Shown: positions 1 through 64,000 of the stretch, in pieces
How the letters are laid out: each line of letters starts with the position of its first letter
How positions within the stretch are numbered: the first letter of the stretch is position 1
Translations under genes and position numbers: made by a program
Notes under the pieces: model-generated
What the model was told of the DNA's origin: nothing
Databases searched by the model: none
The model's input: only the letters and a program-made list of their open reading frames with translations
From: an uncultured Verrucomicrobiae bacterium
GTDB taxonomy: Bacteria; Verrucomicrobiota; Verrucomicrobiia; Chthoniobacterales; UBA10450
Length of the DNA: 64,000 nt
Assembly: GCA_963753675.1 (NCBI GenBank)
Contig: CAVWCZ010000006.1
Span: 173,426 to 237,425, forward strand
Direction: 5' to 3'

Positions 1-702
1 TCCCTGATAATCCAGAAATTTGAACGTCTTGAAGAATTGGAAACCAGCGATACCGCCGTTAAACAAAAAGCCAGCGATTGCGAACGTGCCGCCCCAGCGA
101 TAAAAGCCATAGAAGATCGCAAGCGATGAGAGCAACCCCACCCAAACCAATCCCGTAAGCAGATCCACGTGAACCAGCGATAACAGCGCATTAAACAGAT
201 CGATGCCCGCCGGATATCTCAACTTGCTAAAAACAAAGATCGGACTGTCCGGCCAGAGCGCGACGCCATTCGCAAAATTGTTGATCAGCGTCAGATGCAG
301 GGAAAGATCGCCGAGGTTATTCGGGGACTGGATCTTTAGTTCGCTGCCATCGATGTAAAGCAACCAACAAAACGATCGCACAGCGAACATCGCGAAGCAG
401 ACCGCGACCGCCCAAAACCAGATGCTTCGATAGCGCGTGAGTGCCGATGAGATTCCTGTTTTTGACGTTTCTTCTACACCAAAATTTTTTCGAGGCTTGT
501 GATCTGCTTGCGACTCATCCGTTGCGTCCTCTCGAATCCTGCTGTCGCGTGTTCCAAAACATGCGGCAACGGCAAATGCGAAGCCGCATATCAGCGCGAG
601 AGCCGCGCTCCATGTGGTTAGGCCTTTGCCCGCCAATCCCAGGAGCAGCCCGCAGACTGCCGAAAGATTAACAAACGTGACTGCCGCGGTCACCCACTTC
701 AT
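1..702 (-). CDS. integral membrane protein, N-terminal part only (gene runs off left edge)
   Basis: Own translation of the minus strand. ATG at 702-700 (MKWVTAAVTFVNLSAVCGLLLGLAG...) stays open to base 1. It is absent from the ORF track because there is no stop in the window. Several hydrophobic helices. The start overlaps the stop of the upstream gene (ATGA at 699-702). Confidence 0.6.
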   Translation of the reverse strand, partial: MKWVTAAVTFVNLSAVCGLLLGLAGKGLTTWSAALALICGFAFAVAACFGTRDSRIREDATDESQADHKPRKNFGVEETSKTGISSALTRYRSIWFWAVAVCFAMFAVRSFCWLLYIDGSELKIQSPNNLGDLSLHLTLINNFANGVALWPDSPIFVFSKLRYPAGIDLFNALLSLVHVDLLTGLVWVGLLSSLAIFYGFYRWGGTFAIAGFLFNGGIAGFQFFKTFKFLDYQG

Positions 703-2399
703 TGAGTCTTAGCCGGTGACGCCGCCGGGGTGGGATGCGGTGCGCTCCCATCAAAGTCCGGCTTCCTGCCGGGGAAGATGTCTTTGAACACAGGTGCGCT
801 GAAGAAAGCCTTCGACGGGTCCTGGAAGTTTCGAATCGTCAGCATTTCAGTGTAATAAGTGCCTTTCAACTTCGACTCGACGGTTTTGATTTTGTCCTGT
901 TGCACGAGAAGAAAATCGCCATCGAGATTCGCCGGCATGTTTCCACCTTCGTAATAACCGACTCGATCGAAATCACCCAGCATCCAGGGAAGGGGATACA
1001 CACTGGAGCGAATAAGGTGCCCGGTGAGGTGGTAGTTGGATGGGTCCCGTTTTGCCAGCGTGAGCAGAGGTTTCGTAAATTTAAAGATGTCGTTGTACGT
1101 CTGGACGTACACATACGGCTCGTCAGGAGAAGAGCATTTGAAATAATTTAACCAGATGCTGGAAGCGAGGGATATCAACAACACCACGGCGATCGTACGT
1201 TGAGCGAGACGTAAATGTTTTGGACGAACCAGCAAAATCGCCCCGCCGAAGACAAATAGTAATGGCCAGCCGAAGCTAATGATGCACCACGGAGTTTTGT
1301 ATTTTACGATGCTGTAAGCAACGAGGCTGCCCACACCGTAGATCGCCAGATAGCGCAGACTAAGGTTTTTCAGTTTTTGGCAAAACAGACACAGAATTAA
1401 TCCTACGAGCATCGGCAGCTCGTAGCCGAAAAAGTCTGCTCGTTTGATATCGAAGTGTGGCATCATCAACCCCACCCAGTAATCCCATGGCTTTTCATGG
1501 CCGTGTCCCGCGACGCCCGTCTCGCTCCACGCCTTAAATGCCAGATATAGACCTTTGACGCCGCTCCAGTTAAAGAACGTACCCGAGTAGAAAAAGACGA
1601 TGGCAAATCCACCGACGATCACGATCATAACGAGATCGATCCAGCTCCACGTCTGTTTCGCAGGCTTGGCGTCCGGAACGCGATTTAACGCGTACGAAAC
1701 TGCCAGAGTTGGAATTGCGAGCAGGGCGCAGGCAACATGAATGGCGTAGGTCTCCTTGGTCAGAACCATGCCGGTTAATCCTATGCCCGCGTACCACAAA
1801 TATCGCAGCGTGCCGCGTTTCCACAGACCGAGTAGTCCCAAAATGAACATCATCGAGAAAAACTGCAGCCATACTTCATGAATGGCGTAGCGGCCGTAGA
1901 AAACAAATCCAGGCGACACCGCCATCGCCAGCGCTGCGATTCGGCTGACGTTTCGTCCTACAAATGGCTCGAATTTAAACGCCAGCCAGACACAAGCGAT
2001 GCTCACCAGTACCACCGGCAAACGCAGTGCCCAGATATTGCGACCGAACAAACTCTCAAACAGCAGGAGCACGTAGAAGTGCAGCGGCCCGTGGTAATTG
2101 GTCGGGTCGTAGCGATAAAACCCGTTTTTCATCACCTGGTCGACGAACCATCCGTTGATGCCCTCGTCGAAGTGGGGCGGTTTGATACCCAAAAGGAAAA
2201 AGCGCAGGAACACAGCCAGTGCGAGAATCAACCACGGCACCCAGTCCGTTTCCGCGAAACCGCCCTTCCAATGGCCCAGGTAATTGCGGGCTCGCGCCGT
2301 TGCCGGAGCAGATTCTACTAGCGCGCTGCGCTCGGCACTGCTAGTACGCGCTGCCATGCGCATCCTTGTCACCGGTGGCTGCGGATTCATTGGGAGCAA
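699..2399 (-). CDS. GT-C fold membrane glycosyltransferase (ArnT/PMT-like, resembles TIGR03663-type proteins)
   Basis: 566-aa ORF with many TM helices. The first loop motif FDEGINGWF and HGPLHFY are typical of the GT-C family. The true start is probably downstream of 2399, because that start would overlap the divergent rfbB. Confidence 0.6.
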   Translation of the reverse strand: MLPMNPQPPVTRMRMAARTSSAERSALVESAPATARARNYLGHWKGGFAETDWVPWLILALAVFLRFFLLGIKPPHFDEGINGWFVDQVMKNGFYRYDPTNYHGPLHFYVLLLFESLFGRNIWALRLPVVLVSIACVWLAFKFEPFVGRNVSRIAALAMAVSPGFVFYGRYAIHEVWLQFFSMMFILGLLGLWKRGTLRYLWYAGIGLTGMVLTKETYAIHVACALLAIPTLAVSYALNRVPDAKPAKQTWSWIDLVMIVIVGGFAIVFFYSGTFFNWSGVKGLYLAFKAWSETGVAGHGHEKPWDYWVGLMMPHFDIKRADFFGYELPMLVGLILCLFCQKLKNLSLRYLAIYGVGSLVAYSIVKYKTPWCIISFGWPLLFVFGGAILLVRPKHLRLAQRTIAVVLLISLASSIWLNYFKCSSPDEPYVYVQTYNDIFKFTKPLLTLAKRDPSNYHLTGHLIRSSVYPLPWMLGDFDRVGYYEGGNMPANLDGDFLLVQQDKIKTVESKLKGTYYTEMLTIRNFQDPSKAFFSAPVFKDIFPGRKPDFDGSAPHPTPAASPAKTQ

Positions 2400-3345
2400 C
2401 TTTATTCGGTATATTTTGCAACATTACAAGCCCGCATTCGTCACGAATGTTGATGTGCTCACTTATGCCGGAAACATCGCCAATCTTGAGGGTGTGGTCG
2501 AAGAACATGGCGAGCGTTACGAATTTTTCAAAGCCGATATCGCGAATCCCGACCTGATGGATGCATTGATGACGGAGCATCGGTTCTACGCAGTGATTAA
2601 TTTCGCGGCGGAATCGCATGTGGACCGCAGCATCAATGATCCCCTCAATTTTATTCATACCAACGTCATTGGCACAAGCGTGCTATTGGACTGTGCGCGA
2701 CGCCACGGCGTTCAGCGATTTATCCAAATCTCGACGGATGAGGTATATGGATCGCTCGGGTCCACAGGCAGATTCACCGAGCAATCGCCGCTCGATCCCA
2801 GCTCGCCATATTCAGCCAGCAAATCCGCGGCCGATCTGCTCGTGCTCGCTTCTTACAAAACCTACAGCCAGGATGTGCTGGTGACGCGGTGCTCGAACAA
2901 CTACGGTCCGTATCAATTCCCGGAAAAATTAATTCCGTTGATGATTATCAAGGCGATCCGTGACGAGCCGCTGCCGGTATATGGCGACGGCATGAACGTG
3001 CGTGACTGGATCCATGTGGACGATCATTGCGCTGCGATTGTCTCCGCGCTTTTCGAAGGCAAACCGGGAAGAGTTTACAATTTCGGCGGCAATAGTGAGA
3101 TGGTGAATCTCGAGCTCGTGAAAATGATTCTCGACAGGCTGGGTAAATCGCACACTCTCATTTCATTTGTGCCCGACAGACTTGGCCACGATCGCCGGTA
3201 CGCGATCGATTCTTCGTTCGCGCAACGTGAGTTGGACTGGAAGCCGCGCCACAGTTTCAAGGAAGGTCTCGATGAGACGATTCAGTGGTACGTCGATAAC
3301 ACTTCCTGGTGGCAACCGCTCCTCGAGCGCACAGGGCGCTATTGA
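2356..3345 (+). CDS. rfbB: dTDP-glucose 4,6-dehydratase
   Basis: MRILVTGGCGFIGSNF Rossmann motif, catalytic YSASK, and full-length family resemblance. Start placed at the internal ATG 2356 of ORF 2284..3345. Confidence 0.9.
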   Translation: MRILVTGGCGFIGSNFIRYILQHYKPAFVTNVDVLTYAGNIANLEGVVEEHGERYEFFKADIANPDLMDALMTEHRFYAVINFAAESHVDRSINDPLNFIHTNVIGTSVLLDCARRHGVQRFIQISTDEVYGSLGSTGRFTEQSPLDPSSPYSASKSAADLLVLASYKTYSQDVLVTRCSNNYGPYQFPEKLIPLMIIKAIRDEPLPVYGDGMNVRDWIHVDDHCAAIVSALFEGKPGRVYNFGGNSEMVNLELVKMILDRLGKSHTLISFVPDRLGHDRRYAIDSSFAQRELDWKPRHSFKEGLDETIQWYVDNTSWWQPLLERTGRY

Positions 3346-3528
3346 GCTGTCGCCACGCCTGGTCGAGAGGTTTTCCCGCATCGCTCTGCTTCAAAGTACG
3401 CCCGCAGATTGCGCGGATTAAACAGATTTATTCAGGTCTGCTCAAGTACCCTCAGAGAAAATTTATGAAAATCTGCGTAATCCGTGGATTTGCGGCTGGG
3501 CTTTGCTACCGCTACAATTTTCGTCCGT

Positions 3529-5055
3529 ATGATGAAGTTACTGCGCAAGCACAAGGACTGGCTGATGATTGTGATCGCGATTCTCGCCATCCCGTTCATT
3601 TTCTATTTTGTTCAACGGCCGGATTACGGGGCCATGCGTTCCGATCAATTCGCCCGGATTTATGATCGAAACGTTTCGATGTTGGAAGCACAGCAATTTG
3701 TCCGGCTTCTCAGTCTGGCGCAGGCCCTGGGTATGTCTGATTTTGTGGGCACAATGACAGCTGGCGCCGGGATGGACCAGAATCAGGCCGGCGTCCAATT
3801 CATCGTGAACTTGCTGGTTCTGCGACATGAGGCAGACCGACTGGGGCTACGCGCCAGTGCCTCGGAAATTGCAGATGTGGTACGCAAACTCCCGGCGTTT
3901 CAGGGCGATTCGGGTTTCGACATTAACAAATTCAATAATCTTGTGCAGAATGGACTCGCGCCGCTGGGTCTCTCTGAAGAGCACATCGAACAGCTGGTGC
4001 GCGATCAGATTTCTCTGAACGAAATCCAGCGTCTTCTGGCTGCCGGGGTTTCGGTTCCCAAGAACGAATTGGATGAAAACTTTCAGCGCGGTTACGACAA
4101 ATTCCACGTCAGCGTGATTCGATTTCACGCCGCCGATTTCGAGAAAGACATTCAGGTTACCGACGAAGACGTCCAGAAATATTACGATGCTCACAAGGCG
4201 GAGCTCAAAACCGATGAGAAGCGTAAAGTCGAGTTTGTTCAACTGACGCTGACGGCCGAGGAAAAAAAGTTGAAGGGCAAGGAACGGATCGAGGCGTTAC
4301 AGAAGCTGGCCGATCGCGCTACCGACTTCACGCAGGCGCTGCTGCAGAAGGACGCGGACTTCAAGCAAGCCGCCGCGAAATTTCAATTGCCATTGCATGA
4401 GACCGGCGAGTTCACCGTAGCCGAGCCTGACCCGCAGCTAAAAATCGATCCGCAGCTTGGCGCCGCGGCTTTCAAGTTATCGGCACGAGAACCGAACAGC
4501 GACCCCGTTCAAGTGCCGGATGGTTTTTACATCTTGCATCTCACCGGGACTATCGAGGCGCGTCCGCTCACGCTTGAAGAAGCCAAACCGAAAATCGTGG
4601 ACGCGCTGAAGAAAGCTCGGTCGCGGGAGATAATGTCAAACAAAGGCGCGGAGCTGGTACAGCAACTTCGGGAAGCAAAAAAATCTGGTCAGCCGCTTCA
4701 AGCCGCAATTCAAAAAACCGGGGTAAAACCTGAAAAGCTCCCGCCGTTTTCCTTGATCCAAGAGGAAGAGGAGAAGAGTGAAGATAAGAAACCAAAAAAT
4801 GAAGCGACCGAACTGCTGGCAGTAAAAGATGCCGTGGCATTCTTGAAGCCAGGAGATATCAGCGACTTTGTGCCTTCTGGTACTGACGGATTCATCGCCA
4901 TTCTGGAAACACGAGAACCGTTGCCGGAGGCGACAGCTAATGAGAAAAAAGCGGCATTCGAAAAGAGAATGCTCGATAACAAGGAACGGATTGTTCTCTT
5001 CGAATGGTTGCGCGACCGGCAGCAAGCCGCAGGTCTGGAATTTAAGAAAGGGTAA
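3529..5055 (+). CDS. PpiD/SurA-like periplasmic chaperone (peptidyl-prolyl isomerase family)
   Basis: N-terminal membrane anchor MMKLLRKHKDWLMIVIAILAIPFIFYF followed by a long chaperone-like domain with a parvulin-like region (DGFYILHL). Start moved to ATG 3529. Confidence 0.65.
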   Translation: MMKLLRKHKDWLMIVIAILAIPFIFYFVQRPDYGAMRSDQFARIYDRNVSMLEAQQFVRLLSLAQALGMSDFVGTMTAGAGMDQNQAGVQFIVNLLVLRHEADRLGLRASASEIADVVRKLPAFQGDSGFDINKFNNLVQNGLAPLGLSEEHIEQLVRDQISLNEIQRLLAAGVSVPKNELDENFQRGYDKFHVSVIRFHAADFEKDIQVTDEDVQKYYDAHKAELKTDEKRKVEFVQLTLTAEEKKLKGKERIEALQKLADRATDFTQALLQKDADFKQAAAKFQLPLHETGEFTVAEPDPQLKIDPQLGAAAFKLSAREPNSDPVQVPDGFYILHLTGTIEARPLTLEEAKPKIVDALKKARSREIMSNKGAELVQQLREAKKSGQPLQAAIQKTGVKPEKLPPFSLIQEEEEKSEDKKPKNEATELLAVKDAVAFLKPGDISDFVPSGTDGFIAILETREPLPEATANEKKAAFEKRMLDNKERIVLFEWLRDRQQAAGLEFKKG

Positions 5056-5159
5056 CGACGCCTTGGCACACGGCTGTGAGGCTGAAATCGAATCGTCCTC
5101 GTGGTCGTCATCGTCCTCAAATGGCGGATCGACGACGAGGATCAAAAGGAGGAGGACGA

Positions 5160-5492
5160 ATGGCGCAGGAGAACGCGGACGAAATTTTTGACGAAGCCAG
5201 CGGCGACATCGCCGTTGGCGACCTGGACAGCGCCGTAGAGAAATATCGACGCTGTGTCGAACTTGATTCCGAATTTTTCGACGGCTGGCACGCCCTCGGC
5301 ATGGCGCTGATGAAGCTGGGGCGGTTTGAAGAAGCCATCGAAGCGGGCAAACGGGCGGTGGAATTGCGGCCTAACGACCAAATCGGCTGGACAAGTCTTT
5401 CGCTCTTTTACAATCGCGCCGGCAACATAAAGGAAGCCGAAGCCGCCGGCACGAAAGCGAAGATTTTGAGTTGGGGCGGTAAGGTAAAGTAG
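5160..5492 (+). CDS. TPR repeat protein
   Basis: Three TPR-like repeats (AVEKYRRCVELDSEFFDGWHALGMALMKLGRFEEAIEAGKRAVELRPND...). ATG 5160 is preceded by AAGGAGGAGG at 5146-5155. Confidence 0.7.
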   Translation: MAQENADEIFDEASGDIAVGDLDSAVEKYRRCVELDSEFFDGWHALGMALMKLGRFEEAIEAGKRAVELRPNDQIGWTSLSLFYNRAGNIKEAEAAGTKAKILSWGGKVK

Positions 5493-5545
5493 TGCGAGCC
5501 TCCGGGCTTGCGACGATTGCAAGCGAGACGTATGCGCTACACAGA

Positions 5546-7639
5546 TCACCAGATGTTGACGCGCTTGTTAGCGGGCTGAACCATAGGTGAATTATCGGAA
5601 ATATTGAATGCCTGCTGAAACTCCGGCAGGTCCGAGAGCGGGCCGTTCACGCGAAAATGTGCCGGGGAATGTGGATCGGTGTTCAAACGTAACTTCTGGT
5701 CTGCATCGCGAATCTTCGATCGCCAGATGGCCGCGAAGGAAAGGAAGAAACGTTGATCCGGCGTGAAACCATCAATTTTTCTGGTGCGTTCTTCGGGGTT
5801 TTTCGCCAGCGCTTTCTGTAATGCTGCGTAGGCGAGTTTCACACCGCCGATGTCCGCGATGTTTTCACCCTGAGTCAGCTCGCCATTTACGTGCAATCCC
5901 GGCAACGCCTCGTATGCGTTGTATTGAGCGACGACGGCCTTGCGACGCTTGTCGTATTCCTTCGCCGATTGCGGCGACCACCAGTCGCGCAAGTTTCCGC
6001 TGGCATCATACTGGCGCCCCTGATCGTCAAAACCGTGCGTCATTTCGTGACCAATCACAGCGCCGATCGCACCGTAATTCACGGCATCATCCGCATTCGC
6101 ATAGAAGAAAGGCGGCTGCAAAATGCCGGCCGGAAAAACGATTTCGTTGCGGTTCGGTGAATAATAGGCGTTCACTGTCGGCGGCGTCATGCCCCATTCT
6201 GTGGGATCGACCGGTTTGCCGATCTTGTCGATGTCGCGCGTAGTGGCGAATTCCGACGCGCGAATGTCATTCAGGACGTAAGGGCCGCGGTCGATGGGCA
6301 ACAGTGAGTAATCCAGCCATTTGTCGGGGTATCCGATTTTCACCTGCATCGCGGCCAGTTTTTTCAACGCCTGATCCTTGGTGGGCTGATCCATCCAGTC
6401 GAGCGTCTTGATTCGGTCCGCTAGCGCTTCCTTCAGGTTGTTGACCATCTCGAGCGCGCGTGCCTTTGCTTCGGGCGGAAAATTGTAAGCGACGTAAAGC
6501 TTGCCCAGTGCCTCGCCAATCGCGTTGTTTTCGGACTCGACCACGCGTTTCCAGCGCGGTTTGATCTGCTGCGCACCACGCAGGGTTCGCTCCTTGAAAT
6601 TGAAATCTTCATTCACAAAATTTTTCGAAAGATCCGAGGCCGTTGCGTCGATCAGGTGCCAGCGCAGATAGGCTTTGAAATCGTCCAGTGGCGTTTCTTT
6701 GAAGACCTGATCTGCCGTTTTGAAAAATTCCGGCTGATGAACATTAACGTTCTGTGGCGAGAGAAGGTTTATTTGGTTGAAGTAATCGCCCCAATTCCAG
6801 TCCGGCGTCAGATCCTGCAATTGCCGCACCGGCATCTTATTGTAGTTCTTCTTCGGATCGCGCAGTTGCACCCGGGTTCGCGACGACTGGGCGAGCTTCG
6901 TTTCCAAGGCCAGGATCTTCCTGGCTTCCTCCTGCGCTTTTGGCGCGGGTTCGCCGAGCAGCGTCAGCATCTTGGCCACGTGATCGACGTATTGATCGCG
7001 TAACTTCTTCGATGCTTCATCCGTTTTTGTGTAGTAATCGCGATCCGGCAAACCGAGCCCGCCTTGAACTGCCTGGGCGATCTCATGTGTGCTGTCTTTC
7101 GAATCGGGACTCGATCCGAAATTGAACAGGACAGGAATTCCCATGGAATGCAGATGAGCAATTTCCTTTTGCAACGCACCGCGATCGTTGATGGCGTCGA
7201 TCTTCTTAAATTCATCATCGAGCGGTTTGGCTCCCGAAGCTTCTATTGTTTTCTCGTCCATGCCGCTGGCGTAAAAGTCTCCGACTTTTTGCGGTTCGGG
7301 CGCCATTCGCGGATCGACTTTTGTGTTTTCCGCTTTCTCGGCGATCTCATGGAGCGCATCGTTATTGTGCTCAATCAACTCGTTGAAGCTTCCCCAGCGC
7401 GTGTATTCGGGGGGAATCTCAGTGCGCTTGATCCAACCTCCGTTCGCGTAGAGGAAAAAGTCATCACCCGGTTTCAACGCAGTATCGAAATTGCTGGAAT
7501 CGATCGGCTTCTGATTCTGTCCAGTTGACGTTGCGCTTTGGCCTGGATGGTCGGCTCCTGCCGGTTGCGACGGTTTCGATTGGGCCAGAAGACCAACTGC
7601 ACAAAGAAGCGAAATAATGGTAGCGATGAATGACTTCAT
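5546..7639 (-). CDS. M13 family zinc metallopeptidase (neprilysin/PepO-like), secreted
   Basis: 697 aa with a signal peptide, HEMTHGFD zinc motif, downstream GENIADIGG motif, and family-wide similarity. Confidence 0.9.
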   Translation of the reverse strand: MKSFIATIISLLCAVGLLAQSKPSQPAGADHPGQSATSTGQNQKPIDSSNFDTALKPGDDFFLYANGGWIKRTEIPPEYTRWGSFNELIEHNNDALHEIAEKAENTKVDPRMAPEPQKVGDFYASGMDEKTIEASGAKPLDDEFKKIDAINDRGALQKEIAHLHSMGIPVLFNFGSSPDSKDSTHEIAQAVQGGLGLPDRDYYTKTDEASKKLRDQYVDHVAKMLTLLGEPAPKAQEEARKILALETKLAQSSRTRVQLRDPKKNYNKMPVRQLQDLTPDWNWGDYFNQINLLSPQNVNVHQPEFFKTADQVFKETPLDDFKAYLRWHLIDATASDLSKNFVNEDFNFKERTLRGAQQIKPRWKRVVESENNAIGEALGKLYVAYNFPPEAKARALEMVNNLKEALADRIKTLDWMDQPTKDQALKKLAAMQVKIGYPDKWLDYSLLPIDRGPYVLNDIRASEFATTRDIDKIGKPVDPTEWGMTPPTVNAYYSPNRNEIVFPAGILQPPFFYANADDAVNYGAIGAVIGHEMTHGFDDQGRQYDASGNLRDWWSPQSAKEYDKRRKAVVAQYNAYEALPGLHVNGELTQGENIADIGGVKLAYAALQKALAKNPEERTRKIDGFTPDQRFFLSFAAIWRSKIRDADQKLRLNTDPHSPAHFRVNGPLSDLPEFQQAFNISDNSPMVQPANKRVNIW

Positions 7640-7723
7640 GATTTGGAAAACAAAATGAATAGCTGCTGCTTATTCAAGCGAATTAGACCTCCCAAACGCA
7701 GTTCCGTTGAAAGAGCTCTGGAT

Positions 7724-7775
7724 AGCGCACACGTCCCCGTGTGCTGGTTTCGGCGTCGCGCCGAAACGATCTTTT
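7724..7775 (+). repeat. REP1 family, 3-prime half copy (double hairpin)
   Basis: gcacacgtccccgtgtgc tggtttcggcgtcgcgccgaaac matches the hairpin pair of the copies at 17962, 22272 and 25194. Confidence 0.6.
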
Positions 7776-7842
7776 CCGTTGGGTTCTCAAAACCAGGCAG
7801 CCGAGAAATCAACAGAGAAGTTCGCGATCGCGGGACGCGCTC

Positions 7843-7870
7843 GCCAGCACGCGAGACGCGTGCGCTCCCC
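7843..7870 (-). repeat. REP1 family partial copy, inverted orientation
   Basis: The reverse complement reads ggggagcgcacgcgtctcgcgtgctgg. This is the same ggggagc plus hairpin core as other REP1 copies. Confidence 0.45.
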
Positions 7871-7885
7871 AGAAATCTGTTCGCG

Positions 7886-8764
7886 CTACAGTTGCTCGAC
7901 TTTGTAACCGCGTCGTTGCAGTAGCGCGATTACGCTGTGCGGCCCGGAAAAATGCAGTGCGCCGGCGACGACCAATGTGGGCGTCCCTGACTTGATGCCG
8001 GCTTCCAGCTTGGGAATCCACTTTGCATTGCGTCGGTCAAGCAGCCGCCACCAAATCGTCGGCGCCTCTTTCATCTGCCTTACATGCATCGCGTACAGCC
8101 GGTTGGTGTCCCCGGATTTCCACGCTTCGACGTCCAGTCGAAACTGCTGTGCAGCTTCGGCAGAGTGAACCAGAGCCTGCAGCAAATACACTTCCCCCTC
8201 GATCATCTGCATATCGGAAAAGACACGAACATGTTCCTCCGCCGTTTCAAGGCCGCCGGTTAGCTTGGAGTAGCGGCGCGCAGCCTCCGCGACATGGTTA
8301 TCGACGCCGTAAATGTAACTGACCCCTTGGAGTTTCGGGTAATTCAAAAGCATCGCAATCGCCCACGGATAGAGATGCTGCCATTCGTTCATGCCATTGA
8401 GCGTGATCTTCTGTAAATACTTGTAGGTCTTTGGACTCAGCTTGCCTACGATCTGCTGGCCTCTTGGGAGTCTTATCGCTGCTCTGAATGTGGTTGCAAA
8501 AACATCGTTCTCCTTCGGATCCACTTCGAATACAATTTTTCGGGATTGCCTGATCGCTTGTTCAATTACCGGCGCGGTCTCATAATCCGACCGCTGCAAT
8601 TCATGCACCGAACCGAGCAGGTAGAATGGCGCGCGCGCATTGGTAACTCGCCAGAGACAATGTTTGGTGTTCGAAGCGACATCGGCAGCCGGCAGCCGGA
8701 ACGCCGCGGACAGAATGATCCCGGTCGCAGTAACGATAACAGCAATGCTCGATGGGGGGCGCAT
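7886..8764 (-). CDS. TraB/GumN family protein (secreted)
   Basis: C-terminal GALHFSGPHSVIALLQRRGYKVEQL and CLWRVTNARAPFYLLGSVH motifs typical of GumN. Start moved to MRPPSS at 8764. Confidence 0.8.
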   Translation of the reverse strand: MRPPSSIAVIVTATGIILSAAFRLPAADVASNTKHCLWRVTNARAPFYLLGSVHELQRSDYETAPVIEQAIRQSRKIVFEVDPKENDVFATTFRAAIRLPRGQQIVGKLSPKTYKYLQKITLNGMNEWQHLYPWAIAMLLNYPKLQGVSYIYGVDNHVAEAARRYSKLTGGLETAEEHVRVFSDMQMIEGEVYLLQALVHSAEAAQQFRLDVEAWKSGDTNRLYAMHVRQMKEAPTIWWRLLDRRNAKWIPKLEAGIKSGTPTLVVAGALHFSGPHSVIALLQRRGYKVEQL

Positions 8765-8790
8765 CAAGACGTCGATTTGTTTTTGTTCGT

Positions 8791-9723
8791 TTAAAGCTGT
8801 TCGATCACGTACCCGCGTTTTTTTAACAGCACGATAACGCTGCGCGGTCCGGAGAAATGAAGCGCGCCTGCGATAATCGCCGTCGGCTTGCCTCTTCTTA
8901 ATTCCGCCTCGATTCGCGGGACCCATTTTACATTGCGATCATCGACAAAGCGTGCGGCAATCGCGGGCGCTTTTGTGCGCAGGTGCGCGTCGCCTTTCCA
9001 GAGCGCGTTAGTATCGCCTTTACGCCACGCCTTGTACATCCTGCTGAACTCCCTCGCTCCGTTGTTCGGCTGGCTGAGGGCGTCCTGCAGCATAAATTCG
9101 CCGTCCCGATCGGACAATCCTCCCATCACTGCCACGTGTTCATTGACGGATTCGAGACCGGCGATCTCTTTTCCCGTTTTCATGGCGTGATCCACAAAAT
9201 AATTGTCCAGACCATGCGAGGCGGACGCCTTGCTGTACGCGGCAGGCGCGGCCAGATGCTGCGCAATCCACCATGGCTTGTAACGGAGCTGGCTATCGAA
9301 ACCCTCGACGCGCTCGCCGTTTCCCCTGCGACCCTCAGGCATCATGGTGAACATGTTCTTGCGGAGCCAAGCAAGAAGCTCCGGATGAATCTTCGAACGG
9401 ATGTCCTGGCCTCGCGGGTATTTTGCCGCGGCTTCGAATTTTTTCTGAAACTCGGCGTGCCGGGTGGGATCGAATTCAAACACGAAGCGGTTGCTGTCTT
9501 GTAACGCGATATCGTACGGCTCAGGCAAAGGGTAATCCTTTTGGCTAAGCGCATGGATCGAGCCGACGAGATAAAATGGAGCTTTAGCGTTGGTCACGCG
9601 CCATACGCAACATTTCGGAAATTTTTTGCTGTGCGGTGCTGCGTCCGCCGCCAGCGGGGTCAATGTCGAGACGACGAGCAATGAAATGAAACCGCCGGCA
9701 GCGCGTCGAACGGGGAAAAACAT
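8791..9723 (-). CDS. TraB/GumN family protein (secreted), tandem paralog
   Basis: Shares CVWRVTNAKAPFYLVGSIH and GALHFSGPRSVIVLLKKRGYVIEQL with the neighbouring gene. Confidence 0.8.
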   Translation of the reverse strand: MFFPVRRAAGGFISLLVVSTLTPLAADAAPHSKKFPKCCVWRVTNAKAPFYLVGSIHALSQKDYPLPEPYDIALQDSNRFVFEFDPTRHAEFQKKFEAAAKYPRGQDIRSKIHPELLAWLRKNMFTMMPEGRRGNGERVEGFDSQLRYKPWWIAQHLAAPAAYSKASASHGLDNYFVDHAMKTGKEIAGLESVNEHVAVMGGLSDRDGEFMLQDALSQPNNGAREFSRMYKAWRKGDTNALWKGDAHLRTKAPAIAARFVDDRNVKWVPRIEAELRRGKPTAIIAGALHFSGPRSVIVLLKKRGYVIEQL

Positions 9724-9907
9724 TTCCGGTTTTTAACGCGAAAAATTCGCAAGTCAAACGGTACTTTGCCCGACAGCGAGCAACAGTCCGTAAGAGCCCG
9801 GACCCAGGCCTGGCGAAACTGCGGCGGTGCCTGAATTCTCAAACATCAGGGCTGGCAACGGTCTGCTTCCTTGAGGTGAATGCGATTTTTGATACCATAG
9901 TCAAGGC

Positions 9908-11104
9908 ATGTCCCTCCCCGTGAAACGTTGGTCGCTAATCGCGTCGATCCTCGCTTCTTTTTTTGTCGCATCGACAAGCCTCATAGCTGCCGGCGAGTGG
10001 AAGGTCATCAAGGTAAACGGCCACGATTATCTGAGTGTCGATAATATTTCCAAGTTCTACGGCCTGCCCGCGGGAGTCGTTCCGTCCGGATCGAGGATAC
10101 AACCAGAGGTGGCGAATCATCCGCTGGAGTTTGTCAGCGGCAGCCGGGAAGCCATGATCAATGGCGCTCGCAGTTGGTTGTGTTTCCCCGTGATCGAACA
10201 GAATGGAAACTTTCTGGTGTCGCGCACCGACGTGGCCAAGACGATCGAGCCGCTGGTGCGCCCGCATCGGGTTCCAAACGTTGGCAAGGTTCAGACGGTC
10301 GTCCTGGATCCGGGACACGGCGGTTACGACAAGGGGCAGGTGAGTAGAAATGGGTGCGAAAAAGATTTTGCACTGGACGTTGCGCGGAGGCTTCGGCAGA
10401 TCTTGAAGGCGAAAGGACTGCGCGTGGTCATGACGCGCGAGGGCGATTACTTTGTGCCCCTGGAAGTTCGCGCCAAGATCGCCAATTCCGCGCGCAATTC
10501 AATTTTCGTCAGCATTCATTTCAACGGCACCAATGACGACCCGAACGCCACCGGCTTTGAAATTTTTTCGTTCACGCCGCGCGGTGCGCCATCGACGTCT
10601 GACACGAGCGTCAGTTCGAGGTCTTTCAATATGCAACCCGGCAGCACCACGGACGCGGAAAGTCTGGCGCTTTCGGCCTGCGTCTACCATTCACTTATCG
10701 GTCACATTCCCGAATACGACCGGGGCATTAAACGTGCCCGATTTGCTGTGCTACGTCTGACAAAGGTGCCGGCGGTGCTGATCGAAGGCGGCTTCCTGAC
10801 TGACCGTGGAGAAAGCAAACTGATCGCGAGCAAAGATTGGCGGGGCAAACTTGCGGCGGCGATCTCCGTGGGGATCGACAGTTATCGGACACTGGCGGTC
10901 AAGAAGGAGCCTCCAATGCTTGTAGCGGATTATCGGAAGCAAACGAAATCGGTGCCGACTGAACCCGTCATTCAAGACGGGAACTTGAAAGAAGCAGATG
11001 CGAGTTTGATCAACCTGGTCGGCAGATCCGCGTTTGCTTCGCCGGAGCCGACGCCTGCTCGTCCACAGCAATCCTCTCTCGAGTCTGCTCCGATCGTTCC
11101 CTGA
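9908..11104 (+). CDS. N-acetylmuramoyl-L-alanine amidase (Amidase_3)
   Basis: Signal/anchor sequence, VVLDPGHGGYDKG and FVSIHFNG zinc-binding motifs, LIEGGFLT. Confidence 0.88.
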   Translation: MSLPVKRWSLIASILASFFVASTSLIAAGEWKVIKVNGHDYLSVDNISKFYGLPAGVVPSGSRIQPEVANHPLEFVSGSREAMINGARSWLCFPVIEQNGNFLVSRTDVAKTIEPLVRPHRVPNVGKVQTVVLDPGHGGYDKGQVSRNGCEKDFALDVARRLRQILKAKGLRVVMTREGDYFVPLEVRAKIANSARNSIFVSIHFNGTNDDPNATGFEIFSFTPRGAPSTSDTSVSSRSFNMQPGSTTDAESLALSACVYHSLIGHIPEYDRGIKRARFAVLRLTKVPAVLIEGGFLTDRGESKLIASKDWRGKLAAAISVGIDSYRTLAVKKEPPMLVADYRKQTKSVPTEPVIQDGNLKEADASLINLVGRSAFASPEPTPARPQQSSLESAPIVP

Positions 11105-11223
11105 CAGGACGGCAATCAGAATTGTCTCCTCCACCAGTTGGCGAATCGGGTGCAGATTGCCCGATTGACTCGTCGTCCAGCTTCCCTAGCGTAATTTGAA
11201 CTAACTAACGCAAGAAAGAACTC

Positions 11224-11667
11224 ATGAGAAAACAAATCACTTACTTAATGACAGCCCTGCTGGCGACAGTCGCCATTTCCAACGCCGCGCCGCCGGACAA
11301 GGCCGCAATGGAAGCAAAGGAAAAAGCAGCCTGGCAGGCCTTCAAAGACAAGAACGAAGCGAGCTTCAAAAAAGTCGTCGACAAGGATTTTCGCGGCGTT
11401 TACGGGGACGGCGTTTTTAATATGCAGAAGGAATTGGACGACATGAAAAAGTGGGACATGAAGTCGTTTGAGATCAGCGATTTTGACATGTTCTCAGATG
11501 AAAAGGATGTCGTGGTGGCGACGTACACCGTGAAAATCGAAGGCACCGCAGACGGCAAAGATGCGTCCGGCACATACAATGCCGGAACCGTGTGGAAACA
11601 GGAGAATGGGACATGGATGGCCATCTTCCACACCAACGTAAAACAGGAAGCGTCGGCAACCCAGTAG
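11224..11667 (+). CDS. secreted NTF2-like (DUF4440/SnoaL-like) protein
   Basis: 147 aa with a signal peptide, and fold-typical size and pattern (WQAFKDKNEASFKKVVDKDF..., WMAIFHTN). Confidence 0.5.
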   Translation: MRKQITYLMTALLATVAISNAAPPDKAAMEAKEKAAWQAFKDKNEASFKKVVDKDFRGVYGDGVFNMQKELDDMKKWDMKSFEISDFDMFSDEKDVVVATYTVKIEGTADGKDASGTYNAGTVWKQENGTWMAIFHTNVKQEASATQ

Positions 11668-11691
11668 CGGTCTGACGACTCGCTGGTTTTT
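11661..11691 (+). terminator. possible intrinsic terminator
   Basis: ccagtagcg-loop-cgctgg stem followed by TTTTT, directly after the stop at 11667. Confidence 0.4.
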
Positions 11692-11809
11692 CTGAACGTT
11701 TCAACCCCTTGAGCCACGATTGGACTCGATATTTGCCGGCCGTCCATCACCGACGGTCTGCAATTGTGTGAGTCGTTGACTTCACACAGCCGCGTCTTAT
11801 TCTCAACGA

Positions 11810-13981
<2,172 letters not shown>

Positions 13982-13982
13982 C

Positions 13983-14072
13983 GAATGGAGCCGACCGGGA
14001 TGAGGCGACATAGAGTGGAGTTCACGGCCAGCCCGGTGAGGGCGGAGATGATGAGCATCGGATTCGTCAAAC
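13983..14072 (+). repeat. degenerate copy of the four-helix-bundle cassette leader
   Basis: gaatggagccgaccgggatgaggcgacatagag matches gaatggagccaatgggatgagcgacatagaag at 43355. It ends with a gattcgtcaaac-like tail. Confidence 0.45.
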
Positions 14073-14082
14073 TCTTCCGCCG

Positions 14083-14247
14083 GAAGGTGCGAAGACCGCT
14101 CATTTCTACTCCATGCCTATCATCGAGGATGTGCGCAAATTCGTGACCAAACAAAAGATTTCTGAAGAACAAGCGCTTCGAGCTGGCCTCGAACAAAAAA
14201 CGAACGAGTTCATAAAAACGGGCGCAAAAATTTACGCTAAGGCGTGA
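14083..14247 (+). pseudogene. thiC C-terminal remnant (Cys motif lost)
   Basis: Translates to [54 protein letters not shown]. This is collinear with the thiC end [33 protein letters not shown]... Confidence 0.8.
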
Positions 14248-14346
14248 ATCAGTAGAAGCTCACCGAATTCATAGATTCCGCAGCGCAGTGCGAGCTCATC
14301 CAGTTCGCGGCGTTGCAGCCTGAGTCGTGGAAACAATGATGATTGA

Positions 14347-16053
14347 ATGACGCCGATACGAATTTTTCTAGTCAGCTGTGCGTGCGCAATAGGCATGAAC
14401 GCTATCGCGGGCCAGCCAGAGAGCGCTACGCCATCCCCGTCGCCCTCGGGCACGCCGGTGGAATCCGAGGCGCTTCCGACTGCGGTCGCCGAATCGCTCA
14501 CTGGCCTCTCAGCGCAACGCGCAGCTGTTGAGCGCACGAAAATTTATCGTATCGGCGCTGATTATAGTCGATCGCTGGATCGGATTGCAAAAAATTCTGG
14601 CAACGAATTTTTGCAGCGGCCCATCTTCGAACGTGTGACGTGGATGCGACTGATCGCGTCAGTCGGCGCGTTTGTGCTGTTGTCGCTAGTCGCTGTCGCG
14701 CTGGTCTGGATCGTTGGAAAGCAAGCCGGCGAGATTGAGTCGAACGAGCACCAGTCCGCGGTCGCGTTGATAATATCGGCGATACGCAAACCGGTGGCCC
14801 TTTTTCTCTGGATGTGCGGCGGTACGCTTGCCCTTATGCCGATTGCGACCGGCATCGTCGGCCGGCCTACTCGCATTTTCCTGGTCGATGTGCTTACGGC
14901 GAGCTTTTACGCCGGTCGGATCATCGCTGTGCTCTGGCTCGTTTTTCGCGCCATCCGCGCGATCGAAAAGCGAATGCGCCAGAGGGCGGAACGGACCGGC
15001 AGCCTCGTCGGTAAAGTAATCATTCCCATCTTCGGTCAGACGCTGCGTCTGGCTGTGCCGCTGCTCATGGTCATTCTGTTGCTGCCGCTGTTGCACTTGC
15101 CGGAACACTGGACCTGGGTGACTGCCAAAGGAGTCGGCATTTTGCTCATCGCCGGCTTCTCATACTTAATCATCCGGGGCATCAACGCTGTGCAGGGCGC
15201 GTTTTTGAGCCGGCATCAGATCGAGGCTCCCGATAATCTCCGGGCGAGAAAGATCTACACCCAGGTCTCGGTTCTTCGCAAAATCATCGTCACCGCGATA
15301 GTGATCATCGGCACCGGTTCGATCCTGATGTTGTTCGACCCGGTGCGGCAATTCGGCACCACCATCCTCGCGTCGGCCGGGATTGCCGGGATCGTGATTG
15401 GTTTCGCCGCGCAGAGGACCCTCGGCAACGTGCTCGCCGGGATCCAGATCGCACTTACCCAACCGTTGTTGATCGACGATATCGTGGCGGTTGAAGGGGA
15501 ATTTGGCCGGATCGAAGAGATCACGCTCACCTACGTATCGGTAAGAACATGGGACCTGCGACGTTTGATTCTCCCGATCACCTATTTCGTTGAGAAACCG
15601 TTTCAGAACTGGAGCCGTGTTTCGACGGAACTGCTAGGCGCCGTGATCCTCTATCTCGATTACCGGGTGCCGATGGAAGCGCTGCGCAAGGAATTGAAGC
15701 GCCTCGCGGAGAACAATCAGAAATGGGATCGCCGGGTTTGCGGGCTGCAGGTGACCGACGCCAAACAAAACACGGTTGAAGTACGCGCCTTGGTCAGCAG
15801 TAGCGATCCCGGGAAAGCGTTCGATCTCCGCTGCGAAGTGCGCGAGGGTTTGATCGACTTTCTCTGCCGCAATTATCCCGAAAGCCTGCCCCGGATCCGC
15901 TATTCCGGGATTGACGAGCCATCGGAAGTTGAGCGCGGGAAAGAAAAAGATCGGAGGTCCACCGACGTTCGCGGCCAGGAATTTGAACGAGGATCAAAGA
16001 GCCCGGGTATGCGTTCAAAACAACCGGCGGATGGCCAATCATCCGGCCGTTGA
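14347..16053 (+). CDS. mechanosensitive ion channel family protein (MscS-like)
   Basis: Multiple TM helices followed by the MscS core GNVLAGIQIALTQPLLIDDIVAVEGEFGRIEEITLTYVSVRTWD. Confidence 0.85.
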   Translation: MTPIRIFLVSCACAIGMNAIAGQPESATPSPSPSGTPVESEALPTAVAESLTGLSAQRAAVERTKIYRIGADYSRSLDRIAKNSGNEFLQRPIFERVTWMRLIASVGAFVLLSLVAVALVWIVGKQAGEIESNEHQSAVALIISAIRKPVALFLWMCGGTLALMPIATGIVGRPTRIFLVDVLTASFYAGRIIAVLWLVFRAIRAIEKRMRQRAERTGSLVGKVIIPIFGQTLRLAVPLLMVILLLPLLHLPEHWTWVTAKGVGILLIAGFSYLIIRGINAVQGAFLSRHQIEAPDNLRARKIYTQVSVLRKIIVTAIVIIGTGSILMLFDPVRQFGTTILASAGIAGIVIGFAAQRTLGNVLAGIQIALTQPLLIDDIVAVEGEFGRIEEITLTYVSVRTWDLRRLILPITYFVEKPFQNWSRVSTELLGAVILYLDYRVPMEALRKELKRLAENNQKWDRRVCGLQVTDAKQNTVEVRALVSSSDPGKAFDLRCEVREGLIDFLCRNYPESLPRIRYSGIDEPSEVERGKEKDRRSTDVRGQEFERGSKSPGMRSKQPADGQSSGR

Positions 16054-16116
16054 TTTCTGCTTTTTCCAGTTTCGCGAAATTCGCAATCATCCCAAACTTC
16101 GCGTTCGATTCGGTGC

Positions 16117-16584
16117 TTATTCAGTCAACCAGCGCAGACCGGCTGGCGCGTTCCACATCACCGGTTGCCACGTCCAGCCGCTGATGGTCACGGCATCAAT
16201 GATTGGCTGCTTCAACTCTTGCAGGTTGAACATGGACGCCTTGGACAATTCGCCAGTGGCCTTGCCGCTGGCGTCCAGTTGCACGCCGACGACGCGACGA
16301 TGCTCGAACTGAAAAAACTGCATTCCGGTGGCTGCAGTCCAGCTCAGGCGCATGTCGTTTGGGCCGGCCGATGCGTCGAACGCGCTCCAGTATTCGCGCA
16401 CCCGCGCCTTGTAACTCTGTTCGTCCAATGCGAGCACCAGCTTGTGTGTGCGCTGCATCTTATGTGCGCGCATAAGGTCGAACCATTGCGCATCGGCGTA
16501 GCGCCAGGTGATTTCAAGCGTGTTATCGCTATCGGGCGATGCGACTACCTGGACGGGTATTTTTTGCTGATTCACTCCTAGCAA
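16117..16584 (-). CDS. hypothetical protein (third gene of a membrane operon, or frameshifted C-terminus of the upstream gene)
   Basis: 155-aa ORF with a TTG start that overlaps the upstream ORF by 56 nt. No recognisable domain. Confidence 0.45.
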   Translation of the reverse strand: MLGVNQQKIPVQVVASPDSDNTLEITWRYADAQWFDLMRAHKMQRTHKLVLALDEQSYKARVREYWSAFDASAGPNDMRLSWTAATGMQFFQFEHRRVVGVQLDASGKATGELSKASMFNLQELKQPIIDAVTISGWTWQPVMWNAPAGLRWLTE

Positions 16585-17467
16585 CCGTTCCGCGCAAAAG
16601 TGCCGCCGGTTCCGGCTGCGTGCCGGGCTGCGGCTGTTGTCGCACGCTCCACGCAGATCCCTTGAAAAACCAGAGCACCGCGAGTGACAAATTAATGACG
16701 AGAAACGCAGTCATCGCCCGCCAGTTCGACGACAGGCGAGTGGAGACTTGCGTTTTCGACGGCGCTGTGGACGCCGCCGATCCGCTGAAACCGGCGGACT
16801 TGGATTCCGTTGGCAATGGGCCGAGCGCGCGGATCCGATTGGCTTCGACGCTTTCCTTCGTTTGGCCGCTCCAGGCGTAGAGTTCATTGCCTGCGGCGAC
16901 CACGTGGTTCCATTCACCCTGACCGTTGAAACGGCGTGCAGTCCAACCGCCGCCATCACTGCCGGTGACCTGGGCAAATTGGAAGAACGAGCCGTAACGA
17001 TTCAACGCTGCTGCTGCTGCCGAAGTGTTTGCGAAACGCGCGGCGAGCGCGGATTCGCCGGCATCGTTAAAGGAAATTCTAGCGTCGACTGCGTCGCCTA
17101 CGATGTAATCCAGCCCGTGTTTGGCGTCGGTCATCAAACTTGAGTCGGCCTTCGGCCCAAACACGATATCCCACGATACCGCTTGCAACATACCGGGCGC
17201 CGTGGCTGCCTGAATCGTCGTAACTTTGCTGCTCGCAGTTTCACGGACCTGGCGCGCGTGAACAAACGCATCGAGCAAGTGCACCACGGCCTGCGGCACT
17301 GCCACGATCGCGAGGAAGCCGAAGAAAAAGATTAGCGGTTTGAACGACACTCCTGCGCGCTGCATTAGCACGCCTAACAAGAGGGCGAGCAGTAGCGAGA
17401 TCGCCAGAAACACGGCGACACCGATGAGCACAGGATATTCGGCAAACGCGTGCAGCAGGTTGTTCAT
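16529..17467 (-). CDS. hypothetical membrane protein (2 N-terminal TM, extracytoplasmic domain, 1 C-terminal TM)
   Basis: 312-aa ORF with clear hydrophobic segments. ATGA overlap with the upstream gene at 17464-17467. Confidence 0.55.
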   Translation of the reverse strand: MNNLLHAFAEYPVLIGVAVFLAISLLLALLLGVLMQRAGVSFKPLIFFFGFLAIVAVPQAVVHLLDAFVHARQVRETASSKVTTIQAATAPGMLQAVSWDIVFGPKADSSLMTDAKHGLDYIVGDAVDARISFNDAGESALAARFANTSAAAAALNRYGSFFQFAQVTGSDGGGWTARRFNGQGEWNHVVAAGNELYAWSGQTKESVEANRIRALGPLPTESKSAGFSGSAASTAPSKTQVSTRLSSNWRAMTAFLVINLSLAVLWFFKGSAWSVRQQPQPGTQPEPAALLRGTVARSESAKNTRPGSRIAR

Positions 17468-17943
17468 GGCCTAACGATTTCAGGACGGTGCGATTTGATC
17501 CGCAGAATGAGCAGGCTGATTCCCGCAACGATGCACCAGACCACGCCGCCAAGCATGGCGGCCATGAACCACAAGGCCATCAAGCCGGAGTCGCGGCCGG
17601 GCTCGGGATACTTAATCGCTTCGCAGATGGCGATCGCGCAGGTATTCACGCCGATGAACGCTGCAAAGGCCAGTCGCGCAAACAGTATCCATCGATTTAC
17701 GCCTGGCACGGCCAGGAAAACGAAACTCAACGCAACACCGATTGTTGCAGTAAGCCACACGACCGATTCCAGCATTGTGTTGCCCGGCCCTGTCGGCGGC
17801 ACATTACGCGCGGCGAGCCAACGGATACCGAGATAAAGCAGTACCCAATAGAGTTCGGGACCGATGAAAATGCGGAGCAGGCGGTGCATGCGAGGAATTC
17901 GGGCGAATGGGAAGCGCCCCAGATACACGACTACGAAGTTCAA
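17464..17943 (-). CDS. small integral membrane protein (4 TM)
   Basis: 159 aa, four hydrophobic helices, first gene of the operon. Its 5-prime end is duplicated at 22114-22265. Confidence 0.55.
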   Translation of the reverse strand: MNFVVVYLGRFPFARIPRMHRLLRIFIGPELYWVLLYLGIRWLAARNVPPTGPGNTMLESVVWLTATIGVALSFVFLAVPGVNRWILFARLAFAAFIGVNTCAIAICEAIKYPEPGRDSGLMALWFMAAMLGGVVWCIVAGISLLILRIKSHRPEIVRP

Positions 17944-17961
17944 TTCAATCGCGCGTGTCCT

Positions 17962-18070
17962 GTAGCGTCCGCTGTCTGCTCGCGAAACCTTTCGGAGTCT
18001 CAGCCGAGAATTGTTCCGGGGAGCACACGCGGCCCGCGTGTTGGTTTCGGCGGCCCGCCGAAACGTACTT
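17962..18070 (+). repeat. REP1 family full copy (about 110 bp, two tandem hairpins)
   Basis: gctcgcgaaacctttcggagtctcagc...ggggagcacacgcggcccgcgtgttggtttcggcggcccgccgaaac. The hairpins are cacgcg-gccc-gcgtg and gtttcggcgg-c-ccgccgaaac. Confidence 0.8.
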
Positions 18071-18212
18071 TTCTGATTTGAATTTATTACCTCCGCTGTC
18101 GTTGACGAGCAGGACGTTGGCGAAGGTTGTTCAGCGATCGATTTGCGGGGCAGGGAACGAAGTGACAGGATAAAATGACGCGAAAGAGACGTTCCGAAAC
18201 GGACACAAATTA

Positions 18213-19073
18213 ATGACGCCTAACGACATGAACATTCGCGGGATGACTCGCGACGAACTGGACACGCTGGTCGAATGGGCGGCCCGCGAAGGTTGGAATC
18301 CCGGTCTGGACGATGCCGAGGTGTTCTGGGCGACCGATCCGGAGGGTTTTGTTGCGGCCGAGATAAACGGCGAACTGAATGGCGGCGGCTCAATCGTCGC
18401 TTACGAAAAGAACTACGGTTTCATGGGTTTCTTTATCATCCGTCCGGAATACCGCGGACATGGTTTAGGTGATTATCTCTGGCACGAGCGCAAGCGGCGT
18501 TTGTTGACGCGTCTGGACGCCGACGCGTCGCTCGAACTGGATGGCGTGTTTAACATGCAGGAATATTATGCTCGCGGTGGATTTCGTTTTGTCTGCCGCG
18601 ATCTACGTTTTGAGGGAAGGGGAATCGATCTTCCGCAACAAGAAGGCATCGTCGAGGCGAGCACTCTTCCATTCGAACGCATCGATGCCTACGATCGGCA
18701 CCACTTTCCCGCGGCACGCAGCAAATTTTTGCAAGGCTGGATCAACCGGCCGGGAGGCCACGCGCTCGCCGCAGTCGATGGTGACGAGATACGCGGCTAT
18801 TCGGTGATGCGTCCCTGCCGGACCGGTTACAAGATTGGACCTCTCTTTGCAGCAAACGGCGACGTGGCGGAGTCGCTCTTTGTATCTCTTGCCTCGCGCG
18901 TTCCGGGCGAGCCGATCTTTCTCGACGTTCCGGAGATCAACCGCGATGCCTTGGCCCTGGTCGCGCGCCATGGGATGAAAGAGGTCTTCGGCTGCGCCCG
19001 CATGGTGCTCGGTCCGATTCCCGAACTACCGGATGCCGAGATCTTCGGTGTTACGACGTTCGAATTGGGATAA
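18213..19073 (+). CDS. GNAT family N-acetyltransferase with YitH-like C-terminal domain
   Basis: [18 protein letters not shown] acetyl-CoA binding motif. 286 aa. Confidence 0.75.
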
Positions 19074-19193
19074 TCCTCATTGTCGAGGGCAGAGTTGTGT
19101 CGTGCAGAACGTGGACAAAAGAAGAAGCGCGCAAAATTTGAAGGAAGCGTTCGAGATAGTGTTGCAGCCGAATCGCAAATTGGGGTGGACTAA

Positions 19194-19390
19194 ATGAAAG
19201 CGCACACACAGCCGGAGATCGTCACGAAAAATGGCAAACCCGTATCGGTGATTCTTCCGACCAAGAAATATCAAGAAATGCTAGAGCGCCTTGAGGATGC
19301 AGTGTTGCCTGGCTGAAACGCGCGCGACGGAAAAAACTTCACTTCCGTCCGTTAGAGAAGGTTCTCGCCGATCTTCAAGCTGGCGGGTAA
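19194..19390 (+). pseudogene. Phd/YefM-type antitoxin with apparent frameshift
   Basis: MKAHTQPEIVTKNGKPVSVILPTKKYQEMLERLEDA stops at 19316. The expected C-terminus AWLKRARRKKLHFRPLEKVLADLQAGG continues in the +2 frame to 19390. Confidence 0.6.
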
Positions 19391-19398
19391 CCATCTAA

Positions 19399-19653
19399 TT
19401 GATGGCTTACAAGCTCCACGACACCGCGCATCTTGAAAAACGCGCCCGCGATCGCGGATTCACGATTGAGCAGGCAACCCTTGCGATCAATGAACCTGCG
19501 TCCATTCTCAAGACTCCGCCACGCAAGGGAAACCACGGCGGCTTCATCTGGTTGTTCTTTCGCGCGTTTGAAAGTAGAATCTTGGTAGTCGTTGCCGAAG
19601 TAAAAGCTAATGAGTGCTGGATCATCACCGGATACTGGGAAGAGCGGCATTAA
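19399..19653 (+). CDS. DUF4258 domain protein (toxin-like)
   Basis: 84 aa. HLEKRARDRGFTIEQ and VVVAEVKANECWIITGYW match the DUF4258 pattern. Confidence 0.65.
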   Translation: MMAYKLHDTAHLEKRARDRGFTIEQATLAINEPASILKTPPRKGNHGGFIWLFFRAFESRILVVVAEVKANECWIITGYWEERH

Positions 19654-19684
19654 GGGTTTCGTCATCCCGATCACCAAGCCGCCG

Positions 19685-19942
19685 GTGGTCGAGATTGACA
19701 CCGAAGCCACCGCCGCTTACATCCGCCTGCGCGACACGAAGGTGATCGCGACAAAACCCTTCGGCTCCGAAAAAGGTCTGGTGATGCTGGACTTCGACGC
19801 GGATGAAAATGTTGTGGGCATTGAAGTAATCGGACAGCACGAGTTCAGCATTCGTGAGCTCATCAAGGAAGTGCCGGTCGAAACCAGCGACGCCGTCCTC
19901 AATCAAACTCGCTACGTCTCTGCCGATCTCGCGCCGGCGTGA
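19685..19942 (+). CDS. DUF2283 domain protein (antitoxin-like partner of DUF4258)
   Basis: VVEIDTEATAAYIRL...LVMLDFDADENVVGIEVIG pattern. GTG 19685 chosen as the start within ORF 19610..19942. Confidence 0.55.
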   Translation: MVEIDTEATAAYIRLRDTKVIATKPFGSEKGLVMLDFDADENVVGIEVIGQHEFSIRELIKEVPVETSDAVLNQTRYVSADLAPA

Positions 19943-20066
19943 CATCAATTCGTCACTGGCTTGCCACGCCACAGCCTTGTGCGAAGGCTGGGTGACATGT
20001 CACTCATCACTGCCTACAAACCGCGTGTCCGCCAATGGACGGACCGGCCGTGGCGAGGCGCAAGCT

Positions 20067-20930
20067 TTACACGGTACAAACCGCGTGGCGCAGCTTTACA
20101 CGGTTGCAACGCTCGAGTAACCGCGGCGCTTCCATCCGCTCCGCCCAGGCCGCGAATGCCGGCGTCGGACCGCGCCAGCGCAACGTCTCGACCTTCTTGA
20201 AGAGCGGCGCGTCGGTGCGCAGCGTCGCTAAATTCTTGAAGAGCAGTGCGAGATCGCGCTGTTTCCCGAGAACGTTTGACGGAAATTTTTCGATCGGACC
20301 GTAGCGGTTCAAAAGCTGGGCGGCGGTCCGTGCGCCGATGCCAAGGATGCCTGGGTAGCCGTCCGCCGCATCGCCTACGAGCGCGAGCAGATCCGGAATG
20401 AGCTGCGGGCTCACGCCAAATTTTTCGCGTATCCCAGCCGCATCTCGGATGATTTTGCGCCGGCCATCGATCTGCACCACGCGCGTCCCGCGCACGCATT
20501 GCGCCAGATCCTTGTCCGGCGTCCAGATGGCGACGCGCTCGACCTTCTTGTCCTTCGCCGCAAGATGCGCGGCCGAAGCGAGCGCATCATCGGCTTCGAG
20601 CTCGATCATCGGCCAGAGGACCACGCCCATCGCCGCGAGCGCCTCCTCGAGCGGATGAAACTGCGCGAGCAGCGCGGGCTCGATACCGGCCCCCGTCTTG
20701 TAGTCCCGCCAAAGCCGATTGCGAAACGACTCGATCACGTGATCGGTAGCGACACCAAGGTAAATGGCGTCGCTATCCAGCATCTGAAGAACGGTCTGCA
20801 ATACGCCGACGACCGCGCCGTAGGGGCGGTCGCCGCCGCGTGAGGCGGAGCCTTTTACGCGGGTAAACCGGCGCAACCCGTAAAAGTGGCGAAACAGTTC
20901 GTAGGTACCGTCGATAAGATTGATGATCAC
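20067..20930 (-). CDS. 5-prime-3-prime exonuclease (FEN / PolI N-terminal domain family)
   Basis: MIINLIDGTYELFRHFY..., DHVIESFRN, ELEADD, LVGDAADGYPGILGIGARTAAQLL H3TH motif. Confidence 0.85.
   Translation of the reverse strand: MIINLIDGTYELFRHFYGLRRFTRVKGSASRGGDRPYGAVVGVLQTVLQMLDSDAIYLGVATDHVIESFRNRLWRDYKTGAGIEPALLAQFHPLEEALAAMGVVLWPMIELEADDALASAAHLAAKDKKVERVAIWTPDKDLAQCVRGTRVVQIDGRRKIIRDAAGIREKFGVSPQLIPDLLALVGDAADGYPGILGIGARTAAQLLNRYGPIEKFPSNVLGKQRDLALLFKNLATLRTDAPLFKKVETLRWRGPTPAFAAWAERMEAPRLLERCNRVKLRHAVCTV
20836..20862 (+). repeat. REP2 hairpin (CCGCGTGAGGCGRAGCCTTTTACGCGG) inside the exonuclease CDS
   Basis: 27-nt unit with stem CCGCGT/ACGCGG. On the minus strand it encodes TRVKGSASRG in frame. 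Confidence 0.8.
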
Positions 20931-20944
20931 AACCCGTTAGGATA

Positions 20945-21012
20945 AACCGCCAAGACCGCGTGAGGCGAAGCCTTTTACGCGGTAGAAGTGACGGAAGAGT
21001 TCGTAGAGCTCT
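20945..21012 (-). pseudogene. remnant of an exonuclease N-terminus (with its own REP2 copy at 20956-20982)
   Basis: Minus-strand translation ELYELFRHFYRVKGFASRGLGGLS* parallels GTYELFRHFYGLRRFTRVKGSASRGG of the intact gene 15 bp away. Confidence 0.6.
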
Positions 21013-21045
21013 GTTCAAAGGACGTAGCTGTCCAGCACTCGTGTT

Positions 21046-21312
21046 TTGTGCTACAAGATCGACATGGAGATCAAGCTGACTGCGGTCTTCCAAAAATTTC
21101 CCGAGGGATATGCCGCATTCGTGGAAGAGCTGCCCGGTGCGAATACGCAAGGCGCAAGGCTGGAAGAAGCGCGTGCAAATTTGAAGGAAGCGGTCGAGAT
21201 GGATCTGCAAAGACTTGGACGTTCCGAAGCCGTGAAGCCTTCGCTTTGCGATGAGCGCAGCTTGGCTTTCGACCGGCAAGGTCATGACCGTCAGGCCGAG
21301 CGTCTTGGCTAG
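21046..21312 (+). CDS. HicB family antitoxin (UPF0150), C-terminus divergent
   Basis: MEIKLTAVFQKFPEGYAAFVEELPGANTQGARLEEARANLKEAVEMDLQ matches the HicB N-terminal domain. No HicA was recognised nearby. Confidence 0.6.
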   Translation: MCYKIDMEIKLTAVFQKFPEGYAAFVEELPGANTQGARLEEARANLKEAVEMDLQRLGRSEAVKPSLCDERSLAFDRQGHDRQAERLG

Positions 21313-21519
21313 TGGCGCGGCCGTTTGCTGCGTACTCTTGAACTCGGTCGTGCAGATGACGCTGATTTTTGAATCCTTCAGCATGTTGGCCAACGCTTCA
21401 GTGCGAGCGCAGCCGGCTTCCGGGCCCCGGTCGTCTAGATGATGGGCAATGCTGCGATTGCCGAGCACCTCGAACATTCGATGAATTGGCCCGCTGTTCT
21501 CCGCGGCCTTTGACGGCAA
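21240..21519 (-). pseudogene. possible histidine phosphatase (SixA/PGM-like) fragment
   Basis: LDDRGPEAGCARTEALANMLKDSKISVICTTEFKSTQQTAAPLAKTLGLTV resembles the SixA-like core but lacks the RHG start. The rest of the 248-aa ORF is repeat-derived. Confidence 0.3.
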
Positions 21520-21655
21520 AAAATAATAACGAAAGAACAGGTTTCTTTCTATTGACAGTCTATAGGACGCGTTTCAAACGACGTCCGGCCCCGCTCGAGG
21601 CGCGCCGCATGAAAATTTCGCGCAGTGCGGCAAGCACAATATACTAAAGCGGTGT

Positions 21656-21686
21656 CTAACTTGACTGCTTAAAGCAGTCAAGTTAG
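21656..21686. promoter_or_regulatory. perfect 31-bp palindrome 9 nt upstream of the wHTH gene start
   Basis: ctaacttgactgctt-a-aagcagtcaagttag has 15-bp arms. It shares the core GACTGCTTAAAGCAGTC with 22075-22104. Confidence 0.7.
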
Positions 21687-21694
21687 AAAAGAGC

Positions 21695-22039
21695 ATGAAA
21701 GCGGATGCTTTAGATTTGCTTTTTCCAATCGTGCGAGCCGAGGTGTTGCGCGCGCTCTTTCATCACACACGACGCGAGATGTATGTGCGCGAAATCGCGC
21801 GTTGGAGCGAGCTGGCACTACGGACCGTGCAACGGGAGCTGGCAATCCTGATCACGATCGGATTGGTGACGAGCCGAACTAATGGTTACCATGTCTTCTA
21901 CCGCGCCAATCGCAATCACCTGCTCTTCGCGCCGTTGCAGCAATTGGTTTTCAAAAGCGAGCGTTGTGTGTTGGGCAGGAAAAAACCGAGGCAACGGCCG
22001 CGACAGAGTTGGCGGCAATCGGGTCGGCGGAAACGCTAA
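21695..22039 (+). CDS. winged helix-turn-helix transcriptional regulator
   Basis: VLRALFHHTRREMYVREIARWSELALRTVQRELAILITIGLVTSRTNGYHVFYRAN is a typical wHTH (ArsR/MarR/AbiEi-like). Confidence 0.65.
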   Translation: MKADALDLLFPIVRAEVLRALFHHTRREMYVREIARWSELALRTVQRELAILITIGLVTSRTNGYHVFYRANRNHLLFAPLQQLVFKSERCVLGRKKPRQRPRQSWRQSGRRKR

Positions 22040-22074
22040 CGTCCTTCCACCACGTCCCGAGACATCGACGTTGA

Positions 22075-22104
22075 CAACTCGACTGCTTAAAGCAGTCGAG
22101 GTTG
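22075..22104. promoter_or_regulatory. second palindrome with the same core, 36 nt after the wHTH stop
   Basis: caactcgactgctt-a-aagcagtcgaggttg. The arms are perfect over ctcgactgctt. Confidence 0.65.
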
Positions 22105-22113
22105 AGCGAAGGA

Positions 22114-22265
22114 CGGCACATTACGCGCGGCGGGCCAATGGACATTGAGATAAAGCAGTATCAAATAGAGTTCGGGGACCGATGAAAATGCGGAGGAAAC
22201 GCTGCATGCGAAGGGCGCGAACTGCGAAACGCCCGTGAAACACGAACATGGAGTTCACTTCATCT
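22114..22265 (-). pseudogene. remnant of the 5-prime end of the small membrane protein gene (paralog of 17797-17943)
   Basis: cggcacattacgcgcggcg...gataaagcagta...atagagttcgg...gaccgatgaaaatgcggag aligns with 17797 onward. Peptide FVFHGRFAVRALRMQRFLRIFIGP parallels FVVVYLGRFPFARIPRMHRLLRIFIGP. Confidence 0.75.
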
Positions 22266-22271
22266 CGCTCA

Positions 22272-22380
22272 TGCTGCAGCGTCGGCTGCCTGCTCGCGAA
22301 ACCTTTCGGAGTCTCAGCAGAACACATTCCGGGGAGCGCACGCCGCTGGCGTGCTGGTTTCGGCGGCTCGCCGAAACGAA
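22272..22380 (+). repeat. REP1 family full copy
   Basis: Same about 110-bp unit as 17962-18070. A degenerate partial copy follows at about 22445-22485. Confidence 0.8.
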
Positions 22381-22570
22381 CTTGAATCCGACTGAAGCCC
22401 GCGAAACACGCGAATGAACGCGAAAGAAAAAATGGCGCAGCATTTCCGAGTCTGAGGAGCGCATGCCGCTAGCAGGTTGGTCCGAGAAATACGGGAGCGA
22501 AAATGCGGTTATCTTTGAATTCTTTTGAATCGGCGAGTGATGTTGTTCACCCACATGCCTGCGGTAAGGT

Positions 22571-23686
22571 TTGGGGATGATCCGCGCACGCTTGTCTGAA
22601 CGCGTCACTCGCGCAGATGCCAGGGCAGTTTCCGGTAGAGATCGCCTGGAGATTGTTTGGATTGATCAAGCGCCGCTGCGAGCCAATGCCGCCGCCGAAT
22701 GCACCCACATGATGATGCGTCTGGAGCGAGCGCGCCTTGGCTGGCATCAGTTTGAACGACAGGACAAGCCCGCGTTCGTCCGGTGGCGGGCCCGTGAGTT
22801 CGGCGGGTTGCTTAGCACTGCGCGGGACGTCGAGGATAAGATTCGGGACGCGCAAAACCTGATTCAGGAAGTGGAAATTGAAATGCGGCGACACATCCAG
22901 GATCCGCACAGCGCCTATCGGCGCGTGCTGTTTCGACGCGAAAATCCGGGCGTCGCCGATGAGCGGGAGACTTTCTCTAATAGATCGCAATCGACACCTC
23001 ATCTGAGCGAATTCGAGCAGGAAACTCTGTTTCAAGAATGGGTGCGAACATTTCTTGGCACGAACCCGACCAAGATGGATGACGAGGTTTATTCGAGCAG
23101 CTTTGAAGTTTTTAAGTCGCACATGTTCGTTAGGCCCGAAACCGCCCCGGGTCGATCTGGTCCGCGGCCGGCGGGTGTTCGGCGTTCTGCGGTGGATGAG
23201 GAGTCGGCCGACGCAACCGAACCGGTGACGATTGATCCGCGGGTAAAGGAAATCTATCGGCGGCTGGTGCGTCGATTACATCCCGACTTGCGCGCCGATG
23301 GGGATGCGTCGGTCTCTTCCCTTTGGCATGAAGTCCAGGAGGCGTATCTGGCCGGTGACGTTGCCCGCATGGAACTTCTGCTGGCGCTCAGTGATTTGTC
23401 GGACGCGCCCGGCGCTGGCACAACCTTATCGCAGATGCGCTCGGTCCTAAGCGAATTGACACGGTCTGTGCGCGCGTTGGAGTTAAGCCTGGTCGAAGCC
23501 GCTTGGGAAGATTCATGGAACTTCGCCCGAACAGGTCCATCGGAGGATCTGCGGGTGCGCGTGGAGCGCCAATTGAAACATGATCTCGCGCTGCGACAAC
23601 AGCGCCTGGAATTGCTCACGAAAACGATTGCCGGATGGGCTGAGCGACCGCAGTTCAGTAGGGAAAGGTTGAGGGCAACCGGTTGA
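22571..23686 (+). CDS. J-domain (DnaJ-like) containing protein of unknown function
   Basis: IYRRLVRRLHPDLRADGDASVSSLWHEVQEAYLAGD contains the HPD motif. The N-terminal part is unassigned and the start is uncertain (possibly MMMRLERA). Confidence 0.55.
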   Translation: MGMIRARLSERVTRADARAVSGRDRLEIVWIDQAPLRANAAAECTHMMMRLERARLGWHQFERQDKPAFVRWRAREFGGLLSTARDVEDKIRDAQNLIQEVEIEMRRHIQDPHSAYRRVLFRRENPGVADERETFSNRSQSTPHLSEFEQETLFQEWVRTFLGTNPTKMDDEVYSSSFEVFKSHMFVRPETAPGRSGPRPAGVRRSAVDEESADATEPVTIDPRVKEIYRRLVRRLHPDLRADGDASVSSLWHEVQEAYLAGDVARMELLLALSDLSDAPGAGTTLSQMRSVLSELTRSVRALELSLVEAAWEDSWNFARTGPSEDLRVRVERQLKHDLALRQQRLELLTKTIAGWAERPQFSRERLRATG

Positions 23687-23734
23687 AACTCGAGCGTTGG
23701 ATGAAAGAATCAAAACCAGGAACCCGAGGAAACT

Positions 23735-23850
23735 TCTTCGGGGAGCACCCCGAAAGCATTCGGGGTTGGTTTGAAAGCCCGGCCGCCGCACAGTTTACTC
23801 GCCGTGGCGGGCGTCCGTTGCAGCGGCTGCTAGCCGAAACGAACTTCACC
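23735..23850 (+). repeat. REP1-related variant (type b)
   Basis: ggtttgaaagcccggccgccgcacagtttactcgccgtggcgggcgtccgttgcagcggctgctagccgaaacgaactt closely matches 55560-55650. Confidence 0.7.
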
Positions 23851-23880
23851 TGAGGTTGAGCTTCGACAACACGGCGCAAG

Positions 23881-25089
23881 CTATGATTCAGGCCGGCCGC
23901 GAAAGCGATCCATCAGTTCCAGGATTTGTTCGCGGATGTGGAAGATCTCCTCGCGGGCTTCACTGATCATCTCGTCAGGCAGTAGATTTTTCGGCGCGAC
24001 GGCTTCCAGACCCCCTTGCGCCTTGTATAAATGGGCAAGGGCGCGTTTCAAACACGCGACGGTAAACGCCGAGTCGTCCGGGCCGCAACCTTGTGCGATG
24101 CCGTCAAGCGCGCCAGCCAGCTTCACGCTCGTGGTTTGGAATTCGAAGACGAAGTCGTCCAGATCTTTGTCAGCAAGTCGTTCCATGCCGAGGGCTTTGG
24201 CCTGGTGCCAAAACTTCATCGCGTTTTCGTAGCAACGATGTTGAAGCGGGTGGCGAAGGTCGCCATCTTCGGTGCGGATCCAGTCGATCCCCTCGCGGTG
24301 TGGATCCGGCTCGGGTAGCGGTTCTTTCAAGGCTTCTTCGCAGGCGCGATTCATTTCGTCGATCCAGCGGTCTTGTTCTTCCGCTTCGTCGTCGGTCAGT
24401 TCCCGATGCCATCCCATTTCCTTTGAGATCTTTGCCTCGGCTTCGTCGGAATCACTGTACTTTTCGAGCAACTCGCCGTATTTATCGGTGCGCGCGTCGC
24501 ACTCTTTCATGAAGCGTTCGTAATCGTGCTCGTCCCACTGTTCTTCGGCGTCTTTTTGACCGCGCTGATGTCGTTCGATGGCGTGGGTAAGTTTTTCAAC
24601 GAATTGAGTCATGGCTTGGGCGACCTCCCGCGCGCGCTGCTCGTTTTCGTCCCGCGTGAGCTGCCATTCAGGCGGCGAGATCGTGACTTGATAGTCCGCG
24701 CTTTCGATCACGACGCGGCCGTTAGTCTCGCTGAACCATTCGAGGTAAAGTGAGTTTGCCAGATGTTCGGGGGCCTTTTCCTTTCGCTTCAACATCACAT
24801 ACGCCTGCTCGACCCGGCCGTCGAAGACGCGCGCTTTGCGCGAAGCAGTCATGTCACCGGCCATGCCGAGTTGTTCGCTGGCGAGAGAATCGAGATGCGG
24901 ATGGACGAAGCGCCTTCCGCAGTTAGCAAAGGTGAGCAGGCAACCGGCGAGATCGGGGTGAGCATTCCCTTTGAGATTCAGAATAACCGGCTGATCGCGA
25001 CCTTCGACCCAGATTTTGCCGCTGACGATTCCTTTGGTGCGATTGTCGATCTCCCCGCGAATTACGCTATCATGAATCCGGAATGCCAT
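23881..25089 (-). CDS. hypothetical protein, 402 aa, acidic central coiled region
   Basis: Start moved to MAFRIHDSVIRGE (ATG 25089), because the upstream part of the ORF is REP1-derived. No domain recognised. Confidence 0.55.
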   Translation of the reverse strand: MAFRIHDSVIRGEIDNRTKGIVSGKIWVEGRDQPVILNLKGNAHPDLAGCLLTFANCGRRFVHPHLDSLASEQLGMAGDMTASRKARVFDGRVEQAYVMLKRKEKAPEHLANSLYLEWFSETNGRVVIESADYQVTISPPEWQLTRDENEQRAREVAQAMTQFVEKLTHAIERHQRGQKDAEEQWDEHDYERFMKECDARTDKYGELLEKYSDSDEAEAKISKEMGWHRELTDDEAEEQDRWIDEMNRACEEALKEPLPEPDPHREGIDWIRTEDGDLRHPLQHRCYENAMKFWHQAKALGMERLADKDLDDFVFEFQTTSVKLAGALDGIAQGCGPDDSAFTVACLKRALAHLYKAQGGLEAVAPKNLLPDEMISEAREEIFHIREQILELMDRFRGRPES

Positions 25090-25193
25090 GAGCGAATGAA
25101 ATGTAAGTGAAGGCGCGTTCGTTCGCGACCCCGACGCGGTTTGCCGATGATCACTTGGAAAGACCGCAAAGTTTGGGAAGTTCCCGCGTGATG

Positions 25194-25295
25194 GTGCAGC
25201 GTCGCTGCCTGCTCGCGAGACCTTTCGGAGTCTCAGCGGAAAATTCTGGGGAGCACACGCCGCTGGCGTGTTGGTTTCGGCGGCTCGCCAAAACA
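25194..25295 (+). repeat. REP1 family full copy
   Basis: gctcgcgagacctttcggagtctcagcggaaaattctggggagcacacgccgctggcgtgttggtttcggcggctcgccaaaac. Confidence 0.8.
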
Positions 25296-25324
25296 ATCTT
25301 CTGCTAGGATCGACAATCAAATCG

Positions 25325-25650
25325 TCAAAGTGCCGCAGCCTTTTCACAATGCTCGAGCAGCCGCGGCGATTCCATGCGCTTTGCCCAAGCCGCGAATGCC
25401 GGCGTCGGACCGCGCCAGCGCAGCGTCTCGACCTTCTTAAAGAGCGGCGCCTCGGTCCGCAGGGTCGCGAGATTCTTGAAGAGCAGCGCGAGATCGCGTT
25501 GTTCGCCGAGAACGTTTGACGGAAACTTTTTGATCGGACTGGAGCGATTCAATAGCTGGGCAGCGGTCCTGGCGCCGATCCCAGGGATGCCGGGATAACA
25601 GTCGGCCGCATCGCCCACGAGCGCGAGCAAGTCCGGAATCAGGGGCGGAT
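25325..25650 (-). pseudogene. C-terminal half of a 5-prime-3-prime exonuclease paralog
   Basis: IPDLLALVGDAADCYPGIPGIGARTAAQLLNRSSPIKKFPSNVLGEQRDLALLFKNLATLRTEAPLFKKVETLRWRGPTPAFAAWAKRME is nearly collinear with residues of the gene at 20067-20400. Confidence 0.85.
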
Positions 25651-25847
25651 CGACGTTTGAGTGAAAGCGAATGGGGTCGGGAATGGGGATCGTATCCGCA
25701 CATTTGATGCGCAAGAATTTGATGCTCAAGAGCGAGATTTTCGAACTGCAGGACGAAGCCGAGGAGCAGTTAGAGCAATTCGACCACAACCAGCCGAATA
25801 TTTCCGCTGTCAGCCCCGCATTGTTTTACAACCAGAACGTGACAACG

Positions 25848-26133
<286 letters not shown>

Positions 26134-26189
26134 TGCGCATTTCAATGAACACGACATCAAGCTGGAGCGCTCGGGTAGACAGCACGAAG

Positions 26190-26363
26190 TGGCTGCCTTC
26201 AGGCGAGATTCGCGGGCTGACGAAGCTCGTCAAAATTACCGAGGATATACGCAGATACGCAGCAGAGCAGGGGATCACTGATGCGGAAGCAATCGAAGAA
26301 GGATTGAAACAGAAGGCGAAGGAGTTTCAGCAACGCGGCCCGGAAGCTTACGCGAAGGCCTGA
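26190..26363 (+). pseudogene. second, degenerate thiC C-terminal remnant
   Basis: [46 protein letters not shown] parallels the remnant at 14083-14247, which also ends YAKA. Confidence 0.7.
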
Positions 26364-26430
26364 TTTAAAGGCGTTTTGGCCGCGATTAAATAATTAGATC
26401 AAAATAACAGTTGACAACTCTTCTGGAGAA

Positions 26431-26442
26431 GTGCATATACAC
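26431..26442. promoter_or_regulatory. candidate MarR operator half-palindrome GTGCATATACAC
   Basis: Lies between a TTGACA box (26411-26416) and the marR-like start at 26448. Its exact reverse complement occurs at 26935-26946. Confidence 0.5.
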
Positions 26443-26447
26443 AATCA

Positions 26448-26894
26448 ATGGCAGAACAATTGGATATGTCGGCGGCGGAAAATTGTGTGTGCTTCAACCT
26501 GCGTTGGGTGACGCGGGCGGTGACGCAGTTTTATGACGCGGAAATGCGGCGGCACGGCATTCGTCCCACCCAAGGGTCAATCCTGGCGTCGTTGCAAACC
26601 AGGAGTAGTTGGAACATGGCGGAGTTGAGCGATTGGCTGGGGATGGAGCGCACCACGCTCGTGCGGAATCTCCGGCCGTTGCAACGGGACGGGTTCGTGA
26701 AAACGATCGGAGGCGGACGCGGCAATCGCGTGGAAGTCATGATCACGACCAAAGGCCGAAAACAGATTGAGAAACTCACGCCCGCTTGGAAGTCCGCTCA
26801 AAATGCCGTGGTTAAAACTCTCGGTGCAAAGCGCTGGTCCACCATTCTTTCCGATCTCGAAACGGCGGCGGAGGCTCTGAACAACAACAAATAA
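26448..26894 (+). CDS. MarR family transcriptional regulator
   Basis: 148 aa, wHTH LSDWLGMERTTLVRNLRPLQRDGFV, typical MarR length. Confidence 0.85.
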   Translation: MAEQLDMSAAENCVCFNLRWVTRAVTQFYDAEMRRHGIRPTQGSILASLQTRSSWNMAELSDWLGMERTTLVRNLRPLQRDGFVKTIGGGRGNRVEVMITTKGRKQIEKLTPAWKSAQNAVVKTLGAKRWSTILSDLETAAEALNNNK

Positions 26895-26934
26895 GCCCTT
26901 AGTACCCACAAAGGTGATAGACCGAAGCTAGATA

Positions 26935-26946
26935 GTGTATATGCAC
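26935..26946. promoter_or_regulatory. candidate MarR operator GTGTATATGCAC
   Basis: Reverse complement of 26431-26442. It overlaps the ATG (26941) of the downstream SDR gene. Confidence 0.5.
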
Positions 26947-27754
26947 ACAAGTTTAAAAAAAAACCACGTCGGTCACCGGAGTCAGTTCCGGCATCGGTCG
27001 AGAGATCGCGCAGTTACTCGCAGAGCAGGAAGCGCGTGTATTCGGCACGGTGCGCAATCCGAAGTCGGCCAAGCCAATTCATGGCGTGGAGATTGTCCAG
27101 ATGGATGTCACAGAAGACGCCAGCGTGAGCGCAGCTGTTCAAAGCATTGAGCAGAAGGCCGGACCAGTTCAGCTTCTGGTCAATAACGCCGGTTACTCAT
27201 TCATGGGTGCTCTGGAAGAAACCAGTGTTGACGAAGCCAGGCAGCAATTTGAAACCAATCTCTTCGGCGTGCTGCGCGTGACGAACGCGACCCTGCCGGG
27301 AATGCGGCAACAAGGTTACGGGCGAATCGTCAACATCGGTTCCGTGCTAGGTTTTTTGCCCGCGCCGTATTGGGGAGTATACGCCGCGAGTAAACATGCG
27401 GTGGAAGGATACACCGAAACGCTGGATCACGAGATCAGGAGATTTGGTGTGCGCGCACTGTTGGTCGAACCGGCCTACACGAGGAGTAAACTTAGCGGAA
27501 ACACCAAATCAGCAAAAATCACTCTCAAGGTGTACGCGGATGAACGAAAGCGTTTGACCGATGCGGCTGAGCAGAATATCGAACGCGGAGACGACCCTCG
27601 CCTGGTGGTGGAAGCGGTTTGGAAGGCACTGACCGCGAAGTCGCCCCGGCTGCGATATCCAGTTGGCAAAGGTGTCGCCTTGAGCCGAATGCGCCGTTTC
27701 CTGCCCGCCGGCATGTTTGACAAAAGTCTTCGCAAACAATTTCAACTGGATTGA
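26941..27754 (+). CDS. SDR family oxidoreductase. The reading frame needs a 1-nt correction in an A9 tract.
   Basis: TGVSSGIGREIAQLL Rossmann motif at 26972 onward, and YAASKHAVEGY catalytic motif. ATG 26941 is out of frame by one base, and a TAA at 26954 blocks the motif frame. The A9 run is at 26955-26963. Confidence 0.7.
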
Positions 27755-27757
27755 TTT

Positions 27758-28501
27758 GTGAACGCGCAGGTTAAAGAACATCCAACGGTTGCGGCGCATC
27801 GGCGAAAACTCGCGCCGCAAAAAATGTCCGAGCCGCTGGATGCTGAATGGCTGCGGCAGTTATGCCTCGACGCGGGAGCGGATGATGTCGGTTTTGTGGA
27901 AGTGGATCGTGCGGCGTTGGCGGGAGAACGCCCACACATTCAGCGGACTTTTCCGCACACGCGCAGTGTCATCAGTTTTGTGCTGCGGATGAACCGCGAC
28001 AACGTGCGCAGCCCGGCTCGCTCGATCGCCAACTCGGAATTTCATCACACGGGCGACGAGGTCAACGACGTGGCGCGGCGCATCACGGCGGCGCTGGAGC
28101 ACTCGGGAATTCGCGCGCTGAATCCGCCGATGGGATTTCCGATGGAAGCGGATCGGTGGGGGTTTGAGCGGATGTGGGTAGTGGCGCATAAACCGATCGC
28201 GGTCGCGGCGGGGCTGGGTCACATGGGCATTCATCGCAACGTGATCCATCCGCGCTTCGGCAATTTCATTTTGCTCGGCACCATTCTCGTTGGCGCGGAG
28301 ATCAGCGCGTATTCGCAGAAACTCGATTACAACCCGTGCCTGGAATGCAAGCTGTGCGTGGCCGCATGTCCGGTCGGGGCGATTGGCGCGGACGGCGCGT
28401 TTAATTTTTCCGCGTGTTACACGCACAATTATCGCGAGTTCATGGGCGGATTTACCGATTGGGTCGAAACCATCGCCGAAAGTAAAAACAAACTGGACTA
28501 G
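27758..28501 (+). CDS. 4Fe-4S ferredoxin-type protein (QueG/reductive-dehalogenase-like N-terminal part)
   Basis: CLECKLCVAACPVGAI cluster motif. It ends at a TAG that is in frame with the next ORF. Confidence 0.6.
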   Translation: MNAQVKEHPTVAAHRRKLAPQKMSEPLDAEWLRQLCLDAGADDVGFVEVDRAALAGERPHIQRTFPHTRSVISFVLRMNRDNVRSPARSIANSEFHHTGDEVNDVARRITAALEHSGIRALNPPMGFPMEADRWGFERMWVVAHKPIAVAAGLGHMGIHRNVIHPRFGNFILLGTILVGAEISAYSQKLDYNPCLECKLCVAACPVGAIGADGAFNFSACYTHNYREFMGGFTDWVETIAESKNKLD

Positions 28502-28534
28502 CGCCGGCGCATAAAGGATTCGGAATCGGTTTCC

Positions 28535-29098
28535 ATGTGGCAAAGCCTTGCCTTTGGGGCGAATTACAAAGCGGCGTATTGCATGGCCGTGTGTCCGGCT
28601 GGCGAAGATGTGATTGGGCCTTACCTCGCATCAAAGAAGGATTTTGCTGATGACGTGCTGCGCCCTTTGCAAGCGAAGCATGAGCCGGTGTATGTGGTGC
28701 GCGGTTCGGATGCTGAGGCGCATGTGCGCAAGCGTTATCCACACAAAACTATCCGGCCCGTGCGCGGTTTGTTGCGTCCGCGAAACATCGCGAGCCTGCT
28801 GTTCGGAATGCAGGTATCATTCCAACGCCACGTCGCCGGAAAACTGGACGCCACTTACCATTTCGTTTTCACTGGCAATGAAACCGCCGAGGCGACAGTC
28901 ACAATTCGCGATGGAAAAATAAGCGTCGAAAACGGGCTGCTCAACAAACCAAGCATCAAGGTCATCGCCGACTCGGAAACGTGGCTTGGATTCCTTGCGG
29001 GCGAACGGAATCTTTTGTGGGCCTTGCTCACCCGCCGCATCCGGCTGCAAGGAAATCCGAAATGGTTACTCGCTTTCAAACGCTGTTTTCCATCATGA
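28535..29098 (+). CDS. second cluster motif plus SCP2 sterol-carrier-like domain. Probably the C-terminal part of the same gene.
   Basis: YCMAVCPAGEDV, and C-terminal SCP2-like LLTRRIRLQGNPKWLLAFKRCF. Same frame as 27758..28501. Confidence 0.6.
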   Translation: MWQSLAFGANYKAAYCMAVCPAGEDVIGPYLASKKDFADDVLRPLQAKHEPVYVVRGSDAEAHVRKRYPHKTIRPVRGLLRPRNIASLLFGMQVSFQRHVAGKLDATYHFVFTGNETAEATVTIRDGKISVENGLLNKPSIKVIADSETWLGFLAGERNLLWALLTRRIRLQGNPKWLLAFKRCFPS

Positions 29099-29153
29099 AT
29101 TTCACCTGGATTAATCATTTTGGATCAACGTTAGATTTCATGCCGTTCCGCAC

Positions 29154-29921
29154 TTAATGAAGCAACTTCTCAGGGAAATTCGCGTTCTGTTCACGTTGCA
29201 GAATGCGCCGCTGACGCCAGCGCAACGTCCTGCCCGGCTTCGTCGGGTCCCAGCCTTTCGGATTCGGCAGGACAGCTGCCAGCATGGCCGACTGCTCCCT
29301 CGTTAGGCCGCGCGCGCTGACGCCGAAATAATGCTGTGAGGCGGCTTCGACCCCGTAGATCCCCCGCCCCATCTCGATCACGTTTGCATACAGCTCCAGG
29401 ATGCGCCGCTTCGGCAACAGTATTTCCATCCAGATGGTGTAGTACGATTCCAGTCCTTTCCTGATCCAGGAGCGGCCCTGCCAGAGGAAGATCGACCGGG
29501 CACATTGGTTCGTGATCGTGGAAGCTCCACGAACCGGTTTCCCTTTCCGCTTCGCTTTTTTCATCGCGAGTTCCATCTCCTTCCAGTCAAAGCCCTCGTG
29601 CTGGAAGAATCGCTGATCTTCCGAAATCCATAGGTGCTTCAGGAACATCTCAGGCATCTGCGGCAGACCGATCCAGTGGTAGCGGAGCGGAGCCTTCGGC
29701 CCTTCCGAGAACGTTGCGCCGATCTGCTCGATCAACATCGGCAGCGTCCACGGAGGATTGACGAATCGCACCGTCGCCACCTGCATCGCCGGGATAAGGA
29801 GCAAAACCACCATCGGAATCAAAACCCATTTCCAGCGGCCAAAAAAACCGCGTGGACGAAGTCTTTTACGCGGTTTACGCGGTTTAGGCGTCGGCATCCT
29901 ATCGCTCCGTGTAAGTCTCAT
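29154..29921 (-). CDS. mtgA: monofunctional peptidoglycan glycosyltransferase (GT51)
   Basis: ISEDQRFFQHEGFDW, RGASTITNQCARSIFLW, RKGLESYYTIWME, ILELYANVIEMG motifs. Confidence 0.88.
   Translation of the reverse strand: MRLTRSDRMPTPKPRKPRKRLRPRGFFGRWKWVLIPMVVLLLIPAMQVATVRFVNPPWTLPMLIEQIGATFSEGPKAPLRYHWIGLPQMPEMFLKHLWISEDQRFFQHEGFDWKEMELAMKKAKRKGKPVRGASTITNQCARSIFLWQGRSWIRKGLESYYTIWMEILLPKRRILELYANVIEMGRGIYGVEAASQHYFGVSARGLTREQSAMLAAVLPNPKGWDPTKPGRTLRWRQRRILQREQNANFPEKLLH
29848..29882 (+). repeat. REP2 variant inside the mtgA N-terminal coding region
   Basis: ccgcgtggacgaagtcttttacgcgg plus an extra tttacgcgg. On the minus strand it encodes PKPRKPRKRLRPRG. Confidence 0.65.
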
Positions 29922-30047
29922 AATAAATAATCCGGGACCTCGCGATTTCGTGGAGAGTGAAGCGCGGTGTGGTAGGCACTTTGAAGCCTCTCAACGCAAA
30001 AACAGCGTTTGCTCGAAACTCCGTTCCCAGCCAGAATCAGCAGCGTC

Positions 30048-31790
30048 ATGGTGATGGAAAACTCTTCCTCGAACGATCGCGCAAAATTTAAAGTGCAAAT
30101 TGCTCTCCGAAAACCCTTGCTTCGTCTCGCCTTCGGTCTCCTCCTGACAACTGCAGCACTCGCCGTTCAAGTTAAAGCGGCCTCCCAGAAGGCTTCCGAA
30201 CCTGAGTCCAAGGATAAGCCGACGCCTACTGCAACCCCCAACTTCAAGCCCGAATCCATCACCAGCACGGGCACCGTGACTGTCGAAGGCAGCCCGATCG
30301 AGTATCAAGCCGTTGCCGGCACACTCGTCGTGCATCCCAAAGGCTGGGACGACGCAGCCTTGGCCGGGGACCGGCAAAGCAAAAAGAGCGAGGAAAATGA
30401 GGAAAGCGGGGAGAGCGAACGTGGGCCTAACGAGCATAAGAATCCGACGGCCGAAGCTTCGATGTTCTACGTGGCCTATAACAAAAAGAACGTGGCACCG
30501 GAGAAACGGCCCGTGACGTTCCTGTTCAACGGCGGACCTGGTTCTTCGACAGTCTGGCTGCACATGGGCGCCTTTGGACCTCAGCGGGTGATCACCGCCG
30601 ACGACACGCATACGGCCGCAGCGCCCTATCAAATTGTTAATAACGACTACAGCCTGCTGGACGCGAGCGATCTGGTATTCGTGGACGCTCCCGGCACGGG
30701 CTTCAGCCGCATCGCCGGCAAAAACAAGGAAAAAGAATTTTACGGCGTGGACCCGGACGCGCACGCCTTCGCGGAATTCATCGTGGCGTATCTCAGCAAG
30801 TATGGGCGCTGGAACTCGCCCAAGTACATTTTCGGTGAAAGCTACGGAACGCCGCGCTCTGCCGTGCTGGTGAACCTGCTCGCACAGGAATACAACGTCG
30901 ACCTGAACGGCGTGATCATGCTTTCGCAGATCTTGAACTTCGACTTGAGCGTGGACGACCCGGAAGGCAACCCCGGAATTGATTTGCCCTACATTGTGGC
31001 GTTACCGACCTACGCCGCCAGCGCCTGGTACCACCATAAGTTGCCCGGCCCGAATTCTCCCGCCGCGCTCGAACCTTTCATCAAAGAAGTGGAAGAGTTC
31101 GCCACGCACGATTATGCGCGCGCGCTGGCGGAAGGAGCGAGGCTACCGAAACCCGAACGCCAGGCCATCGCCCAAAAACTGCACGGTTACACCGGCCTTC
31201 CCGTCAGCTATATTCTCAAGGCCAACTTGCGTATCGACGGCGGCGAGTTTGCAAAGAACCTCGAGGACGATACTGACACCACGACCGGCCGGCTCGATAC
31301 GCGCTTCTCAGGCCCCACCATGGATCCGCTGAGCAAGAAGGCCGACTACGATCCGCAAGCCGCCGCCATCAGTTCGGCCTATGTCTCTGCTTTCAACGAC
31401 TACGTGAGGAAGTCTTTGCGCTACGGTCAGGACAAAACCTATCGGCCTGAGATTCCGTTGTGGAAGAGTTGGAATTTCCAGCATCAGCCGCCGGGGGCGG
31501 AGCGGCCGTTGCCGCAGTCGACCAACACCATGCCGGATTTGGCTACCGCCATGAAATACAATCCGGACCTCAGAATTCTTCTAACGGGCGGTTACTTCGA
31601 TCTGGCCACACCCTATTACGAGGGCTGGTACGAAATGCACCACCTGCCAATCCCGGAGCGGCTCCAGGACCACATTGAATATCGCTATTATCAATCAGGC
31701 CACATGGTTTACGCCCATCAGGAATCTCTCAAGGCTCTACACGATGACGTGGCCGCGTTCATCCATTCGACCGATCACCTCGGCAAATGA
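30048..31790 (+). CDS. S10 family serine carboxypeptidase, secreted
   Basis: NGGPGSSTVWLHMGAFGP and GESYGTPRS active-site motifs. Start at ATG 30048 within ORF 30009..31790. Confidence 0.85.
   Translation: MVMENSSSNDRAKFKVQIALRKPLLRLAFGLLLTTAALAVQVKAASQKASEPESKDKPTPTATPNFKPESITSTGTVTVEGSPIEYQAVAGTLVVHPKGWDDAALAGDRQSKKSEENEESGESERGPNEHKNPTAEASMFYVAYNKKNVAPEKRPVTFLFNGGPGSSTVWLHMGAFGPQRVITADDTHTAAAPYQIVNNDYSLLDASDLVFVDAPGTGFSRIAGKNKEKEFYGVDPDAHAFAEFIVAYLSKYGRWNSPKYIFGESYGTPRSAVLVNLLAQEYNVDLNGVIMLSQILNFDLSVDDPEGNPGIDLPYIVALPTYAASAWYHHKLPGPNSPAALEPFIKEVEEFATHDYARALAEGARLPKPERQAIAQKLHGYTGLPVSYILKANLRIDGGEFAKNLEDDTDTTTGRLDTRFSGPTMDPLSKKADYDPQAAAISSAYVSAFNDYVRKSLRYGQDKTYRPEIPLWKSWNFQHQPPGAERPLPQSTNTMPDLATAMKYNPDLRILLTGGYFDLATPYYEGWYEMHHLPIPERLQDHIEYRYYQSGHMVYAHQESLKALHDDVAAFIHSTDHLGK
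31731..31790 (+). repeat. direct repeat, left copy (functional 3-prime end of the S10 gene)
   Basis: 57 of 60 nt identical to 32201-32260. Confidence 0.9.
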
Positions 31791-32200
31791 CCGCGTAAAA
31801 GGCTTCGCCTCACGCGGTCGATTGTGACGTCGGGACATCATAGGTTAGCATAGGTTAGAGCCGCGTGAGGCGAAGCCTTTTACGCGGGAAATCGTTTGAG
31901 ATAATGGCGCAATTGAGCGCGCAGGAAACGCCGCCCGGCCCCGCTCTTCAGGAATCTCTCGCGGCCCTCGGCGTCTTCGCGCTCCGTGTAGGCCTCGTAA
32001 TAAATCAGCTTCCATGGACCGCGCGATTTTGTTGCGAACGAAGCGCCGCGCCTATGCTGCGACAATCGCTTCTTCAAGTCTGTCGAGAAACCAATGTAGA
32101 AACCGAAGTCGCTTTCCGATCTCAGTACATAAACATAGAACACGCATCAGGATAAAACGACGAAACCGCGTGAGGCGAAGCCTTTTACGCGGAATCGTTT
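31791..32200. mobile_element. hairpin-flanked GIY-YIG mini-cassette
   Basis: Bounded by the 60-bp direct repeats. REP2 copies lie at 31791-31817 (inverted), 31861-31887 and 32166-32192. Also contains a 10-bp tandem duplication at 31839-31858 and a single GIY-YIG ORF. Confidence 0.65.
31880..32143 (-). CDS. GIY-YIG nuclease family protein (UPF0213-like, 87 aa)
   Basis: MFYVYVLRSESDFGFYIGFSTDLKKRLSQH carries the GIY-YIG signature. ...EAYTEREDAEGRERFLKSGAGRRFL. Confidence 0.88.
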   Translation of the reverse strand: MFYVYVLRSESDFGFYIGFSTDLKKRLSQHRRGASFATKSRGPWKLIYYEAYTEREDAEGRERFLKSGAGRRFLRAQLRHYLKRFPA

Positions 32201-32260
32201 AAGGCTCTACACGATGACGTGGCCGCGTTCGTCCATTCGACCGATCACCTCAGCAAATAA
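32201..32260 (+). repeat. direct repeat, right copy (displaced 3-prime end of the S10 gene)
   Basis: Encodes LKALHDDVAAFVHSTDHLSK* versus LKALHDDVAAFIHSTDHLGK* at the real gene end. Confidence 0.9.
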
Positions 32261-32327
32261 TCCCGATCAGCCGCGCTTGGAGCGGGGTGGGATCTTGCGA
32301 ATCTGTCAGATCGGTAATACTATATCG

Positions 32328-32570
32328 ATGATGAAGACGATATCGCTGAAGTTACCCGCGTCGTTGGCGAACTGGCTGGCGAGGCGCGCCAACGAGCTCG
32401 GACGTTCACGCTCCGATCTGGTGCGCCAGGCGCTCGAGGAGCAGCGTCAGGGCAGGAACAGCAGGGGCGAAAAGTCTTGTGCCGAGTTGATGGGGGAGTT
32501 TGGCGGCGTCTTTCGAGGGCCGCGCGATTTATCCACTAACCCGAAACACATGCGCGATTTCGGAAAGTGA
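32328..32570 (+). CDS. ribbon-helix-helix (CopG/VapB-like) antitoxin
   Basis: MMKTISLKLPASLANWLARRANELGRSRSDLVRQALE. The stop overlaps the GTG start of the PIN gene. Confidence 0.75.
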   Translation: MMKTISLKLPASLANWLARRANELGRSRSDLVRQALEEQRQGRNSRGEKSCAELMGEFGGVFRGPRDLSTNPKHMRDFGK

Positions 32571-32977
32571 GACGGACTTTGATCGATAGCGGGCCGTTAG
32601 TCGCCTTTTATTCTACGCGTGACCAGCATCATGCCTGGGCCTTTGCGCAATTAGACGCGCTGCGGCCTCCGCTGTTGACGTGTGAACCGGTTTTGACCGA
32701 AGCCTGTTTTCTGCTTCAGCGCGGAGGTGGCCGCCCAGCTGCAATCATGCGAGCTGTCCGGGAGCGGGTGATTCAAATTGCATTTGATATCGAGACGGAA
32801 GCCGCCTCCTTGGAAGTTTTAATGGAACGCTACTCCGATGTGCCGATGTCGTTAGCGGACGCCTGCCTGGTTAGACTGAGTGAACTTAATTCCGATTGCC
32901 GTGTCCTCACACTCGATTCTCATTTCACCCGTTATCGCAGGCACGGCCGTCAGGTAATTCCGTTGCTCATGCCATGA
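32567..32977 (+). CDS. PIN domain toxin (VapC-like)
   Basis: LIDSGPLVAFYSTRDQHH ... LADACLVRL ... VLTLDSHF carry the typical PIN acidic residues. Confidence 0.8.
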   Translation: MRRTLIDSGPLVAFYSTRDQHHAWAFAQLDALRPPLLTCEPVLTEACFLLQRGGGRPAAIMRAVRERVIQIAFDIETEAASLEVLMERYSDVPMSLADACLVRLSELNSDCRVLTLDSHFTRYRRHGRQVIPLLMP

Positions 32978-33134
32978 AATCCTTTCAGTCGAACGAGGCC
33001 GCCCGGGTTTACGCGGTCTACCGCGACAGCCGCGTGCTCGCGAACGCTTTCGGAGTTTACGCGGCCGTCGACCAGGTGCACGATCATTTGGGTCAATGTT
33101 AGATCTCGTGGCTGCGCTAGGCGGCGCCTAGCAA

Positions 33135-34800
33135 GATGGATTGCAATCCTCTCTGCGGAATGTCAAAATATTTGGACGCGACCCCAATTGCCCAGTACGA
33201 AATGCAAGAAAAAAGGACTGATAAACATTAAGGGCGCTGGCGAAGGAAGGTTTCCTTCCGGTAGAAGCGTGTTGTCTCGAAAACAACAGCAGCAATTAAC
33301 CGAAAGGAAACCAAGTAATGAAGGAGTCAGTATGCGCAGGAATCGACCTGCATGGCAATAATCTAATGATTGGAATTGTAGATGAGAGTGGGCGGCGATT
33401 AAAAGAGCAGAAGTTAGGCTGTGATCTCGTTGCGGTGGACCGCTTCCTCAGTCTCTGGCGAGGGCGACTTCAGAGCGTAGCGGTGGAATCGACCTATAAC
33501 TGGTATTGGCTGGTGGACGGTCTGTGTGCTCTGTCCTATCCGGTGAAGTTAGCCGATCCGGCCCAGATTGAGCAGTATGGCGGGATTAAACATGCGGATG
33601 ACAAAAACGACGGGTTCTTCCTGGCCGAGTTACAGCGGCTCAATATTCTGCCAACCGGTTACATTTACGATCCGGGACTGCGGCCGGTGCGCGATCTTCT
33701 GCGGCGGCGCCTGGGTCTGGTCCATCAGCGCACCGCGCTCATGCTCAGTTTCCAGAGTCTCTATGCCCGAACCACGGGCCAAAAGCTGACTCTGAGCCGG
33801 CTCAAAGGGATGGATCCCGGCGAGACCAAAACGCTCTATGAGCATCCGGCCAATTGTTTAATCGCCCAAGTGCAAAAAGAGCACATCGATAAGCTGCGCC
33901 AGAGCATTGAGTTGATCGAAAAGACAGTGCTTAACTGCGCACGGGAGCTGCCTTGTTATACAAAACTGCTGAGCCTACCAGGAGTAGGCCGCATTCTGGC
34001 CATGACCATCAGCATGGAAGTGGGCGAGATCAGCCGGTTCAAAACCGCCGGCCACTTTGCCAGTTATTGCCGGACGGTTGATGCCAAACGCATCTCCAAC
34101 AACAAAAAGAAAGGCGAAAACAACCGCAAATGCGGCAACAAATATCTGGCCTGGGCATTTGTCGAAGCGGCTAACTTTGCCAAGCGTCATCACGAGCATT
34201 GCCGCAGGTGGTTTGATCGCAAGGCGGGCCGAACCAGCTCGATCATCGCCACCAAGGCGTTAGCCTGCAAGCTGGCCAAAGCGGCCTGGTACCTGATGAG
34301 TGAAGGAAGCGATTATGATCCAGAGCGGATGTGTCCGGGCCTAACTGGATCACCGCCAAAACTCAAATTTGTGAGAACCGCTGTCAGCCAGCAAAAAGGG
34401 GTTGGCGAAAAACCACCAGGACTGATTGGAGGCCGCGGTTCTCCGCAATTTCCAAAACTAAAGCGTTAAACCGACGGAAAAGGTTTTGAAGGCGATTCGA
34501 CCAAGCCGTGAATCTCAAAAAGGGTTGAGCAGCACTGCCCACAATCCAAAGAAGCAGCGTAAGTCACAATTCTTTAAAACTGAATGAATACGCGCTTGGC
34601 ACTGAATGTTTTCCGGATCCCGGCCAAAAGCGGGATTGGGCGCCGCAGCCCCCCAACGGCTGCAAAGCGCTAGAACCAGATGGGTGACTGAACGGATCGC
34701 TAGCCAATCCGAAATCAAGCCAAAGAAATAACAGGCTCGAATCAACTTACTTCAAAACCGAAATTGAAGACACGCAAGACTAACCGATAGACACAAATCG
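33135..34800 (+). mobile_element. IS110 family insertion sequence (boundaries approximate)
   Basis: A transposase gene plus low-coding flanks. A palindrome gctaggcggcgcctagc lies at 33113-33131 just outside the left flank. Confidence 0.5.
33318..34469 (+). CDS. IS110 family transposase
   Basis: GIDLHGNNLMIGIV N-terminal DEDD domain and LLSLPGVGRILAMTI...FASYCRTV C-terminal domain. Confidence 0.9.
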   Translation: MKESVCAGIDLHGNNLMIGIVDESGRRLKEQKLGCDLVAVDRFLSLWRGRLQSVAVESTYNWYWLVDGLCALSYPVKLADPAQIEQYGGIKHADDKNDGFFLAELQRLNILPTGYIYDPGLRPVRDLLRRRLGLVHQRTALMLSFQSLYARTTGQKLTLSRLKGMDPGETKTLYEHPANCLIAQVQKEHIDKLRQSIELIEKTVLNCARELPCYTKLLSLPGVGRILAMTISMEVGEISRFKTAGHFASYCRTVDAKRISNNKKKGENNRKCGNKYLAWAFVEAANFAKRHHEHCRRWFDRKAGRTSSIIATKALACKLAKAAWYLMSEGSDYDPERMCPGLTGSPPKLKFVRTAVSQQKGVGEKPPGLIGGRGSPQFPKLKR

Positions 34801-34941
34801 GGACGGACGCTTATTTACTGTTTGACTCGCGTCCTAATGGGTGACCCCTATTTCTCCTATTTTCTTTTCTCTAATCCAAGGGCCGGCGTCGGCGACGCTG
34901 CATGTCGCTGGCTGCCGCCCGAAAACCGCGACTGCGAATTG

Positions 34942-35124
34942 CTACGCCGCTTTCTGGAACAGCCCAACGAGGAAAAGCACAACGGCCACGACAACGAGAA
35001 TGTGGATGAATGCGCCGAGAATATGGAACCCCAGCCAGCCGATCAGCCACAACACGAGCAAGATCACCGCGATAGTATTAGCATACTGGTTTATTCGCTG
35101 TTCGGCACGTCGCTGGCCGCCCAA
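34942..35124 (-). CDS. lmo0937-like small membrane protein
   Basis: AVILLVLWLIGWLGFHILGAFIHILVVVAVVLFLVGLFQ matches the two-helix lmo0937/DUF5670 pattern. Confidence 0.55.
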   Translation of the reverse strand: MGGQRRAEQRINQYANTIAVILLVLWLIGWLGFHILGAFIHILVVVAVVLFLVGLFQKAA

Positions 35125-35368
35125 AATTTGGCTGGCGCGTTTTTGGCGCTGCTCATTGGGGGCACGTTATTACCCTTTGCGATAATTTTCTGGGCGGGAC
35201 GGCAAATCGAGTAATCGCTTGGTTCCGATCGAGACCGACCTGCGTGCGAGGTAGGTTCGTTCGACTGCGATATGGCGGAGCCATCGCGAGAGATGGCGGC
35301 CTGCGATTAAAAAGGGAGGCTCGATGACTTGAAGAGCAGATCAGCCCAACCACGGAGGAATATTTGGA

Positions 35369-35893
35369 ATGCAGACTCTTTTTTACGATGGTTGGTGGCC
35401 CTTGGTGCGCACTCTTATCGCAGGGAGCGTTTCCTATGCGGCGCTCATTCTCACGCTGCGAATAGCGGGCAAGCGAACACTTTCCAAATGGAACGCCTTT
35501 GACTACGTCGTAACGATCGCGCTCGGATCGACCCTGGCGACGCTGGTCTTATCAAAAGAGACGACCATCCTGCAGGGCGCCGTAGCGCTGCTTCTTCTCA
35601 TCGGGCTACAATTTATTGTGACCTGGCTCTCGGTTCGTTACCGCGGCGTCTCGCGGGCGGTAAAGGCGCAGCCAACCTTGTTATTGTTCAACGGCCGGAT
35701 GTGTCGCGAGGCGATGAAAACAGCGCGCGTAACCGAGACCGAAATCCTCGCGGCGGCGCGCAACCAAGGATTCGGAAATCTGGAGCGAGTGGCCGCAGTA
35801 GTGCTGGAGACCGACGGGAGCTTTAGTGTGATTTCGCAGTTGGAGGGCGCTACGGCTTCCGCCATGGCTGACGTTGCTGGTTACCCCCTTTAA
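35369..35893 (+). CDS. DUF421 (YetF-like) membrane protein
   Basis: LRIAGKRTLSKWNAFDYVVTIALGSTLA and the C-terminal soluble domain pattern. Confidence 0.7.
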   Translation: MQTLFYDGWWPLVRTLIAGSVSYAALILTLRIAGKRTLSKWNAFDYVVTIALGSTLATLVLSKETTILQGAVALLLLIGLQFIVTWLSVRYRGVSRAVKAQPTLLLFNGRMCREAMKTARVTETEILAAARNQGFGNLERVAAVVLETDGSFSVISQLEGATASAMADVAGYPL

Positions 35894-35985
35894 GACGTCG
35901 ATAACGGAGGGCGAGGCCAGCATTCTCCTGCAATTCGATTGACGAAAGCTGAACAACGCGGAGAAAAAACGCGAGGCGCCCGTGC

Positions 35986-36369
35986 TTACGGATTTTCGTA
36001 GCCGAGCACGCGCGGCGCCAGTTTTCCCTGGCGCGGATCGTGCCGGAATGTGATCCAGCCTTTGCGGGTGGCGTGCCGTGGGAGGTAGTGTAACTGGAAG
36101 CTGCCGTCCTCGGTCTCGCCGCTGGGAAGGAGGAGCGTGACTTCCAAGCGGACGCCTTGCGCGGTCTCGTCCCCGCGATTGGTCACCGTGACCGGCACGG
36201 CAAAATAATCGCCATGCACCGCCGGCGTTCCGACCGTCATCTGCGGATCGGCCGGGGTTCCGGCTAACGTCACTTTTTCGTAGATCAGCGCCCCGATCGT
36301 GGAAAAAATCACCAAAAGCGAGAGGCCAAAAATCCCCCACTCCAGCCAGTTTTTGCGCGGTCGTCTCAT
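35986..36369 (-). CDS. TIGR02588-like single-pass membrane protein
   Basis: MRRPRKNWLEWGIFGLSLLVIFSTIGALIY anchor followed by a beta-rich domain. ATGA overlap with the upstream gene. Confidence 0.55.
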   Translation of the reverse strand: MRRPRKNWLEWGIFGLSLLVIFSTIGALIYEKVTLAGTPADPQMTVGTPAVHGDYFAVPVTVTNRGDETAQGVRLEVTLLLPSGETEDGSFQLHYLPRHATRKGWITFRHDPRQGKLAPRVLGYENP

Positions 36370-37316
36370 TGCAACAGCAATCGCCCGGCGGAGGAGCCTA
36401 ACGAAGTCGCCAGCCCGAGCACGATCGTTTCCGCCACGATTGTAATGAGCGAGGCATGGTCGAAGCGGCCGAAAAACCAGAGGACCGCCGCGGCGGTGAG
36501 CAGCGCGACCGCGTAACTCGAAAGGGTGCCGATGACAACCGAAAGAATTCCATCTCGCGATATGTATCGCTCCGAACCGGCAAAAGCGATGTAGTAGAGA
36601 ACCAAGGCGCTGATCCCCAAGGAGAGGCACATGATCGCGAAAAGCCGCACGATCGAGCTGCTGGTGGCAATGACCACCACCTCCTCAGTCGGCGCGATGT
36701 TAGCCGCGAAAAGCATCCCGCCACAGGTCGCGATCACAAGCTGGCCGCCGAATTGAATGTCGTGCTGCAACGAACGTTTTTGCTTCTCATTGTTTTCCCC
36801 TTTCGACATCCCGAGCTGCGCCGTCCCCACGGAAATCCCGATCGCCACCGTCATGGCCTCGATCACGATCTTGCCAAGAACCTGATCGAAATTCGTCTCC
36901 GTCGTCACCCGACCGAGGAGATAGAGAAAACTGGCCGAGACGATCAGCCCGAGCCCGAGTTCTTCGACCGAATCGATCGCGACTTCCCAGCTCGTCGAGT
37001 CCGGGCGCATCCCGGCGTAACGATTGTAGCCCAGGAGGAGGAGAAAAGTGACCCCGATGGAAAGCAAAAGGCGAAGCGGACCGGCTGTGATCCCGGTCTG
37101 CCACACTTCCATGGTGTAGAGAAGTGGGAGGCTAAAAATCAACCCGCCGGCCACGCCGCGCCCATATTGTCGAAGCGATTGCGCAATAGTTGACTTGGAT
37201 GAATGATTCACGACAGCGGAAATGAAGCTCAGGAGCGCAACCTGCGCGAGCGGGCGTTCCTCGTCGCGTGTGAAAATGCGTCGGTTAGCGTCGGTTCGAT
37301 TGCAGTAAACCTCCAT
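36366..37316 (-). CDS. TIGR02587-like polytopic membrane protein
   Basis: 316 aa with about 8 TM helices, co-oriented and translationally coupled with 35986..36369. Confidence 0.55.
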   Translation of the reverse strand: MEVYCNRTDANRRIFTRDEERPLAQVALLSFISAVVNHSSKSTIAQSLRQYGRGVAGGLIFSLPLLYTMEVWQTGITAGPLRLLLSIGVTFLLLLGYNRYAGMRPDSTSWEVAIDSVEELGLGLIVSASFLYLLGRVTTETNFDQVLGKIVIEAMTVAIGISVGTAQLGMSKGENNEKQKRSLQHDIQFGGQLVIATCGGMLFAANIAPTEEVVVIATSSSIVRLFAIMCLSLGISALVLYYIAFAGSERYISRDGILSVVIGTLSSYAVALLTAAAVLWFFGRFDHASLITIVAETIVLGLATSLGSSAGRLLLQ

Positions 37317-37329
37317 AGCGCGATCGCGC

Positions 37330-37841
37330 AGTCATCTCCCACGCCCGCGCCTACGCCGGTTACACTCCATTCGCTGGTCTTATCGGAGCTTCATAGCACG
37401 CACGACAACGCGGAGTGGTTTACCCCAGCCAACGCTGCGGTGGGGGGACTAACCGCTGAGCAGGCGAAGTGGGTGCCGCAAAACGCGCAGGGCAAAATCG
37501 ATCCGCGCGCTAACCATTCGGTAGGAATGCTCGCTTATCATCTGGTTTTCTGGAACGAGAATGCGCTCGTCCGTCTGCGCGGCGAAAAGCCTGCGAGTCG
37601 GGGAAACAATCAAGAGACGTTTAACGACTTCGACGCGGCGCATTGGGACCAGATCGTGCAGCGGCTCGATCGCGTGATGAAAGACCTGGAAGCGGCGGTG
37701 GAGAAAATGCCGGAGGAGAAACTAGCGCTGAAAGCGCCCTTGATTTCGCACATCAGCACGCACAACGCTTATCACACAGGGCAGATTCTTTATGTCCGCA
37801 AGTTACAAGGTTCCTGGAATCCGGAGAACGGCGTCAAGTAG
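37330..37841 (+). CDS. DinB family protein (start uncertain)
   Basis: LTAEQAKWVPQ...SVGMLAYHLVFWNE...THNAYHTGQILYVRKL is the DinB four-helix His triad pattern. The ORF as listed overlaps the opposite-strand gene. Confidence 0.65.
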
Positions 37842-37937
37842 GTAGTCCGGGCGAGAAGGCAGAAGGAAAAGGAGGAAAGAAGAACGGAGCGAGCAGGACG
37901 AGGGACGTAGCAGGTAAAGCTGCGAGGTTAGCAGCAA

Positions 37938-38118
37938 GAATGGAGCAGTGGGGAAGCTTGCGACATAGATGGGCAAACCGAGAGGTCGAATGGAGCTTAT
38001 GGGGAAAGCGACATAGAAGGTAAAACTGCAAGGGAAGCAGCGAGCGAGTTGGGTAAGGAGCGAGTTTCAAATGGGTGGGAGCACATGAGTCAAAGTGCGG
38101 GCAGCGAGCGAGTTTCAA
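37938..38118 (+). repeat. tandem copies of the four-helix-bundle cassette leader
   Basis: gaatggagc...gcgacataga occurs twice, followed by ...agcgagcgagtttcaa twice. Matches 43355-43440 and the reverse complement of 40612-40730. Confidence 0.7.
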
Positions 38119-38200
38119 TTATGAAGTTTTTGCTCGCTTCAGGATGGTAACAAAAAATGGCGGTCAGTTCTTCGCATTGACTCGCGTTCTCCCAATCGCT
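38119..38200 (-). pseudogene. 3-prime fragment of a four-helix-bundle (S23-IVS) gene
   Basis: ttatgaagtttttgctcgcttcaggatggtaacaaaaaatggcggtcagttcttcgca aligns with 40278-40335 of the full gene. Confidence 0.6.
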
Positions 38201-38307
38201 CGCCCGTTCGGGTTGCCCGTCTATGTCGTACCGTCTCATATGCGGCACCAGGTCCGGGGCCTTTACGTTGGCAGTTAATGCGTGGATACTCAGATGAGGG
38301 TTCTTTC

Positions 38308-38637
38308 ATGAAAGATCACCGCCTCGTCGACCAACGCAGCCTTGCCTTCGACCGGCTCATCGCAAAAAAACTGCGCGCTAATTTCGCGTTGGTCGAGAAG
38401 GCTCGAATCAATCTTGCCCGCTGGCTAAAGGCGAGCGATCCACGTTCTGCTCTCGATCTGGCTGAGTGGCAGCGCCTCCTCGACGGCCCTTTTCCTGAAC
38501 TTCTCGCAATGCTTGAATCGACTGACGAACGCGCAACGCGCCTTCGCCAATCCAGCCCTTTTTGCGGAATCCTTTCACCGGCGGAGCGGATCGCGATCAT
38601 TCGGGAATATCAGAAGCGTGAATCGGTCGCAGCTTGA
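38308..38637 (+). CDS. hypothetical small protein, antitoxin-like partner of the following nucleotidyltransferase-fold gene
   Basis: MKDHRLVDQRSLAFDRLIAKKL... Its stop overlaps the downstream GTG start by 20 nt. Confidence 0.45.
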   Translation: MKDHRLVDQRSLAFDRLIAKKLRANFALVEKARINLARWLKASDPRSALDLAEWQRLLDGPFPELLAMLESTDERATRLRQSSPFCGILSPAERIAIIREYQKRESVAA

Positions 38638-39040
38638 GCACATCATTCCCGCGGCGGCCGGCAACGCCGATACGAACGACATCGTCGTCATTGGCAGTCA
38701 GGCTATTCTTCTTATCGATGGTGCCATCGGCGAACGATCAATCTTTCACGAAACGTTCGGCTACTACGCGCACGGAGTTGGCGAGACGACGGCGACGTTG
38801 CCAAAAGGTTGGCGCGATCGCCTCGTTCCGATTCGCAACGAGAACACTCGTGGCGCCACAGGCTGGTGCCTTGAGGTTCACGACTTGGCTGTGAGCAAAC
38901 TCATTGCTGCTCGGGAAAAAGACCTGAGCTTTCTCGCTGCGCTATGCCGACACGAACTGGCACAGCCGGATTTGGTGAAGAAGCGATTGGAACAAACCGA
39001 GTTGCCGTCAAATGAAGCTCGCGTCAAAAGGTATAGATGA
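38618..39040 (+). CDS. nucleotidyltransferase-fold protein (DUF6036-like), possibly internally deleted
   Basis: LEHIIPAAAGNADTNDIVVIGSQAIL ... GWCLEVHDLAVSKLIAAREKDLSFL pattern. GTG start in frame at 38618. Confidence 0.5.
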   Translation: MNRSQLEHIIPAAAGNADTNDIVVIGSQAILLIDGAIGERSIFHETFGYYAHGVGETTATLPKGWRDRLVPIRNENTRGATGWCLEVHDLAVSKLIAAREKDLSFLAALCRHELAQPDLVKKRLEQTELPSNEARVKRYR

Positions 39041-39217
39041 TGCGGTAATCGCCTGCCCGCGCACGAAAGCGATCCGACCCTTTTAATCGGTGGTGAGGAT
39101 ACGACGCGAGCTTGAGGCCGATTTCGTCAATTCGATGTTACACTCTTTCCCAAAGTGCAGGCGGTAACTTGAGGAAAACTGCGTTGAAACTTTGATAGTA
39201 AATCTGAGTGGCAGCGC

Positions 39218-39415
39218 TCACGAGCCTTCCGGCTCTCGCACCCGAGCACTCTTGCCCTCAGCCATGTCGCGTTCGGCCTGCCGGATCGACCTTTCAAACG
39301 CTGGCGTAAATTCCAGTTCGTCTTCGATAACATCATCGAGCCAGGTGCGAATCTGACAAAGTTCCTGCTGCGACAGCTTGCGAAGTTCGGATTCCATCTG
39401 CTCGACTTTGCTCAT
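39218..39415 (-). CDS. putative addiction module antidote component (TIGR02574-like)
   Basis: MSKVEQMESELRKLSQQELCQIRTWLDDVIEDELEFTPAFERSIRQAERDMAEG. No toxin partner was recognised. Confidence 0.6.
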   Translation of the reverse strand: MSKVEQMESELRKLSQQELCQIRTWLDDVIEDELEFTPAFERSIRQAERDMAEGKSARVREPEGS

Positions 39416-39669
39416 GGGAGAATAATGGGACGGATCGTTATCGAGTTCAAGCGAACGAAAACCGAAGCTGATGCTTTCGCGATTGCAAAAGGAGCTGGAC
39501 CGCGACGCCGACGCGCCCTTTCGCCGCGGGAGCAATCTTTTCGAATTGACAGGGCAAGCCAGCGAAAGAGAGCGCGGCGGCGAGAGTGGCAGCGACAAAG
39601 AGATGTCTCTTCTTCGCTGAACGCTAGCTGGGGAGTGGCGTCTTCAACAATCACCGAACAAGCGTGAAT

Positions 39670-39698
39670 TGATGCTATACGTGAATCACGTATAGCAT
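39670..39698. repeat. perfect 29-bp palindrome
   Basis: gatgctatacgtga-a-tcacgtatagcatc followed by ggttttcg. Confidence 0.8.
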
Positions 39699-39877
39699 CG
39701 GTTTTCGAGCGGACATAAGGGTTAACAAGGGATCAAAGGAATCAACACTCAGAGCTTGCTATCGATTGTTCGCCGCGATGGACAGGATCGCTGAGTTCGT
39801 CGGATTGGCGAGTGTACTTGCTTCTGGCGAAGTCGTCCGACCTCGCCCTGCATTCCGGAAAGGTTTACCGTCAAGGT

Positions 39878-40228
39878 ATGAATCAGCTTTCGAGATTCGT
39901 CAGTTTGCATCCCTACTTCAAGGTGCCTCCGGATAAGATGCCGTATTTGAAGGCGATCCTGCCGGAGTTTGCGGCCAAGACGCGGCACGAAACGGGTAAT
40001 CTTTTCTATGAGTTCACGATCAACGGCGACGAAGTATTCTGCCGCGAAGGCTACGTCGACGCCGAAGCGCTGCTGGCGCACCTGGATAATGTGAGCGCCA
40101 TGCTCGCCCAGGCCCTAACCATGGCGGAGTTGGTCCGGATCGAGGTTCACGGACCAGCCGCAGAGCTCGCGAAACTAAAAGAGCCGCTGGCCCATCTGAA
40201 ACCTGCCTGGTTCGAATTGCACATCTGA
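39878..40228 (+). CDS. ABM (antibiotic biosynthesis monooxygenase-like) domain protein
   Basis: About 116 aa, ferredoxin-like pattern FVSLHPYFKV...GNLFYEF...VRIEVHGP. Weak assignment. Confidence 0.4.
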   Translation: MNQLSRFVSLHPYFKVPPDKMPYLKAILPEFAAKTRHETGNLFYEFTINGDEVFCREGYVDAEALLAHLDNVSAMLAQALTMAELVRIEVHGPAAELAKLKEPLAHLKPAWFELHI

Positions 40229-40277
40229 TTACGATTGGTGGCGCCACGCTGGGAAAGGATGAACGATGAAGGAAGAA

Positions 40278-40642
40278 TTAAGAAGTCTTCGCGCGCTTCA
40301 GGATGGTAACGAAAATTGCGGTTAGCTCTTCGCACTCTTGTCGCAGAGGTGCGAGCTTTTCAACGGTGACAACTCCCGACTCCACGAGCAGTTCCAGCCA
40401 GTAGGCACTTTCTTCAATCTCGCGCAGCGAATCGCCGCATTTCGCGATGAACTCAGCTTTGCTCCGCGCGCGAAAGGCTTCTCGATAATTAGCGCAATAG
40501 AAGTTCCGGAGCGGAGCAATTGCTTCCCAAGCACCTGCGCCTCCGTCGTTTTCGGGAGCGCGGAAAACATGCGCACGATCCGAAGCGCGAAGGCCTTCGT
40601 CCGATCGCGCAGATCCGTTTGAAACTCGCTCGTTGCCCGCAC
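40278..40642 (-). pseudogene. four-helix-bundle protein (23S rRNA IVS / S23p family) with a 1-nt frameshift
   Basis: VRATSEFQTDLRDRTKAFALRIVRMFSALPKTTEAQVLGKQLLRSGTSI, then the expected ANYREAFRARSKAEFIAKCGDSLREIEESAYWLELLVESGVV... continues in another frame down to TAA at 40278-40280. Confidence 0.7.
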
Positions 40643-40744
40643 TCGCTCACTGCTACCCTCGCAGCTTTGCCTTCTATGTCGCTTGTCCCCTTCGCTCAAT
40701 TCTTCCTTCAGCATTCCTCCTTCTTACTTCACATCAACCTGGCG

Positions 40745-40815
40745 TGCATCGTGAAGGCTGTGCGCAGGCAGCGCGAGCACACACGCGAATGTCCCGGCGC
40801 TCACTGCAGTCATCA
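40745..40815 (-). pseudogene. short remnant of the MFS transporter 3-prime end
   Basis: gtgaaggctgtgcgcaggcagcgcgagcacacacgcgaatgtcccggcgctcactgcagtcatcat aligns with 43525-43590. Confidence 0.7.
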
Positions 40816-40937
40816 TAGGGAAGGTTGAGAGTTGATGGTTCACGGTTGAGGGACTCGGAAGTCAGCAGTCAGCGGTCAGACTTTCCCTCTGAAATCATGT
40901 AAATCATGCTAATCCTGTCTAGTCCGGTGTTCCTGCA

Positions 40938-41150
40938 GGCTATGTGCGGGCAGGGCGAGCACGCACGCAAATGTCCCGGCGCTCACTGCAATCATCAACA
41001 GCAAGGCCTAACCGAAATCCACCTACGGTCGCGGCCAGGACAAACGCGCTGACGCCGAGCGCAGCGCCAATCTGTCGGATGAATTGCTGGCTGGTCGTCG
41101 CGCTACCCATGCGGGTAACCGGGACGCTATTCTGCACTACGACAGTGAGC
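40938..41150 (-). pseudogene. about 210-bp remnant of the MFS transporter 3-prime end
   Basis: Peptide QNSVPVTRMGSATTSQQFIRQIGAALGVSAFVLAATVGGFRLG is nearly identical to the C-terminus of 43497..44858. About 90 percent or more nt identity by eye. Confidence 0.85.
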
Positions 41151-41181
41151 GCGGGCCGTGGGTTGCACGGAGGGCGCCGGC

Positions 41182-41880
41182 TTACGGCTCAGAGAACGAA
41201 ACCTCCGCCGGGACGTTCTCCGCGGCGACGAGGCGCACGATTTCATAGCGCCAGGAACCGTCGGGCCGCGGGCCCCATTTGGGATATTTTATCTGGCCAC
41301 TGGAGGCGAGTGGACCAAAGGCCGTGCCCGCTTCACTCTCCCAAGTGCCGAAAAGCATCGGCTCACCTTTTTGGTTGAGCGAAAACCAATTCAAACGCTT
41401 CCCGTCCTTGCGAAAAATTTCCACCCTATGCTCGCCGACCGCGCGCGCGGCCAGATCAGGATCGTTCACCGCGAGGCGATGCAAGGTGCGGTAAACATTC
41501 GCCTCCCACCATTTGCGCTCGTTCTCAAACTGCTCCGGGGAAAGCGGACTCTCTTCCCCATCCCGCCAGCGCCAGCCTTTCTCGCCGTTGATGGCATGGC
41601 GGCGGTCGATCTCCGCACTCTTCGCTTCGAAGCGAACGCGCGGTGTCGAAAAGTCATTCCAAATCTTGTTCGTGTAGGAATCGCGGAGGCGGACATCGTC
41701 GTGGATGGCTTCCACGTGGATGAATTTCACCTTCGCCCACGCTTCACGGCCGCCCATCGCGGCGAGAAGACGTTCCGCCCGCGCACGGCCCGCATCCTCT
41801 TCGGCGGGCGCGCAGGGCACGAGAGCGGCGACCGCCCCGAGCAACGCGAGCGCGCGCCAGCCCGATTTGGTGGTGATCAT
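41182..41880 (-). CDS. secreted hypothetical protein
   Basis: 232 aa, signal peptide MITTKSGWRALALLGAVAALVPCAPA, no recognised domain. Confidence 0.55.
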   Translation of the reverse strand: MITTKSGWRALALLGAVAALVPCAPAEEDAGRARAERLLAAMGGREAWAKVKFIHVEAIHDDVRLRDSYTNKIWNDFSTPRVRFEAKSAEIDRRHAINGEKGWRWRDGEESPLSPEQFENERKWWEANVYRTLHRLAVNDPDLAARAVGEHRVEIFRKDGKRLNWFSLNQKGEPMLFGTWESEAGTAFGPLASSGQIKYPKWGPRPDGSWRYEIVRLVAAENVPAEVSFSEP

Positions 41881-42080
41881 ATGACCAGCCTAAAATACCG
41901 CGCCACCTGCCGTCAACCGAACCACGTCGCGGCAACGGTATTTTTTCGAAAAAAGGCTCGGGCGATTCTTTTAGCTGGTCCGTCCGGAGGCTGCGCGCGG
42001 GAGCCAGGGTCTCCCTGAACGTCGCGCGCGCTAAGATATAGCGCTCGCTGTGAGAGCGCGCGGACGTAGGTTGCAGCCCT

Positions 42081-43073
42081 ATGGCGGGCACAATTCGTTT
42101 TCATCAAACCGGCGGTCCGGAAGTTTTCCAGATCGAAGACCTTGACGTGCCAGCGCCGAAGCATGGCGAAGTGCGCATTACGGTCAAGGCGCTCGGCTTG
42201 AACCGTGCGGAGTCGATGTTCCGCAACGGGCAGTATCTCGAGCAGCCGCAGTTCCCCGCGCGCAACGGCTACGAGGCTGCGGGCACGGTCGAGTCGGTCG
42301 GCGAAGGTGTGGAAGGCCTGCAGCCCGGCGACGCGGTCAGCACGATCCCCGGATTTTCGCTCAACCAATACGGGGTCTACGGCGAGGTCGTCCTCGCGCC
42401 TGCGGCGATGGTCGTGAAGCATCCGGCTTCGCTTTCGTGGGAAGAGGCGGCCTCGATTTGGATGCAATACGTGACCGCTTATGGCGCGCTGATCGAGCTC
42501 GGTAAAATGAAGAAGCGAGACACGGTCCTCATCCCGGCGGCCTCGAGTAGCGTCGGCCTTGCCGCCATTCAGATCACGAACCTGATTCGCGCGACCCCGA
42601 TCGCCCTCACGCGCACGAACGAAAAGCGGCAGGCCTTGCTCGACGCCGGCGCAAAGCATGTCATCGCCACCGAGGAAGAGGACCTGGTCGAGCGCGTGCA
42701 AAAGCTAACCCGCGGCAAAGGCGCGCGCCTCGTCTTCGACCCAGTGGCCGGACCGATGCTCGCGAAGCTAGCCGCAGCCACGAAGCAGAACGGGATCATT
42801 TTCGAATACGGCGCGCTCAGCACCGAGCCGACGCCGTTCCCGCTCTTCGAGGTGCTGGGTAAATCGCTGACTGTGCGCGGCTACGTTCTCTCGGAAGTGA
42901 CCGGCGACGCAAAACGTCTGGCGCGCGCGAAGCAGTTCGTCGTCGATGGGCTCGCTTCCGGAAAGTTGAAGCCGATCATCTCGAAGGTTTTCAAAGGTCT
43001 CGACCAGATGGTCGAGGCGCATCGCTACATGGAAAGTAACACGCAGTTCGGGAAGATCGTGCTCACGATCTGA
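42081..43073 (+). CDS. NADPH:quinone oxidoreductase (MDR/zeta-crystallin family)
   Basis: GEVRITVKALGLNRAE, VLIPAASSSVGLAAIQI nucleotide-binding motif, 330 aa. Confidence 0.85.
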   Translation: MAGTIRFHQTGGPEVFQIEDLDVPAPKHGEVRITVKALGLNRAESMFRNGQYLEQPQFPARNGYEAAGTVESVGEGVEGLQPGDAVSTIPGFSLNQYGVYGEVVLAPAAMVVKHPASLSWEEAASIWMQYVTAYGALIELGKMKKRDTVLIPAASSSVGLAAIQITNLIRATPIALTRTNEKRQALLDAGAKHVIATEEEDLVERVQKLTRGKGARLVFDPVAGPMLAKLAAATKQNGIIFEYGALSTEPTPFPLFEVLGKSLTVRGYVLSEVTGDAKRLARAKQFVVDGLASGKLKPIISKVFKGLDQMVEAHRYMESNTQFGKIVLTI

Positions 43074-43093
43074 CGAGCGGCTCCGGTCGCGGC

Positions 43094-43282
43094 GTGGCGA
43101 TCCGAAGTTCGGTCAACGATGGGCCGGTCGTTATTTATCGCGCCGGGCAGAACTTCTCCGAGATGCCAGGTGATCGACACACTCTTGACGAGAATGCGAG
43201 CAAGACCGAACCGGCTAAGCTGCTGGCCGTGTTCGTGGTCGATACTAACGAGAAGGAACTGTTAACGCCGCTTGAAAAATGA
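43094..43282 (+). pseudogene. cupin domain C-terminal fragment
   Basis: YRAGQNFSEMPGDRHTLDENASKTEPAKLLAVFVVD resembles the last strands of small cupins. Too short to be a complete cupin. Confidence 0.35.
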
Positions 43283-43354
43283 AAGGATGCGCAACGCCCT
43301 GTCATGTTGAGACGACATCCGCTGTTCTGAAAACCTGAAATGCTGAAACGCTGA

Positions 43355-43440
43355 ATGGAGCCAATGGGATGAGCGACATAGAAGGTAAAGTGACGAGGGT
43401 AGGAGCGAGTGAGCGTGAGCAGCGAATGAGTTTCAAACGC
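43355..43440 (+). repeat. four-helix-bundle cassette leader remnant, without a gene
   Basis: gaatggagccaatgggatgagcgacatagaaggtaaagtgacgagggtaggagcgagtgagcgtgagcagcgaatgagtttcaaacgc. Confidence 0.7.
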
Positions 43441-43496
43441 TAAAAGCGAGAATCAGCGCGGTTGAGACGTGACTAACAAGGGAAAGGCACGTTTCG

Positions 43497-44858
43497 CTAT
43501 TCCAAAGCATCAACGTGGTCTGAATGGTGGAGGCTGTGCGCGGGCAGGGCGAGCACGCATGCGAATGTTCCGGCGCTCACTGCAATCATCAACAGCAGGC
43601 CTAATCGAAATCCGCCTACGGCTGCGGCGAGGACAAACGCGCTGACGCCGAGCGCAGCGCCGATCTGCCGGATGAATTGCTGGCTGGTGGTCGCGCTACC
43701 CATGCGGGTAACCGGGACGCTATTCTGCACCACGACAGTGAGCGCGGGCGAGAGCAGTCCCAGTCCGGCGCCTGCGATGAGCGCCGCGGCGATGACCGAG
43801 CTGAGTCCATGTTCGAATGCCACCATGAAAAAAAGAAGTCCCAGAATATGGACAATGATTCCAATCACGCTCGGAAGCCGTTCGCCTATTCGGTGGACTA
43901 ACCGCCCGGAAGCGAAGGCAAACGTGCTCCATCCAATGGTGAACGCGCCAACTACCAGGCCTACAAACGCGCGGTTGTCATGAAAAGCGGCGTTGGTTGC
44001 GAGCGGGAGATAAGCGCTCAGGCCGAAGCCGCTGAAGAAGGCGAGGAATGACGAAGAAATCGACGACGCGTAGCCGGCATGATGAAAGAAAGTCAACGGC
44101 AGAATGGGATGCGGTGTTCGTCCCTCATGCCAGACAAAGGTGGCAAGCAGAACGATTCCGGCGCCAATGAGCGCAGCCTGCATCAGTCCGATTTGTCCCT
44201 CACCGAGATCGACAAACGCCCACATCAGGCAACTGCCTCCGGCGCCGGCGAGAAGCGCGCCCGCAAAATCGAATCGGCCGACGCTATGTCCGATGCTCTC
44301 GCGCATTCCGGCGATGACGAGGAAACCAGCTACAATGGCAATCGGGACGTTGATCAGGAAAGCCCAGCGCCATGAAACGTGCGTCACGATCAGCGTCCCA
44401 AGGAGTGGTCCGGCGACACTCGCGACTGCCCATGCGCTGCTGGCCGCGCCCAGCGCCCTGCCGCGTTTGTCAGGCGGATATACAACTCCGAGAAGAACAA
44501 ACGGAAGCGTGGCAACGGCTCCCGCTCCGATGCCCTGGATGGCGCGAGCGCCGATGAACTCCATCATCGTGCGCGCGATGGCGCAGAGCCCGCTCCCGAC
44601 CGTGAACGCGACAATGCCGATGAGGTACGTGCGCCGGCGTCCCCAGCGATCGGATCCCGGTCCCCAGATCGGCATCGATACCGCCGCGGCGAGCATGTAA
44701 GCCGCAAAGGTCCACGCGTACAGGTGCGCACTGCCAAGCTCAGGCAACGCCACCGGCATGACCGTGCTTACGATCGTGTTGTCGAGCCCGGCAAGAATGA
44801 TCGTGAACAACACACCGAGCAAGACGAGCACGCTGCCGCTCTGTCCGGACGAATCCAC
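43497..44858 (-). CDS. MFS transporter (DHA2-like, 14 TM)
   Basis: 453 aa, GPGSDRWGRRRTYLIG motif A, many TM helices. Confidence 0.88.
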   Translation of the reverse strand: MDSSGQSGSVLVLLGVLFTIILAGLDNTIVSTVMPVALPELGSAHLYAWTFAAYMLAAAVSMPIWGPGSDRWGRRRTYLIGIVAFTVGSGLCAIARTMMEFIGARAIQGIGAGAVATLPFVLLGVVYPPDKRGRALGAASSAWAVASVAGPLLGTLIVTHVSWRWAFLINVPIAIVAGFLVIAGMRESIGHSVGRFDFAGALLAGAGGSCLMWAFVDLGEGQIGLMQAALIGAGIVLLATFVWHEGRTPHPILPLTFFHHAGYASSISSSFLAFFSGFGLSAYLPLATNAAFHDNRAFVGLVVGAFTIGWSTFAFASGRLVHRIGERLPSVIGIIVHILGLLFFMVAFEHGLSSVIAAALIAGAGLGLLSPALTVVVQNSVPVTRMGSATTSQQFIRQIGAALGVSAFVLAAAVGGFRLGLLLMIAVSAGTFACVLALPAHSLHHSDHVDALE

Positions 44859-44918
44859 CTTTCAGAATGGGGCAGCTATAAACATTTGAAAAGCTCGCGA
44901 TTGATCCTGGCTCGACAG

Positions 44919-44983
44919 TGTAGCGGTGCTTGTGACAAGCACCGAATTCGCTAAATCAGGCGCTTGGCACAAGCGCCTCTACA
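44919..44983. repeat. REP3 family, inverted pair of hairpins
   Basis: tgtagcggtgcttgtgacaagcaccg and caggcgcttggcacaagcgcctctaca. Confidence 0.6.
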
Positions 44984-44987
44984 AAGC

Positions 44988-45030
44988 GGACGAGTACGCC
45001 GCTCTGTCCGGACGAATCCAACTTTGAAAG
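44988..45030 (-). pseudogene. remnant of the MFS transporter 5-prime end
   Basis: gagtacgccgctctgtccggacgaatccaactttgaaag versus gagcacgctgccgctctgtccggacgaatccacctttcagaa at 44828-44870. Confidence 0.6.
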
Positions 45031-45131
45031 ATTTCTCACACAACGGTCACAATTCCGTCGCCAAGCGACAAACTGTAGAAGGGGCACAAACTCGAATGCA
45101 CTAGCTGGGAGCGTAAAGGATACAAAGGAAT

Positions 45132-45155
45132 TGTAGAGGCAGGCGTGTCGCCTGC
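45132..45155 (+). repeat. REP3 hairpin TGTAGAGGCAGGCGTGTCGCCTGC
   Basis: Stem GCAGGCG/CGCCTGC with a TGT loop. Same unit as at 57073 and 57111. Confidence 0.65.
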
Positions 45156-45300
45156 GGGAATGCTGGAATTCCCTGGCCCGCGCGCTTCAGCGATTGGCTA
45201 TCATCGTTTTTTGTCATCCGTCAAATCGTGGAGCGCGGCGCGGCGAACCTCAGCGCTGAAAATGAAGCGCTAGTTTGGAGGCATTCTACGAGCTCTATTC

Positions 45301-46638
45301 CTAATCGCGGCTGGAGTGGAAGATTTTGCTCGTACCGTAGCTCTTGCCGACACGGCCGGTGCGGATGAAATCCAGCATCATCGCGAAATAGCCATCCGGA
45401 TGGCGTGTCGAGATGCGCGATCCATCCGCCTTGGTCTCGTATTCGTAGATGCCGTGATCGGTGTGCGGAAAGACCGCCGTCACGATCGGCTTTCCCTCGG
45501 CTGCGAGCGCGCGAAGACGATGGACGGTTTCGGCGCTCGGCGCGTCGGTATCGTCGGCGGCCAGGATCCAGAGCTGCGGAACATTAAGATTGCGCAGCAC
45601 CGGCATCGGATCGTACTGCGCCGGCAGGTGTGGCAAAAGTTCGGGGCCGCGCTTGCGAAGTTGGTCCTGCGACATTTGAAGCAGGGCGAAAGTGATGTCG
45701 CCGTGAATATACTTGAACCATGGCTCCTTCGCGTACCGCGCACGAACTGCATCGAGCCGGTCGTAGCCTTCGCGGAAGTCGCTGAGCAAAATGGCGGCGG
45801 TCGCATCGGCGATTTCCATTGCCTTGGCCATCACATCCGCGCCATAGCCGTGGCGCGTTACGTCCAGCGCGATCGCCTCCCGATCCTCATCGAGCGGGGA
45901 CACTGCCAATCCGAATCCTACGATGACGAAATCGACCGGCTCAATCTTCGCCGCCAGCGGAGCGACCCAGCCGCCCTGGCTCGGGCCCTGGTAACCGATC
46001 CTGTCCGCGCGGCTGCCAGCCAGGCGTTTCGCTTCATGCACCGCTGCAATCGCGTCCTCGGCGAGCAACAGGTAGTCCTGCGTGTAACGTCCCGTAGACG
46101 CGCCGGTCCCGCGCTTATCATAAACGAATGCGCCAATGCCTTCCGCAGGGAACTGGCGCTGCAGGGGGTTGAAATCACGTGCCGAATCGTGCTCCGATCC
46201 GTGGATCAGAACGACGATCGGTACGCGACTGCTGCCCTTCGGCATAACGAGGCGACCCGCCAGGCTGACGCCAGCGCCTTGAAATTTTGTCTCCCTCACG
46301 TCGAATGCGATTCGCTTGCCCTTCACACCATCGAAACTGATTTCGCCCCTGGCGCAATCGGAGAAGGAAACGCGCTTTCTATCGGGACGTTGGGTCCAAC
46401 CGAGGGTACTGGTCCAGCTGCCGTCGCTCTTTTTGGTCAGCTCTCCGGTGGTGCCGTTCCGGCGGCGCCACCGCAGATGGGGACCTTCCGTCGCTCCAAT
46501 ATCGACATCGGTGCTGTCTTCCAAGTGGTACGTGCCGATCCGGCAATCGCTGGTCAGATCGTCCGATGCTACCGCGGTCTCAGCTGCAAGCGCGAACATC
46601 GCCGTCGCGACAACTGCTACCGCAATGTTCATTTCCAT
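45301..46638 (-). CDS. secreted alpha/beta hydrolase (S9/dienelactone hydrolase-like)
   Basis: Signal peptide, nucleophile elbow GYQGPSQGGW, C-terminal D...H region (AADDTD, HTDHG). Confidence 0.75.
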   Translation of the reverse strand: MEMNIAVAVVATAMFALAAETAVASDDLTSDCRIGTYHLEDSTDVDIGATEGPHLRWRRRNGTTGELTKKSDGSWTSTLGWTQRPDRKRVSFSDCARGEISFDGVKGKRIAFDVRETKFQGAGVSLAGRLVMPKGSSRVPIVVLIHGSEHDSARDFNPLQRQFPAEGIGAFVYDKRGTGASTGRYTQDYLLLAEDAIAAVHEAKRLAGSRADRIGYQGPSQGGWVAPLAAKIEPVDFVIVGFGLAVSPLDEDREAIALDVTRHGYGADVMAKAMEIADATAAILLSDFREGYDRLDAVRARYAKEPWFKYIHGDITFALLQMSQDQLRKRGPELLPHLPAQYDPMPVLRNLNVPQLWILAADDTDAPSAETVHRLRALAAEGKPIVTAVFPHTDHGIYEYETKADGSRISTRHPDGYFAMMLDFIRTGRVGKSYGTSKIFHSSRD

Positions 46639-47033
46639 CTTTGATGAGATGCTCCGCGCATCGCGAACAGATTCAAGATTTGACCACGTTCAGGGAAACT
46701 GAAAAGGGGTCACAGCTTGCTATCGAGACTCGTCGCGCTGCCACCTAACTGGATGCACTTGTCTGACCATAGCGATCCCAGCATAATCGTGCGCTGACGA
46801 TGCACGCGTTGGAGCTTTCAGGTGCGCTCGAGTTGAACTTCAGCACGACCCGCCGAGACGCGAGTTTCGATCCTGTTGTATGATGCGCTGGATTTTTCGA
46901 CTGATCGTGATGACGGTGGCGGCCAAACTCGTGAATCGCTATCTCGGCTCGCGTCACCCTCAGCCGCGGTCGCGTGGCTGACACCCGTCCGTTTCGCGCA
47001 TCAGGTTCGGCGCTCGCGGCGAGTATGAAAAGC

Positions 47034-47082
47034 GGGGTCTGATCTGGGGTCTGATCTTGGGTCTGATCTGCGGGTCTGATCT
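47034..47082. repeat. tandem repeat, 4 copies of GGGTCTGATCT(N1-2)
   Basis: ggggtctgatct ggggtctgatctt gggtctgatctgc gggtctgatct, read directly. Confidence 0.9.
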
Positions 47083-47198
47083 AATATTTAACATTCGCTT
47101 CTCGTGAGCTCGTTCATTCCAACGGCGTTATATTGCGATAAAACACGTTCCGGCTTTTCAGATTTGGAGAAGGACATTACGTTTGCGTCTCCGCTCTG

Positions 47199-47450
47199 AT
47201 GTTGCCCAAGACAAAGTACGCTCGCAGCGGCGATATTCGCATTGCTTATCAGATTACAGGCGATGGACCGTTCGATGTCCTATGGGCGCCCGGTACCATG
47301 TCGCATCTCGATCTGGATTGGGAAATACCGCAGAGGGCGCTTTTCTTCGAGCGCTTCAGCAAGTTTTGCCGGCTGATCCGGTTTGATAAACGAGGAACCG
47401 GTTTGAGGTCCCCGCGCCAAGACCGCACATCGTGTTCCGCAAGAGACTAA
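47199..47450 (+). pseudogene. N-terminal fragment of an alpha/beta hydrolase
   Basis: YARSGDIRIAYQITGDGPFDVLWAPGTMSHLDLDWE...LIRFDKRGTGL, then the sequence degenerates and stops after 83 aa. Confidence 0.55.
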
Positions 47451-47531
47451 CCTCGTCGGGTTGGTGAAGAAAAGGGGTGCTAAGCTGTTGTTTGCGGAAC
47501 GGAAGAGCGGCGCGAGAATTCACGGTCTCGC

Positions 47532-47837
47532 ATGAGCAAACCGAAACGAATCCAGCGCAGCCGTGCGAAAGGCTGGAAAATGCCGGCGAACGCCATCTAC
47601 GTTGGTCGACCGACTGTTTGGGGAAACCCGTACGTGGTGGGCTCGGAGCTAATGAACGCCGAAACGCTCACTGCCGAAAAAGCCGTCGAATTATACGAGC
47701 AGCATCTCGCTGATAATTTCAGCGAGCGCGACATTCGCCACTGTCTGCACGACAAGGATCTTGCCTGCTGGTGCGCGCTTGACGAGCCGTGTCACGCCGA
47801 CGTGCTGCTGCGGATCGCGAACTCACGGCCGAAATAG
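47532..47837 (+). CDS. DUF4326 domain protein
   Basis: IYVGRPTVWGNPYVV ... LACWCALDEPCHADVLLRIAN matches the DUF4326 signature. Confidence 0.7.
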   Translation: MSKPKRIQRSRAKGWKMPANAIYVGRPTVWGNPYVVGSELMNAETLTAEKAVELYEQHLADNFSERDIRHCLHDKDLACWCALDEPCHADVLLRIANSRPK

Positions 47838-47922
47838 CCCGCCGCTCGCCCAGGCGAGTAAACTTTGAGTAAACTGGGCGCGGATTTTCGCAAACGCGCA
47901 GAATGCGCGACGTTGCTCGCCC

Positions 47923-50900
47923 GTGAGCGATATTCCGATTACCGAAAAACTCCTCCTCAATGCAGGGGGATGGCAGGCGATGAAGCCTGCACGCGAGTTG
48001 CTCAAAAGCGGCCGCGTCTCTGAGGCTAAATACGAGCCGCCGCTGTTGAGCGGTTACGTGCGCGAAGGCGCGAAGAATTATCGTTCCGGCCTGCGAATCA
48101 AAAGCGCGATCGATGTTGAGAATCTTTGCAGTTGCTGGGAGTCTCGCTCGGCGGGAAAAATTTGTGCGCACTCGGTCGCGGTAGGCCTGAGTTATCTGAA
48201 TCCGCCGTCCGCTGCAGTCGGCGTGCCTAACGAGCTGACGATGCACGAAGCTCCGGCGGGTCCGCAATTCGTCGCGGCTGATTCCGCTGACGCCGCCCTA
48301 ACGACACTGCACGTGATCCTGCCGCCCAACTTCGCAGGAGCATGGCAGAAGGGGCAGATCATGATCGTGGTCGAAGCGGAAGTTTCTCGAAACCGCACGC
48401 TCGTCTCCGCCCTTCCGAAGAAGAATACGTTTGCAGTCGACGGCGCCGATCTCATGTTGATCGAAGGGTTGCGCGCGGTCCCGGCGATCTTCGAGAGCGG
48501 CATGGCGACCTTGTCACGCGACGCATTCCTGCGGCTGCTCCCGGCGTTGCAGAATCATCCGCGTGTTACTTTCGGCAAAGCGACTCGCGCAACGATCTCT
48601 TCGGCCGCGCTGCGTCCCGAGCTTCTGGTCGAGGCGCGCGGCGAGGGGAGCATCACGGTGAGATGCAACTTTCCGCGGGCGCGGAAAAGAAAGATCGATC
48701 AGGAGGACGAGGAGGAGGAGGAGCACGAGCTCGCCACCGCGAGTCCGTCCGACGGCGGACACGAGCAGGAGGAGAAGGCACTGATTCTCTGGAACGCGAC
48801 CGAGGCTTGGCTGTTGCGGAACAACGAGTTTGTTCGCTGCGGCGAAGCGTTGCCGGCTGGTTCGACGCGCCTGATCGAGCGACCATTGCTGCTCGATGGC
48901 GATCGCGCGTTGCACTTCCTCGCGTTCGATCTGCCGCGGCTGCGCGATGCATTCGAGGTGCGCGCCGGCGAAGGCGTTCGTCTTCCCGAAATCGCAACGG
49001 CGCGGCCAGTCTTCGAGCTGCGGCTGGCCGGCACGCTCTCCAGCGTCACGGGTGAATTGATGTGCACATACGACCACCGCGTGCCGTTCAAAGCATTGGC
49101 CAACGCCCAGGATCAATTCGTCTTCCGTGATCCACAAAATATCGATCGAGTGCTGATGCGAAATCTCGACGCAGAGAACGCGGCGGTTGCGCGGCTCGAG
49201 CAAATTGGGTTCGCCCGAACGGACGCCGGGGGTTTCGTGCTGCACGGCCAGCCCGGTGTGCTCCGGTTCTTTGCCACCGATTATCAGAGACTGCAGCGCG
49301 ACTGGAAGATTACTCTCACCGCGCAGGTCGAGAAGTGGACCGGCCAGATCGAGCGCGTGACGCCGAAGCTCGAGATTGTCGGTTCGGGTCAGGATTGGTT
49401 CGAGGTGCGTTACTCGCTTACCACGCCAGGTGGCGAAGTGTTTTCAAACGCCGACATTCAGCGGCTGCTTCGCTCCGGCCAATCGCAGACACGATTAAAG
49501 AATGGCCATCTTGCGGTGATCGACACCGCGGGCCTCGAGGATTTCGAGCAGGTTATTCGTGATTGCGATCCGGCGCAGACGCGGCCCGGGCTTTACCGCA
49601 TCAACCGCGCCCACGCCGGATATGTCGAACAAACCGCGCGCGAGCTTGGCTCCGCCGTCGCCGATCGTCGTGAAGCGCTGAAGAAGTTCATCACCGGCCG
49701 CGACGCGCCTCCGGACGCGAAGACGAAACTCGGCACGCTAGCAGAGATATTGCGCGAGTATCAACTTGTCGGTTTCGAATGGCTCACGCGTCTCGCGGCG
49801 AACAATCTCGGCGGCATCCTGGCCGACGAGATGGGTCTTGGTAAAACGGTGCAGACCCTCGCGTTTCTCCGCGCGCATCAACGCGATGGCCCTGCCCTTG
49901 TCGTCTGCCCGACATCGCTGGTGACAAACTGGGAGAATGAAGCGCGGAAGTTTACTCCCGAACTGAAGACTCTCGTGCTCGAAGGCGCCGATCGCGCCGC
50001 GCGTTTCAAGTCGATCGCGGACGTGGAGATGGTTGTAACGAGCTACGCTCTGCTGCGACGCGACATCGACACATTGCGCGAAATCAATTTCTCAACCGCC
50101 GTGCTCGACGAAGCGCAGCACATCAAAAATCCGGAGACGCAAAACGCGCAGGCCGCGTTCGCCCTCCGCGCGAAGCATCGTTTCGTGCTGACCGGCACCC
50201 CGATGGAAAATTCGGTGCGCGATCTCTGGTCGATCATGAACTTCGCGCTGCCGGGTTATCTCGGGGATCGCAACGACTTCCGCGAGCGTTACGAACTACC
50301 GATCGCGCGTGGCTCCGCGCCCGACGTGCAACGCCGGCTCTCGCGCCGGCTGCAGCCGTTCCTGCTTCGCCGGAAAAAACGCGACGTGGCGAAAGATCTG
50401 CCTGAAAAAATCGAGCAGGTGGTGCCTTGCAGCCTAACGAGTCATCAGCGGGCCGCCTACGACGCGCTACTGCGCGAAATCCAGCAGGGTCTTGGGAGTT
50501 CCGGCAAGAATGTGAACGCCGGCGCACAACGAATGAAGATGCTTACCGGCCTGCTCCGTTTGCGCCAGGTCTGCTGCGATCTGCGGCTGCTTAAAGTAGC
50601 GCAAGCTTCCAGCTTGCACTCCCCGCCAGAACGCAAGCTGGAAGCTCGCGCTGCCTCCGAGACCTCGGCAAAGCTCGACTTGCTCGACGAACTCCTCGAG
50701 GAAGCGATTGACGGCGACCATCGTGTCCTCGTCTTCAGCCAGTTCGTCTCGATGCTGCACCTCATTCGCGAACGCCTGGAGAAGCTCGAGATTCCATTCT
50801 CCTATCTCGACGGTTCGACCAAACAGCGTCAGGAAATAGTGGATCGCTTCCAGAGCGATTCTGCGATTCCCGTCTTCGTGATCAGTCTGAAAGCCGGCGG

Positions 50901-51171
50901 CGTCGGTCTCAATCTCTCCGCTGCCGACACTGTGATTCATTTCGATCCGTGGTGGAATCCAGCGGGCGAGGCGCAAGCCACCGACCGCGCCCATCGCATC
51001 GGGCAAACCCGTGTCGTCACCGCTTACAAGCTGATCACCCGCGACACGGTCGAAGAAAAAATACTGCGGCTGCAGGAGAAAAAACGCGCCGCGATCGACG
51101 CCGCCATCGACAGCGAGGAACCGCTCATGACTGGCCTGACGACCGAAGAACTCGAAGAGCTGCTCGCATAG
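47923..51171 (+). CDS. SNF2 family helicase with N-terminal SWIM zinc finger
   Basis: SWIM CSCWESRSAGKICAHSVAV. Helicase motifs ILADEMGLGKT, VLDEAQHIKN, LTGTPMEN, GGVGLNLSAADTVIHFDPWWNPAGEAQATDRAHRIGQ. Confidence 0.9.
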   Translation: MSDIPITEKLLLNAGGWQAMKPARELLKSGRVSEAKYEPPLLSGYVREGAKNYRSGLRIKSAIDVENLCSCWESRSAGKICAHSVAVGLSYLNPPSAAVGVPNELTMHEAPAGPQFVAADSADAALTTLHVILPPNFAGAWQKGQIMIVVEAEVSRNRTLVSALPKKNTFAVDGADLMLIEGLRAVPAIFESGMATLSRDAFLRLLPALQNHPRVTFGKATRATISSAALRPELLVEARGEGSITVRCNFPRARKRKIDQEDEEEEEHELATASPSDGGHEQEEKALILWNATEAWLLRNNEFVRCGEALPAGSTRLIERPLLLDGDRALHFLAFDLPRLRDAFEVRAGEGVRLPEIATARPVFELRLAGTLSSVTGELMCTYDHRVPFKALANAQDQFVFRDPQNIDRVLMRNLDAENAAVARLEQIGFARTDAGGFVLHGQPGVLRFFATDYQRLQRDWKITLTAQVEKWTGQIERVTPKLEIVGSGQDWFEVRYSLTTPGGEVFSNADIQRLLRSGQSQTRLKNGHLAVIDTAGLEDFEQVIRDCDPAQTRPGLYRINRAHAGYVEQTARELGSAVADRREALKKFITGRDAPPDAKTKLGTLAEILREYQLVGFEWLTRLAANNLGGILADEMGLGKTVQTLAFLRAHQRDGPALVVCPTSLVTNWENEARKFTPELKTLVLEGADRAARFKSIADVEMVVTSYALLRRDIDTLREINFSTAVLDEAQHIKNPETQNAQAAFALRAKHRFVLTGTPMENSVRDLWSIMNFALPGYLGDRNDFRERYELPIARGSAPDVQRRLSRRLQPFLLRRKKRDVAKDLPEKIEQVVPCSLTSHQRAAYDALLREIQQGLGSSGKNVNAGAQRMKMLTGLLRLRQVCCDLRLLKVAQASSLHSPPERKLEARAASETSAKLDLLDELLEEAIDGDHRVLVFSQFVSMLHLIRERLEKLEIPFSYLDGSTKQRQEIVDRFQSDSAIPVFVISLKAGGVGLNLSAADTVIHFDPWWNPAGEAQATDRAHRIGQTRVVTAYKLITRDTVEEKILRLQEKKRAAIDAAIDSEEPLMTGLTTEELEELLA
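50601..50649. repeat. 17-bp-arm inverted repeat inside the SNF2 CDS
   Basis: gcaagcttccagcttgc-N15-gcaagctggaagctcgc with 1 mismatch. It encodes QASSLHSPPERKLEARA. Confidence 0.75.
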
Positions 51172-51220
51172 GCCAAAGAGATCAGTTGCGTCGCAGGAAA
51201 CGCAAACAACGCTGGACAAG

Positions 51221-51662
51221 GTGAGCTCTTACACACTGGAGCCGGTTGGCTTCATTCAATCGACAGTGAAAGGCCGCGAAGACGCGCCGCGACAGGGACC
51301 GGAAGGCGCGCCGGACGCGTGGCTGGAGATCGAACCGCGATTCGCAGACGCATTACTGGGAATGGAAGTCGGGCACGAACTGATTGTGATTACATGGCTG
51401 CACGAGTCGAAGCGCGACGTGCTGAAAGGACATCCGCGCAGCGACGAGAGCCGTCCGCTTACCGGCGTGTTTTACACCCGCTCGCCAGCGCGGCCGAACC
51501 CGCTCGGGTCTTCATCCCGTGACAGTGCGCGCAATTGATCCGCCTTCGCCTGAGGGCTACGGCGCGACAAGCGGCATACGCATAAAGGTCGGGCCGATAG
51601 AAGCCTTCGACGGTACGCCGGTAGTCGATATCAAATCTGCCTCAACCCGCGCAGACGGATGA
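51221..51662 (+). pseudogene. TsaA/TrmO-like tRNA methyltransferase with a 1-nt frameshift near 51508
   Basis: EPVGFIQS...ELIVITWLHE...RSPARPNPLG, then LHPVTVRAID...GTPVVDIK continues in another frame to TGA at 51660-51662. Confidence 0.65.
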
Positions 51663-51674
51663 TGAGTTTGAAGT

Positions 51675-52259
51675 TCAGGTCTCTTTCGGCTTGATCTCGG
51701 TTAACAAGCGCTTCAACTCGTCGCTCAAATGGAGCTCGCCTCCCCAGCGGCGAAGGTAGTCGTTATCCAGTGCGGCGATTTGTACGGCAACGACGCCGGC
51801 GGCATCCCCGAGTTGACGGTCCGAAGGCGACATCCGATTCCAAAGGAGCTTGTGCAGAATCACGTCCTCGGCCGAAGAGATCCAGGCCGGTTCGCCGAAG
51901 AGCGTTGCCTGAACGCGGCGCCGGAGCATTTCTTGATCAAACGGCTCAGAACCAGCCAGCCAGAAATCGACGTTCAACGCCGAACGAGTATCGACCGCGT
52001 TGAATTGATGCGGCGGTTCGTAGACCGCGCGGACTGCGGCTTCCTCGATGTAGAAATCGCCACTGAATTCCTGAAGAATGAGCGGCACGGCGGTCGCGGG
52101 AAATTGTACAACGAAGTCTAAATCGTGCGTCGTGCGCGGAATGCCCCAGTAGTTGCTCGCCATCGAATGGTAAGGTAGTAAACCACGCCGGTCCGGTTCA
52201 AGCGGCGCAAACAATCCACCAGCAGTTCGCGTTCGGTCATTCCACGCGGTTGAGTTCAA
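51675..52259 (-). CDS. nucleotidyltransferase-fold protein (toxin-like)
   Basis: GIPRTTHDLDFVVQF catalytic-like motif ... SAEDVILHKLLW. Overlaps the upstream small gene by 23 nt. Confidence 0.5.
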   Translation of the reverse strand: MNSTAWNDRTRTAGGLFAPLEPDRRGLLPYHSMASNYWGIPRTTHDLDFVVQFPATAVPLILQEFSGDFYIEEAAVRAVYEPPHQFNAVDTRSALNVDFWLAGSEPFDQEMLRRRVQATLFGEPAWISSAEDVILHKLLWNRMSPSDRQLGDAAGVVAVQIAALDNDYLRRWGGELHLSDELKRLLTEIKPKET

Positions 52260-52440
52260 GGCGGCAGCGGAGCAGCCGCTCCACTTCTGCAGGATCTGCT
52301 TCGGGATGGGCGCGACGAATTCCCTGCCGGGCGATATCGCAAGAGAGTTCGTGCAAATTCAGGGCTATGACCAGACGTTGCTCGCCTGTCATGCTCCGGT
52401 AGCGCTCGATCTGTTTGTCGAGGGCAGCCGTAGCGGTCAT
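52237..52440 (-). CDS. small helical protein, antitoxin-like partner
   Basis: MTATAALDKQIERYRSMTGEQRLVIALNLHELSCDIARQGIRRAHPEADPAEVERLL. Start at ATG 52440. Confidence 0.45.
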   Translation of the reverse strand: MTATAALDKQIERYRSMTGEQRLVIALNLHELSCDIARQGIRRAHPEADPAEVERLLRCRLELNRVE

Positions 52441-52584
52441 CAAGTTTCTAATAATGCAGATGCCGATTTTTGACAATCGCCCGCTTTTTCGGAATGCGGA
52501 GCGCACATCGCGGAACAGAGCCGTCGGCGCTGTCTTCGCCGGCGCGGAGCGTGTGCGCGCATGGCCCGGCTGGCGGCGAATCAT

Positions 52585-52722
52585 TACTTCAAGCCGCAAG
52601 TGGTTATTCCAATGCACTACGGCGCGTTGGCTGGATCGTCGAGCGACGCAGACATTTGTGCCGTGGTAGGAGACGATGCGCGAGTGAAATTCATGAAGTC
52701 GGGCAAGACGCGAACGTTCTAG
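52585..52722 (+). pseudogene. possible MBL-fold hydrolase C-terminal fragment
   Basis: KPQVVIPMHYGALAGSSSDADICAVVGDDARVKFMKSGKTRTF* resembles the end of MBL-fold proteins. Confidence 0.3.
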
Positions 52723-52736
52723 CCTGGAAACGGCGT

Positions 52737-53648
52737 TTACTGAACATTCGGAATCTTCACGATGCATCCCTCGGCCTTTGGATCGTTAGGATCTTTCGCC
52801 ACCGTGATGTAAAGGTCTTTGCCTCCTTCGCCAAAGGCGACATTGGTGGTGCCGTTGCCCGCGGCGATATTGAAGACGTGTAGAAGCTTTCCAGCGGGAG
52901 ATATTTTCAAGACTTTCCCACCGGACCACTGCGCTACATAAATGTTACCCTTGGCATCGATTTTCATGCTGTCGGGCCCAAGCCAGCATGAGTCGACCTT
53001 GTTTTTGGTAAGGAGATTCAGAAGGGCAAAGTTGGCGCGACGGCTAAGTGAGCCATCGGGATTAATATCAAATTTCAGGATACAATTTCCCACCGTCTCG
53101 CTGACATAGAGTGTTTTTTGATCCGGTGAAACGCCGATGCCGTTGGCGTAGTTCAAATCCTTTGCCACTTCGACCCAGTTCTTTGCGCCGGGAGCCAGAT
53201 AAAAGATCTTTCCCATGACGGTGGTTGGCGGATCGACAAAGTGTCCAAATAAAGTGGCGTAGGCGCCGTCATTTGCAGTCACCACAATGTCGTTGATGCC
53301 GCCATCGAACTTGCGGCCCTTGTCATCGGCATCCCATCGACGCAACTCCTTGCCGTCGAGATCGAGTTCGAGAATCGCACCGTGTTCATCGGTGCAGGCG
53401 AGAAAAAAAGTTTTTTGCTTGGTGAGAGCCAACCCGTTATGACCGCAGCCCGGGGCATTGTTCAGGACCGTCGTCTTCTTGCCATCCCATTTCGACAGCG
53501 TGTTGGAGACCCAGCCGACGAAATAAAGATTCCCGTCGAAATAAAGCGGACCCTCGGGGCCAAGGACGTTCTTCACGACGACGGTTTCCTGGCCTCTCGT
53601 TGTCTCCGTCGCAATGAACGCTGCAATGATGAATAACAAAACTTTCAT
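52737..53648 (-). CDS. SMP-30/gluconolactonase/LRE-like beta-propeller protein, secreted
   Basis: Signal peptide MKVLLFIIAAFIATETTRG. Repeated propeller blades (GPEGPLYFDGNLYFV, ANGIGVSPD, LYVSE, GNIYVAQW). Confidence 0.6.
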   Translation of the reverse strand: MKVLLFIIAAFIATETTRGQETVVVKNVLGPEGPLYFDGNLYFVGWVSNTLSKWDGKKTTVLNNAPGCGHNGLALTKQKTFFLACTDEHGAILELDLDGKELRRWDADDKGRKFDGGINDIVVTANDGAYATLFGHFVDPPTTVMGKIFYLAPGAKNWVEVAKDLNYANGIGVSPDQKTLYVSETVGNCILKFDINPDGSLSRRANFALLNLLTKNKVDSCWLGPDSMKIDAKGNIYVAQWSGGKVLKISPAGKLLHVFNIAAGNGTTNVAFGEGGKDLYITVAKDPNDPKAEGCIVKIPNVQ

Positions 53649-53742
53649 GTGGTTGCGTCTGTTTCCCTTCAGTTTCAATGTGGGACTGTGAAATCGGCGG
53701 CGGCAGATTGACGGTCAGGCAAACGAATCGCAAGCTACGCGT

Positions 53743-54168
53743 ATGTCTAACTCGAATATGTTGGTGCAACCATATTTGTTTTTCGGCGGTCGCTGCGAAG
53801 AGGCGCTGGAATTCTACCGCAGCGCTGTTGGAGCGGAGGTGGAGATGCTCAGCCGTTTCAAGGATGCGCCCCAACCAGGCATGGCGCAGCCGGGAATGGA
53901 AGACAAAGTGATGCATGCCAGTTTCCGTGTCGGCGAAACAATTCTGATGGCCTCGGACGGCAGGTGCGACGGCGAACCGCACTTCGACGGTTTCTCGCTT
54001 TCAATTGTCGTTCCAGATGAAGAAAAAGCCGAGAGCGTATTCAACGCGCTTGCGGATGGCGGCAAAGTTACAATGCCTCTTGAGAAGACATTTTGGGCTC
54101 CCAAATTCGGAATGCTTGAAGACCGGTTTGGCGTCGGCTGGATGGTGTCGGTTCAGCACAAGCCTTAG
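53743..54168 (+). CDS. VOC family protein (PhnB-like glyoxalase fold)
   Basis: VQPYLFFGGRCEEALEFYRSAVGAEV...FGMLEDRFGVGWMV is the canonical PhnB-like pattern. Confidence 0.75.
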   Translation: MSNSNMLVQPYLFFGGRCEEALEFYRSAVGAEVEMLSRFKDAPQPGMAQPGMEDKVMHASFRVGETILMASDGRCDGEPHFDGFSLSIVVPDEEKAESVFNALADGGKVTMPLEKTFWAPKFGMLEDRFGVGWMVSVQHKP

Positions 54169-54171
54169 ACA

Positions 54172-55458
54172 TCACCGAGTCTTTAGGATCGGAATGATCT
54201 CTGTTTGAATTGGCTGACCGGTCACTTCGATGTCTTTGTCCGAAACGTACACGTTGGTCTCGGATCGCACGCCGAACTTTCCTTCCTGGTAAATTCCAGG
54301 CTCGATCGAAAAACAAACACCGGGAATGATGCGCCGCGAATCGCGCGTTTCAAAGTCGTCGATGTTCACACCGTTGCCGTGGGTTTCTTCGCCAATCGAA
54401 TGGCCGGTGCGATGCGTGAATTGCTCGCCGAAACCTGCGCGCTTGATCACATCACGCGACACATCGTCCACCTCGGCGCCGCGAATCGATTTGCCCGCGC
54501 GAACATTCTTGCGCACAAAATCAATCGCCGAATCGCGCGCTTCCCGCACAATTTTAAAAATGCGCGAGTATTCTTCCGGAACAGCTTCCCCCACGTAGCC
54601 TGTCCAGGTTTGGTCCGTCGCCACTGCGTCGGGTTTATCCAGCTTTGTAGCCGCATCGATCAACACGAAATCGCTGGGTTTGATTGGCGAGTTCTTTTCC
54701 TTTGTCGGCATGTAATGCGGATTGGCCGTGTTCGCGTTCGCGGCGACGATCATCGGCTCCTGCTCCATTCCTTCTTCCTTGTAACGGCGGAGCATGAACT
54801 GCGCGATGTCCCACTCGGTGGTTGGTTCGTCGGCGCGAATTCGTCGCGAGATCTCGGCAAACGCGTCCTGAATAATGCGATGCATTTTATCCGAGGCTTC
54901 TACCTGCATCTGGTGTCGCTCGGGAGAAAAGACCGCTTCGAATCGTTGCACCAGTTCCGCACTGGTAACGGGTTCGACTCCGAACGAGCGGACGAGCTCG
55001 ATCGTTCCCGCATCCACGTGGGAGATGTAGGGGATATCGTTCATGGGGGAATACTGCATCGCAATGCGATGCTTCGATTGCTTTTCCGTGGCGCCCAGCG
55101 CTTCGCGTAGCCGCGCATGCAATTCCTGCCAGCCTCGATAGATGAGTTTCCTGCCCGGAAGCGAGTCGAGTTTGAACCGCTCGATGGACTGTACAATTTT
55201 CACCGGCTCGCCGGTGGCGGGGACGTAATAAAACCATCGGCGTGACGCGTGCATCTTCTCGTCCAACTTCAAAATCCGATAGGCGAGGGGATCGCTATGT
55301 CGAAAATCGTAAAAGAGCCAGCCGTCCAGTTTAGCGTCGCGCAAGGCTCCCTGAATTTCAGCCACCCGTTCTGCCGGGGATTGTTGTGCATGCATTGATG
55401 TGACAAAGGTGAAGCAAAAAACGATTGCTGCGAAGAAAGAAAGCCGGCGGGGGTTCAT
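54172..55458 (-). CDS. M24 family metallopeptidase (Xaa-Pro aminopeptidase-like), secreted
   Basis: FVLIDAATK, HRTGHSIGEETHGNG, FSIEPGIY metal ligand motifs. Start moved to MNPRRLSFF (ATG 55458), because the upstream part is repeat-derived. Confidence 0.85.
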   Translation of the reverse strand: MNPRRLSFFAAIVFCFTFVTSMHAQQSPAERVAEIQGALRDAKLDGWLFYDFRHSDPLAYRILKLDEKMHASRRWFYYVPATGEPVKIVQSIERFKLDSLPGRKLIYRGWQELHARLREALGATEKQSKHRIAMQYSPMNDIPYISHVDAGTIELVRSFGVEPVTSAELVQRFEAVFSPERHQMQVEASDKMHRIIQDAFAEISRRIRADEPTTEWDIAQFMLRRYKEEGMEQEPMIVAANANTANPHYMPTKEKNSPIKPSDFVLIDAATKLDKPDAVATDQTWTGYVGEAVPEEYSRIFKIVREARDSAIDFVRKNVRAGKSIRGAEVDDVSRDVIKRAGFGEQFTHRTGHSIGEETHGNGVNIDDFETRDSRRIIPGVCFSIEPGIYQEGKFGVRSETNVYVSDKDIEVTGQPIQTEIIPILKTR

Positions 55459-55504
55459 CGTGCGTCGTAGTATCAACTGATTGAGTAACGCGCAGAGCGT
55501 AACC

Positions 55505-55650
55505 GCAGTAGCGTCGGCTGTCTCAGCGGAAAATTCCGGAGAGCAGTCGCTGAGGCGACTTGGTTTGAAAGCCTGGCCGTTACACAGTTTACCCGCTGTG
55601 CCGGGCGTCCGTTGCAGCGGCGGCTCGCCGAAGCGAACTTTATTTAAGAT
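55505..55650 (+). repeat. composite REP1 copy (5-prime half plus type b variant)
   Basis: gtcggctgtctcagcggaaaattccggagagc, then ggtttgaaagcctggccgttacacagtttacccgctgtgccgggcgtccgttgcagcggcggctcgccgaagcgaactt. Confidence 0.7.
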
Positions 55651-55685
55651 CGACAACGAATTCTCGTCTCGAACAATCTTGAGCC

Positions 55686-55885
55686 ATGGGCGAGATCACT
55701 CGACGTGGCTATCGCATCCAGTGGTTTATCGGCGATCACGGCCAAAGCACGTCCACGTTTATGATGCGAAGGAGCATTTCCTTGGTCGACTCGATATCGA
55801 ACGGATGCGCGGAATCAAAGGCTGGATGCCGAGCCGAAAATTGATTAAGGTGATCAAGGAACTAAAGAGAGAAGGCCGCTTGTGA
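55686..55885 (+). pseudogene. DUF4160-like protein with apparent frameshift near 55742
   Basis: MGEITRRGYRIQWFIGDHG in one frame, and PKHVHVYDAKEHFLGRLDIE...LIKVIKELKREGRL in the next. Confidence 0.5.
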
Positions 55886-56181
55886 AAGCCGTCACCACTA
55901 CAAAGAAACCATTCGGCGACGCAAAGTTTTCGCCTGTGAAACACGCGCGATATCTCGACTGGGAAGATGCATTCGATGTCGAGTTTGACGATGGCCTTTC
56001 GTTCCTCGAGCCACACAGGGTTATCAAAAAAGCAAACAAGATTTCTGCGGAGGCGGTCCCGGTCCGTGTCAGCGTGCCGAAAAAATTCCGCTCACATTTC
56101 AAGATCGAGTATGACACAGGCGAGACTGCTGAAGTGTCCTGGTCATTTGTTCGCGAGTTGCCTCCGAATAACAAGAAATGA
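55882..56181 (+). CDS. DUF2442-like small protein
   Basis: 99 aa, overlaps the preceding stop (GTGA). FDVEFDDGLSFLEP and KIEYDTGETAEVSW patterns. Usual partner of DUF4160. Confidence 0.4.
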   Translation: MKAVTTTKKPFGDAKFSPVKHARYLDWEDAFDVEFDDGLSFLEPHRVIKKANKISAEAVPVRVSVPKKFRSHFKIEYDTGETAEVSWSFVRELPPNNKK

Positions 56182-56393
56182 GATCTGAAATACGTCGTGA
56201 ACTGGCACTGCAATCGTTTGAAGAAATGATTCGCAAAGTCGGCGAGCTGATCCTGCTTTCTCACAAGGTCAAGGCGAATGCCTCGAATGAATCCGATGAG
56301 GACACTCGATTCAACGGCGCAGAGTTGAGCGAATCCGTTCTCGGCCGGGATTGGAATTCACCTGAAGAGGATGCCACATGGTCAAACCTGTAG
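56178..56393 (+). CDS. MazE-like antitoxin candidate
   Basis: 71 aa immediately upstream of and overlapping the MazF gene. The tail WNSPEEDATWSNL is typical of such partners. Confidence 0.5.
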   Translation: MRSEIRRELALQSFEEMIRKVGELILLSHKVKANASNESDEDTRFNGAELSESVLGRDWNSPEEDATWSNL

Positions 56394-56710
56394 CCGGCGA
56401 AATCGTTGTCATTCCTTTTCCTCGCGGTGATGGTAGCGGCGAAAAGCGGCGTCCTGCTTTGGTGATTGCCGATCTGCCGGGCGCGGATTTGATTCTCTGC
56501 CAGATCACCAGCCGCGGGCACTGGGATTCGTTCGCCGTTCCGCTGGATAAAAGCGATTGTGAGCGCGGCCAACTTGATGCCCCGTGCTTCATCCGCCCGC
56601 AACGGCTTTTCACTGTCGAACAACACGTCATTCTTCATTCCGTTGGAAAAGTGACCGCGGAAAAATTCGACGAGGTGTTCAAGAAAACGCGCGCGCTTTT
56701 CGTCGACTAG
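56378..56710 (+). CDS. PemK/MazF family toxin
   Basis: GEIVVIPFPRGDGSGEKRRPALVI ... FIRPQRLFTVEQ. Confidence 0.8.
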   Translation: MVKPVAGEIVVIPFPRGDGSGEKRRPALVIADLPGADLILCQITSRGHWDSFAVPLDKSDCERGQLDAPCFIRPQRLFTVEQHVILHSVGKVTAEKFDEVFKKTRALFVD

Positions 56711-57072
56711 TTGGAACGCGTTGTATCGGTTCTACCATCACCCATGACGTTATCGAGGGTGCTGTCATCGAAGTTTTGTATGCTTTGATTCGCCACTCGA
56801 CGCGATCACTTCCCAGACGGGAGTGCCTCTGCTGCGTGATGAGCAACTGTGAGTACCCGACAATGTCGATGAACAAAACATGCCCGATCTCAAACTTAAC
56901 TTCTGGCGCAGTATCGGGGGACATATCCGTTGTTAAGATCGGACGCGCCTAAAGCGAATCAGCATGATAATAGCGGAAATTTTGGCGGACGTGCTTCTCA
57001 TGCACAAACAGGAATACGCATTCGGATGCTGCTTGCGCTGTGCAAGGACCGGACGTTTGGATCAGGAGCTTC

Positions 57073-57134
57073 TGTAGAGGCAGCCGTGTCGGCTGCAATT
57101 CTGAAATCCTGCAGGCGACACGCCTGCCACTACA
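57073..57134. repeat. REP3 family, inverted pair
   Basis: tgtagaggcagccgtgtcggctgc (57073-57096) and gcaggcgacacgcctgccactaca (57111-57134). Confidence 0.7.
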
Positions 57135-57185
57135 GCAGACGCGGCTTGACAGTACCCCCTGCGTCGGGCGACAAGGGAGTGCCGG

Positions 57186-58682
57186 ATGAAATTTCTCACA
57201 CGCCGTTTCTCCGCGGTCCCGGGAACGGCCGCGCTTTTCTTCATTCAAATTTTCGCGACGCTGGGCTTCGCCGTCCTTTACTCGACTCTGGTCCTCTACG
57301 CGACGAAGCACCTGCAGCTCCCGGTGAAAGTGGCCACGACGCTGATGGGCGTGTTCGGTGCTTTCAATTACGGTCTGCATCTCTTCGGCGGGTACCTTGG
57401 CGGCCGCTTCCTTTCGAACCGGACCCTGTTTGTCGGAGGCATGGCACTGCAGGTATTCGGCTGCGCTTGCATCGCTACCGGCACGCTGGCGCTGTTCTAT
57501 TTCGGCCTCGCCCTTTTTCTCACCGGCAGCGGCCTCAATGTCACCTGCATCAACATGATGCTCACGCAGTGTTTCACTCCGGAAGACCCGCGCCGCGAAG
57601 GCGCCTTTCTTTGGAATTATGCCGGCATGAACGTCGGCTTCTTCATCGGGTTCAGCGTCGCCGGCCATTTCCAGGCCACCGAGAGTTACTCCAGCCTCTT
57701 CATTTTCGCGACGCTTGGCAACTTCGTCGCCATCATCCTGGCTGCGCTGACTTGGAAAACGCTTGCTGATCGCAACACCATCCTGCTCGAAAAAACGCGA
57801 GAGCAGTTCCGGTTGCGCCAGCTCGCCGGGGTCGGCATTCTCATCGGCCTGGTGCCGGTCGTGTGGTTCATGCTCCAACGGCCCGGGGGGACCGAGATGA
57901 TTATAAAGGGAATCTGTGCTGCTGTCGCGCTCACACTGATTTACCTCACGGTCCGCCATCGGGATCGCCGCGAGCGTCGGAACATGACGGCCTACCTGAT
58001 TCTGACCCTCGGCTCGCTGATGTTCTGGTCGCTCTACCAAATGGCGCCGAACGGCCTGATGCTGTTTGCCGTCAACAACGTCGACCTGATGGTCGGTTCC
58101 GTGAAGATTCAGCCTCAGTGGATTCAGAACATCAACACTGTTTGCATCGTGCTCGGCGGACCGGTGCTGGCATCGCTCTTCACCCGCCTGCGTGCGCGCG
58201 GGTGGAGAATCGACATCCCCAAGCAGTTCGCAGCGTCGCTGCTGTTGATGGCGGTTGCCTTTCTCATTCTGCCGGTAGGCATCAAGCTGGCGGGCGCGGA
58301 CGGAAAGAGCGCGTTCGTGTGGTTGTTTGGGAGCTACGTGCTGCAGAGCATCGGTGAACTGCTCATCTCTCCAATTGGATACGCCATGATCGGCAAGCTT
58401 GCCCCAAGGCTTTACCAGGGGATCATGATGGGCAGCTGGATGCTGGTCACCGGCCTGGCGTCGCTCTTTGCCGGCGACTTTTCGGGAATGATTCCCAATC
58501 CGGTGGGGACAACCGCGGCCGCCACGAATGCCGGTTATGCGAAACTCTTCACCGAGCTTGGCCTCGGCAGCCTCGCAGTCGGTGTTGCGCTCGTCGTGTT
58601 GATTCCGTTCCTGCGCAAGCTGATCACCGACAAGGCCGAGGCGGCTCCCCTCGAAGCAGCGACCGTCGTTCCCGTCGCCTAA
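57186..58682 (+). CDS. POT/PTR2 family di-tripeptide:proton symporter
   Basis: 498 aa with 14 TM helices and GGYLGGRFLSNRTLFVGG ExxER-region-like motifs. The long antisense ORF 56949..58685 is Arg-rich and was rejected. Confidence 0.85.
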   Translation: MKFLTRRFSAVPGTAALFFIQIFATLGFAVLYSTLVLYATKHLQLPVKVATTLMGVFGAFNYGLHLFGGYLGGRFLSNRTLFVGGMALQVFGCACIATGTLALFYFGLALFLTGSGLNVTCINMMLTQCFTPEDPRREGAFLWNYAGMNVGFFIGFSVAGHFQATESYSSLFIFATLGNFVAIILAALTWKTLADRNTILLEKTREQFRLRQLAGVGILIGLVPVVWFMLQRPGGTEMIIKGICAAVALTLIYLTVRHRDRRERRNMTAYLILTLGSLMFWSLYQMAPNGLMLFAVNNVDLMVGSVKIQPQWIQNINTVCIVLGGPVLASLFTRLRARGWRIDIPKQFAASLLLMAVAFLILPVGIKLAGADGKSAFVWLFGSYVLQSIGELLISPIGYAMIGKLAPRLYQGIMMGSWMLVTGLASLFAGDFSGMIPNPVGTTAAATNAGYAKLFTELGLGSLAVGVALVVLIPFLRKLITDKAEAAPLEAATVVPVA

Positions 58683-58705
58683 CAAGTCGGCGAATTCCGG
58701 GAGCG

Positions 58706-58724
58706 CAGGCTGCCAGCCTGTTTT
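58706..58724 (+). terminator. possible intrinsic terminator after the POT gene
   Basis: caggct-gcc-agcctg followed by TTTT. Confidence 0.4.
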
Positions 58725-58770
58725 AGCCGCCGGTCAAAAAGAAAACTCCGAACGCGTTGACTCATTCAGC

Positions 58771-60009
58771 TCAGGTCAGCGGACAATGGAAGAAATAAAA
58801 ATTAACCAAAGTGCAGATCGCCAGGATCGTTCCAAGAAAGGCAAGGTCTGCCAGCAAGCCAAAAACTGCACAGGCGCCTTCAACCAGACCTGCACCCACC
58901 GCAATGAGGGCAGCCACGAGAGCAACACCTACTACTGCAACTATCCAACCCAAAATAACCATGAAGAGCTTTAGCAAATCGCAGAAGTGTTGATCAACCA
59001 GGATCCAGTGGGAGCACAGGATCAGCCATAAAATGAGAGACAAAAGGGTGATCATTCCGGCTACAACTGCCAGGGTAATCGTCGCGGGGTGGGGAGCGCA
59101 GAACGCTACGACGATGAGAATAAGTGTGATGATGATCAGGATCACATTCATGATCATCCAAACAAAGCACATGTCCAAGCCCGCCTGATTTTCGACAGGA
59201 GGCGTGGCGCTCGGCGATTGGCCGCTAGTCGGCGATTGAGTAGCAGTCGGCGATGGCGCACTGGAGGGCGGCCGAGTGGCAGTCGGCGATGGAGAACTTC
59301 CACTGCCCGGCGGTCCCGGACAACCCTGTAAGAAAATCGCTGCGTTCAGATGACATTGGCCAACCGATCCGTTGAGGCTGACTGTTGTCGTGTTGGCATT
59401 TGTTATCGAAACAGGAAATCCCTCGGAGGGATTTACGACGGACATTTGGTATACGTTGTTTAGGAACCAATCCCAATCGGCGTTTGAAGACACCGGAACC
59501 TGCTCGTTCACTTTCACGGTGTAGGTGCCCGGTGCCAGACACGGAGTGGGATCGACGAGTTCGCCATTCGCCGTGTGAACCGAAAGAGATATTGAAGGAG
59601 GGCAGGAATTCTGACAGTCGATTTGCCCGCGGAGCTCCTGACCACAATTCGGGTCGTCGGTACAAAAAAGGATGCCTTTAAAGTTCCGGCTCTGACAGAC
59701 AAAATTATTCTGCAACATCGTAGCGGTGACGCCGTCACCAGGTCCGAATTCCACAGCGAAAGGCGAGCCAGGAGTCACTGCTTGTGACTTGTCCGGGAGT
59801 TGAGGATTCGTAAATCGGACCGTCACCGAATTGCATCCAGTCGCAACGCCGTGAACGACGATACCGTCGTGATTGGCATTGGGAGTGAAGGACAGATTAC
59901 CTATGGTGCACTGCGCGTTGAGCCGCTCGTGTCCAAAAAGGCAGAATAAGGCGAAGGAAACAAGGAGAGTTGTTTTCCTGCGGTAGCTGGACAGGCCTAA
60001 CAAGGACAT
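58771..60009 (-). CDS. hypothetical protein: signal peptide, Cys-rich ectodomain, P/S/T linker, C-terminal block of about 5 TM helices
   Basis: 412 aa from ATG 60009. Linker PGPPGSGSSPSPTATRPPSSAPSPTATQSPTSGQSPSATPP. The hydrophobic C-terminal third is rich in I/L/V. No family recognised. Confidence 0.55.
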   Translation of the reverse strand: MSLLGLSSYRRKTTLLVSFALFCLFGHERLNAQCTIGNLSFTPNANHDGIVVHGVATGCNSVTVRFTNPQLPDKSQAVTPGSPFAVEFGPGDGVTATMLQNNFVCQSRNFKGILFCTDDPNCGQELRGQIDCQNSCPPSISLSVHTANGELVDPTPCLAPGTYTVKVNEQVPVSSNADWDWFLNNVYQMSVVNPSEGFPVSITNANTTTVSLNGSVGQCHLNAAIFLQGCPGPPGSGSSPSPTATRPPSSAPSPTATQSPTSGQSPSATPPVENQAGLDMCFVWMIMNVILIIITLILIVVAFCAPHPATITLAVVAGMITLLSLILWLILCSHWILVDQHFCDLLKLFMVILGWIVAVVGVALVAALIAVGAGLVEGACAVFGLLADLAFLGTILAICTLVNFYFFHCPLT

Positions 60010-60235
60010 AACGCAAGGCAACTCATCCAGTTTGTATCAGCCGAAGGCGCGCTCACAACTAAAATTTTATCACGAAAACCCGGGGCCGGGATGCCTCTGG
60101 TCGAAGCAACTACCGTGGTGGAGTTGAGCCTGCTCGATTTACCTCTTCAAAATCGCGATCACAGCAGTGATCATCGAGAACGAAAAGATGACACCTTCCT
60201 GATCCGAAAAATGAATGTTAGATGTTAGATCTAAG

Positions 60236-61468
60236 ATGAAAGCTGCCTGCCTCGTTCTGCTAGCCTGTGTCGCCACCTTTGCGTTGCCGGCACAGGGGCA
60301 GCGGGACGGGGTGATCAATGACCCGAATGGTTTCGTCAATGTCCGCGCCGAAAAAAGCGCGGATGCCACCGTGATTGCAACGGTGAAAACCGGCGAACTG
60401 TTTACGTTCGAGGCGGAAGACGACGACTGGTGCAAAGTTACACTGAAGTCGGGCAGGTCCGGCTGGATGCAGCTCAGTCGCATTCGCCTTCATTTCACCG
60501 GGAAAGATTTGCCGAGTGACGAGAAGGATCCCGCCGGCGAATCGGAGATCGGCCAATTCGCGCATGGGCGAGGATTCAAATATGGCGCGGTCACCCGGCG
60601 AGCGGCTCATGGCGAGGCAAAGGCGCTGAAACAGTTTTTCTCCCTCGCGCAAGATGCCGACGGCGCAGCGGCGGAGAGCATCTCGGGTGTTCCCACGGTG
60701 GTCTATCACATTCTAGGCGACGAGAAGTTTTCGAAATTCCTGCTCGCTCAGCCTTTGCCCTATCGGATGATGGTACGAAACCGAATTCTGAGCGATGGCC
60801 TAATCCCTCATGCCACTCTGTATCTCAGTCGAAATTTTCCGCTAACAACCAGGGCGCTGTTTCAACGCGAGATCGTCGATTGGTTTTCGCCTAACGACCT
60901 TTATGCCATCCGCAAAGTTTTCACCGACGAGTTAGAGTTGGCCGGATCGAAAGTTGAACGAGCCGAGCTGATCGAAAAGAAGACCGGCCGGGTGCTATTG
61001 GATCTGACGTCCGACGACATCGGCACGGGCGCGCAGCGCGAAGGCGAAGCTCTCTGGTCGCCCGATTCGAAACGAGTCGCCTGCCTCTCGAGCGACTTGA
61101 CCGATCAGCGCGGCAACTTGTTCAGCACGCCGCGCCCGGCGCCGCAGAAGAAACAGACCGCGGTTTACCAGCTCTCCGGTGACTCATTCACCCATGTCGA
61201 GCTACCCATGGGCGAAGTTCCCGGGCGCGATAAGGACACCGAACTGGAGCGCGCAATTCTCGGCCACGAGTATACCGAGCCGATCCGTTGGCAGAAGCCA
61301 AACGTGCTCGTTCTCGAGAGACACGAATATTACGAGGTGATGAAACCCACGGAGATCGGCAACGTAAAGTTCGAGTCGATACACGGCTTGAGCCGTCTGT
61401 ATCAAATCACCGCTATCATCGACGCGGATGGAAAGGCGACACTTGCCTGGAAACTCCGCAAGAACTGA
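60236..61468 (+). CDS. secreted protein with N-terminal bacterial SH3 domain
   Basis: Signal peptide, then VINDPNGFVNVRAEKSADATVIATVKTGELFTFEAEDDDWCKVTLKSGRSGWM (SH3_3-like). The rest is unassigned. Confidence 0.6.
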   Translation: MKAACLVLLACVATFALPAQGQRDGVINDPNGFVNVRAEKSADATVIATVKTGELFTFEAEDDDWCKVTLKSGRSGWMQLSRIRLHFTGKDLPSDEKDPAGESEIGQFAHGRGFKYGAVTRRAAHGEAKALKQFFSLAQDADGAAAESISGVPTVVYHILGDEKFSKFLLAQPLPYRMMVRNRILSDGLIPHATLYLSRNFPLTTRALFQREIVDWFSPNDLYAIRKVFTDELELAGSKVERAELIEKKTGRVLLDLTSDDIGTGAQREGEALWSPDSKRVACLSSDLTDQRGNLFSTPRPAPQKKQTAVYQLSGDSFTHVELPMGEVPGRDKDTELERAILGHEYTEPIRWQKPNVLVLERHEYYEVMKPTEIGNVKFESIHGLSRLYQITAIIDADGKATLAWKLRKN

Positions 61469-61540
61469 CAAGCAACATACCGGAGAAGACCAGGCGCTGG
61501 TGATATCGCCAAGAGAGTCGTTCCGCGCTCGACGCTCGTC

Positions 61541-63114
61541 TTAATTGGCGGGTTTACCCACAGCAATGGTGGAGGAACGCTGATCTGCCACGTAAATCCA
61601 ACCTTTGTCGTCAACCGCGACTGCGACGGGATCATCAAACGGAGATTCATTGTGAACGTCGCGCAATGTTTTTACCACCCCACCGGGTGTAATCTTGCGG
61701 ATGTTCTTATTCCCATCGTCGGCCACATACACGTTTCCGGCGGAATCGACTGCGATAGCTTGGGGATTCCTGAAAAGTGCCGCTGACCCGTCCCGTCCGT
61801 GCTACCTTCTTTATTGGGCGAACCGGCCAGCGTTGTGACGATCCCACCTCTGTCAATTCTGCGGACCGTTACCCTATCAACTACATAGAGATTGCCTTTA
61901 TCATCGAAGGCGACACCGGACGGAAAACTAAAGCGAGCCGACTTTGCTTGTCCGTCGACGGTCCCGTTGGTCCCAGGTTTCCCGGCCACGGTCGTAACGC
62001 TGCCGTCCGGAGCAATTTTCCGAATCACGAAATTGTTCGAGTCGGCTACAAACACGTTTCCATCCTTATCAAGAGCGATTCCCAGCGGGTTGTTAAAGTG
62101 GTCGACACTGCCGAAGCCAAGTTTCCGCTCCTCGGTTGCCGGTGTGCCAGCAAGAGTGCTGACAGCGCCGGCAGGAGTAACCTTTCGAACCGCCTGACCG
62201 GAGGAATCCGCTACGTAGACGTTACCCGAGGCATCCACCGCAATGCCTACCGGATACCAGAAGCGCGCTGCCTCACCGGTTCCATCCACTCTTCCATACT
62301 TTCCCGGAGATCCGGCGAGCGTGGTGACAATTCCCTTTCTCGAAATTTTCCGGATGAGATGATTACCACGATCTGCCACAAAAATATTTCCCGACGAGTC
62401 CACGGCGAGACCGTGCGGCCACTTGAATTTGGCGGTCGCGCCCGCGCCGTCAGCGCGGCCCTCGGTTCCTCCTGCGAGCACGGTGAAAGCATAATTTTCG
62501 TAGTCATATTCCGGCTCCGGTTCGGCTTTTGGCGCGATCGTTTCAACAAACGCCAGACGCGGTTTGGGGCTGCGGGCCAGCCCACAAATCACTTCGTATA
62601 ATTCTCCGGTGTTTCCCTGATAGGTGAACTTCAATCTATTCCCCGACAACCACTCCAAAGCGGAGAGATAATCCTGCGACTTTCCGCCCTCCGTGTTTGC
62701 TTGCGCGCGCACCTGATCGATCGCCTTTTCCGGCAGATCAACTTCCTTCCATGATCCGCCCTTCGAGACAAAGACTCGGGACACGGTGATGTTCCGTCCT
62801 TCGTCGATATTGAGGGCGAAAGCGCTGGAGTCTTTGTTCCACACAGCTGAAATCCGGTAGCGAGAATCGCTCGCCTGAAAGTCGCCGTGAGAAAATCGAC
62901 CCACCACGTTTCCTTTGCGCAGAGTCTTGAGCACAACCTGGCATCCCTCGTCGTTATCCACGCCGATACCTTCGAGTCGGTAGCGGCCGTCAGGCGACGT
63001 CGCGTCCTCGATCTTAACTGGAACATTCGCATCTGCCTGGCTGACGAGGATCGAGCTCAAAAGGAACGTTAGGAGTATTCTCATCTGTTTGTGAACCATA
63101 CCGTAGCTGGTCAC
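61541..63114 (-). pseudogene. NHL repeat beta-propeller protein with a 1-nt frameshift near 61792
   Basis: Repeats of the type GNIFVADRGNHLIRKI / GNVYVADSSGQAVRKV. After the frameshift, the repeat NVYVADDGNKNIRKITPGGV continues in ORF 61541..61732. Confidence 0.7.
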
Positions 63115-63355
63115 GAAATGTCCCGTCTCTGCGGCGCGATCTTCCTACTTGATCTTTCCCGCGCAAACAACGCAAAAATCTCAATCCGATTCCGCCGCCA
63201 AAACGACCCGGATAAAAAAGCGACGCTCGCTTGGAAGCTTCGCAAAGCCCACTGTGGGCACCGTCCACAGTGGTAGCGTTCCTGGGATTCTCAGTAAACG
63301 ACTGAAAAGGCGTGCTTGATCCGCGCAAGGTCGTTGTTCACTTTTGCCGCGATCT

Positions 63356-64000
63356 CATGCGCAATCCACATCGGTCGCGGAACATCGCGCTCGGCTTTTT
63401 CGTATCAGGCTGTCTCGCGATATTAGGTGCTTTTCTCCTGCCGGCAGCGACGGCGAACGGTTCGCTAAAAGGGATGCTCTTCATCTATGGAGCTACGAGC
63501 ATTCTTTTCGGCGGTGGCTCGGCGTTGTTCCGGCATTTCGATGCACGGGCGAAGGAAGCCATTGCGCGTGGAGAAGACATCATCGCCCGCTGGAAGATCG
63601 ATCCTGCGACCTGGCACGAGTTTATCGCGATCGATCGCCAACGGAGCCGGGATCCCGGCGCACTTCCGAACGAGCTCGACGCGCCCAATGAAATTCCGGT
63701 CGATGGGGTCGAAGTCATCGCTGCGAAATCCTCGGTGCAGATTGGCGACAGCATTCATCGACTGCCACGGCGTGGGACTCCCGAAATCACTGCTGCCGTA
63801 CTCCATGATGGTAGTCCAGCGTTCGTCGAACTACTGCTTTACTATCCGGGCGGAGGGCACGGAGCATCTGGCGTCCCGCGGTCGTCGACTCGCACGGCGT
63901 TGCGGTTTCCGGTTGGACGAGATGCATGGGAACAGGCTGAAATTGTGGTCGCCCATTTTCGCGGAGACACGCCCGGGGAAGCGGATTGTTTTCACGGGAA
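63356..64000 (+). CDS. hypothetical membrane protein, partial (runs off right edge)
   Basis: Own translation from ATG 63356: MRNPHRSRNIALGFFVSGCLAILGAFLLPAATANGSLKGMLFIYGATSILFGGGSALF... It stays open for 215 codons to the window end. It is not in the ORF track. Confidence 0.5.

Follow-up and report, generated by a model that had tools for sequence, protein, structure and literature searches.

REP-type repeats rank with the most common non-coding elements in bacterial genomes, and RAYT, an HUH tyrosine transposase, is to our knowledge their only established partner enzyme. In the REP/REPIN-RAYT systems the partner, TnpA-REP, is an HUH Y1 transposase (Nunvar 2010, PMC2817692; Bertels & Rainey 2011, PMC3116915), and the repeats carry a GTAG or CGTC tetranucleotide tag at one end (Di Nocera 2013, PMC3733652). 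The repeat described here resembles them in being a short, dispersed, imperfect palindrome that forms inverted doublets folding to a long, REPIN-like hairpin, in having a candidate partner gene between inverted copies, and in its largely vertical inheritance and long-timescale persistence. It differs in that the candidate partner is a GIY-YIG hydrolase rather than an HUH Y1 transposase, and is multi-copy, often decayed and moves with the repeats. Neither the hairpin nor its flanks carry a GTAG or CGTC tag, only a pyrimidine at position +1 being conserved, and the hairpin frequently lies inside coding sequences.

Two other groups of elements share features with this system. Like the free-standing GIY-YIG homing endonucleases (the T4 Seg proteins of “intronless homing”, and I-TevI), it involves selfish genes located at the ends of conserved genes or between them, which are present in some close strains and absent from others, with a divergent tract in the flank of the adjacent gene, and mobility that would be expected to proceed via host repair of nuclease-made breaks. 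Here, however, the protein has only 87 aa and lacks a DNA-binding domain, its gene is bounded by hairpin repeats, the target duplication is long, and the empty allele of the target, an S10 peptidase gene, has no hairpin to recognise. Rickettsia palindromic elements (RPEs) are in-frame palindromic insertions that leave genes intact, as the hairpin does here in an exonuclease gene and in mtgA, but RPEs are 100–150 bp long and have no known cognate enzyme, whereas the hairpin is only 27 nt long and does have a candidate partner.

The cassette at the S10 gene end

In the window, which is the whole 64-kb stretch of DNA analysed, an open reading frame on the + strand (30009–31790) encodes an S10 serine carboxypeptidase (Pfam PF00450, Peptidase_S10, E=5e-16), whose orthologues in relatives are 95.6% (L029) and up to 97% identical (L120–L124; L-numbers denote loci from relatives). 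The gene is still intact, and its TGA stop directly adjoins a 402-bp segment (31791–32192), referred to here as the cassette. In the orientation of its GIY-YIG gene, the cassette consists of the 27-nt hairpin CCGCGTGAGGCGAAGCCTTTTACGCGG, a leader of ~22 nt, the GIY-YIG ORF, a second hairpin, a spacer of ~35 nt and an inverted hairpin. The terminal hairpin that is inverted relative to the gene (31791–31817, − strand, exact match) lies 0 nt past the S10 stop, a distance that is identical in L029, L051, L120, L122 and L124. It is followed by the spacer (31818–31860, − strand), whose minus strand holds ATGTCCCG, the start codon used by an exonuclease gene at the other target of the cassette. The spacer contains a perfect 10-bp tandem duplication (31839–31858, cataggttag twice), which is specific to the window, because L120 and L124 have a single copy. 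The internal hairpin (31861–31887, + strand, exact match) is sense on the gene's strand and overlaps the 3′-terminal codons, TAA stop included, of the nuclease gene (31880–32143, − strand, 87 aa, GTG start; Pfam PF01541, E=2e-14). A 22-nt leader (32144–32165, − strand) separates the start codon from the 5′ hairpin (32166–32192, + strand, exact match), also sense on the gene's strand, which forms the other terminus. The leader type, ttttatcctga, is common to the cassette and the exonuclease gene (20931–20955). Hairpin, spacer and inverted hairpin together are predicted to fold into a 27-bp stem (−39 kcal/mol, z=−9.1). The three hairpins in these orientations, the tandem duplication and the nuclease gene with its stop inside a hairpin had already been called in a first-pass annotation of the sequence, and all were confirmed.

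The same annotation had described a 60-bp duplication, in which the end of the S10 gene (31731–31790) recurs at 32201–32260 with 57/60 positions identical, the stop codon being TGA in the former and TAA in the latter. This was borne out, and the duplication is in fact longer. A repeat search stretched the pair to 31721–31795 versus 32191–32265, and since comparison with orthologues identifies the GGAATCGTTTAAGG of the second copy as S10 coding sequence (QESLK), its true extent is 70 nt. The in-gene copy, E1 (31721–31790, + strand; repeat search and alignment of relatives), and the displaced copy, E2 (32191–32260, + strand), are 64/70 identical, and the duplication abuts the hairpin directly. 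E2 has the ancestral TAA stop and runs into native downstream DNA, of which a remnant (tcccgatcagccgcgcttgg...; 32261–32290, + strand) is homologous to the empty sites of L125, L128 and L123; from 32291 onward the homology switches to an RHH-PIN module of L036. A reading of the aatcgttt that follows the hairpin at 32192 as a remnant of the GIY-YIG C-terminus (KRF) was rejected, because it is S10 coding sequence.

Filled sites, with the cassette and a direct repeat of 29–70 nt of the S10 end, are found in the window, L029, L120, L121 and L124; the presence of the same architecture in these five independent assemblies led us to reject an assembly artefact. Empty sites of the kind foreseen in the annotation are present in close relatives (L123, L125, L126, L128 and L133), where the stop codon, TAA in all of them, runs straight into the homologue of 32261 onward. 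The empty alleles compared contain no hairpin. A duplication without a cassette, which would have pointed away from the annotated scenario, was found in no relative examined, and 65 more distant S10 loci (~380 kb) held neither the hairpin nor a GIY-YIG element. The 3′ flank of the S10 gene is mosaic: the near-identical strains L121 and L123 differ at 2 positions over 600 nt upstream and at 18 over the final 300 nt (p=2e-7).

That the cassette had replaced the 3′ end of the S10 gene, as previously proposed, was not established. The two copies in L124 are identical (33/33 nt), E1 and E2 of the window are equally distant from the relatives, with neither copy closer and neither phylogenetically foreign, and the length retained varies between genomes (29, 33 or 70 nt). 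From these comparisons, the duplication looks like a target duplication made during insertion, with a variable retained length, and not like an imported end.

Hairpin copies and other targets

Outside the cassette, the window holds one further exact copy of the hairpin (20956–20982, + strand), a copy with one mismatch (20836–20862, + strand), a variant with a compensatory change of the inner stem to GAC/GTC (29848–29873, − strand) and degenerate copies at 20048–20103 and 33030–33064, where the chance expectation for the 27-nt sequence in the window is 0.00 (100 shuffles). The earlier statement that the repeat is dispersed thus stands. The variant lies within the mtgA ORF, at its 5′ coding end, and the mtgA orthologues of L036, L037, L092, L101 and L012 have a hairpin at the same place. 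Between mtgA and S10, tblastn detected a decayed, frameshifted GIY-YIG remnant (HRASLSTKSRGP / RIIYYETYTER; 29902–29990, − strand), which has nucleotide matches to the GIY-YIG genes of other loci.

Other copies are associated with a 5′–3′ exonuclease gene (20067–20930, minus strand) or with pieces of it. The one-mismatch hairpin sits in frame at about codon 24, where it adds the residues RVKGSASRG; it is a clean 27-nt insertion that is also present in L004 and is missing from L026 and L029. The exact copy, together with a 25-nt leader (20931–20982, − strand), lies directly 5′ of the GTG start, an arrangement shared with L036, L069 and L105, and L115 has a hairpin with a different leader. Adjoining it is a displaced fragment of the exonuclease 5′ end (20983–21012, − strand; ..ELYELFRHFY), which differs from the active copy at synonymous positions only and has a longer version in L029 (1261–1371). 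A further 5′ fragment (33030–33117, − strand), comprising the gene's own 5′UTR and MIVHLVDG, is cut off by a similar hairpin of 35 nt (33030–33064), and matches L029 1231–1284 and multiple copies in L025, L116, L109 and L093.

In relatives, the exonuclease gene is also a target of the whole cassette. Window positions 31791–32192 match L026 6501–6884 with 79% identity over 408 nt, and the L026 copy sits at the 5′ end of the exonuclease gene. The ATG of the spacer and the inverted hairpin read in frame into exonuclease codon 2 (L026, L027 and L044); judged by these reading frames, the cassette demonstrably supplies a gene end, the start codon, at this target. Cassettes were also found beside tRNA-Gln, inside the exonuclease gene (L073/L110 and L116) and in L205. 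The junctions are either clean (0 nt), duplicated by 29–70 nt or accompanied by a loss of exonuclease codons, and at several loci gene fragments next to hairpins have been copied ectopically. This variety of junctions, together with the ectopic fragments, fits repair-mediated rather than transposase-mediated insertion.

All hairpin loci and copies counted here are those among the matches listed in a scan of the collection, as opposed to per-genome totals. They include singles, inverted doublets, tandem arrays and clean 27-nt in-frame insertions in genes. The set was gathered with a near-exact pattern, and the apparent invariance of the sequence is therefore partly by construction, but at positions unconstrained by the scan 148/153 pairs were Watson–Crick or G-U (p~6e-56); the loop is variable, and the DNA fold has z=−3.6. 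By this covariation, the hairpin is shown to be a selected structure. Its clean presence or absence in orthologous exonuclease genes, as 27 nt without target duplication, likewise shows at the level of aligned orthologues that it is mobile by itself. The base at +1 after the hairpin was a pyrimidine in 204/207 of the copies among the matches listed. Rfam, run on the whole window at the gathering threshold, returned only a TPP riboswitch, and a permissive scan of 31700–32300 gave only a chance-level match (E=0.43), so the hairpin is not a described RNA family; nor is it a canonical intrinsic terminator, since a promoter and terminator scan of 31600–32450 found none. Only 3 hairpin matches occurred in 2.9 million viral contigs, which argues that phage carriage is not a main route. 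On sequence grounds, the terminal hairpins of the cassette are members of a Verrucomicrobiota-wide family of structured palindromic repeats.

The nuclease and its coupling to the hairpin

The match of the 87-aa protein to PF01541 (54 bits, cut-off 22.6) includes the conserved GIY/YIG motifs, R26, H30 and E50; across copies Y5, Y16-I-G, R26, H30 and E50 are invariant or nearly so. An AF2 model (pLDDT 85) has the order β-β-α-α-β-α-α, and Foldseek matched it to GIY-YIG domains, with 1zg2 on top and Slx1 also among the matches, the latter over its nuclease domain only (TM 0.6 normalised to the query, 0.2 to the target). The phmmer matches in the PDB were 1zg2 (E=8e-7) and 1ywl (E=1.6e-4). With the UPF0213/YhbQ proteins (1zg2, 1ywl) and the Slx1 nuclease domain as the best matches in both sequence and fold, the protein is a minimal-domain, Slx1-like, stand-alone GIY-YIG nuclease of the UPF0213/YhbQ type, a class of single-domain proteins of about 90–100 aa that resemble BH0048 and EF2693 in sequence. 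Slx1 is structure-specific, acting as a nuclease on DNA with branches or stem-loops, which would fit a hairpin substrate, but it has a C-terminal zinc finger (RING/PHD-like) and needs Slx4, both of which are absent here. No NCBIfam model matched the nuclease, an exact-sequence look-up of the window's protein gave no record, and in the literature, searched largely without subscription journals, we found no assigned function or repeat partner for UPF0213 proteins. Purifying selection on 27 intact copies (median dN/dS 0.13) and the modelled fold make the nuclease functional-looking. The protein has no recognisable DNA-binding module or extra domain, and the GIY-YIG domain cannot carry out strand transfer. 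The cassette encodes no transposase or integrase, and there is no recombinase in or beside it.

A GIY-YIG homologue adjoins the hairpin in 36/119 hairpin-ascertained loci among the matches listed, and a sense hairpin ends 20–24 nt upstream of 33/41 GIY-YIG starts, where 0.02 would be expected by chance (p~1e-99). The same architecture was seen in 3/3 contexts (7 loci) that had been ascertained via the protein alone. GIY-YIG genes are bracketed by inverted hairpins in the window, L108, L085, L024, L026, L059 and others. Both the enrichment beside paralogues and the bracketing in relatives, on which the idea of a linked unit had depended, are thus present. The gene is multi-copy, with one intact copy and one remnant in the 64 kb of the window and 2–3 per 8 kb in L029, L061 and L073. 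At 83/119 hairpin loci among the matches listed there is no GIY-YIG gene within 8 kb, so that the nuclease could act on these hairpins only in trans. The tRNA-Gln site carries, in some genomes, a hairpin, 20–50 nt and an inverted hairpin without a gene; in others, the gene occupies the spacer.

No recurrent transposase-like ORF cluster emerged near the hairpins, nor did any other nuclease or transposase ORF recur there, in an ORF clustering that is crude because hairpin-encoded peptides link unrelated ORFs. IS110 gave zero matches in the loci. RAYT-like matches occurred in 2/119 loci among the matches listed, neither adjoining the hairpin, and the one clear RAYT-like gene, in L023, is flanked by its own GTAG-tagged repeats and not by the hairpin. 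A classical GTAG-REP/RAYT pair thus coexists with the hairpin in a related genome, separate from it, and the hairpin is shown by these sequence contexts not to be the repeat of a RAYT. The literature, again largely without subscription journals, contained no description of a GIY-YIG protein paired with a REP-type repeat, in agreement with the view of the first-pass annotation that no such partnership had been described. Taken at sequence level, the hairpin–nuclease pairing looks like a previously undescribed REP/RAYT counterpart that recurs across the phylum Verrucomicrobiota. The likeness to REP/RAYT that the annotation had pointed out holds formally, in that a repeat brackets a gene, but not mechanistically, since the GIY-YIG protein is multi-copy and cannot itself join DNA.

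A possible mechanism, its alternatives and significance

We slightly favour a reading in which the cassette is a small selfish unit that, with its dispersed hairpins, spreads by nuclease-triggered host repair. The GIY-YIG protein may act on the hairpin, recognising it when extruded or single-stranded by its invariant outer stem and asymmetric AAAA/TC internal loop, and would then nick or cut at its base. Host break repair (end joining, staggered-break fill-in, or ectopic templated repair between hairpins) would follow, pasting hairpins, complete cassettes or gene fragments that adjoin hairpins into new sites. At the S10 locus, as the empty and filled sites show, the cassette inserted right after the stop with duplication of at least the last 70 nt of the gene, which left S10 intact and pushed its old end (32191–32260) downstream. 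Insertions at gene ends and inside genes would be tolerated, and could even provide gene starts, because 27 nt amount to nine codons and the unit brings along both a leader and a start codon. The system would then be a hydrolase-plus-host-repair analogue of the REP/REPIN-RAYT partnership. Penelope-like retroelements, which have a GIY-YIG endonuclease, and IS1634 make variable duplications of tens of bases that are put down to nicks staggered over a wide distance; the present system has neither a reverse transcriptase nor a DDE transposase, and we take the resemblance as a lead only. The inverted 27-nt termini recall IS elements and MITEs, but there is no transposase and no target-site duplication of fixed length, the duplication being 0 nt for solo hairpins and 29–70 nt at S10, with deletions elsewhere.

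Direct repeats of a gene's 3′ end with the gene kept intact are the classic layout of tRNA- or gene-end-targeting islands. The same layout flanks the cassette, and we considered the possibility that it is a miniature integrative element with the S10 3′ end for an att site, integrated by a site-specific recombinase encoded elsewhere, the 70-nt repeats being attL and attR and the in-gene copy supplied by the element, as the differences at 6/70 positions between the window copies might suggest. This is very improbable, however: there is no integrase in or next to the cassette, the same cassette occurs at unrelated targets with no shared att sequence, the repeat length differs by genome, and neither duplicated copy is foreign. 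The hairpins might instead be regulatory elements useful to the host (mRNA-end stabilisers, bidirectional terminators, or a portable promoter or operator), with UPF0213 a housekeeping repair nuclease regulated through them and the duplications arising from ectopic recombination. Hairpins do lie 0 nt past the stop codons of several genes (S10, mtgA), and cassette copies do recombine, as seen in the mosaic GIY-YIG N-terminus of L121 and in rearrangements in L122 and L026. The fixed 20–24-nt spacing to the nuclease start could be a sign of a regulatory or promoter role, and in our reading the loop TTCGCC, 17 nt and a TAGAAG/TAAAAA box, present in many leaders, resemble a −35/−10 pair. Against this, no promoter- or terminator-like site was detected in the region scanned, no T-run follows the hairpin, coding sequences also contain hairpins, in both orientations, and clean 27-nt insertions require an insertion mechanism, not recombination. 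The GIY-YIG gene, moreover, exists in multiple copies, is frequently decayed and varies in presence between strains that are 97% identical, which is not how a housekeeping gene behaves, and we regard this explanation as unlikely.

Only a little less unlikely is that the GIY-YIG gene is a selfish lodger that lands or survives in the spacers of hairpin doublets as safe havens, the hairpins being spread by another enzyme or a host process. It would account for the tRNA-Gln site, with its doublets lacking the gene in some genomes, for the distance of most hairpins among the matches listed from any GIY-YIG gene, and for the protein being a simple hydrolase. The “empty” doublet of L064, however, keeps the leader and 3′-end remnants of the gene, which makes it a deletion derivative, not a naive target. 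The crude ORF clustering and the absence of IS110 matches offer no other enzyme as the agent of spread, the RAYT-like gene of L023 has repeats of its own, and at the S10 site the cassette moved in one piece, terminal hairpins included, into an allele that is hairpin-free when empty.

Spread of a selfish cassette and its hairpins by nuclease-triggered repair remains the reading that we lean towards. The broader proposal, that 27-nt hairpins throughout the phylum are propagated by a dedicated minimal GIY-YIG nuclease, as a second, HUH-independent origin of the REP/REPIN-RAYT lifestyle, is more tentative, and we put it at somewhat below even. If a conserved repeat is indeed paired with a GIY-YIG hydrolase, the “repeat plus resident enzyme” lifestyle would have evolved more than once, with different chemistry. 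The widespread UPF0213 family would get its first function, and a candidate substrate for UPF0213/YhbQ is suggested. There would also be a hydrolase-plus-host-repair route by which tiny repeats enter genes in frame, donate start codons and duplicate gene ends. A nine-codon element that donates a start codon and duplicates a gene end illustrates how selfish DNA can occupy the ends or the interior of essential-looking genes without destroying them, and the system, an 87-aa protein and a 27-nt hairpin, is compact and directly testable. Udaeobacter-like soil Verrucomicrobia are among the most abundant soil bacteria, and their fragmented assemblies and local rearrangements would, if the pairing is real, be explained.

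A hairpin-bounded cassette at the end of the S10 gene

The 3' end of the S10 serine carboxypeptidase gene (30009–31790, + strand) is occupied by a hairpin-bounded cassette with a single gene, which is polymorphic among close strains and found at different targets. All of the elements that the first-pass annotation listed here were present upon reading of positions 30000–33500 and repeat and pattern searches. The cassette (31791–32192) contains exact copies of the 27-nt hairpin CCGCGTGAGGCGAAGCCTTTTACGCGG at 31791–31817 (−), 31861–31887 (+) and 32166–32192 (+), and a GIY-YIG nuclease ORF (31880–32143, −; PF01541, E = 2e-14) whose stop lies inside a hairpin. The 10-bp tandem duplication at 31839–31858 is perfect, and relatives do not have the second copy. 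The pattern search also found the hairpin at 20956–20982 (exact) and 20836–20862 (one mismatch), with no copies expected by chance in the window. The annotation did not include a variant whose inner stem carries a compensatory change (29848–29873) and which adjoins a frameshifted GIY-YIG remnant (29902–29990).

The last 60 nt of S10 had been described as recurring beyond the cassette with 57/60 identity. That identity was reproduced, but comparison with S10 orthologues placed the true length of the duplication at 70 nt (in-gene copy 31721–31790, displaced copy 32191–32260, 64/70 identical), abutting the hairpin. Close orthologues were obtained by scanning metagenomes with the S10 C-terminal half (L numbers denote the stretches of related genomes or metagenomes compared with the window). 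Empty sites, which the annotation had proposed to look for, were found in L123 (97% identity), L125, L126 and L133 (95%) and L128 (90%). There, S10 ends in ...HLGK-TAA and is followed directly by tttgccggcggtcagccgcgcttcgcg..., homologous to the window from 32261 onward (tcccgatcagccgcgcttgg...), with neither hairpin nor nuclease gene. The same cassette as in the window was present in the filled sites L120, L121 and L124 (97%) and L029 (95.6%), in the order cassette, displaced S10 end, native downstream sequence. The displaced end measures 33 nt in L124, where it matches the in-gene copy perfectly, and in L120, where one position differs; in L029 it measures 29 nt. Duplication of the S10 end without a cassette, which would have pointed to an unrelated local event, was seen in none of the relatives compared. 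Cassette insertion duplicated the S10 end. Since neither window copy is nearer to the relatives, the duplication looks to have been made at insertion and later trimmed or diverged rather than imported. The downstream copy is displaced, as originally proposed; a replacement end supplied by the cassette appears less likely.

Between near-identical strains, divergence is concentrated in the last 200–300 nt of S10 (window ~31490–31790, L120–L124; e.g., 0–2 vs. 15–18 differences). L121 (filled) and L123 (empty) differ at 2 positions in 600 nt upstream, compared with 18 in the final 300 nt (p = 2e-7), which reveals a recombination tract whose end is the cassette site. The hot spot appeared in all pairwise comparisons, including those between filled alleles. 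In L122 (~4175 onward), the cassette at the S10 site breaks off inside the GIY-YIG gene and continues into a homologue of a small exonuclease-adjacent gene (window 19399–19653), a junction that points to rearrangement among copies of the cassette or the hairpin.

The hairpin family and its pairing with the nuclease gene

The 27-nt repeat to which the cassette is tied is structured and moves independently. One genome per species was scanned with a pattern that had three free positions, the near-exact pattern defining the hairpin set, and matches were found in at least 119 stretches. Among the matches listed, nearly all were from Verrucomicrobiota, with hosts in Chthoniobacterales/Udaeobacter, Opitutales, Limisphaerales, Puniceicoccaceae and Akkermansiaceae. 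The fold consists of an outer stem (CCGCGT/ACGCGG), an asymmetric internal loop (AAAA/TC), an inner stem of 3–4 bp and a 3-nt loop. Among the matches listed, the free inner-stem pair was G-C, A-T, G-T or C-G in 148 of 153 copies (p ~ 6e-56), the free loop base was variable, and a pyrimidine directly followed the hairpin in 204 of 207 copies. The outer stem covaries in a sister hairpin type (type 2, CCACGT...ACGTGG, against CCGCGT.. in type 1). The structure is real and under selection, and the hairpin is widespread. It occurs solo, in inverted doublets (predicted fold −39 kcal/mol, z = −9) and in tandem arrays; five copies are arranged head to tail in L035 (7378–7528), with a 31-nt period and 4-nt spacers. 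In L053 and L089, it is set within simple "atcccgt" repeats. An Rfam search found no family matching the hairpin, and by a terminator scan it is no canonical terminator. The sole Rfam gathering-level match in the window was a TPP riboswitch (RF00059, 11810–11910, +, 67.6 bits).

A GIY-YIG homologue lay directly beside the hairpin in 36 of the 119 hairpin-ascertained loci, among the matches listed, in keeping with the suggested partnership of hairpin and nuclease. In the recurrent order, a hairpin on the strand of the gene (CCGCGTAAAAGGCTTCGCCTCACGCGG) is followed by a 20–24-nt leader and the ORF, whose stop a second such hairpin may overlap; beyond a spacer comes an inverted hairpin, either type 1 or type 2. 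The upstream hairpin ended 20–24 nt before the start codon in 33 of 41 GIY-YIG genes, vs. 0.02 expected (23 nt in 21 cases, 22 nt in 7, 20 nt in 3 and 24 nt in 2). The same architecture was present in all protein-ascertained loci (L200–L204, L205 and L206, three genomic contexts); hairpin and GIY-YIG gene were absent from 65 S10-orthologue loci of more distant lineages (~380 kb). At an orthologous ABC-ATPase/tRNA-Gln site, L114 (2946–3388), L048 and L102 carry a hairpin, the GIY-YIG gene and a type-2 hairpin, and L064, L084 and L072 carry a hairpin doublet only. The L064 doublet keeps 8 nt of the leader and 12 nt of the GIY-YIG 3' end, demonstrating that the gene was deleted there. In many leaders 3' of the 5' hairpin (e.g., L026 6528–6550, L059, L114, L200), TAGAAG, TAAAAA or TAGAAC stands 17 nt beyond the TTCGCC of the hairpin loop, with the ATG ~8 nt further on. 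TTCGCC and this box could be a −35/−10 pair giving a nearly leaderless mRNA; a promoter scan called no promoter there.

Other targets and neighboring elements

The window cassette (31791–32192) aligned with L026 6501–6884 at 79% over 408 nt, covering both terminal hairpins; in L026, codon 2 of a 5'-3' exonuclease gene lies right against the cassette. In L026, L027 and L044, the spacer ATG and inverted hairpin are in frame with this gene (M..TNKPREAQPFTR-IVHL...), and the cassette here provides a gene end; the window spacer retains ATGTCCCG, now without use. In the window itself, a same-strand hairpin and a leader of that type immediately precede the GTG of the exonuclease gene (20067–20930, −), and codon 24 of the gene holds a further hairpin, in frame, that adds RVKGSASRG. 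A displaced fragment of the gene's 5' end, differing at synonymous sites only, lies upstream. Orthologues of the gene exhibit clean 27-nt presence or absence at codon 24 and codon ~50. In both the window (20048–20103, not in the first-pass annotation) and L200 (~2440–2490), the exonuclease C-terminus (..RVKLRHAV..) comes from one or two degenerate hairpins at the 3' end of the gene, which suggests an old insertion absorbed into the ORF. In many genomes, the reading frame at the mtgA 5' end runs through a hairpin. Ectopic hairpin-abutting fragments were found of the exonuclease and mtgA 5' ends and the S10 3' end, and some cassettes are located within the exonuclease gene, accompanied by a deletion. 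With clean, duplicated and deleted junctions all present, the junction outcome is variable.

Directly after the displaced S10 end is an RHH antitoxin–PIN toxin pair (32328–32977, +), and homology to native S10 downstream DNA ends at 32290. A copy of the pair with 92% DNA identity occurs in a different context, beside mtgA, in L036 (1277–1981), and the toxin–antitoxin module therefore also appears mobile. An IS110-family transposase gene (33318–34469, +) lies ~200 nt from a hairpin-like element with an exonuclease 5' fragment (33030–33117), which includes a previously unlisted 35-nt hairpin derivative (33030–33064). IS110 elements have been described as targeting REP hairpins in Pseudomonas (PMC12288879).

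The nuclease and a proposed mode of mobility

The 27 intact GIY-YIG copies have a median pairwise dN/dS of 0.13, and the GIY and YIG tyrosines, R26, H30 and E50 are conserved. By sequence, the PDB entries matched were the UPF0213 proteins 1zg2 and 1ywl, and an AF2 model (pLDDT 85) was nearest to 1zg2 and the Slx1 nuclease domain, followed by I-TevI and UvrC. Slx1 is a structure-specific nuclease. Many copies are frameshifted or interrupted, as expected for a selfish multi-copy gene. Two copies in L029 (~480–585 and 2317–2585) are broken at the same codon region (..GRR/FLRAQL..) by related inserts of about 90–270 nt (ttgaaactcg...gctccattc), which appear to represent a second small mobile element within the gene.

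We propose that the folded hairpin would be recognized by the Slx1-like nuclease, which would make nicks or breaks that host repair may turn into copies. Repair-mediated mobility fits better than transposase-mediated mobility with junctions that vary, with hairpin-adjacent fragments at ectopic places and with mosaic flanks, and it matches a hydrolase that is unable to join DNA. Ranked below it were the explanations that the GIY-YIG gene merely lodges in hairpin doublets, that the hairpins serve in regulation and the nuclease is a housekeeping enzyme, and that the gene end is an att site served by some recombinase encoded elsewhere.

The hairpin–nuclease system resembles REP/REPIN–RAYT in its working, but does not belong to it, as it lacks both an HUH enzyme and the GTAG/CGTC tag; its partner, moreover, is multi-copy and mobile. 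A RAYT-like gene, sought with a RAYT query sequence, occurred in just two hairpin loci among the matches listed and was not beside the hairpin. In L023 (1485–2035), it lies between inverted GTAG-tagged 26-nt repeats (CTGTAGAGGCAGCCGTGTCGGCTGCA). Since, in the loci listed, the RAYT-like gene is not adjacent to the hairpin and in L023 has GTAG repeats of its own, the hairpin does not belong to a classical RAYT as its repeat. The same 8-kb stretch of L023 contains a GIY-type hairpin, and the two repeat systems thus coexist. GTAG repeats reported in the verrucomicrobium O. terrae by Di Nocera et al. (PMC3733652) are of a different family from the hairpin. Free-standing GIY-YIG homing genes have a similar lifestyle; however, the cassette nuclease has no DNA-binding domain, and the cassette makes a duplication. 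No description of a GIY-YIG gene paired with a palindromic repeat was found in the literature searched.
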